Positions 1 to 27,472 of a stretch of 27,472 bases of DNA are shown here, piece after piece (positions within the stretch are counted from its first letter, which is position 1; each line of letters opens with the position of its first letter). The stretch spans positions 1 through 27,472 of the forward strand of contig JBEKLW010000001.1 in NCBI GenBank assembly GCA_050008815.1, read 5' to 3'. Source of the DNA: Bryobacteraceae bacterium. Lineage in GTDB: Bacteria; Acidobacteriota; Terriglobia; Bryobacterales; Bryobacteraceae. Under the pieces are notes generated by a model, which had not been told where the DNA came from, ran no database searches, and saw only the letters and a list, made by a program, of their open reading frames with translations. Both the position numbers and the translations under genes were made by a program.

Positions 1-1
1 C

Positions 2-421
2 GTGCCCGGGCATGTCGATTTCATCCGCAACATGGTGGCGGGCGCGCACGGCGTGGACGTCGTCATCTTTGTGGTCGCCGCCGACGACGGCATCATGCCG
101 CAGACGCACGAGCACCTGCACATTCTCACGCTGATGGGGCTGCGCCATGGGCTGGTGGCGCTGACCAAGATCGACCTGGTCGAGCCGCCGCGGCGCCAGG
201 CGGTCAGCGAGGACCTGCGGCGGCTGCTGGGCGGCACTTTCCTGGCCAACGCCCCGCTCTGCCCGCTCTCCAACCTCACCGGCGAAGGCTTCGACGGCTT
301 CTTCGACGCGCTGACTAGCGGACATCTCGGGTATTGGGGTCCGCTCTCTTCGCCCAAGACGGTCAACAACGGCGACGGCTTCAAGGTGAACAGCGGAAAT
401 GGGACATTTACGGAAAGTTGA
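2..421 (+). CDS. selB: SelB (selenocysteine-specific elongation factor) GTPase-domain fragment, 5' end outside window; last ~35-40 codons are not SelB (in-frame chimera with a phage protein)
   Basis: VPGHVDFIRNMVAGAHGVDVVIFVVAADDGIMPQTHEH (G3 region) and ALTKIDLV (G4), then GTFLANAPLCPLSNLTGEG. This pattern is SelB rather than EF-Tu. Similarity stops near nt 313 and SelB domains II-IV are absent. Confidence 0.85.
   Translation: MPGHVDFIRNMVAGAHGVDVVIFVVAADDGIMPQTHEHLHILTLMGLRHGLVALTKIDLVEPPRRQAVSEDLRRLLGGTFLANAPLCPLSNLTGEGFDGFFDALTSGHLGYWGPLSSPKTVNNGDGFKVNSGNGTFTES
296..421 (+). other. C-terminal fragment of a small phage virion/tail protein
   Basis: GFFDALTSGHLGYWGPLSSPKTVNNGDGFKVNSGNGTFTES resembles the common phage virion-protein ending G-x-x-DA-x-T-x-G-N-L-L-x-W-G-x-L-x-x-x-K-T-x-x-x-GD (recalled pattern). 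The stop is 5 nt before the next structural gene. Confidence 0.65.
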
Positions 422-426
422 CGTAG

Positions 427-903
427 ATGGCCTCCATTAAATCTCAATATGGTGCCTCGAACCAGGCGATCACCTGCACCTTCACCAGCCTGGCCAACAA
501 CGGCCAGCGGCAATCGGCCGCGGTGGACAACACCAGCGACCTGTTCCTGGATGCGCTGGTGCAGCTCAAGGTCAAGGCCGGCGGCTCCGGGGTGTCCTCG
601 ACCGGCTGCGTGAACATCTACGCCTACGGCACCGCGGACTCGGGCAGCGATTACTCGGACGGCGCTTCGGGGTCCGACGCTTCCATCACACTGACGACTC
701 CACCCAACATGCGGCTGATCGGCGTCGTCAACGTGGTGGCCAATTCGACGACCTACGTTTCGCCGCCGTTCTCCGTGGCTGCGGCGTTCGGGGGGATTCT
801 GCCAGACCACTGGGGGATCGTGATCGAGAACCTGACCGGAGCGGCGCTGGACGGTTCGGTCGGTTCGGCGTGGTATCAGGGAGTCTACAACCAGGCGGTA
901 TAG
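427..903 (+). CDS. Phage virion structural protein (158 aa, beta-rich)
   Basis: Ser/Thr/Gly/Ala-rich beta-type sequence (SAAVDNTSDLFLDALVQLKV), tightly packed between structural genes. Confidence 0.7.
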   Translation: MASIKSQYGASNQAITCTFTSLANNGQRQSAAVDNTSDLFLDALVQLKVKAGGSGVSSTGCVNIYAYGTADSGSDYSDGASGSDASITLTTPPNMRLIGVVNVVANSTTYVSPPFSVAAAFGGILPDHWGIVIENLTGAALDGSVGSAWYQGVYNQAV

Positions 904-906
904 ATC

Positions 907-1896
907 ATGGCATATCGGCAATTCGTCAACTCAGCCAACCCGGCGACCACGCTTTCCAGTTCGTACACGTCCGGGGCATCGAGCATGTCCGTGGGGTCTG
1001 TCGCCAACCTCCCGAGCGCTGGCGATTTCATCATCCTGGTGGATTCCGAGTTCTTCTTGGTCAGTGCCATCGCCGGATCGGGGCCTTGCACGCTCACGGT
1101 AGCCGGCGCCCAGGAGGGATCGAGCGCCGCCAACCATTCCTCGGGCGCGAATGTGTACTGCATCCTCACGGCAGGCACGCTGGCACAGGTCCTCGCCGAT
1201 ATGTCACAGAGCGGCGCCTATGCCAGTCTGCCCGCGGCGGGGCCGCGAGCTGGAGCGTGCTACAGGTCGAGTGACGCGCCCTATGAATTCCTCTGGAACG
1301 GCTCGGCTTGGAATGCTTTCTTTCAGGGATACCCGGTCACCATTCCCCCTTTGGTTTCGGCTTTCAGTTGGGTGAATCAAGGCGCCTCGACTGCCAACAA
1401 TACCTCCGGGGGCCTGTACGTCCAGGCCCCCATTGGGGCCGGTGACAACAAGAGGATGCTGCTGAAGGCGCTGCCCACCACGCCGTGGTCGATCGTAGTC
1501 GGGCTTCTGCCCCAATTCTTCGCCGTCAATTACTGTTCGGGCGGCCTGGTGGTGCGCGACAGCGGATCAGGCAAACTTATCACCATTGCGCTCCTCACGA
1601 ACAGCTCCAACGGCGGCCTGGGCTTCAGCGTCGATTACTATAATTCACCCACCAACTACAGCTCAACCCCATTTACAGAGAACGCTGTCACCTGTCCAGT
1701 CTTCTTCAAGCTCCGTGACGACGGCGCAAACTTCACCTGGTCGCTCTCCCGGGACGGGGTGAATTGGTCGCAGATCTGGCAAGCGAGCCGTACGGCATTT
1801 TTGGCCAGTCCAGACCAGTTTGGACTCGAAGTGGACAGCAACAACGCGGCGATCGCGGGAACGCTTTACTGCTTCCACTGGCTGCAAGGCACGTAG
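907..1896 (+). CDS. Phage tail fibre/virion protein with C-terminal concanavalin A-like (lectin) domain (329 aa)
   Basis: N-terminal SSYTSGASSMSVGSVANLPSAGDFIILVDSE...GAQEGSSAANHSSGANV is typical of tail-protein N-termini. C-terminal VFFKLRDDGANFTWSLSRDGVNW is a ConA-like beta-sandwich signature. Confidence 0.7.
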   Translation: MAYRQFVNSANPATTLSSSYTSGASSMSVGSVANLPSAGDFIILVDSEFFLVSAIAGSGPCTLTVAGAQEGSSAANHSSGANVYCILTAGTLAQVLADMSQSGAYASLPAAGPRAGACYRSSDAPYEFLWNGSAWNAFFQGYPVTIPPLVSAFSWVNQGASTANNTSGGLYVQAPIGAGDNKRMLLKALPTTPWSIVVGLLPQFFAVNYCSGGLVVRDSGSGKLITIALLTNSSNGGLGFSVDYYNSPTNYSSTPFTENAVTCPVFFKLRDDGANFTWSLSRDGVNWSQIWQASRTAFLASPDQFGLEVDSNNAAIAGTLYCFHWLQGT

Positions 1897-1902
1897 CATG
1901 TC

Positions 1903-3501
1903 ATGGCCTTCACTCCGACCGGCATACTTGGGGACCTCGGCGCCAACCTGGGTGAATTGGTCCTCGGAACCTACGAGGCGATTGAGAATGTATTTATCGC
2001 CTCCGGTGTTGGGACCGCGGCCTTTCAGTTCGTCGAACCTCCTGCCGCCTTCACTCCGACCGGCATACTCGGAGACCTGAACGCCAACCTCGGCGAATTC
2101 ATCCTCGGCACGTTCCAAGTGCCGGTGGTGCCCCCGATCTCGGGCAGTTCCTTCGCGGCGGCCGGTTCGGCAGCGGTTTCGCTCGCCGGCGCCCACGTGT
2201 GGAGCGGGAAGGTCGCCGCCGCGGGCGCCGCGGCGACGTCGGCCCTTGGCGCGAGGGTGCAGTTCGGCCAGTTCGCGGCCGCCGGCTCGAGCGCGATCAC
2301 GGAACTGGACGGGAGCGGCCAGCGCAGCGGCGTCTTCAGCGCTGCGGGGAAGTCGAGCCTCAGCCTCGTCTCCGGGCAGTACGGTTACCGGCTGATCCCG
2401 CGCCGCCTAGGCCGTTGGGAAAAGCCGCCGGTTGGTACCCAGATTGAGGGGGGCGCGCCACTCGCCAAGGATCTGCGCATCGCGGCACTCATCAACGAGG
2501 GCGGCGGTCGGAATTTGTGGAACGCGGTAGGCTTGGTGGCCGCTTTTCTCCAAGGAGGATACTCTCCTGCTCGCGGCGCGGATGGCTTCGGGCCGTGGGC
2601 CTACTATCCTTCCAGTGACAACGCCTGGTCCTTCGGTGCCGGGGCGGTGCTTGCTTGTCCCGGCTCGGTGAGTGCGGCGGTAGTATGTGACGTTCCGGGT
2701 GATCTCGAGTTCGGGCCGCTTCTGTTCGCAAGGGGCACAATCACCTCGTGCTATTACGGCAGCCCCGTGGCTTCGGGCGATTGGGGCATCTACGGCGCGC
2801 GCGGTCCCGCTCCCAATTACACGCCTTACCTGGGCGTCTGGATCGACACAGCAGCAGGCCAGCAGTATCTCACGTTCAGTGTTCCTCCGTCTCCGGCGCT
2901 GATCGGGTTCACTTACGACGGAGCGACGCTGATAGCCTACGTCAACGGCCAGAGGGTCGCCAGCAGCACGATCAATTGGCCGCTGGTAACGGGCTCCTAT
3001 GCGCTTCTGTTGGGCGGAGAGGCTTCGGGAGTCAACCAGTGCTGGAACGTCCGGCTCTACGCGGCCTACTTGTGGGGCCGCGCTCTCTCGCCTTCAGAGA
3101 TGCAGCAGCTCTGGGAGCGGCCGTACACCTCCCTCACCGTTCCGTTACGGCGATGGGTGGCGATCGCACCGCCTTCAGGGGCCCAGTGGCTCGGAAACTT
3201 CCGCGCGGCGGCGAAGGCAACGGCGACGTGGACCGCGGGCGCCAGTGTCGGATCGGAGGTCTTTCGGGCTCTCGGCGTGGGGACTGCGGAGTGGAATGCA
3301 GCCCGAGAAACCACTGGCGAATTCTCGGCCCACGGAAGGGCCACGGCTGCGTGGGACGCGGCGCCTTACCTCAGCGGCAGCTTCGAATGCGATGGCCAGG
3401 CAGCGGCGGAGTTTGTCGGATCGCTTGATGCGCAACCCTATACCTGCTTGACAGCGGGTGACGGCTTGGCCGAGGGCAGCGTCGAGAACTTCGTGTACTG
3501 A
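1903..3501 (+). CDS. Phage tail fibre protein with LamG-like domain (532 aa)
   Basis: LIGFTYDGATLIAYVNGQRV...LLLGG...AYLWGRALSPSEMQQLW is a LamG/Laminin_G_3-type signature, flanked by ~20-aa Ala/Gly repeats. Confidence 0.8.
   Translation: MAFTPTGILGDLGANLGELVLGTYEAIENVFIASGVGTAAFQFVEPPAAFTPTGILGDLNANLGEFILGTFQVPVVPPISGSSFAAAGSAAVSLAGAHVWSGKVAAAGAAATSALGARVQFGQFAAAGSSAITELDGSGQRSGVFSAAGKSSLSLVSGQYGYRLIPRRLGRWEKPPVGTQIEGGAPLAKDLRIAALINEGGGRNLWNAVGLVAAFLQGGYSPARGADGFGPWAYYPSSDNAWSFGAGAVLACPGSVSAAVVCDVPGDLEFGPLLFARGTITSCYYGSPVASGDWGIYGARGPAPNYTPYLGVWIDTAAGQQYLTFSVPPSPALIGFTYDGATLIAYVNGQRVASSTINWPLVTGSYALLLGGEASGVNQCWNVRLYAAYLWGRALSPSEMQQLWERPYTSLTVPLRRWVAIAPPSGAQWLGNFRAAAKATATWTAGASVGSEVFRALGVGTAEWNAARETTGEFSAHGRATAAWDAAPYLSGSFECDGQAAAEFVGSLDAQPYTCLTAGDGLAEGSVENFVY
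1906..2112 (+). repeat. Duplicated 22-codon motif at the N-terminus of the tail fibre
   Basis: Identical 23-mer GCCTTCACTCCGACCGGCATACT at 1906-1928 and 2047-2069; protein AFTPTGILGDLGANLGELVLGT versus AFTPTGILGDLNANLGEFILGT. Confidence 0.9.
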
Positions 3502-3815
3502 CCCCGGGAGAAGAAGTGTAGAGGCGTAGGCTGCGGCATCGGCACGAAAGGCGGCGATTTCCCAATCCAGTAGGAGTCCCTGATTCGCCGGAGCACACCG
3601 TCCCCGTAGTCGAAGGAGTAACCAAGCACCCTCCCGTCGGGACCAATGGCCCATTCTTCGCGGGTGTTTTTCTGGAAACCCTCGAACGCAATCGTAAGCC
3701 GAGGTCTCGGAATCGAGATCAGCTTCTTGCCTGGCACCCATAAAAGCCTTTCGGGATCAAGCACCGCAGTAGCAGCCACGCCGGCAAGCACGGCGAAGAA
3801 TCCGCGGCGGTTCAT
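3438..3815 (-). CDS. Hypothetical protein with twin-arginine (Tat)-like N-terminus (125 aa from ATG at 3815)
   Basis: MNRRGFFAVLAGVAATAVLDPERLLWVPGKKLISIP: RRxFF motif plus hydrophobic h-region. It fills the 3502-3830 gap between + strand genes and overlaps the upstream gene end by 64 nt. Confidence 0.6.
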   Translation of the reverse strand: MNRRGFFAVLAGVAATAVLDPERLLWVPGKKLISIPRPRLTIAFEGFQKNTREEWAIGPDGRVLGYSFDYGDGVLRRIRDSYWIGKSPPFVPMPQPTPLHFFSRGQYTKFSTLPSAKPSPAVKQV

Positions 3816-3830
3816 TTCTTCAGTATAGCC

Positions 3831-4298
3831 ATGGGCACCATCCAACTCGAACGGACCACGGATTATCGTCTGCTCACTGCTCTGTTGCGGGGGCACGCGG
3901 AACTTTACTACTGGATCTCCGACGACTTCTCGCCATCACTCGAGGAGGCGTCGATCATCGAGCATCCGGATCTCTGGTATGTCCTGGCGCGCGACCCCGA
4001 CGGCGACCTGATGGGATTCTTCCGCCTGGCGCCGCAGACCGGAATCTGCTGGGAGTTGCACACGGTCATGCGCCTGAACGGAAAGGCGCTCGAAGCCATG
4101 AAAGCGCTCTTCGAGTGGCTGTGGCAGCGGACCAAAATCGTGCGCATCGTGACCAACATGCCGAGTTTCAACCGCGTGGCCCAACGCTTCGCCAGGAGAG
4201 CGGGGCTGAGGCAGTACGGGCTGAACGAGAAGAGTTACAGGAAAGACGGGCAGAACCATGACCAGATCCTTTTCGGCATCACCCGCCCAGGAGTATAG
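3831..4298 (+). CDS. P22 gp14-like (DUF2824-type, GNAT-fold) virion assembly protein (155 aa)
   Basis: WELHTVMR...ALEAMKALFEWLWQRTKIVRIVTNMPSFNRVAQRFARRAGLRQYGLNEKSYRKDGQNHDQILFGITR is a RimJ/GNAT-type C-terminus. It lies directly before the ejection genes, like P22 gene 14. Confidence 0.75.
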   Translation: MGTIQLERTTDYRLLTALLRGHAELYYWISDDFSPSLEEASIIEHPDLWYVLARDPDGDLMGFFRLAPQTGICWELHTVMRLNGKALEAMKALFEWLWQRTKIVRIVTNMPSFNRVAQRFARRAGLRQYGLNEKSYRKDGQNHDQILFGITRPGV

Positions 4299-4301
4299 AC
4301 C

Positions 4302-5570
4302 ATGCCACTTTTAGCCGCAGGCATCATGGCCGGCGGGAGCATCATCAGCGGCCTGATCGGATCGAGTTCCGCCAAGAGCGCCGCCAAGACCCAGGCCGCT
4401 GCCGGCCAAGCCGTGGCCGGCTCGATCAACCAGGCGACGGGCGGCGCCATCAATGCCGGCTATGCCGGCATTACGCAGGCCAACCAGGCGCTCAATCAGG
4501 GACTCTACGGCGCAAACCAGGCCATCGGCGCCGGAGTTCTGCAAGCCCAGGGAGCCATCTCCCCAGCCGTGCAGCAAGCGCAGCAAGCGGCGGCAGAGGG
4601 GATGCAAGGCGCGGGGCAGTATATCGCGGGCGGAGTACAGGGCGCAGGCCAGTACCTCACCGGAGCGCAACAGCAGCAGGCCGGAATCTACAACCAACTC
4701 ACCGGCGGCATTCAGCCCTATCAGCAAGCCGGCACGCAGGGCGTCCAGCAGCTTCAGAATTTCATGGCCCCTGGCGGCCAGGGCTCTCAGCAATTCTCGT
4801 TCAATCCGCAGAATCTTCAGAACACCCCCGGCTACCAGTTTCAGTTGCAGCAAGGCAACCAGGCGCTCCAATCCCAGGCCGCGGCTGCAGGAATGCTGCA
4901 ATCGGGCAGCAACCTCAAAGCCATCGAGAACTACTCGCAGGGTCTCGCCGGAACCACCTACAACAACGCCTACAACCAAGCGCTGCAAACCTACCAGACC
5001 AACTACGGCAACCAGCTTCAGGGTCTCTCCGCTCTGGCCAACTACGGCCAGAACGCCAACTCGCAAATGGTCAGCGCGGGCGGCAATTACGGCAACCAGG
5101 CCGGTCAAATTGCCGGACTCGGCACCAGCGCGCAGATGCAGGGCGCGAGCCTCGGGGCCCAGACGGCTATGCAAGGCGCGGGTCTCATCGGCGGCCAGGC
5201 CATGCAGGGCGCGGGCCTGTTGTCGAATACCTCGATGCAAGGCGCGCAGATGCTCTCCAACGCTCAGCTTGGCGTCGGGAGCCAGCTTGCCAACACCGCC
5301 ATGCAGGGCAACCAGTACATCGGCAATGTCGGACTGACAGGCGCGGAAGCCGCCGGCAACGCTTATTTGGGCGCGGCCAATGCCACCTCAGCCGGACAGA
5401 TTGGCTCGGGTAATGCCTGGCAGAATGCCATCGGCGGCGTGACCAACGCGGCGCAGATGTACGGGCTCAGTGCGATGCAGAACCCCTATGGTCTCTACGG
5501 TGGGGGAAGCTACAACCCTTACGCCGTTTCTGGTTACTCTCCGTACAGCGGTGAAGGGACCATGGGATAA
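4302..5570 (+). CDS. DNA transfer/ejection protein, P22 gp7-like (422 aa)
   Basis: Gly/Ala/Gln-rich with hydrophobic N-terminus GGSIISGLIGSSSAKSAAKTQ and core LQNTPGYQFQLQQGNQALQSQAAAAGMLQSGSNLKAIENYSQGLA typical of phage DNA-transfer proteins; synteny after the gp14-like gene. Confidence 0.8.
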   Translation: MPLLAAGIMAGGSIISGLIGSSSAKSAAKTQAAAGQAVAGSINQATGGAINAGYAGITQANQALNQGLYGANQAIGAGVLQAQGAISPAVQQAQQAAAEGMQGAGQYIAGGVQGAGQYLTGAQQQQAGIYNQLTGGIQPYQQAGTQGVQQLQNFMAPGGQGSQQFSFNPQNLQNTPGYQFQLQQGNQALQSQAAAAGMLQSGSNLKAIENYSQGLAGTTYNNAYNQALQTYQTNYGNQLQGLSALANYGQNANSQMVSAGGNYGNQAGQIAGLGTSAQMQGASLGAQTAMQGAGLIGGQAMQGAGLLSNTSMQGAQMLSNAQLGVGSQLANTAMQGNQYIGNVGLTGAEAAGNAYLGAANATSAGQIGSGNAWQNAIGGVTNAAQMYGLSAMQNPYGLYGGGSYNPYAVSGYSPYSGEGTMG

Positions 5571-5576
5571 ACCACC

Positions 5577-7154
5577 ATGCCACTCGATCCCAACATCATC
5601 CTCGCGGGACGCCCGGCTCCCATCGAAAATCCGATGCAGATGTACAGCCAGATGCTGTCCGCGCGCGCTCTTCAGCAGCAGAGCGCCATCCAACAGCAGC
5701 AGGCCCAGCAGCAGCAGACTCTCTATCCCTACCAGCAGCAGCAGCAGCAAGCGGCTGCTCAAGAAGCGCAGATTCGCGTCCGCCAGGCTCAGCAGGCACA
5801 GCAGGACCAGCAAGCAATCGGCGAAGCTCTCCGGCGCCAGGCGCAGGCCACGCCGGACGGGCAGTTCCAAGGAACAGGGGACGATGCCATTTACCGGCAG
5901 GCCCCTCCGGGTACGGGCGCGGATGCCATCGAACGCGACGCCCCGAAGGGCACGGGCACAGATCAGGGCATCTACCGGCAACTTCCTGCCACGGGTGGCG
6001 GCGCACCCGCTTACGGCTCGCACCCCATCGACCTGATGAAGGCCGGAGAGGATGCCTTCAACAGCGGAGGTCTGTCCTACGCTGGGTACGCCGAATACCA
6101 GAAGCAAGTGCTCGCTCACCGGCAGGAGCTCGCCAAGACGTCGACGGAAGAGCTGAAGGCCACCAACGCGCGGCACGATGAATACCTTGGCAGGCTGGCG
6201 GCATTTCGTAGCGAGTCCCCCGAATACCAGCAGAACAACTGGAAGAACTTCAACCAGCAAGCCTACACCGACGGACTTTTGAACTCCTCGGAGTACTCTG
6301 CCACCATCAGCCAGCATCCGGAGTTACCTGATTCTCAGACGTTGGACGCCTACCAACTCGGGATGCAGACCCTGAGCGGCCAGCAGGCGGCGGCACTCAA
6401 GCTACAACAGGCGAACACGGCCAAAGCGCGCCAAACGGCTGCGGAATCGGCAGCGAAAATCAGTGCGGCGAAACTGCCCGAGGTCCAGGCCCAGGCCGAT
6501 CAGGCGGTGCGCGCCAACCAGACGGCCATCCTGGCCACAGCGACCGACGCCGACGATTACGAAGCCAAGCTGGCACAGTTGCCGCCCGGCGATGCGGCCA
6601 AGTACGGCTATCCCGACCCTGAGGATTGGGACCCGAAGCAGACGCCGGCTCAACTGAGGCAGATGGGGCAAACGTCCGAACAGCAGGTGACCAGCGGGGC
6701 CACCGCCGCCACCAGGGCGCAAACCGCAGCCCATGAGCAGACCATGGAAGCGCAGGGCTGGCAGCGCATAGCCATCCAGAAGGCGCGCGCCGGCGCCGGC
6801 GGACTCACGCCGGTACAGACCTTGCGGGAGACGGACGCTATCAGCAAACAAGAGTTCGGGCTGCACCAGGAGCGGATCGACATCGGAACCAAGCTCACCG
6901 GCGGCTTTGCCGTCGATAAAAACGGCAATCCAACGAAGACTCCACTGAGCCCACAGTTGCGGGGACAAATACAGGGGCGGCTTCAACTTATCAATGGGCA
7001 ACTCCAGCAGGTCCAGGCGCGCAAGGCGAGCCTCATGGGCGTGACGGCGCCCCCGCAATCCGTGATCGACAACATGCCGGAGGGTCAGCCGGTGAACAGC
7101 CCCGATGGCCACACCTGGAAAAAGCAGGACGGTATCGCCTACTTCGTGCAATAA
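5577..7154 (+). CDS. Second ejection protein, gp20-position (525 aa)
   Basis: MPLDPNIILAGRPAPIENPMQMY start followed by Gln/Ala-rich coiled-coil sequence; located between the gp7-like gene and the giant gene. Assignment is mainly positional. Confidence 0.65.
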   Translation: MPLDPNIILAGRPAPIENPMQMYSQMLSARALQQQSAIQQQQAQQQQTLYPYQQQQQQAAAQEAQIRVRQAQQAQQDQQAIGEALRRQAQATPDGQFQGTGDDAIYRQAPPGTGADAIERDAPKGTGTDQGIYRQLPATGGGAPAYGSHPIDLMKAGEDAFNSGGLSYAGYAEYQKQVLAHRQELAKTSTEELKATNARHDEYLGRLAAFRSESPEYQQNNWKNFNQQAYTDGLLNSSEYSATISQHPELPDSQTLDAYQLGMQTLSGQQAAALKLQQANTAKARQTAAESAAKISAAKLPEVQAQADQAVRANQTAILATATDADDYEAKLAQLPPGDAAKYGYPDPEDWDPKQTPAQLRQMGQTSEQQVTSGATAATRAQTAAHEQTMEAQGWQRIAIQKARAGAGGLTPVQTLRETDAISKQEFGLHQERIDIGTKLTGGFAVDKNGNPTKTPLSPQLRGQIQGRLQLINGQLQQVQARKASLMGVTAPPQSVIDNMPEGQPVNSPDGHTWKKQDGIAYFVQ

Positions 7155-7192
7155 GCCGTTAATCACTCCGACAATCGCCGGATATTCTCCCC

Positions 7193-10100
7193 ATGGCAGA
7201 CCAAGACCTCGGTGGCGGCTGGACCGTTGCCGGCGCAACACAATCCACACCACCCTCGCCCCCGCCCGCTCAAACTCAGCCACAGGACCTGGGCGGTGGC
7301 TGGACTGTGGCAGCCGCTCCGGCGCCTCCCGTCCGCGCTCCGGCCCCCTCGGTTCCTCCCCCTCCACCCTCCGCGGTATCACCTGATACCGGGGATCAAG
7401 ACCAAGACATTCAGGCCCCAGCTTCGGCCTACGCCCCTCCCACCCGTTATGGCCGCAATCAGCAGGGAAGTCTCGTCTCGAAGTGGAATGGATCGAACTG
7501 GGTAGATTTGTACAACGGCAAAAAGGTAGGAGCGCCGGCCAAAGAAGAATCGGGACCGCAGTACGGGCCAGGACAGGACTTTGCCGCGCAACCCCCCGCG
7601 GCTGGACAGCTAGGCCCCAGCCCAACGGGCGCCCCATCGCCGCAGATCCAGGAACGGGAGATCCCCCCTGCGCCACAGGCGCCCCCCATCCTCGGCATCT
7701 ACGCTCGCAAGCCAGGGACCCCGACATATGTTGGACCAGGGGGGCGAACCTACACGCCACCCCCGGAGGAAACCACCGCTCAAACCCTTCAGAAATTTCT
7801 ACTTTCGCCGCCGCCCTTCGTTCAGGACGCCGTGAAAGAGTTGAACCAGATTATGGTCGGCCCCTTCCAGATCATCCAGAAGGGCATCATCGAGCCTGCC
7901 GCCGGCATGATATCGCCCGCGGGGGCAGCGATGGCAGTCACCGGCGCCGGCTTGGGCGCGGCAGCGGCATCCTCAAGCGCGCAGATGGCGGCGGCAGGCA
8001 AAGCTGCGGATGCAGCCCTCTCGACGTTCTTCACGGGCTTACAGGCGCGCCAGATCACCAAAGAAGTTCCCGAGGCTTACGACGCCTACCAGAAAGGTGA
8101 CTACTGGGGCGCCCTGGGCGAGTTGGGCGCCGCCGGCACATCGGCATTTCTTGGAACGCTGGCGGGAATGCACGCCGCCGGGCAACTCAGTGATGTCGGC
8201 GCGCTGTCGGCAACGCGGCGCGCGCTCCAGGAACGGCTAAACGCCGAGGAAGCCTATCGCGCGGCAGGCGAGCGGGCCGACGCAGCCAGGGCCGCCGCAA
8301 ACAGACCAAGGCTGGCAGCCCCGGCACCGGAAGTCCCCGAAACGCCACCGGTCCCTGGCGAGCCACCGGCGCCAGCCCCCCTCCCGCCAGAAGCCGCCCC
8401 CACCGCTGTACCGACGCCCCCCGAAGCCCCGCCACCGCCCGCAGCCGCCGTGGACCTCGGCGAAGGCTGGCGCACCGCCGCTCCGCCGCGGGTGCCCCAA
8501 GAACCGGCTGCCGCCGCGCCGCCCGCTGTGTCTGTACCGCCGCCGACTATGGCCGCAGCACCACCTACCGCCGCCCCCGCCGCCGGCGCAGCCCAGAAGC
8601 CGGAAGGTCGCTCTGGCGAGGATTTGATTCGCGGCTCGACCAATATCCCCCTCTCCCCGCAAGGAGTCGAGCAAGCCAACCAAATCGGGCAGCGCTTCGC
8701 CCAGAAGGGCGGTTTGGACCTGGTGGTGAGTTCCGACATGGACCGAGCGGTTCAGACTGCGGCTCCGATTGCCCAAGCCAGCGGGGCCTATTTCAGCCAC
8801 GCCACTGAAGGTTTGCATCCCTGGTATCTGGGAGAGGTTGAGGGCCAGCCGACCGAAAAGGTCCTGGATCGCCTGAACGGCTTCATCGACGACTCGCCGG
8901 ATAAACCCGTGCCCGGCCGCAGCGAGGGATCCACACAGAACGGCGAAGCGTTCAACACCTTCAAAGAGCGGGCCATCGGAACGGTTCAGGATTTGATGGA
9001 CCAGTACGCTGAGGCTCAGGCAAACGACCAGCCCATCAAAATCGGAGCGGTCACGCACTACCGGGACGTGAAACTGCTCCACGCGTGGGCCGATGCGGGA
9101 TTTCCGGAGAACCTGGACAAGTTCCAACCTTCGAGCGATGAGATGACCGGCAAGGACGATCCGCCGGGCAGCGTCCAGCAAATTTCACAGGATGCCAAGG
9201 GCAAGTGGCAGATGCAGCCGGTCGATATGGCGAGCAACGCGGCGCTTCAGCCAGGAATCTACATCATCCGGCACAGCCCCACGGTCTATAACGCCGAAAA
9301 CCGCAACATCCCGGCGCCGCCGGTGGGTCAAATGCCCCAGGCTCAGACCCCGGTTCGAACCCCTCCTCCGGCTCCGGCTGTGGTTCAAACGCCACAGCCT
9401 GTCACCCCAATTGGCCGCACCTTACCTCCTCCTCAGCCCCCTGGAATCGTTCCTGCGCCTCCGCAGGGCCAAGGGGCCGAAATAGCGCCCGTGCGAACGC
9501 CCTCCGGTGCCACGGTCACACCAAATACGGTGTCAATGGAGCGCGCCGACTTCGAGCAGGAGCACACGGATCTGCCGAGGATTCTGCGCGAGGGCACACC
9601 AGCGGAGCGTGAGAAAGAAGCGGCGGAGCAGGCGCAGGAGTTGAAGGAAGTTCAGGCGGTGAACGCTCGGGAGCCTGGCTGGGTCGGCAACGTTCCAACC
9701 TCCGAAATCAAGGTAGATGCTCCGCGCTTCCAGTTCAAGGCCAACGTGGGCCAAGGGGGTGTCGGGGAAGAGTCGCGCGACATCACCCGGTGGGACCCGG
9801 AGAAGTCGGGTGTCCTGGCCGTATGGAAAGACCCCGCGGACGGCCAGACCTACGTGGTCAATGGCCATAATCGGCTGGACCTCGCCAGGCGTCTCAATGT
9901 CCCCGAGGCCACCGCCCGCTATTTGGTTGCCAACAACGCGCAGGAAGCGCGTCTCAAGGGCGCACTCATCAACATCGCCGAAGGTAGAGGCGAGGCCACC
10001 GACGCGGCCAAGATATTCCGCGATTCTCGCATGACTCCGGAGCAGTTGCGCGCCAACGGGGTCTCGCTCACGGGCAAGGTGGCCAGCGAAGGGCTGGCGC

Positions 10101-13100
10101 TTTCGAATCTCTCGCAGCCCATCTTCGACGACGTGATTAACGGAACCCTCCCAGTCGCCAGAGGGGCGGTGATCGGCGCCGGCGTCCCCAACCATGCGGA
10201 CCAGCAGGCGCTCTACGACCTGATGCGCCAGCGCGAGCAGGGTGGCAAGCGGCTCACCAACGACCAACTCGGTGAATTGATCCGCCTCAACCAGCGGACG
10301 TCGACCGTTACGGAGCGCCCCGAGGACGAGGTCCAGACCTCCATGTTCGGCGAGGAGGAGATGACGCGCTCGCTCCTTCCGGAGAAGGCCGAGATTTCCG
10401 ACTACGTTCGGAAGCAGTTGGCGGCCGAGAAGAAGCTGTTCGGAACCGTGGCTGCGGCCCCGGCTGCGGAGCGCCTCACGGAAGCCGGAAACATAGTACT
10501 GACCACCCAAAATGCCCAGATCGCGGAGCGCGCCAACCAGGGCATTCTGTTGTATGATCGACTCAGCACCTCGGTCGGTCCGATCGATTCGATTCTCGAT
10601 CAGTCGGCCAAGTCGCTGGCCGGTGGAGAAAGCGCCCATGAAGTCAAACAATCCGCCTACCGCCAAGTCCGCAACCTCCTCGCGGCCCAGGTCCGTAAAC
10701 TCACCGGAGTTCCGCAAGGACATGATCGAGGAGTTAAGGGACTGGGTGAACAAGGGCCACGCCAAGCTGGCCCCGGGGAATACGGTCAGCCGCTACAGTC
10801 CCGTGCAGTAGGTCCACTTCCAGGCCAGCAATCCTTCCTGGTTCCAGAAACCGAAGCCGAGTCTCGGGCCATCGCGCAGTTGAACGAGGCACGGCTGCTG
10901 CATGACCAACTCACCGCGCAGATCCGGTCGGGGATGGCGGCGAAACCAGGGAAGCTGAAGCCCGCGAAAACCCGCGATCTGTTCGCGGAGGAAGGACCGG
11001 AGCAAGGCGGTCTCTTCGCCCGCCGCCTCAAGACCACGCCCGACATGTTCCGCCGCGTGCCCGAGGTGACGCCTGGCGGCCGCGGCTTCTGGGTCTACCA
11101 GGGGAAAGTGATCGACGCCGGCACGGACTTACATGCCACGGTGGCGCAGCGGGCGCTCCCGGGGTCGCTCTTCCAGGAAGCCGTCGGCAAATTGATGGGC
11201 GAGGGCGCCATCCGCGTGCGTGGCGAAAACCTGGAAATGCACCAGCACGCGCTCGACTCCAGCAATCTGCAGCCGGCTGTCGAGCAGGCGGTCAAAGAAG
11301 CCCAGCGCAAGCGCGCGCGAGAAATCGGAGTAGAGGTGCGGACCAGCCCGGACCACGCGGATTACATGACCGTGCCGCTCCCAGAGGTGGGAGAGTTCCT
11401 GGCAAGTCCCCGGCGGTACATGGGGAATCGGGCAATCGCAGCCTTACAGGCGCGGCGTCGCGTCTCACCCGATCAACTCAACCTACTGCCAGGAATCACG
11501 CGATTGAAAGACGCCGGTCGCGAGGACGTGGAGCAGTACTGGGAGGCCGCGGATTCGAAGCCTACCAGTGTGGAACGTGTCCCGTGCCTCCTGGTGAACA
11601 ACGCCGCTATGGACGCAGTGTTGCGGAACATGGGGCCTACCGGCCGGAACGCCACTTCGGAAGCTACCCATGCGGTGGCTCTCAACCCGGCCGAACAGCG
11701 GTATATTCTGGCCGCAGCCAAGAGCCTCCGCGGTACGCAGCCGAATGCGTTCGAGAGAGCGCTACTCAAAATCGCTCGCCAGATTCGCACTATTAACCCC
11801 GGTGGCAGACCTCTGCCTGTGATCCAGACAGGGGCATCGATCACGGGTGAGAATCTGGCGCTGAACGTCCAGGAGGAGATCGACCACAGCAGGCAACTCG
11901 CTCTACACAGGGGCTTGTATGGTTTGCCGGTCGAGGTGGTCGAGACCCCATTAGGGGCTCGGTGCGCGATGGTGTTGGCGGAACGCGCCGGCTATGTCAC
12001 ACTAGACCCGCAATCGGCCTTCTACGAGCATAACCGGGCTGTCATTGCTGCGGAGATTGGTGTCCGCCTGATGCGCCCCGGGAGATATCATGAGATGGGC
12101 GTGACTGCCGATGAAGCCGAAGCCCTCGGCCAACAGTACATCCGCCATCTGAAGAAGCACCCCGGCGCGGCAGCCCGCGTCATACTGGAGCAAATCGATG
12201 CCACGATCAGGCAGAATCAACTTCTTTCTCTCTCCGAACGCAATCTCGCTCTGGAAGGGGGAGAGCCACTTCACCCTGAAAAGGCCATCGGACCCCCAGG
12301 AGTTGGAGGCGCTGTTTCGCCGACTTATCCAGGAGGACGGCCTGGAGGGCGAGGAGTTGGAGAGCGCGGTCCAGGAGATGATGAAGAAGGCGGCGGCGCT
12401 CCCTCAGCAGCAAGATCCGGGTACCAGCCGCAGCCCCTTGCCGCCCGAGCCCCCAAAGTAGGCGGAGGCGAATCCCGCCCGGTCCGTGAGTTTCTGGGTG
12501 AAGAGGCCGGGACCTCGCGCGTCGGGGAAATTCTGAAGGCCGACATCAAGGAGGCGCTGGCTCTCAAATCCAAGCGGGACGCCGCTATCCAAGTCCTCGA
12601 AGAGGCCAAAGCGGACCCGGCGGTCAAGGACCTGGCCGACCGGCTGGCATCGGCCTACCTGGCCGAACGGAACCTCTGGGCCACGCGGGTCAACCAAGTT
12701 ATAGGCCGTCTGCGCAAACTGGTGCCGAGTCCTGTGGACCAGGAAGGCATCGCCATCATGCGGGATATGTACGGCTGTCCAGGTGAACTGGAGCAGTGGG
12801 CTGCGGGCACGCATCCGAACCTCGCCACTCTTGATCCCGAGAAGCGCGCCGCGTTCACGCGGAACATCGACCGTCTGGGGCCGGCCATCGAACGAGCGCA
12901 GAATCCGACTCCGGAGATGATCCAGGCCGACCAGGTGCTGACCAAGATGGCGCGGGCCACCATGATGGAAGGTCAGATGCGCGGGATTATCGAGCGCGGC
13001 CTGACTCCCGAGCGGTACTTCACTCACCTTCTCTGGCCCAAAGGCGAAGGGGAAGCTCCCAAGCCCGCGTCACAGCGCATAGGCCAGATGCTGGGTGGCA

Positions 13101-14887
13101 AGATCAGCCGCTACTTCGCCTTCGCGGAGCACCGCTCCTACCCGACGATCTTCGACGCCATCGCCGACGGCGTGCGGCCGAAGACCCTGAACGCTTTCGA
13201 CGCCGCCACGATTCACGGGGACAAGTTCGCCACCGCGCGCGCGACGCGCATCCTCCAGGATGAGCTGGAGGAAAACCACATGGGAGTGTGGGGCGCGCCG
13301 CGAGCGCCTGGCATCCCGGAGAACTGGGTCGAGTTGGCGCCGCACGCCCGGCTCTTCCGTAACGAGATCCCGGTCACGGACCAGGAGGGAAAGCAGACCT
13401 TTGCGCTGCAAACCTTCTGGACGCCCCAAGTCGTGTCGGACGCTTTGCGACCGATCACCGACCCGGACTACATGCGCGTGATAAAAGGCTTCGGAAACCT
13501 GCGTGCCCGCCAGGCGCTTCTCAAGCAGGCGACGCTGAGCCTTTCACTGTTTCACGCGCGCGCCCTCAATTTGATGGCGTTCTACAATCTGGGACCGGTG
13601 GGAATCACGAAGGGGCTGCTCTGGTTTAAGCGCCTGGGAACCAGCATGGACAATCCCGACTTCGAGCGCGCCGAGCGCCAGTTCGTAATGGACGGCGGAA
13701 CCACGACGATGATGGGCAAGAGCGTCGAGGCATACAAGTCGCTGGAGCCGGGCTCCATTCCCACGTGGACCGACATCTGGAGGAGGGTGCCGGTGATCCG
13801 TGAAATGGATGCGGCGGCCAATACGGTCACCCGCGGCACCTTTGACATTCTGCAACGCTTTTGGAAGGTAACCGACTACCAGATCAAGCGGACGGCCTGG
13901 ATGGCGAAGCATCCCGGCGCCAGCCAGAGCGAATTATCGAAAGCCGGCGAGAGCATCGCCAAGGAAATCAACGCGGTCTACGGCGGCCTGAACTGGGAAA
14001 AACTCGGAGCGAATCACGCCACCGTGGAGGCGCTGCGCGCGATCATGTTGGCTCCCGACTGGACCATCTCCAACATCTTCAATGTGAAGTACGCTCTCGA
14101 AGGGACGGTGCCGGCCGGCCAGACCACCGTGGGCATGAAGGCACTCGGCGCTGGCGGACCGATGGGCACCGGCGCCCCTGAGTTCACCTCGGCCGGCAAA
14201 CGCGAGTGGACCCCGGCCGGGAAGGCGGCTCGCCTTTTCTGGATGCGCGCCGCGGCCTACATCGTCATCGGCTCGGAGTTGGCAAGCTTTGCCCTGACCC
14301 GCCGCTGGTCGAAACGGCCTACGCGGGTGCTCGTCGGAACGGACAAGGACGGCCGGGACGTTTACGAGAACTGGTTCGCCGCCGGAGCGCCCCAGGACGT
14401 CCAGTCCTTCATCGACAATTCCGCTCGTTACGGCGCTCTGGGCGGGGCGGTGCGAACCATGACGAACAAGGCGGCACCGCTTTTCCGCACCGGCCTCGAA
14501 GCCGCCAAGAACGAAGACTTCCTGGGGCGCCCGATCGTGCCCAGGGGCATGAACTTCTGGGCCGCCACGGCGCGCGGCGGAATCCACGCCGCCAAGGGCC
14601 TGGCGCCGATTCCCTACAGCTTCCAGAACGCCTGGAACATGCTGGCTGGGCCGGACAGGGATCGCTACAAGCCTGGAGAGGTTGCGGCTACGATACTGAC
14701 CGGGACCCCGCCGATCCACGTTCGGCCGCAACCGCCGGAGCGGCCGAAGCTCTCGACATGGGAGCAGATCAAACAGAATCGGGTCTACCAGAAGAAACCC
14801 GCCGCACTCCCGCCCCAACTCCGCCAGGCATTCCCCGCCCCTCCCCGTCTTCCTAAACTTCCCGGACAGCAGCAGCGCACGCGGTAA
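7193..14887 (+). CDS. Giant multidomain internal virion/ejection protein (gp16 position; polyvalent-protein-like; 2564 aa)
   Basis: Single 7.7-kb ORF with Pro-rich linkers, Ala/Gly hydrophobic segments (aa ~235-335), histidine phosphatase motifs (aa 476-703), a ParB-like VVNGHNRL motif (aa 888-895), a long helical C-terminal region and NEDFLGRPIVP near the C-terminus. Confidence 0.85.
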   Translation: MADQDLGGGWTVAGATQSTPPSPPPAQTQPQDLGGGWTVAAAPAPPVRAPAPSVPPPPPSAVSPDTGDQDQDIQAPASAYAPPTRYGRNQQGSLVSKWNGSNWVDLYNGKKVGAPAKEESGPQYGPGQDFAAQPPAAGQLGPSPTGAPSPQIQEREIPPAPQAPPILGIYARKPGTPTYVGPGGRTYTPPPEETTAQTLQKFLLSPPPFVQDAVKELNQIMVGPFQIIQKGIIEPAAGMISPAGAAMAVTGAGLGAAAASSSAQMAAAGKAADAALSTFFTGLQARQITKEVPEAYDAYQKGDYWGALGELGAAGTSAFLGTLAGMHAAGQLSDVGALSATRRALQERLNAEEAYRAAGERADAARAAANRPRLAAPAPEVPETPPVPGEPPAPAPLPPEAAPTAVPTPPEAPPPPAAAVDLGEGWRTAAPPRVPQEPAAAAPPAVSVPPPTMAAAPPTAAPAAGAAQKPEGRSGEDLIRGSTNIPLSPQGVEQANQIGQRFAQKGGLDLVVSSDMDRAVQTAAPIAQASGAYFSHATEGLHPWYLGEVEGQPTEKVLDRLNGFIDDSPDKPVPGRSEGSTQNGEAFNTFKERAIGTVQDLMDQYAEAQANDQPIKIGAVTHYRDVKLLHAWADAGFPENLDKFQPSSDEMTGKDDPPGSVQQISQDAKGKWQMQPVDMASNAALQPGIYIIRHSPTVYNAENRNIPAPPVGQMPQAQTPVRTPPPAPAVVQTPQPVTPIGRTLPPPQPPGIVPAPPQGQGAEIAPVRTPSGATVTPNTVSMERADFEQEHTDLPRILREGTPAEREKEAAEQAQELKEVQAVNAREPGWVGNVPTSEIKVDAPRFQFKANVGQGGVGEESRDITRWDPEKSGVLAVWKDPADGQTYVVNGHNRLDLARRLNVPEATARYLVANNAQEARLKGALINIAEGRGEATDAAKIFRDSRMTPEQLRANGVSLTGKVASEGLALSNLSQPIFDDVINGTLPVARGAVIGAGVPNHADQQALYDLMRQREQGGKRLTNDQLGELIRLNQRTSTVTERPEDEVQTSMFGEEEMTRSLLPEKAEISDYVRKQLAAEKKLFGTVAAAPAAERLTEAGNIVLTTQNAQIAERANQGILLYDRLSTSVGPIDSILDQSAKSLAGGESAHEVKQSAYRQVRNLLAAQVRKLTGVPQGHDRGVKGLGEQGPRQAGPGEYGQPLQSRAVGPLPGQQSFLVPETEAESRAIAQLNEARLLHDQLTAQIRSGMAAKPGKLKPAKTRDLFAEEGPEQGGLFARRLKTTPDMFRRVPEVTPGGRGFWVYQGKVIDAGTDLHATVAQRALPGSLFQEAVGKLMGEGAIRVRGENLEMHQHALDSSNLQPAVEQAVKEAQRKRAREIGVEVRTSPDHADYMTVPLPEVGEFLASPRRYMGNRAIAALQARRRVSPDQLNLLPGITRLKDAGREDVEQYWEAADSKPTSVERVPCLLVNNAAMDAVLRNMGPTGRNATSEATHAVALNPAEQRYILAAAKSLRGTQPNAFERALLKIARQIRTINPGGRPLPVIQTGASITGENLALNVQEEIDHSRQLALHRGLYGLPVEVVETPLGARCAMVLAERAGYVTLDPQSAFYEHNRAVIAAEIGVRLMRPGRYHEMGVTADEAEALGQQYIRHLKKHPGAAARVILEQIDATIRQNQLLSLSERNLALEGGEPLHPEKAIGPPGVGGAVSPTYPGGRPGGRGVGERGPGDDEEGGGAPSAARSGYQPQPLAARAPKVGGGESRPVREFLGEEAGTSRVGEILKADIKEALALKSKRDAAIQVLEEAKADPAVKDLADRLASAYLAERNLWATRVNQVIGRLRKLVPSPVDQEGIAIMRDMYGCPGELEQWAAGTHPNLATLDPEKRAAFTRNIDRLGPAIERAQNPTPEMIQADQVLTKMARATMMEGQMRGIIERGLTPERYFTHLLWPKGEGEAPKPASQRIGQMLGGKISRYFAFAEHRSYPTIFDAIADGVRPKTLNAFDAATIHGDKFATARATRILQDELEENHMGVWGAPRAPGIPENWVELAPHARLFRNEIPVTDQEGKQTFALQTFWTPQVVSDALRPITDPDYMRVIKGFGNLRARQALLKQATLSLSLFHARALNLMAFYNLGPVGITKGLLWFKRLGTSMDNPDFERAERQFVMDGGTTTMMGKSVEAYKSLEPGSIPTWTDIWRRVPVIREMDAAANTVTRGTFDILQRFWKVTDYQIKRTAWMAKHPGASQSELSKAGESIAKEINAVYGGLNWEKLGANHATVEALRAIMLAPDWTISNIFNVKYALEGTVPAGQTTVGMKALGAGGPMGTGAPEFTSAGKREWTPAGKAARLFWMRAAAYIVIGSELASFALTRRWSKRPTRVLVGTDKDGRDVYENWFAAGAPQDVQSFIDNSARYGALGGAVRTMTNKAAPLFRTGLEAAKNEDFLGRPIVPRGMNFWAATARGGIHAAKGLAPIPYSFQNAWNMLAGPDRDRYKPGEVAATILTGTPPIHVRPQPPERPKLSTWEQIKQNRVYQKKPAALPPQLRQAFPAPPRLPKLPGQQQRTR
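8618..9301 (+). other. Histidine phosphatase (phosphoglycerate mutase-like) domain, circularly permuted, within the giant ORF
   Basis: DLIRGSTNIPLSPQGVEQA, LDLVVSSDMDRAVQTA, HPWYLGEVEG, GEAFNTFKERA and IGAVTHYRDV occur in canonical order; the normally N-terminal IYIIRHSPTVYNAE comes last (9257-9298). Confidence 0.8.
9680..10230 (+). other. ParB/Srx-like domain within the giant ORF
   Basis: VPTSEIKVDAPRFQFK...GVLAVWKDPADGQTYVVNGHNRLDLARRLNVPE matches the ParB N-terminal pattern ending in hhxGHxRhxxA. Confidence 0.7.
14330..14720 (+). other. Possible LPD38-like C-terminal domain of the giant ORF
   Basis: NKAAPLFRTGLEAAKNEDFLGRPIVP resembles the N-x-D-F-x-G-R-P-I motif recalled from C-termini of large phage internal proteins. 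Confidence 0.4.
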
Positions 14888-14899
14888 GCCTTGGTGGTG

Positions 14900-15070
14900 T
14901 CACGCCATCATCTTTCGCCAGCAGTCGTCACACACGATGGCCGGCTCTCCTCTGTCCTGTAAGCGCATCCACTCTGGAAAGGTCTCGCGGTACTCCTCCA
15001 GAGCTTCGTCGTCGTCCCTCACTTTGGAGAATGTACCGCCGCACTGCGCGCAGATGTAAGTGTCGCTCAT
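14900..15070 (-). CDS. Small Zn-binding protein (56 aa; CxxC...CDDC)
   Basis: MSDTYICAQCGGTFSKVRDDDEALEEYRETF...AIVCDDCWRKMMA; ATG at 15070 overlaps the upstream stop (ATGA). Confidence 0.7.
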   Translation of the reverse strand: MSDTYICAQCGGTFSKVRDDDEALEEYRETFPEWMRLQDRGEPAIVCDDCWRKMMA

Positions 15071-15279
15071 GGGTCGTAGCCGCATTGTTCCCACGGTTGC
15101 AGCGCCCCGTTGGCGATGCAATTAAGGATGCACCCGGCTGGCACCGGCTGTTCCGGCTTGCAGCCGTCACACAACGCGAACGGCTCTCCGTCGCGGGATA
15201 CCTGCCAATTGTAGAGGCGGTAGAGGCGCACCTGCCTCGTGCCTTTCTTCGCTCCGGGCTTTACACTGGAATCAGCCAT
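15067..15279 (-). CDS. Small Cys-rich hypothetical protein (70 aa)
   Basis: MADSSVKPG...LCDGCKPEQPVPAGCILNC...; GGAGG ribosome-binding site upstream; start overlaps the preceding gene end. Confidence 0.55.
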   Translation of the reverse strand: MADSSVKPGAKKGTRQVRLYRLYNWQVSRDGEPFALCDGCKPEQPVPAGCILNCIANGALQPWEQCGYDP

Positions 15280-15535
15280 GGACGACGCCTCCGAGATTCT
15301 TACCGAGCAGGTGGTGGCTCTGATGGACCGCGTTGCTGCGTTGGAGGAGCGCGTCGAGTTGCGCGAGAAAGTCCTGCTCCGCCATGCTGATGATTTCCGG
15401 TAGTAGGTTCGCAATCGGCTCCTCGGGATGCAGTAGACGAGCGTTCGTAATTAGATCGCGGGAGAGCAAGCCGAGGTCGCTAAACGAGAGGACTGTCAAG
15501 ACTTCCGTCGGTACACTTTCCGCCACTGGTAGCAT
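15272..15535 (-). CDS. Hypothetical protein (87 aa from ATG 15535)
   Basis: Helical-looking MLPVAESVPTEVLTVLSFSDLGLLSRDLI...; overlaps the next gene start by 8 nt. Confidence 0.5.
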   Translation of the reverse strand: MLPVAESVPTEVLTVLSFSDLGLLSRDLITNARLLHPEEPIANLLPEIISMAEQDFLAQLDALLQRSNAVHQSHHLLGKNLGGVVHG

Positions 15536-15616
15536 GTGAATTATCCTACGTGTAGCTTTTCCGCCACACCCTGTTTTTCGTCCCATTTCCGAAGAGTCGG
15601 CTCACTCCTTGGAACC

Positions 15617-15793
15617 TCACCTGTACCATTCAGCCACTCCGTGGTGTCCTGAGCACGTGCCGGAATGATGCCGGCTCCAGCTGTACGTTCCGTCTCGGCA
15701 CTTGGCCGTTGCTCCGACACCGGTGAGGCGCATCGCGATTGCGGCGACGAGGATGAGCAGCACGAGGATGAGTGGCCACTGTTTCCGGAGCAT
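15617..15793 (-). CDS. DUF3761-type small exported/membrane-anchored protein (58 aa)
   Basis: Hydrophobic N-terminus WPLILVLLILVAAIAM, then ATAKCRDGTYSWSRHHSGTCSGHHGVAEW (DUF3761 signature). ATG overlaps the upstream TAA (TAATG). Confidence 0.8.
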   Translation of the reverse strand: MLRKQWPLILVLLILVAAIAMRLTGVGATAKCRDGTYSWSRHHSGTCSGHHGVAEWYR

Positions 15794-16245
15794 TACCCGC
15801 TCCTCCGCTGCGGCCGTAGGGTGCTTGGAGCGCCAATTGGCTGGCCGGCGATCCTCCGCTTCCAAGCCTGTGCCGCGAGGAAGACGAGCACGTACAGCAG
15901 GACGAATATCCCAACACGCTCCCTATGGCGAGATGCGACCTTCGAAAGCGCCTCTACAACGTCGATGTCGAAGCCCGTCATCATCCAAAACAGAAGAAGC
16001 GTTCCGCCTAGCCACTCGAACGCTAGACCGACCTGCTTAAGCGGCGCCGGCGCTCGTACCCAAGCCACCGAGCAGATCAGCACGTAGACTCCCGCAGCGA
16101 ACGCGCTGGCACCCGGGTGACGTGCCCCGAGTACGAGAATTGAGGCGACAGGTAGGAGGATCAGAGCGGCCAGCCTCAATGCCGTCTGGCAGGCCATCAC
16201 TCCGACGACCACCCACTGCACCGGACGCCGCTCCCAGAAGTTCAC
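15793..16245 (-). CDS. Integral membrane protein (~150 aa, about 4 TM segments)
   Basis: Four long hydrophobic stretches. GTG at 16245 overlaps the stop of the 61-aa gene (GTGA), and its TAA overlaps the DUF3761 ATG. Confidence 0.65.
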   Translation of the reverse strand: MNFWERRPVQWVVVGVMACQTALRLAALILLPVASILVLGARHPGASAFAAGVYVLICSVAWVRAPAPLKQVGLAFEWLGGTLLLFWMMTGFDIDVVEALSKVASRHRERVGIFVLLYVLVFLAAQAWKRRIAGQPIGAPSTLRPQRRSG

Positions 16246-16427
16246 TTCGCGGCCTTCTTTGGCTTTGTTTTCCCACGGCTCGACGCCGGCCGTTTCGCTA
16301 TGTGTCCGGCCCATCTCGCGTTCACCATGTTTCGACCCCACTCTGACTTCTGCTCCTGCGAAGCCTTGCTCCATCGCAGGTGAACCAGCGCCTGAGCGGC
16401 CTTATTCTTTCCTTTTTTCCTGGCCAT
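16242..16427 (-). CDS. Small basic helical protein (61 aa), probable nucleic-acid binder; leaderless
   Basis: MARKKGKNKAAQALVHLRWSKASQEQKSEWGRNMVNARW...KKAAK resembles the K-N-x-AA-x-AL...E-x-R-S-E-x-A-R-x-x-x-x-ARW family; ATG is 7 nt after a perfect TATAAT. Confidence 0.75.
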   Translation of the reverse strand: MARKKGKNKAAQALVHLRWSKASQEQKSEWGRNMVNARWAGHIAKRPASSRGKTKPKKAAK

Positions 16428-16434
16428 TGCAAGA

Positions 16435-16464
16435 ATTATACGCGCGGCGGCTCGCGGGTGTCAA
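16435..16464 (-). promoter_or_regulatory. Leftward sigma70 promoter TTGACA-18-TATAAT, leaderless transcript
   Basis: Minus strand: TTGACA (16464-16459), 18-nt spacer, TATAAT (16440-16435), 7 nt, ATG (16427). Confidence 0.85.
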
Positions 16465-16524
16465 TACGTAAGTACTCCCCCTACCCGCCCTGGGTATTTC
16501 CCGGTTGACATACTTACGTAAATA
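16461..16524. promoter_or_regulatory. Pair of operator-like imperfect 14-bp palindromes
   Basis: TCAATAC|GTAAGTA (16461-16474) and TACTTAC|GTAAATA (16511-16524). The 10-mers TACGTAAGTA (16465-16474) and TACTTACGTA (16511-16520) are exact reverse complements, each abutting a TTGACA. Confidence 0.65.
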
Positions 16525-16533
16525 CCTTAAAGT
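16505..16533 (+). promoter_or_regulatory. Rightward sigma70 promoter TTGACA-17-TAAAGT
   Basis: TTGACA 16505-16510, 17-nt spacer, TAAAGT 16528-16533, in an AT-rich island in front of the early genes. Confidence 0.75.
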
Positions 16534-16569
16534 TGAAATGTGAGCGGCTTCCTCCAGCCCGCACACCTG

Positions 16570-16704
16570 ATGGCCATTCTCCGCGGATGGTATCCGCACT
16601 GGCAGATGCAGTTGAGAAGCTTCAGCGTTGCGGACTGGACGATGCTCGCTCTGCTCCTGGTCGTGTACCTGAACACGGCTTGGAGCCTCAATCGAAAGAG
16701 GTGA
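16570..16704 (+). CDS. Possible 44-aa single-TM peptide
   Basis: MAILRGWYPHWQMQLRSFSVADWTMLALLLVVYLNTAWSLNRKR; fills the gap between the promoter and the 16708 gene; no clear RBS. Confidence 0.3.
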   Translation: MAILRGWYPHWQMQLRSFSVADWTMLALLLVVYLNTAWSLNRKR

Positions 16705-16707
16705 GTC

Positions 16708-16989
16708 ATGAACAGGTTCGAAGGACACGTTGAAGCCCCGCCGTCCGAAGAAGACTGGATCCGGCGGGAAGAGGAAATCGAGCGGACCCAGGAGCGCCGC
16801 CTCCTGGCTCTGGATCTCGCCTACGAATATGGCCATGAGAACTCGGTGGAGATCCACGAGTTCATCGGCAACCACGCCGCCAGCACATTGGGCGAGACTG
16901 GCTGCACACCCCAAGAGATCGCGGCCTTCGTGCCGCGCGAGCGCCTTCAGCACCTGCTGCGCGGCCTGAACTTCGGGGAGGCCTCATAA
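16708..16989 (+). CDS. Hypothetical early protein (93 aa)
   Basis: GAGGTG RBS; acidic helical sequence; TAATG overlap with the next gene. Confidence 0.7.
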   Translation: MNRFEGHVEAPPSEEDWIRREEEIERTQERRLLALDLAYEYGHENSVEIHEFIGNHAASTLGETGCTPQEIAAFVPRERLQHLLRGLNFGEAS

Positions 16990-17615
16990 TGCGTGAAATT
17001 CTGGAGTTCTCCCCCAACGTCCCGGCTCAGGTAGCGCTGGCTTACGGGGTGGGCAAGACCATCGAGACCAAGTTTGGCGAGCGCGTCATGTTCACCCTGG
17101 CGGATGGGCGCATCATGTTCCTGGAGCCTGAAGTAGCCGAGAAAGTCAACGAGTTGAAGCTGCGCGCCAACCAGCCGTTCTTCATCTGCAAGCACCGCGA
17201 TGGGAAAAGGGGGAGCCCGGTCGAGTGGCGCGCCTGGCTGTCTCCGGATCTCCTGGCTGGCGAGCAGCCGGACGGAACCTTCGTGGTGCCGGCGAATGGC
17301 AACGGTAAGGCCGCGGCGAGTGTCCTACCACCCGCCGCGGTCACGGCAGCCTCGAAGCTGCCAAGGACACCCAGTAACGGCAATGGTAGCAAACCCATGG
17401 GCCCCCACGGCACGGCGCCGGCGCCCTCGATCGACGTACAGAACGGATGGGCCCGATTGCTGGCTCAGACCAATGCGCTGGTCGACGTTTATGCAGCCGC
17501 ATTGAACTACGCGAGCGAGAAGCATGGCAACCAGGTCAAGGCCGACGACGTGCGCTGTCTCTTGACCACGGCCTACATCAACCAGGCGAGGAACGGAGGG
17601 TCGCATGGTGCGTAG
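16989..17615 (+). CDS. Hypothetical early protein (208 aa): beta-rich N-domain, low-complexity linker, helical C-domain; possibly DNA-binding
   Basis: GGAGG RBS; N-terminal GKTIETKFGERVMFTLADGRIMFL strands, Gly/Asn/Pro linker and C-terminal DDVRCLLTTAYIN helix. No function recognised. Confidence 0.65.
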   Translation: MREILEFSPNVPAQVALAYGVGKTIETKFGERVMFTLADGRIMFLEPEVAEKVNELKLRANQPFFICKHRDGKRGSPVEWRAWLSPDLLAGEQPDGTFVVPANGNGKAAASVLPPAAVTAASKLPRTPSNGNGSKPMGPHGTAPAPSIDVQNGWARLLAQTNALVDVYAAALNYASEKHGNQVKADDVRCLLTTAYINQARNGGSHGA

Positions 17616-17970
17616 CGCCCTGGCGCGCTGGCTCATGTACGCGGTCCACGGAGAGCGCAGCTCCAGGCGCGCTCCCCGCCGGCGAGCTCGGCGCGGGCCG
17701 GCGCGCAATTGGAAGTATCGGCGGTGGATTCGCTCACTGCCTTCGGCGGTCTCGGGCGCACTCGGCTGCGAGGCGGCGCATACAGGAGATGATGGCGGCA
17801 TGGCTCAGAAGCCCTCGGATTACACCTGTCTCCCACTGACGCCGGCGGAGCACATCGAGTATCACCGGTTCGACCGCACGGCTTTCGAAACTCGCCATGG
17901 TCTCGACTGCCGCGCCCTGGTGAAGCGCCTCAACCATGACTGGTTCGCTTACGCGGGGAGGGTCAAATGA
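17605..17970 (+). CDS. DUF968/HNH-like putative nuclease (121 aa), Zn-ligand cysteines substituted
   Basis: KYRRWIRSLPSAVSG...EAAHTG-DDGGMAQKPSDYTCLPLTPAEHIEYH follows the Y-x-x-W-I-R-x-L-P-C-x-x-C-G...AH...GMG-x-K-x-x-D-x-x-x-x-PLC-x-x-HH pattern. Confidence 0.7.
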   Translation: MVRSALARWLMYAVHGERSSRRAPRRRARRGPARNWKYRRWIRSLPSAVSGALGCEAAHTGDDGGMAQKPSDYTCLPLTPAEHIEYHRFDRTAFETRHGLDCRALVKRLNHDWFAYAGRVK

Positions 17971-18179
17971 GAACACTGGGGGGCGACAAGGAGTTGGTGC
18001 GCGAGACGACGCCCTGGCAGGACGACGACGCTGTTTTTATCCGCCGCCTTCGGCGCGACGGGTTCACGCCCTACCTTGAGGAGCGTCGCTGGCGCCGGCG
18101 ATTCTATTGGCTACTGGGCCTGGCCAGCGTCTTGATCTTCGGATTTTCCCTGATCGAGATTAACTTACTGCATCGGTGA
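17967..18179 (+). CDS. Small single-TM protein (70 aa)
   Basis: Arg-rich stretch then FYWLLGLASVLIFGFSLI; ATGA overlap with the previous gene. Confidence 0.65.
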   Translation: MRTLGGDKELVRETTPWQDDDAVFIRRLRRDGFTPYLEERRWRRRFYWLLGLASVLIFGFSLIEINLLHR

Positions 18180-18229
18180 AACTCTGTAGCCGAAGGTGAG
18201 CATGGATTCTGAACGGGGATCGAACCAGA

Positions 18230-18781
18230 ATGAACACCTACCCGTTCATGTCCGATGCAAGCGCCCGCCGGGCCGCCCCGCCTGAACGGGTAGCGTTGCC
18301 CAGAAGCTCATCAGCGCGGGGCCGCAGTTCGTGTCTCTTCTTTCGGCTTCTCTCGGCCGTGAAAGGAACCCCCTATAACACGATGTTTGAAGGACCGGTC
18401 TTTCGGCCAGGCGCTTGGATCTCCGCTGAAGAGTTTCCGGAGCCAGCGGTGCTGCTGGAGTGCGCGGGACCGGTCGGCTCGGGCCGCCGCCGCCCGACGC
18501 TCTGGGTTCTCTGGCGGTACATTCTCGCCTCTTGTGAATGGGTCGAGATCGCCCGGGCCCAGTCCTTGAACTGGGAATGGAAGCTGGTGCTGAGGGAACC
18601 GGCGTGGATGGCGCTACATCCAGGCGTCGGGCCGGTGGATCCCGACTGGCGCGGGGCGCAACTCGAGCAGGAGCTGGTACAGATCATCGATGCCAAGCTA
18701 TTGGACGAGGTCAAGGCGGTGAGGCTTAGCGTTTTGAGTTCCCTCTACGACGACCTGGCGGGAAGAATCGCCAACTTCTGA
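18230..18781 (+). CDS. Hypothetical protein (up to 183 aa; true start may be downstream)
   Basis: Trp-rich globular-looking sequence (LWVLWRY...WVEIARAQSLNWEWKLVLREPA); function not recognised. Confidence 0.6.
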   Translation: MNTYPFMSDASARRAAPPERVALPRSSSARGRSSCLFFRLLSAVKGTPYNTMFEGPVFRPGAWISAEEFPEPAVLLECAGPVGSGRRRPTLWVLWRYILASCEWVEIARAQSLNWEWKLVLREPAWMALHPGVGPVDPDWRGAQLEQELVQIIDAKLLDEVKAVRLSVLSSLYDDLAGRIANF

Positions 18782-18816
18782 GGTTTTGCCTTTGCGTTGA
18801 GAGCTTAAATTTTACG

Positions 18817-18859
18817 GCTGCTGCTGCTTCCTTCGTGCGGAGAGAACAGCAGCAGCAGC
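18817..18859. repeat. 12-bp inverted repeat (GCT)4/(AGC)4 hairpin
   Basis: GCTGCTGCTGCT 18817-18828 and AGCAGCAGCAGC 18848-18859, 19-nt spacer, followed by an AT-rich tract (18860-18893). Confidence 0.8.
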
Positions 18860-18904
18860 TTAACTACTTCAATTAACTTCAAGCAATAATGATAGGGGCC
18901 AAAT

Positions 18905-19010
18905 TCGGGAAGGACCTGATTCCCCACTCGGGAAGGAGTTGATTCCCGAATCTCGGGAAGGACTTGATTCCCGAGTTTCGGGCGAAAACTCCACTCAGCG
19001 AGCTTCCCGA
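18905..19010. repeat. Tandem 22-bp palindromic repeats (iteron/operator array)
   Basis: TCGGGAAGGACCTGATTCCCCA (18905), TCGGGAAGGAGTTGATTCCCGA (18928), TCGGGAAGGACTTGATTCCCGA (18953), partial TCGGG at 18978 and half-site TTCCCGA at 19004-19010; periods 23, 25 and 25 nt. Confidence 0.9.
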
Positions 19011-19060
19011 AAAGAAAAATAAAATTGGCCCTTGCAATCCCGTGAGAGGTGGAGTATAGT
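19011..19060 (+). promoter_or_regulatory. Sigma70 promoter TTGCAA-17-TATAGT with A-tract UP element
   Basis: A-tract 19011-19026, TTGCAA 19032-19037, TATAGT 19055-19060; ATG at 19069. Confidence 0.7.
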
Positions 19061-19068
19061 CGCTTCTG

Positions 19069-19383
19069 ATGCCGGGCGCCAGATCTGAGGTCGCAACCAC
19101 CTCTCGAGGTTTGCCGGGCATCGGCACAACGCCGCGAACCGAAACCCCCGCACGAAGACGCCAAAACTCGCTCGGCCATCCCGGGCCAGAGGCGGATCGC
19201 CTACTCGTCCGACGGTCCGGTCGTATACCGAAGATGCTCGACCAGGCACTCTCTCGCCGGGCCGTTGAGATGGCGCGCACCGGGATATCCTTGACGGCCC
19301 TCGCCAGGTTTCTACAAACCAGCAAATGGTACGTGGTTCGGATGCTGAATGAGCAACTTAGTGGAAAGGCGTCAGTCGAGTGA
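19069..19383 (+). CDS. Helix-turn-helix DNA-binding protein (up to 104 aa; alternative start ATG 19234)
   Basis: C-terminal AVEMARTGISLTALARFLQTSKWYVVRML fits the G-x-S-x-x-x-x-A-x-x-L-x-x-S-x-x-x-V-x-R HTH pattern. Confidence 0.65.
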   Translation: MPGARSEVATTSRGLPGIGTTPRTETPARRRQNSLGHPGPEADRLLVRRSGRIPKMLDQALSRRAVEMARTGISLTALARFLQTSKWYVVRMLNEQLSGKASVE

Positions 19384-19530
19384 CCAGACTCTCAAGTGCT
19401 CAGGTTGGTGACAATAATATCCGTTATCGGAAGCTGGGCGCCTGCCTACTCCGAGCCTCCGCCTCGCGTGTCGGCCCCAGGCCTGGCGATCCCTCCTCCA
19501 TCGGGGATCGCCAGCCAACCGGGGGGATCG

Positions 19531-20877
19531 ATGGGTAGCGCGGCGCAACTGGTCCCCGACCATATTGCCGACGCCGGCAAAAAGGTCGCGCGCACTGTCG
19601 CCCGCGTCGCGCGGCCGAAGTCCCTCTATGGACGCGACGGCCCTCGACGGGCCGCTCTCATCGAAAACGCACGGGAGGAGTGGCGCGAGAGCAAATGGAC
19701 TGCCTTGCGGCTTCGGGCGGATCTACCGCGTTTGATTAAGGGACCGTGCCAAGCTCAATTCCTGCTGAGCGTCTACTTCGAGACCGAGGGGCGGCGCCCC
19801 ACGCAGGACGGTCCTGTACGCCAGTACACCGCGGTCATGATTCCCGAGGACTTCGCAGACGAGGGAGAGTTCACCCGGCAGCCGATGAGGAAGGACATCG
19901 AGGACCTTCTCAGGCGCGGCGTGGCATCCTCCAAGGCGATTGACCAAGGACACGCCGACCCGGATGAGCCGTTCACTCTGCTTTGCGAGAAAGGCGCCTC
20001 CGGCTTGGACCTCTATCGCTTCCGGCTGTGCTTCGAAGCCTGGCGAAGCCTGCCGAGCGCCAGCATCCCGCGGAAGGGGATGCAAGCCGCGGATGAGGCC
20101 GATGGAGGCGAAGAGGAGGCGAACACTCAGGAAGGACGTCCTTCCCGAGTTTCAGAAAAGTTGTTGCTAACAAAGGGGGCGTCCGGCGGACGGCCGCTCA
20201 AGCCCGGACAGTACAGAAAGCTCGGTGCCGCCGAGTTTCGGGGAGCTACCTTACCCCTCTCGCTGGACAATCGAACGCCCTACCCGCTGGCGGTGCGTTG
20301 TCTCCTTACGGAGGATAACGGCATCTGCACGCGCGTCGAGAGCCGCGAGGCGAAGTCACGCGACGCAGAGGAGATCCGGCCCCCAGCACCCGAACCGCAG
20401 CCTTCCCCGCCCCGCGCGGTCAGAAGCAGAAAATCGGGATCGAACGGCGACGGCGCCGGCTCCAATGGCAATAGGGACGCCCTGAAGTTGCTGGACCAGT
20501 ACCCGCAATGCGGGGCATTCATCATGCGGTACCCGGGCACGGATGCACCGTTTGCAGCGAAGGTCCTGGCCGAGTGCCAAGCCTCGGCCGGTGCCGCATC
20601 CCCGGTGCTTACGGACGAGGCGCTCTTCCACGGGCTACGGGCGGTCACGAAAAAGTATCAGGAGTCCGCTGGCCTGTACCTGAGCACAGCGCCGCCATGG
20701 GTCGCCAAGTGGGCCCAGGAAGTACAGCGCCACCCTACGCCCAAGCCAGAACCTACGGGCAATCCGATGCAGGCATACATTCGCTGCCGGGACGCCAGGC
20801 GGGTTCTGAGGGACCCCGATGCCAACGATGAGCAGAAAGCGCGGGCACGGGCGGTCCTCAGGGAAGAGGGTGGCTGA
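19531..20877 (+). CDS. Putative phage replication initiator (448 aa from ATG 19531; ORF is open from 19396)
   Basis: wHTH-like PEDFADEGEFTRQPMRKDIEDLLRRGV, low-complexity linker carrying a copy of the upstream palindrome, and a helical C-terminal domain. Position after an origin-like array and before small-gene cluster. Function inferred. Confidence 0.55.
   Translation: MGSAAQLVPDHIADAGKKVARTVARVARPKSLYGRDGPRRAALIENAREEWRESKWTALRLRADLPRLIKGPCQAQFLLSVYFETEGRRPTQDGPVRQYTAVMIPEDFADEGEFTRQPMRKDIEDLLRRGVASSKAIDQGHADPDEPFTLLCEKGASGLDLYRFRLCFEAWRSLPSASIPRKGMQAADEADGGEEEANTQEGRPSRVSEKLLLTKGASGGRPLKPGQYRKLGAAEFRGATLPLSLDNRTPYPLAVRCLLTEDNGICTRVESREAKSRDAEEIRPPAPEPQPSPPRAVRSRKSGSNGDGAGSNGNRDALKLLDQYPQCGAFIMRYPGTDAPFAAKVLAECQASAGAASPVLTDEALFHGLRAVTKKYQESAGLYLSTAPPWVAKWAQEVQRHPTPKPEPTGNPMQAYIRCRDARRVLRDPDANDEQKARARAVLREEGG
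20127..20148. repeat. Intragenic copy of the 22-bp palindrome
   Basis: TCAGGAAGGACGTCCTTCCCGA(GTTTC): 23/27 identity to the third upstream unit and its flank; contains the perfect 16-bp palindrome GGAAGGACGTCCTTCC (20130-20145). Confidence 0.8.
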
Positions 20878-21301
20878 AGTGGATCTGAAAAGCGCCCCGA
20901 TTTACTCCGACCCCCGCGCGGATGCGATTATCGAAAATCTCGCCGTGGTGGTGCGCCTCCTGCGCGAGTTCCCGGATCACATCCAGGCTCCCGAATGGAG
21001 GGTCGAAATAGCGGTGGCGCGAAAGGAGAGTCCGGAGTTGCTGGCCATGGCGGAACTGATCGTCGCCAAGGAAAACGAGGTCAGGGACGCGCTCCGCGAG
21101 CATCCCGAGAACTGCTCTCGTTGCCACGGCACCGGATACTACCGGTGGGCCCGGGCGAATCACGGAGGGTTTTGTTCGTGCCCCGTGGGAGAGGCGCTGG
21201 AGCGAAACCGTACCCTGGCTCGGGACGCCTTCGAGCGGGGCATCACACAGCAGGAGCCAGCGGCGGAAGGCCAGCTCGCTCTCGGTCTGGGGGCTGCTTG
21301 A
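20870..21301 (+). CDS. Zn-ribbon protein (143 aa from GTG 20870)
   Basis: CSRCHGTGY...FCSCPVG motif; GTGGCTGA overlap with the rep stop codon. Confidence 0.65.
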   Translation: MAEVDLKSAPIYSDPRADAIIENLAVVVRLLREFPDHIQAPEWRVEIAVARKESPELLAMAELIVAKENEVRDALREHPENCSRCHGTGYYRWARANHGGFCSCPVGEALERNRTLARDAFERGITQQEPAAEGQLALGLGAA

Positions 21302-21501
21302 TGCAGGCGCGCGGCCCGGTTGAGTATCGTCTCACCGCGGCGCTTTTTCTTGAAGTGCGGGGAGACGCCAAAGTGACAGTGACGCCTCACTACTCCTGGA
21401 GGCCCAGCTTGGGTTCAGCCCACGTGCCCAGCGACATCGAGTTGATCGCCGAGAAGATGATACGCGTGGCCGTGGAGAACGGAGCGATCGAGGCTAAATG
21501 A
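21301..21501 (+). CDS. Hypothetical protein (66 aa)
   Basis: MQARGPVEYRLTAALFLEV...; TGATG overlap upstream and ATGA overlap downstream. Confidence 0.55.
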   Translation: MQARGPVEYRLTAALFLEVRGDAKVTVTPHYSWRPSLGSAHVPSDIELIAEKMIRVAVENGAIEAK

Positions 21502-21683
21502 TTCTGAACGGAAATACCGGCGCCCATGCTTTCTATCAGCCGGACCGGCGCGCCAAGAGCCGTAACGAGCGCGAGCGTTCGGACTTCGGCACTCAGCAGT
21601 GCGTCGGCCCGCTGGAAGAGAGGTTTGCCTGGATGCGCAGGCGGCAGCAAGCCAGACGAAAACGGCGAGCGCGGGAGGCTTGA
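21498..21683 (+). CDS. Hypothetical Arg-rich protein (61 aa)
   Basis: Overlapping start/stop codons at both ends; ends with the GGGAGG RBS of the next gene. Confidence 0.4.
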   Translation: MILNGNTGAHAFYQPDRRAKSRNERERSDFGTQQCVGPLEERFAWMRRRQQARRKRRAREA

Positions 21684-22051
21684 TGGATTTCAGCATCAAT
21701 CTTCGGAAGCTATTCGAACAACGCACGCTTGAGCAACGGCTAACACTAGCCCGTGTCGAGCGGAAACTCGATGACTTGACAGAACAGGGGAGAAAAAACA
21801 TGTCGAAAATCACGGATTGGGCTGCGCAAGAGCAGGCCGATCTGACCGCCATCAGCAGCACATTGGACTCCATCGCGGCTGGCATCACCGCGTTGGACGC
21901 CCTCATTACGAATTTCCAAAACAGCCCGGGCACTCTGGCGCCATCGGACCAGGCCGCAATGGACGGCATTCAGGCCGCGTCTCACGCCCTGGTCCAAAAG
22001 TCCGGCGCCATCGTAGTTACACCGCCCGCGCCCCCGGCGCCCGCAACCTGA
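21683..22051 (+). CDS. Coiled-coil hypothetical protein (122 aa; possible internal start MSKITDW at 21800)
   Basis: GGGAGG RBS and TGATG overlap; heptad-like LTAISSTLDSIAAGITALDALITNF. Confidence 0.65.
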   Translation: MDFSINLRKLFEQRTLEQRLTLARVERKLDDLTEQGRKNMSKITDWAAQEQADLTAISSTLDSIAAGITALDALITNFQNSPGTLAPSDQAAMDGIQAASHALVQKSGAIVVTPPAPPAPAT

Positions 22052-22168
22052 TAGGGATTGACTTTCCTCTGGTGGCCCCCGGAGGAATCGTGGGCCGCGG
22101 GCGAACGCCGCGGCAAGAGCCAAGTGGCCAGACTCGAAGTTGGCGTACAGTGTCTAGGGCAACAGAAA

Positions 22169-22198
22169 CGGGGCGCGGCCAGTGTCAGCCGCGCCCCG
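22169..22198. terminator. GC-rich 11-bp hairpin; U-rich tail only on the minus strand
   Basis: CGGGGCGCGGC (22169-22179) / GCCGCGCCCCG (22188-22198), 8-nt loop; the minus strand continues TTTCTGTT. Confidence 0.4.
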
Positions 22199-22213
22199 CA
22201 GAGGGCCATTGAC

Positions 22214-22528
22214 GTGAAGATACTTCCCATCTCCAACGTCCAACGTAGTTCCATCATCCACCACCTCGCGTTACATGGCAAGTGGCGGGGCACGCGGCGA
22301 GGCGCACGTCTGCGGATCGTCCGCTTCCCCACGGCGAGCGGCGAGCGAGTTATCTATTCCGTTCGCATCGGTGGCGAAACGATTTCCGCGCCGGCGGCGA
22401 CCGTGTTTGAAGCTGTCGCTGAGTTGAACGATCTCGTGCTGGCGGTCCCGATCCGTGGCGTGGCCCACAACAGATCTCTCGTAGGCAGAGAATCAGACAC
22501 GGCGGCCGTCGCTGCCAGCGGTGATTGA
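22214..22528 (+). CDS. Hypothetical protein (104 aa from GTG 22214)
   Basis: GAGGG upstream of GTG; beta-rich RLRIVRFPTASGERVIYSVRIGGE. Confidence 0.45.
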   Translation: MKILPISNVQRSSIIHHLALHGKWRGTRRGARLRIVRFPTASGERVIYSVRIGGETISAPAATVFEAVAELNDLVLAVPIRGVAHNRSLVGRESDTAAVAASGD

Positions 22529-22549
22529 CGCCGCTACCGAGGAGATACC

Positions 22550-22855
22550 ATGCCAGGTGCCGTACATTCGATCCACTTCCCGGCCCCAGACGTTTTGGTA
22601 AAACACGGTAGAAGTCCGGCCCCTCGTCCGGGAGCCCACCCGAAGAGTTCACGCCGCGCAAAAAGTTTTGCCCATCAAATCAACGTGATGGAGACTTTTT
22701 CGAGCAGCCTCCGCGATGTCGAGTTGGTACTCGAGAAACTCCTGGAGTTTGTAAACAGCGGTAATCGGCACGGCGATCTACAGGTGGCTTTGAGCGCCGC
22801 ACGAAGGCTCGAAGCGTCCCTGTCGGCTCTGATCGATGCCGAGGAGGGCTCATGA
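22550..22855 (+). CDS. Hypothetical protein (101 aa)
   Basis: GAGGAG RBS; amphipathic helical C-terminal half; ATGA overlap with the next gene. Confidence 0.65.
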   Translation: MPGAVHSIHFPAPDVLVKHGRSPAPRPGAHPKSSRRAKSFAHQINVMETFSSSLRDVELVLEKLLEFVNSGNRHGDLQVALSAARRLEASLSALIDAEEGS

Positions 22856-23118
22856 AGGCCCTTCCGCTGGTTATCGCCCTTCGCCGACGTCAGGTTCGTG
22901 CACTCAGCCGTCTGCTCGCAGACTACCAGGATCACCTGGAGTCAGCCATTGAATCGGAACTGGTACCCGGCGAGAACCAGCCGCGCGAGAACCGGCGCGC
23001 GATCGTCGCGGATCTTCGGCAAGATTGGCGTGCCGCGGAAGATTTCCAGATTCTGTTCGGCAACCCAACCGGCTCCAAATCAACGCTGAGGCTTTGCGCG
23101 CCCGAGGAGCAATCCTGA
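22852..23118 (+). CDS. Hypothetical protein (88 aa)
   Basis: GAGGAGG RBS; overlapping start/stop codons at both ends. Confidence 0.65.
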   Translation: MKALPLVIALRRRQVRALSRLLADYQDHLESAIESELVPGENQPRENRRAIVADLRQDWRAAEDFQILFGNPTGSKSTLRLCAPEEQS

Positions 23119-23351
23119 TGCTACTCGCTCCTCGCGGCGCCGCTTGCCGCGCCTATCATCGCCGCCGGGAACACAACCTGGTGGTCGAAGCCAACGCCAC
23201 GCCGGCAGCTTCCCTTCGGAGAGCAGTCATGCAGCAGGACTACGAGAATGCTCGGATGGCGCTCATTGAGGGCCAGATGGAGCGCGAGTTGATTCGAGAG
23301 GCGGAACACGCGCGACAGATCGCCTACCTGCGAGCGAAGGTATCCCCATGA
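23118..23351 (+). CDS. Hypothetical protein (77 aa)
   Basis: GAGGAG RBS, TGATG overlap, coiled-coil C-terminus. Confidence 0.55.
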   Translation: MLLAPRGAACRAYHRRREHNLVVEANATPAASLRRAVMQQDYENARMALIEGQMERELIREAEHARQIAYLRAKVSP

Positions 23352-23533
23352 AGAATAAATGGACGGGGAAACCTGGCGATCCCGTGCGCCGCCGCGGCTT
23401 CAGCGCCCGCATTAACGTACTCGCGGCGATTAAGGCGGACAAGGAAGGCACCCTCACAGACGCCGACCGGCGCACCTGTGAGAGGATGCTACCCGGCTTC
23501 TTGGCGAAGCAACGCGCGAAAGGAACCGCATGA
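23348..23533 (+). CDS. Hypothetical basic protein (61 aa)
   Basis: ATGA overlaps at both ends. Confidence 0.55.
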   Translation: MKNKWTGKPGDPVRRRGFSARINVLAAIKADKEGTLTDADRRTCERMLPGFLAKQRAKGTA

Positions 23534-23781
23534 AAATCACCGTCGAGAGTACAACGAAGATCGTCGAGCTCAGCACTGGAGGCCGCGATCCTATGTTCGC
23601 CCGGATCTGGGAAGGCCAGACCGATTCCGGTATCCCCGTGCACTGCTACGTCACGCGGATTGCCGTCGCCAAGGATGAGGACTGCCCCCAGGTCGAGATG
23701 GAACGGTTCGAGCGCGAGCTACAAGAGCAACGCGCGCCATCGGCCGAGACTGAGGCGATTCCCCTGAGGATGATCCTATGA
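23530..23781 (+). CDS. Phage hypothetical protein (83 aa)
   Basis: AAGGA RBS; MKITVESTTKIVEL...ARIWEGQTDSGIPVHCYVTRIAV is globular and resembles a recurrent phage hypothetical (recalled). Confidence 0.7.
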   Translation: MKITVESTTKIVELSTGGRDPMFARIWEGQTDSGIPVHCYVTRIAVAKDEDCPQVEMERFERELQEQRAPSAETEAIPLRMIL

Positions 23782-23963
23782 GCGCCTCGGCAACCTGCGG
23801 CTCCCTGGCGAAGGTCTTCAGCGGTCCTTGCTTGGGCTGCGGCGCAACGGTGAATGTCTACGCGGAGCCTGACGAGAAGATCGATGTTTCGGAGTCGCTT
23901 CTCTGCGACGAGTGCATGGGGAAGCTGCTCAGGAAATTAACGGAAGAAGGGACCATCCCATGA
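23778..23963 (+). CDS. Small Zn-finger protein (61 aa)
   Basis: CLGCG...LLCDECM; ATGA overlaps. Confidence 0.6.
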   Translation: MSASATCGSLAKVFSGPCLGCGATVNVYAEPDEKIDVSESLLCDECMGKLLRKLTEEGTIP

Positions 23964-24274
23964 GCGCGCCAATGCACGTCCATTTGCCGAGTCTTCACGT
24001 TCGGAACCGCGACGGCTCAGGGTTCGACTACGAGGAAGACCTGTCCTTTCCGGAGGGACTGGAAGACGACGACGCGGATCTCGACGTTCTGGATCTTCCC
24101 AGCGACGACGATGGCGCAGAACTTGACTACCTCGAAGCCAAAGAACTGGAGCGCCAATCCCGCATCGCCGCCGGTATCGAACTCGCCTGCGCTTCCTGCG
24201 GGTGCAGCGAGACTCAACCGTGTGAGGGAGGCTGCGTTTGGGCTACGCCGAATCTCTGCTCGAGGTGCGTATGA
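23960..24274 (+). CDS. Acidic protein with C-terminal Cys-rich domain (104 aa)
   Basis: Asp/Glu-rich middle, then CASCGCSETQPCEGGCVWATPNLCSRC (six Cys). Confidence 0.7.
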   Translation: MSAPMHVHLPSLHVRNRDGSGFDYEEDLSFPEGLEDDDADLDVLDLPSDDDGAELDYLEAKELERQSRIAAGIELACASCGCSETQPCEGGCVWATPNLCSRCV

Positions 24275-24429
24275 AAAAACGGAGGTACTGCGCGAAGTGC
24301 GGCGGATCGGGAAAGGTGCATATCGGCAATGGCGTCACAAGGCTCTGCGATTACGTCGCGGGCTTGGTTGAGCGCGCCTACCGGCGGACGCTCCGATTTA
24401 AGAAAGGAGCAGGAAGGGTATCGAGATGA
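24271..24429 (+). CDS. Small basic CxxC protein (52 aa)
   Basis: GAGGTG RBS; MKKRRYCAKCGGSGKV...RLCD; ATGA overlaps. Confidence 0.55.
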   Translation: MKKRRYCAKCGGSGKVHIGNGVTRLCDYVAGLVERAYRRTLRFKKGAGRVSR

Positions 24430-24692
24430 GCACCCCGCTGATCGAGACGACCACTGCGCCGGTGGCACGGGGCGTGGGCTGCCGCTACTACGGCAAGAGC
24501 CACACCATCCTGCAAGCTGTGGGCCGACTCGTCGGCCAGGGCGGCAACGAATGCGCGCTGGCCTCGAGTTCATTCTCGCCCTGCAAGCGGGAAATACAAC
24601 ACCTCACGGTGGACGAGACCCGGTGCGGCATCGCTAAGCTGTACGGGCGTCCAGAGTACGGCGAAGTTCGAGGTAGCCATGCCAGAAGATGA
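24426..24692 (+). CDS. Hypothetical protein (88 aa)
   Basis: ATGA overlap; ends overlapping the next start. Confidence 0.45.
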   Translation: MSTPLIETTTAPVARGVGCRYYGKSHTILQAVGRLVGQGGNECALASSSFSPCKREIQHLTVDETRCGIAKLYGRPEYGEVRGSHARR

Positions 24693-24870
24693 ACCAACGC
24701 GGAGTTTCAGTATAGATTGGCGGCAGGTCTCCGGTGGGAATCGAGAGATCCGCCAGCGGGACATCTACTCGGCGATGCGGGAGTGCGCCTTCAGGCACCT
24801 GGACCGGATCGACGTTACCAGGGTGACGGTACACAACGAGCAGGAGGAAGTCCATGCCGGTTTGTCCTGA
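24679..24870 (+). CDS. Hypothetical protein (63 aa)
   Basis: GAGGT RBS; globular-looking composition. Confidence 0.55.
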   Translation: MPEDEPTRSFSIDWRQVSGGNREIRQRDIYSAMRECAFRHLDRIDVTRVTVHNEQEEVHAGLS

Positions 24871-25078
24871 AGCCTTGGCGGAGAAACATCGCCAGCGGCA
24901 TGTCGAGCTACACCAAGAATTTGACGAGTTGGTGGCCGATTGGATACAGCACACCGGCCGTCTCCCAAGCAGAGCGTCGGTGATGGAACTGATTGCGTGG
25001 TCCCATCAGCAAACCATTCGGGCCTGTGACCGGACTGAGCTCATCCGTTCTGATCTCCGCAAGGGAAGGCGCCTATGA
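24854..25078 (+). CDS. Phage hypothetical protein (74 aa)
   Basis: AGGAGG RBS; HRQRHVELHQEFDELVADWIQHTGRLPSRASVMELIAWS helical motif. Confidence 0.65.
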   Translation: MPVCPEALAEKHRQRHVELHQEFDELVADWIQHTGRLPSRASVMELIAWSHQQTIRACDRTELIRSDLRKGRRL

Positions 25079-25167
25079 GCGCGGTCTCTATCGGGGTGGG
25101 CATCATCTATCTTGCCGCCCTGTTGCTGCTCGCCTATGCCTGCTGGCAGATGCGGAGGAAAGGCTGA
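25075..25167 (+). CDS. 30-aa single-TM peptide (below the ORF-track cutoff)
   Basis: MSAVSIGVGIIYLAALLLLAYACWQMRRKG; ATGA overlap upstream and TGATG overlap downstream. Confidence 0.55.
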   Translation: MSAVSIGVGIIYLAALLLLAYACWQMRRKG

Positions 25168-25529
25168 TGCCGATCCGTCCTGATCTGCTCATTTTTCTCC
25201 TCTTGACTGGCGTTTCGCCGGCGAGTTCCCAGTCCGGATCGCCCGAGTACGAGGTGGCAGCACAGAAAGAACGCGACGCCCTGCAAGCATTATGGTCCTG
25301 CCGCGAAACGGGGAGCGCCTGCGATGCCGAGCGCGCTGAGTACTGGAAAGCATCCGATCAGGTCCAATCTGCGATCAATCTGGAACTGAGGGCGATCAAT
25401 GCGATAATCGAATCCGCTGCCGCCGACCTACAACGGATTACGGAGCGGATCAACAGGTACGTCGCCTGCCGCCGTGCAAAGCATTGGTGGCAGTTCTGGA
25501 GGCGTTGCCGCTATGCCGATCCGTCCTGA
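25167..25529 (+). CDS. Signal-peptide-bearing coiled-coil protein (120 aa)
   Basis: MPIRPDLLIFLLLTGVSPASSQS hydrophobic N-terminus, then helical heptads and four Cys; GGAGG upstream. Confidence 0.6.
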   Translation: MPIRPDLLIFLLLTGVSPASSQSGSPEYEVAAQKERDALQALWSCRETGSACDAERAEYWKASDQVQSAINLELRAINAIIESAAADLQRITERINRYVACRRAKHWWQFWRRCRYADPS

Positions 25530-25534
25530 TCTGC
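25167..25534 (+). repeat. Perfect 22-bp direct repeat ATGCCGATCCGTCCTGATCTGC
   Basis: Copies at 25167-25188 and 25513-25534; each begins at an ATG (MPIRPDL). Confidence 0.95.
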
Positions 25535-26025
25535 GCCCCTTCTACACCCGGGCCATCTGGGGCCCCGTGCGGCGCCGGATCCTCGAGCGCGCCCGCGGAA
25601 AGTTCGACGGGAAGGGGAAATATCTCGGGGGTGCCAGGTGCGAACAGTGCGGGAAACCCCATCGACGGCGCGTTTTCACGATCACCACAAAGCTCTGGAA
25701 TACGCCCGCGATCATCTACGTCGCGAAACCGGTACCCGCTTTCTTTTACAGCCTCGGGAACGAAGGGGTGATGTTCTGGCGAGAGGCCGGGAGGGGCTGG
25801 CGCGCGAACTTCCCAGGCATCAAGCCGGCTCCCTGGTTCGCGCGTCTCAAGCGGTCTATAAAGTGCGTCCTCACCGTCGCGCACCTGAACCACACGCCCG
25901 GCGACGACCGCGACGAGAATTTGAAAGCCCTCTGTCAGTGGTGCCATCTACATTACGATGCGGAGCACCACAAGGAGAGTCGATGCAGACGAAAGGATGC
26001 GGGACGACCGCTGATAACCCTGTGA
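25513..26025 (+). CDS. Phage HNH endonuclease (170 aa)
   Basis: MPIRPD...RRRILERA...CEQCG...VLTVAHLNHTPGDDRDENLKALCQWCHLHYD is the classic phage HNH with two CxxC motifs. Confidence 0.85.
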   Translation: MPIRPDLRPFYTRAIWGPVRRRILERARGKFDGKGKYLGGARCEQCGKPHRRRVFTITTKLWNTPAIIYVAKPVPAFFYSLGNEGVMFWREAGRGWRANFPGIKPAPWFARLKRSIKCVLTVAHLNHTPGDDRDENLKALCQWCHLHYDAEHHKESRCRRKDAGRPLITL

Positions 26026-26116
26026 ACCCGATGCGGATGGACGAGGAGTTGCTCGGAACTGGAGTGAAAGGGGCGAACTCGGGTGCCAGACTGCCTCCGC
26101 CCGGAGGAGGAGGGTG

Positions 26117-26371
26117 ATGGCGAACGGAAAGCGGATAACCCTGCATCTCGGGGGAGAGCGCCGCAAGTTCGTCCTGGTGCTGCCGCCATTTCCGGAAGTA
26201 GGTGACACGATAAATCTGGACGAAGCCAGATGGAAGGTCGTCAAGGTCGAGGACGCAGAGATCCTGGCGCGAATCCCCGTCTTTAAACGGCCTCACTCCA
26301 GTCCCGAGCCACCCACCAGGCTCCCGGCAGCCGGCGCACAGGGCTACCCAGAAGAAGCTGAGATTTCATGA
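26117..26371 (+). CDS. Hypothetical protein (84 aa)
   Basis: GGAGGAGG RBS; FPEVGDTINLDEARWKVVKVED small beta-barrel-like pattern. Confidence 0.6.
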   Translation: MANGKRITLHLGGERRKFVLVLPPFPEVGDTINLDEARWKVVKVEDAEILARIPVFKRPHSSPEPPTRLPAAGAQGYPEEAEIS

Positions 26372-26482
26372 CATGACGTACGCTGAAGCGCGGAGGACCG
26401 TTTTACCTCCGCAAAAACAAGGGCGCGGCTTGGATGGCCGCACAACCAAAGGAGGCGGCTACTACTGATTCGATAGACTCGC

Positions 26483-26539
26483 AGCGGGCCGCGCCGGTGT
26501 AGCAAAGCGCTAAATTCACCTGGGATTACGCGGCCCGCT
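26483..26539. other. Nested stem-loop in an intergenic gap (possible cis-regulatory RNA)
   Basis: Perfect 11-bp outer stem AGCGGGCCGCG/CGCGGCCCGCT, with inner GGTG/CACC and TAGC/GCTA stems. Confidence 0.45.
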
Positions 26540-26553
26540 TAACCCCTCAAACC

Positions 26554-26802
26554 ATGCCAAACACGAATGGGTGCGTCGTCTACGTGAAATGCGAGGGCTG
26601 CGGAATCACCGTGCTCAAGCACGGGCCCGATGCAGCCTGTCTGCCCGAGATCGGCAACACCCTGCATATCCTCCTTGGAAGGATGGGCTGGACCAGGGAT
26701 CGCGGTCGGCTATGGTGTCCGCTGTGCGTAAGGCAGCGTCGCCCGGAGGCTCCTGGGGCGAGCCCGGCTGCCAGGCTGCCTCCCCTGCCCAACGGTCCAT
26801 GA
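26554..26802 (+). CDS. Small Zn-finger protein (82 aa)
   Basis: CEGCG...GWTRDRGRLWCPLC pattern. Confidence 0.65.
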   Translation: MPNTNGCVVYVKCEGCGITVLKHGPDAACLPEIGNTLHILLGRMGWTRDRGRLWCPLCVRQRRPEAPGASPAARLPPLPNGP

Positions 26803-26855
26803 TTGGGTTTCTGATCTCGCTGCTGGTGCTTCATTGGGTGCTGAAACGAGAATGA
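26799..26855 (+). CDS. 18-aa hydrophobic peptide
   Basis: MIGFLISLLVLHWVLKRE; ATGA overlap at both ends, bridging to the methyltransferase. Confidence 0.4.
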   Translation: MIGFLISLLVLHWVLKRE

Positions 26856-27472
26856 AACCTCTTGCCATTGATCTGTACTGCGGACTGGGCGGATGGACCG
26901 AAGGTCTGCTTGCCGAGGGCTACGATGTCGTAGGCTTCGACAATGAACGCCACATCTACGGCGATCGACAGTACCCCGCTCAACTGGTGCTTCAGGATGT
27001 GCTCACCCTCCACGGCTCGCAGTTCCGCAACGCGGCGTTGATCGTCGCTTCGCCACCGTGCCAAGCGTACAGCTACCGCGCGATGCCCTGGAAGCGGGCT
27101 AAGGCGTTGCCGCCACCCTCCAATGAACTCTTCAACGCTTGTTTCCGCGTTCAGCAGGAAGCGTCCGAAGCCGCCGGCCATCATATTCCATCGGTGGTTG
27201 AGAACGTCAGGGGCGCGCAACGATGGGTTGGGCGTGCAGCGTGGCACTACGGGAGTTTCTACCTGTGGGGGGATGTGCCGGCGTTGATGCCCCCGATTCG
27301 CAGGTTGCGTAGCGTCTCGAAAAACTGCGGGACTCCGGGCGGGACCTGGTTCGGTGAGGCGCACGGAAAGCAGGTTCCGAAGAACGGCAGTAATCCGACG
27401 CGCGGCGGCAATGAGTACGCGACCGCGGGGGTCAAACTGCAACCCGAAGGCCATTACACCAAGCCGGGCAGC
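26852..27472 (+). CDS. C5-cytosine DNA methyltransferase-like protein, runs off the window end (not in the ORF track)
   Basis: Translated by hand: MKPLAIDLYCGLGGW (motif I), VGFD (motif II), ASPPCQ (motif IV, 27056-27061 = PC), VVENV (motif VI, 27200-27208); open for 207 codons to nt 27472. Confidence 0.85.
   Translation, partial: MKPLAIDLYCGLGGWTEGLLAEGYDVVGFDNERHIYGDRQYPAQLVLQDVLTLHGSQFRNAALIVASPPCQAYSYRAMPWKRAKALPPPSNELFNACFRVQQEASEAAGHHIPSVVENVRGAQRWVGRAAWHYGSFYLWGDVPALMPPIRRLRSVSKNCGTPGGTWFGEAHGKQVPKNGSNPTRGGNEYATAGVKLQPEGHYTKPGS

Follow-up and report, generated by a model that had tools for sequence, protein, structure and literature searches.

The fold of the histidine phosphatase superfamily is textbook material, and to our knowledge its nucleophile is always described at the N-terminal strand; in enzymes of normal order the D-x-I-R-G...PL motif comes after this RHG strand. 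The window (the whole 27,472-nucleotide stretch of DNA analysed here) encodes a histidine phosphatase domain with the reverse arrangement, opening at D-x-I-R-G and carrying its Arg-His motif at the far end. Has this domain lost its nucleophile, or is it a natural circular permutant, and if so, is it likely to be an enzyme? The features on which the answer depends are these:

7193–14887, + strand: uninterrupted ORF P0001 (2564 aa), a phage-type polyvalent (multi-domain) protein holding the phosphatase domain
8303–8614, + strand: Pro/Ala-rich linker 5′ of the phosphatase domain (aa 371–474, from the translation)
8618–9301, + strand: circularly permuted histidine phosphatase (His_Phos_1) domain, aa 476–703
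8621–8677, + strand: new domain N-terminus DLIRGSTNIPLSPQGVEQA (aa 477–495; D477-x-I-R480-G481...P-L...G491)
8744–8746, + strand: R518, second Arg of the phosphate pocket
8819–8821, + strand: P543, where canonical enzymes have the Glu proton donor (HMMER alignment to 5zkk)
8840–8842, + strand: E550, acidic and nearly invariant in the permuted clade only
9056–9058, + strand: H622, second His, in the T-H-x-R motif (R624 at 9062–9064)
9173–9253, + strand: beta hairpin (aa 661–666 and 672–676), then an 11-residue connector (aa 677–687), joining the old C-terminus to the old N-terminus
9254–9292, + strand: relocated first strand with the nucleophile motif, G688-IYII-R693-H694-S-P-T697-V-Y-N700
9302–9502, + strand: Pro-rich linker 3′ of the phosphatase domain (aa 704–770, from the translation)

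The sole Pfam match over cut-off in the ORF is His_Phos_1 (75.6 bits; cut-off 21.7), and it covers only aa 477–645, or profile positions 15–170 of 194; the domain alone scores 83.1 bits against this model (PF00300). From aa 477 onward the sequence aligns to the profile from position 15 and to the 5zkk chain from residue 20. The first strand and nucleophile motif, IYIIRHSPTVYNAE, lie ~45 residues past the end of the match (aa 689–702, nt 9257–9298; R693-H694 at nt 9269–9274), with H694 seven to nine residues before the domain end. The SSDMDRAVQTA (aa 513–523) and AVTHY (aa 619–623) motifs precede it, and the usual linear order, with the nucleophile strand first and the second His late, is thus reversed. 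The earlier note on this DNA had placed all of these motifs correctly and had reported no RH motif before the domain; indeed, no RH dipeptide other than R693-H694 occurs within aa 1–800. Shuffling the protein 3000 times produced the pattern RH[GSA].T..N somewhere in 8 cases, and with the hydrophobic strand before it in none. With E702 joined to D477, 13 residues separate the nucleophile His from the Gly of I-R-G, a distance equal to that from H9 to G22 in the Entamoeba histolytica phosphoserine phosphatase (by alignment; ‘H9A’ is in the title of 5zr2).

A circular permutant opened in the loop after the nucleophile motif had been proposed for this domain, and profile searches agree with that proposal. 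An HMM of 17 normal-order relatives matched the native domain in two pieces, nodes 19–196 (178.3 bits) and then nodes 3–18 at aa 688–703; on the re-joined domain the same HMM gave a single match over nodes 3–196 at 197.7 bits (rounded, 198 bits re-joined against 178 bits native). We used this custom HMM because the C-terminal piece is too short for Pfam, where aa 670–715 alone gave no match even at E 10; by itself, the segment scores 5 bits against the normal-order HMM. NCBIfam models begin at positions 17–23 on permuted proteins, as against 1–3 on a normal-order relative. Databases truncate the domain match, and thus a domain seemingly without a nucleophile is in fact complete.

An AlphaFold2 model from a 119-sequence alignment (pLDDT 94.9, pTM 0.91) forms an alpha/beta/alpha sandwich around a central sheet of six strands, including aa 688–693; six is the canonical number for the fold (PMC12051542). 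In the model’s own numbering, DSSP assigns strands 194–199 and 205–209 (the hairpin), a loop, and strand 221–226, which is aa 688–693. The block holding the relocated strand has a pLDDT of ~98, with 68 for the first 10 model residues and 63 for the last block. Normal-order relatives align as far as ~aa 671, where they end. The best PDB matches of the model are all branch-1 histidine phosphatases, and structural alignments superpose the core canonically, leaving out only the old first strand, whose slot is free. A model with the same topology was found in none of the PDB, AlphaFold DB clusters, BFVD and ESM Atlas; the matches there were all of normal order, with a best TM (by query) of 0.66.

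Covariation, computed from the same family alignment as the model, points to the same packing. Among 28441 pairs, ranks 1, 2 and 4 are 508–618, 618–692 and 508–692, a trio (L508, G618, I692) that spans the second strand, the fourth strand and the C-terminal first strand. The three residues compensate in volume, for example L/G/I against F/L/A and V/L/A, and similar combinations occur at the equivalent positions of normal-order relatives. Together with the free slot in the superposed core, the trio lends indirect support to a pocket in which the His-Arg-Arg-His residues would meet around one phosphate. Taken together with P0003, which is 40% identical to the window domain and ends in GIYFIRHGMTAWNGE, the HMM matches, six-strand model, structural alignments and covariation support natural circular permutation, with the cut placed between RHx-T-x-x-N and D-x-I-R-G. 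The cut would lie in the loop that normally links RHG-x-T-x-x-N to D-x-I-R-G...PL, and the domain would therefore begin at the latter motif. The hairpin and the 11-residue connector would lead from the old C-terminus into the former first strand, and from model topology and covariation the relocated strand is predicted to sit between the second and fourth strands of the usual six-stranded alpha/beta/alpha sandwich.

The arrangement is not special to the 2564-aa protein; it defines a large clade. A word-indexed search restricted to proteins of similar length recovered one relative, and an exhaustive search of representatives was needed. That search gave 1204 matches at E ≤ 1e-3, and the permuted domain is spanned whole in 128 of the best 150 clusters, which include both solo proteins of ~220 aa and domains inside giant polyvalent proteins. 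All 128 lack an upstream RH strand, 88 have RHG at the end, and at least 33 are whole small proteins; the solo proteins stop right after the motif. The recurrence of the identical order in 128 clusters, drawn from independent sources, rules out an artefact of assembly or gene calling. In IMG/VR, 107 contigs encode relatives when an 11-sequence alignment is the query (a scan of viral contigs with a single protein as query found none), and the 80 contigs kept hold 63 normal-order and 14–17 permuted genes. One solo permuted gene sits between a portal gene and a virion structural gene.

The normal-order phage relatives (P0111, P0115, P0145 and P0148; partly phrog_12933, function unknown) are 30–45% identical to the window domain and place the RHG strand first. 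They too are found as solo genes as well as within giant proteins, and the two orders share the subfamily signatures D-x-I-R-G-w-x-v-PL, R-P-W-x-L-G, G-E-S-F-x-x-F and T-H-y-R. In a tree rooted on the host’s only canonical His_Phos_1 gene, the permuted sequences all fall in one clade with weak support (0.43); since this outgroup aligns over only ~60 residues, the direction from normal order to permuted is weakly rooted. The permutation is inherited throughout a large phage clade; it probably has a single origin, from normal-order phage histidine phosphatases with RPW and THxR signatures, and the domain was later shuffled as a module among polyvalent proteins. No tandem double-domain intermediate of a duplication route was found in the sample.

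The surroundings of the domain bear on where such a protein might act. Three further features are relevant:

4302–5570, + strand: neighbouring gene matching phrog_598, a phage ‘DNA ejection’ family (E 3.6e-14)
9662–10618, + strand: module aa 824–1142, matching phrog_21 profile positions 1011–1325 of 1362 (E 5.5e-64)
12533–14785, + strand: C-terminal ~750-aa module (aa 1781–2531), common to other giant carriers of the permuted phosphatase

The first of these, together with a member of a GNAT/head-morphogenesis family and a lectin-fold protein, makes up the upstream neighbours; the phrog_598 match suggests the context of a virion or ejection module, and no capsid, portal or terminase genes were identified within the window. 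The aa 824–1142 module is 48% identical to part of P0104. The part of phrog_21 that it matches is the C-terminal add-on part, and a first-stage reading of the module was ParB-like. The ~750-aa module shares 36–46% BLASTP identity with P0055, P0136, P0037 and P0099; in P0099 it precedes the phosphatase, whereas in the 2564-aa ORF it comes after. A weak LPD38 match lies near aa 2425. In combining several unrelated domains (phosphatase, phrog_21 add-on match, ~750-aa module with weak LPD38), the protein resembles polyvalent proteins, such as P1 DarB-like ones, which are giant, multi-domain products of phage late or virion genes (Iyer, Burroughs, Anand, de Souza and Aravind 2017, PMC5512222). Other giant carriers also have SNF2, Eco57I-methylase, Sno-type helicase and ART-PolyVal domains, the hub domains of polyvalent proteins. 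By analogy with that class, the carriers may be packaged in the virion, injected with the DNA and act on the host early in infection. As a whole, we regard as probable the explanation that combines a permuted branch-1 domain, a histidine mechanism read from its conserved residues, inheritance within a phage clade and delivery by analogy.

Whether the domain is likely to be active depends on its pocket. R693-H694-S695 stands at the end of strand 688–693 as the Arg-His nucleophile, and R518, H622 and N700 supply the second Arg, second His and pocket Asn, which in the Aquifex enzyme are R58, H149 and N15. In the permuted sequences H694 is invariant (134/134), T697 nearly so (133/134, 99%), and R693 is found in 112/134 (84%) and N700 in 102/134 (76%; 76–80% across samples). 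R518 is invariant in both orders (134 permuted sequences, 119/119 in the alignment used for the model, and 64/64 normal-order relatives); H622 occurs in 117/134 permuted sequences (87%; 87–89% across samples) and 64/64 normal-order ones. The subfamily’s extra arginines are also retained, R480 in 79% of the 134 permuted and 97% of the 64 normal-order sequences, and R624 in 78% and 97%, respectively. G481 is present in 98% of 134 permuted sequences and G491 in 100% of 119. E550 is found in 132/134 permuted sequences (99%), in contrast to the normal-order relatives, which have A, T, Q or S there and do not conserve it.

The claim that the catalytic set is intact stands for the R-H-R-H quartet and the Asn, and fails at the acid. 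At the position after the third strand where the Glu proton donor is expected (E82/E83/E89), the window domain has Pro543; around it, HMMER aligns ‘mkEipfGtwEG’ of 5zkk with ‘lhPwylGevEG’ of the window. This position is Pro in 64% of permuted and 94% of normal-order sequences, where the consensus reads RPWnlG, and it is Glu in none of the 134 and 64. The proton donor differs among families of the superfamily (PMC12051542), and Pro543 therefore does not exclude membership. The Gly of RHG is replaced by Ser in the window domain and in 16/134 permuted sequences. With Glu absent and RHG reading RHS, the argument for activity comes from conservation, on which basis catalysis by the domain is plausible. 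H694 would attack a phosphate ester or phosphoramidate to give a phospho-histidine intermediate, with the phosphate probably held by R693, R518, H622 and N700. Because Pro543 occupies the canonical position, the proton donor would not be the usual Glu; candidates are D477 of D-x-I-R-G, or E550. The additional R480 and R624 hint at a poly-anionic substrate.

A bolder proposal makes the permuted clade and its normal-order sisters a family of phage effectors, phosphatases delivered on DNA entry or directly afterwards, whose arginine-rich pocket and non-canonical acid (D477 on the cut loop, or E550) would serve to dephosphorylate a host immune signal or phosphoprotein. We consider this a possible reading, but a rather doubtful one. 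Nucleotide second messengers and phospho-His/Ser/Thr relays would be examples of such targets; a literature search for phage histidine phosphatases in defence found nothing relevant. If true, it would add a new class to the early counter-defence enzymes.

The permuted fold might instead be a pseudo-enzyme, a module that binds phosphate or another ligand without turnover. Besides Pro543 and RHS, this idea draws on a related sub-clade of 16–18 sequences (S480/L693/D700/H658) that has lost pocket residues, with R693, N700 and R480 lost together; this sub-clade shows that an incomplete pocket set does not prevent the fold from surviving. However, the window domain has the complete R480/R693/N700 set of the main group, and across permuted sequences with a mean identity of only 32%, R518 and H694 are invariant, T697 is at 99% and R693, H622 and N700 are at 76–87%. 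In addition, the Pro that replaces Glu also dominates in normal-order relatives, where the R/H/R/H/N residues are essentially invariant, and the superfamily’s donor varies by family. Loss of turnover is thus unlikely.

The earlier note had also suggested that the permutation serves a giant ejected protein, by helping it to unfold and thread its way along the tail channel or by delaying folding until translocation is complete. The domain termini do lie together in one loop and both run into Pro-rich linkers, and the nucleophile strand would emerge last in N-to-C passage. Against this, same-subfamily relatives of normal order reside in equally large proteins (P0145, 2088 aa; P0148, 2577 aa; L018, 3357 aa; and another of 1899 aa), and the permuted form also makes up the small whole proteins described above. 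Each order is thus found in giant and in small proteins, with no dependence on protein size, and we find an adaptation to threading quite improbable.

That IYIIRHS belongs to a second tandem copy, truncated to a stub, and lies outside the fold of a first copy without a nucleophile can be dismissed as extremely improbable: permutation by duplication does go through such intermediates and the segment alone scores poorly, but it forms a confidently placed strand of the six-strand sheet, I692 covaries with residues in the core of two adjacent strands, H694 never varies, solo proteins finish directly after the motif, and the sample contains zero tandem double-core proteins.

As a permuted branch-1 domain, it can be set against the closest known members, which include CobC and dPGM as well as the solved phosphoserine phosphatase iPSP1 from Hydrogenobacter thermophilus (4IJ5/4IJ6), PhoE from Geobacillus stearothermophilus (1H2E/1EBB) and E. 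histolytica phosphoserine phosphatase (5ZKK/5ZR2). At 17–23% identity to the solved enzymes, it differs in encoding the nucleophile strand last, in having Pro at the Glu position and in its extra conserved R480 and R624. The SixA phosphohistidine phosphatase (1UJC) shares the same core in its minimal form and is a precedent for phospho-His protein substrates; it has normal order and lacks the insertions of the window domain, which matches it weakly and below threshold (19.8 bits; cut-off 74.5).

Our literature search found nothing relevant on circular permutants among histidine phosphatases or phosphoglycerate mutases. A large natural clade with a C-terminal nucleophile strand offers a clean case of circular permutation, and because its closest normal-order relatives are known, folding and catalysis can be compared directly. 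The words ‘phosphatase’, ‘phosphoglycerate mutase’ and ‘PGAM’ are absent from the main text of PMC5512222, and a histidine phosphatase module of either order thus appears to be unlisted in the polyvalent repertoire. It would be an addition to that of giant proteins thought to be injected with phage DNA, and through its target a host process might come to light that phages shut down as infection begins. Source annotations label members ‘PhoE’.

A single uninterrupted open reading frame of 2564 codons (7193–14887 on the forward strand of the window) encodes the giant protein, and the four sequence elements in which the earlier note had seen a histidine phosphatase were all located in its translation, each where it had been placed:

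aa 477–495, + strand: DLIRGSTNIPLSPQGVEQA
aa 513–523, + strand: SSDMDRAVQTA, with R518
aa 619–623, + strand: AVTHY, with H622
aa 689–702, + strand: IYIIRHSPTVYNAE, with R693 and H694

On the whole giant protein, His_Phos_1 is the sole Pfam family above threshold (75.6 bits versus 21.7). The match is limited to aa 477–645, or profile positions 15–170 of 194; because it starts at position 15, the N-terminal part of the profile, containing the first strand and nucleophile, is left without a match. Besides R693-H694, the first 800 residues contain no further Arg-His pair. The loose motif RH[GSA].T..N occurred 8 times in 3000 shuffles of the giant protein, and 0 times with a preceding hydrophobic strand.

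To examine chain order, we used an HMM of the 17 closest normal-order relatives from the same homology search (an example reads VVLIRHGATALNKSKGHDRIRGWLNVALSD). Scored against it, the native sequence gives two hits whose order is reversed: nodes 19–196 first (178.3 bits), then nodes 3–18 at aa 688–703. When aa 685–703 were put ahead of aa 475–684, the pieces merged into one continuous alignment over nodes 3–196, with 197.7 bits and a one-residue gap at the junction. With a direct E702–D477 junction, the nucleophile His lies 13 residues from the Gly of I-R-G, the same distance as in the solved E. histolytica enzyme (H9 to G22).

The predicted structure agrees with this order. From aa 468–712 and a 119-sequence alignment, AlphaFold2 gave a model (mean pLDDT 94.9, pTM 0.91) with six strands, including aa 688–693, in blocks at pLDDT about 98; six strands define the central sheet of the histidine phosphatase superfamily (PMC12051542). 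The top Foldseek matches in the PDB are all branch-1 histidine phosphatases, and the only unpaired parts of the structural alignments are the first ~15 residues of the solved chains (strand one and RHG) and the last ~30 of the model. Because the aligner is bound to sequence order, a permutant requires exactly such unpaired ends.

Covariation provides evidence independent of the model. Among 28441 residue pairs in 134 non-identical permuted sequences, corrected mutual information placed 508–618, 618–692 and 508–692 at ranks 1, 2 and 4; these positions come one each from the second, fourth and C-terminal strands. The trio compensates in volume, with L/G/I the commonest combination and F/L/A and V/L/A occurring when 618 is large. 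Similar combinations are found at the equivalent positions of normal-order relatives, where the third residue comes from the N-terminal strand. Together, the swapped HMM matches that merge on re-joining, the six-strand model and the three-strand covariation uphold the reading of this phosphatase domain as a natural circular permutation, not a remnant.

The arrangement is widespread. An exhaustive search of 1.84 billion representatives returned 1204 proteins at E ≤ 1e-3; in 128 of the best 150, the match spans query residues ~12 to ~238 in the same permuted order, with the domain ending in G-[IV]-Y-x-x-R-H-G-x-T-x-W-N, and in no case is there an RH strand within the 60 residues preceding the domain. 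These members range from 57 proteins of ≤300 aa, in 33 of which the permuted domain, starting at Met, is the whole protein, to 43 of >800 aa (maximum 5366 aa). RHG is present in 88 of the 128; the window's RHS is in the minority. Just one relative is nearly full-length: P0003 (2887 aa), 40% identical over the domain, which ends in GIYFIRHGMTAWNGE. In a tree of the shared core, the permuted sequences all fall in one 140-tip clade, with one tip mislabelled by the order classifier; given a local support of just 0.43 and a poorly aligned outgroup, a single origin of the permutation is likely rather than proven. Literature searches turned up no description of circular permutation in a histidine phosphatase or phosphoglycerate mutase, and no model of the permuted topology was found in the PDB, AlphaFold DB clusters, BFVD or ESM Atlas. 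The clade is real, large and apparently undescribed; its enzyme fold is well known.

One member, P0084 (1989 aa), has a split permuted domain (residues 639–1090): the core ends near residue 833, and the last hairpin strand and RH strand (GIYVTRHAETAWN) follow only after a ~200-residue insertion. A ~30-residue direct repeat (…LQRPTGMELQRTHAQLG.EG.GGLM.R…) precedes the domain and recurs ahead of the final piece.

Alongside the established fold and element order, the Arg-His/Arg/His quartet, regarded in the literature as the superfamily's invariant core (PMC12051542), is conserved, as is the Asn. Conservation among the permuted sequences is as follows:

R518: 119/119
H694, the putative phospho-acceptor: 134/134
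T697: 133/134
E550: 132/134
H622: 117/134
R693: 112/134
N700: 102/134

A sub-clade of 16–18 sequences (RISGSS...ILHSLTDDD) has R480, R693, N700 and P658 changed jointly, and may have lost activity or acquired a different chemistry; the window's domain belongs to the main group and retains all four. Members such as P0072, P0074, P0085, P0094–P0096, P0100 and P0102 start with KRISGSS and end with ILHSLTDDDTD, with R480 replaced by S, R693 by L, N700 by D and P658 by H; H694 is kept.

The catalytic set, which the earlier note had called intact, is so for the quartet and the Asn but not for the proton donor, as Pro543 aligns with the Glu donor of PhoE-type enzymes. This is not decay particular to the giant protein: among phage relatives, Pro stands there in 64% of the permuted sequences and 94% of those in normal order, and Glu in none; the donor varies between families of the superfamily (PMC12051542). 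One candidate donor would be D477 of the D-x-I-R-G motif; Asp occupies this position in 86% of normal-order relatives, and an acidic residue (Asp or Glu) does so in 68% of the permuted sequences. The other would be E550 (codon at 8840–8842 of the window), whose 99% conservation is confined to the permuted clade; the 64 normal-order relatives have A/T/Q/S there, and E550 may have a role linked to the permutation. The extra arginines R480 and R624 mark the subfamily (97% in normal-order relatives), a pattern that suggests a substrate bearing two or more negative groups. As to the identity of the substrate, no curated family matches at threshold; phrog_12933 has no assigned function, and the source annotations of members give only 'PhoE'.

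Outside the phosphatase, profile and sequence comparisons gave these matches within the giant protein:

aa 824–1142, + strand: profile match to the phrog_21 add-on part
near the C-terminus, + strand: weak profile match to LPD38
aa 1781–2531 (window 12533–14785), + strand: C-terminal 750-residue module, 36–46% identical to parts of P0055, P0136, P0037 and P0099

Beyond the weak LPD38 match, the module has no family match. The phosphatase lies before it in the window and after it in one of the four carriers, and this difference in position argues that the phosphatase moves as a module. Giant carriers also contain polyvalent-type domains (SNF2 helicase, Eco57I-type methylase and Strawberry-notch-type helicase). 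In P0003, the closest giant relative, a weak ART-PolyVal (ADP-ribosyltransferase) match at residues 771–889, below the Pfam threshold (20.4 bits versus 31.2), lies directly ahead of the permuted phosphatase. For polyvalent proteins, packaging and injection along with the DNA are predicted (PMC5512222); the main text of that paper makes no mention of a phosphatase of the histidine-phosphatase kind.

Genes upstream of the giant reading frame match a 'DNA ejection' family, a GNAT/head-morphogenesis family and a lectin fold. That the giant protein is a virion protein is likely rather than shown, because capsid, portal and terminase genes were not identified in the window. The window is one whole contig of its genome bin (77% complete, 549 contigs), so its link to the host is by binning only. 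Besides the window's domain, the search of the bin found only one His_Phos_1 match, in normal order (contig C535:315–833).

Relatives occur on 107 viral contigs of IMG/VR; of 80 fetched, 63 have the normal order and 14–17 the permuted one, and both orders occur as solo genes and within reading frames of 1000–3700 codons. Because both are thus present in small and giant proteins, we do not favour the rationale offered for the permutation in the earlier note, that termini in a surface loop aid threading or that folding awaits full translocation. On one contig (L004:7908–8657), a solo permuted gene of 249 aa is flanked on one side by a portal gene (phrog_1216) and on the other by a virion structural gene (phrog_1645), the usual place for minor head or cargo proteins.
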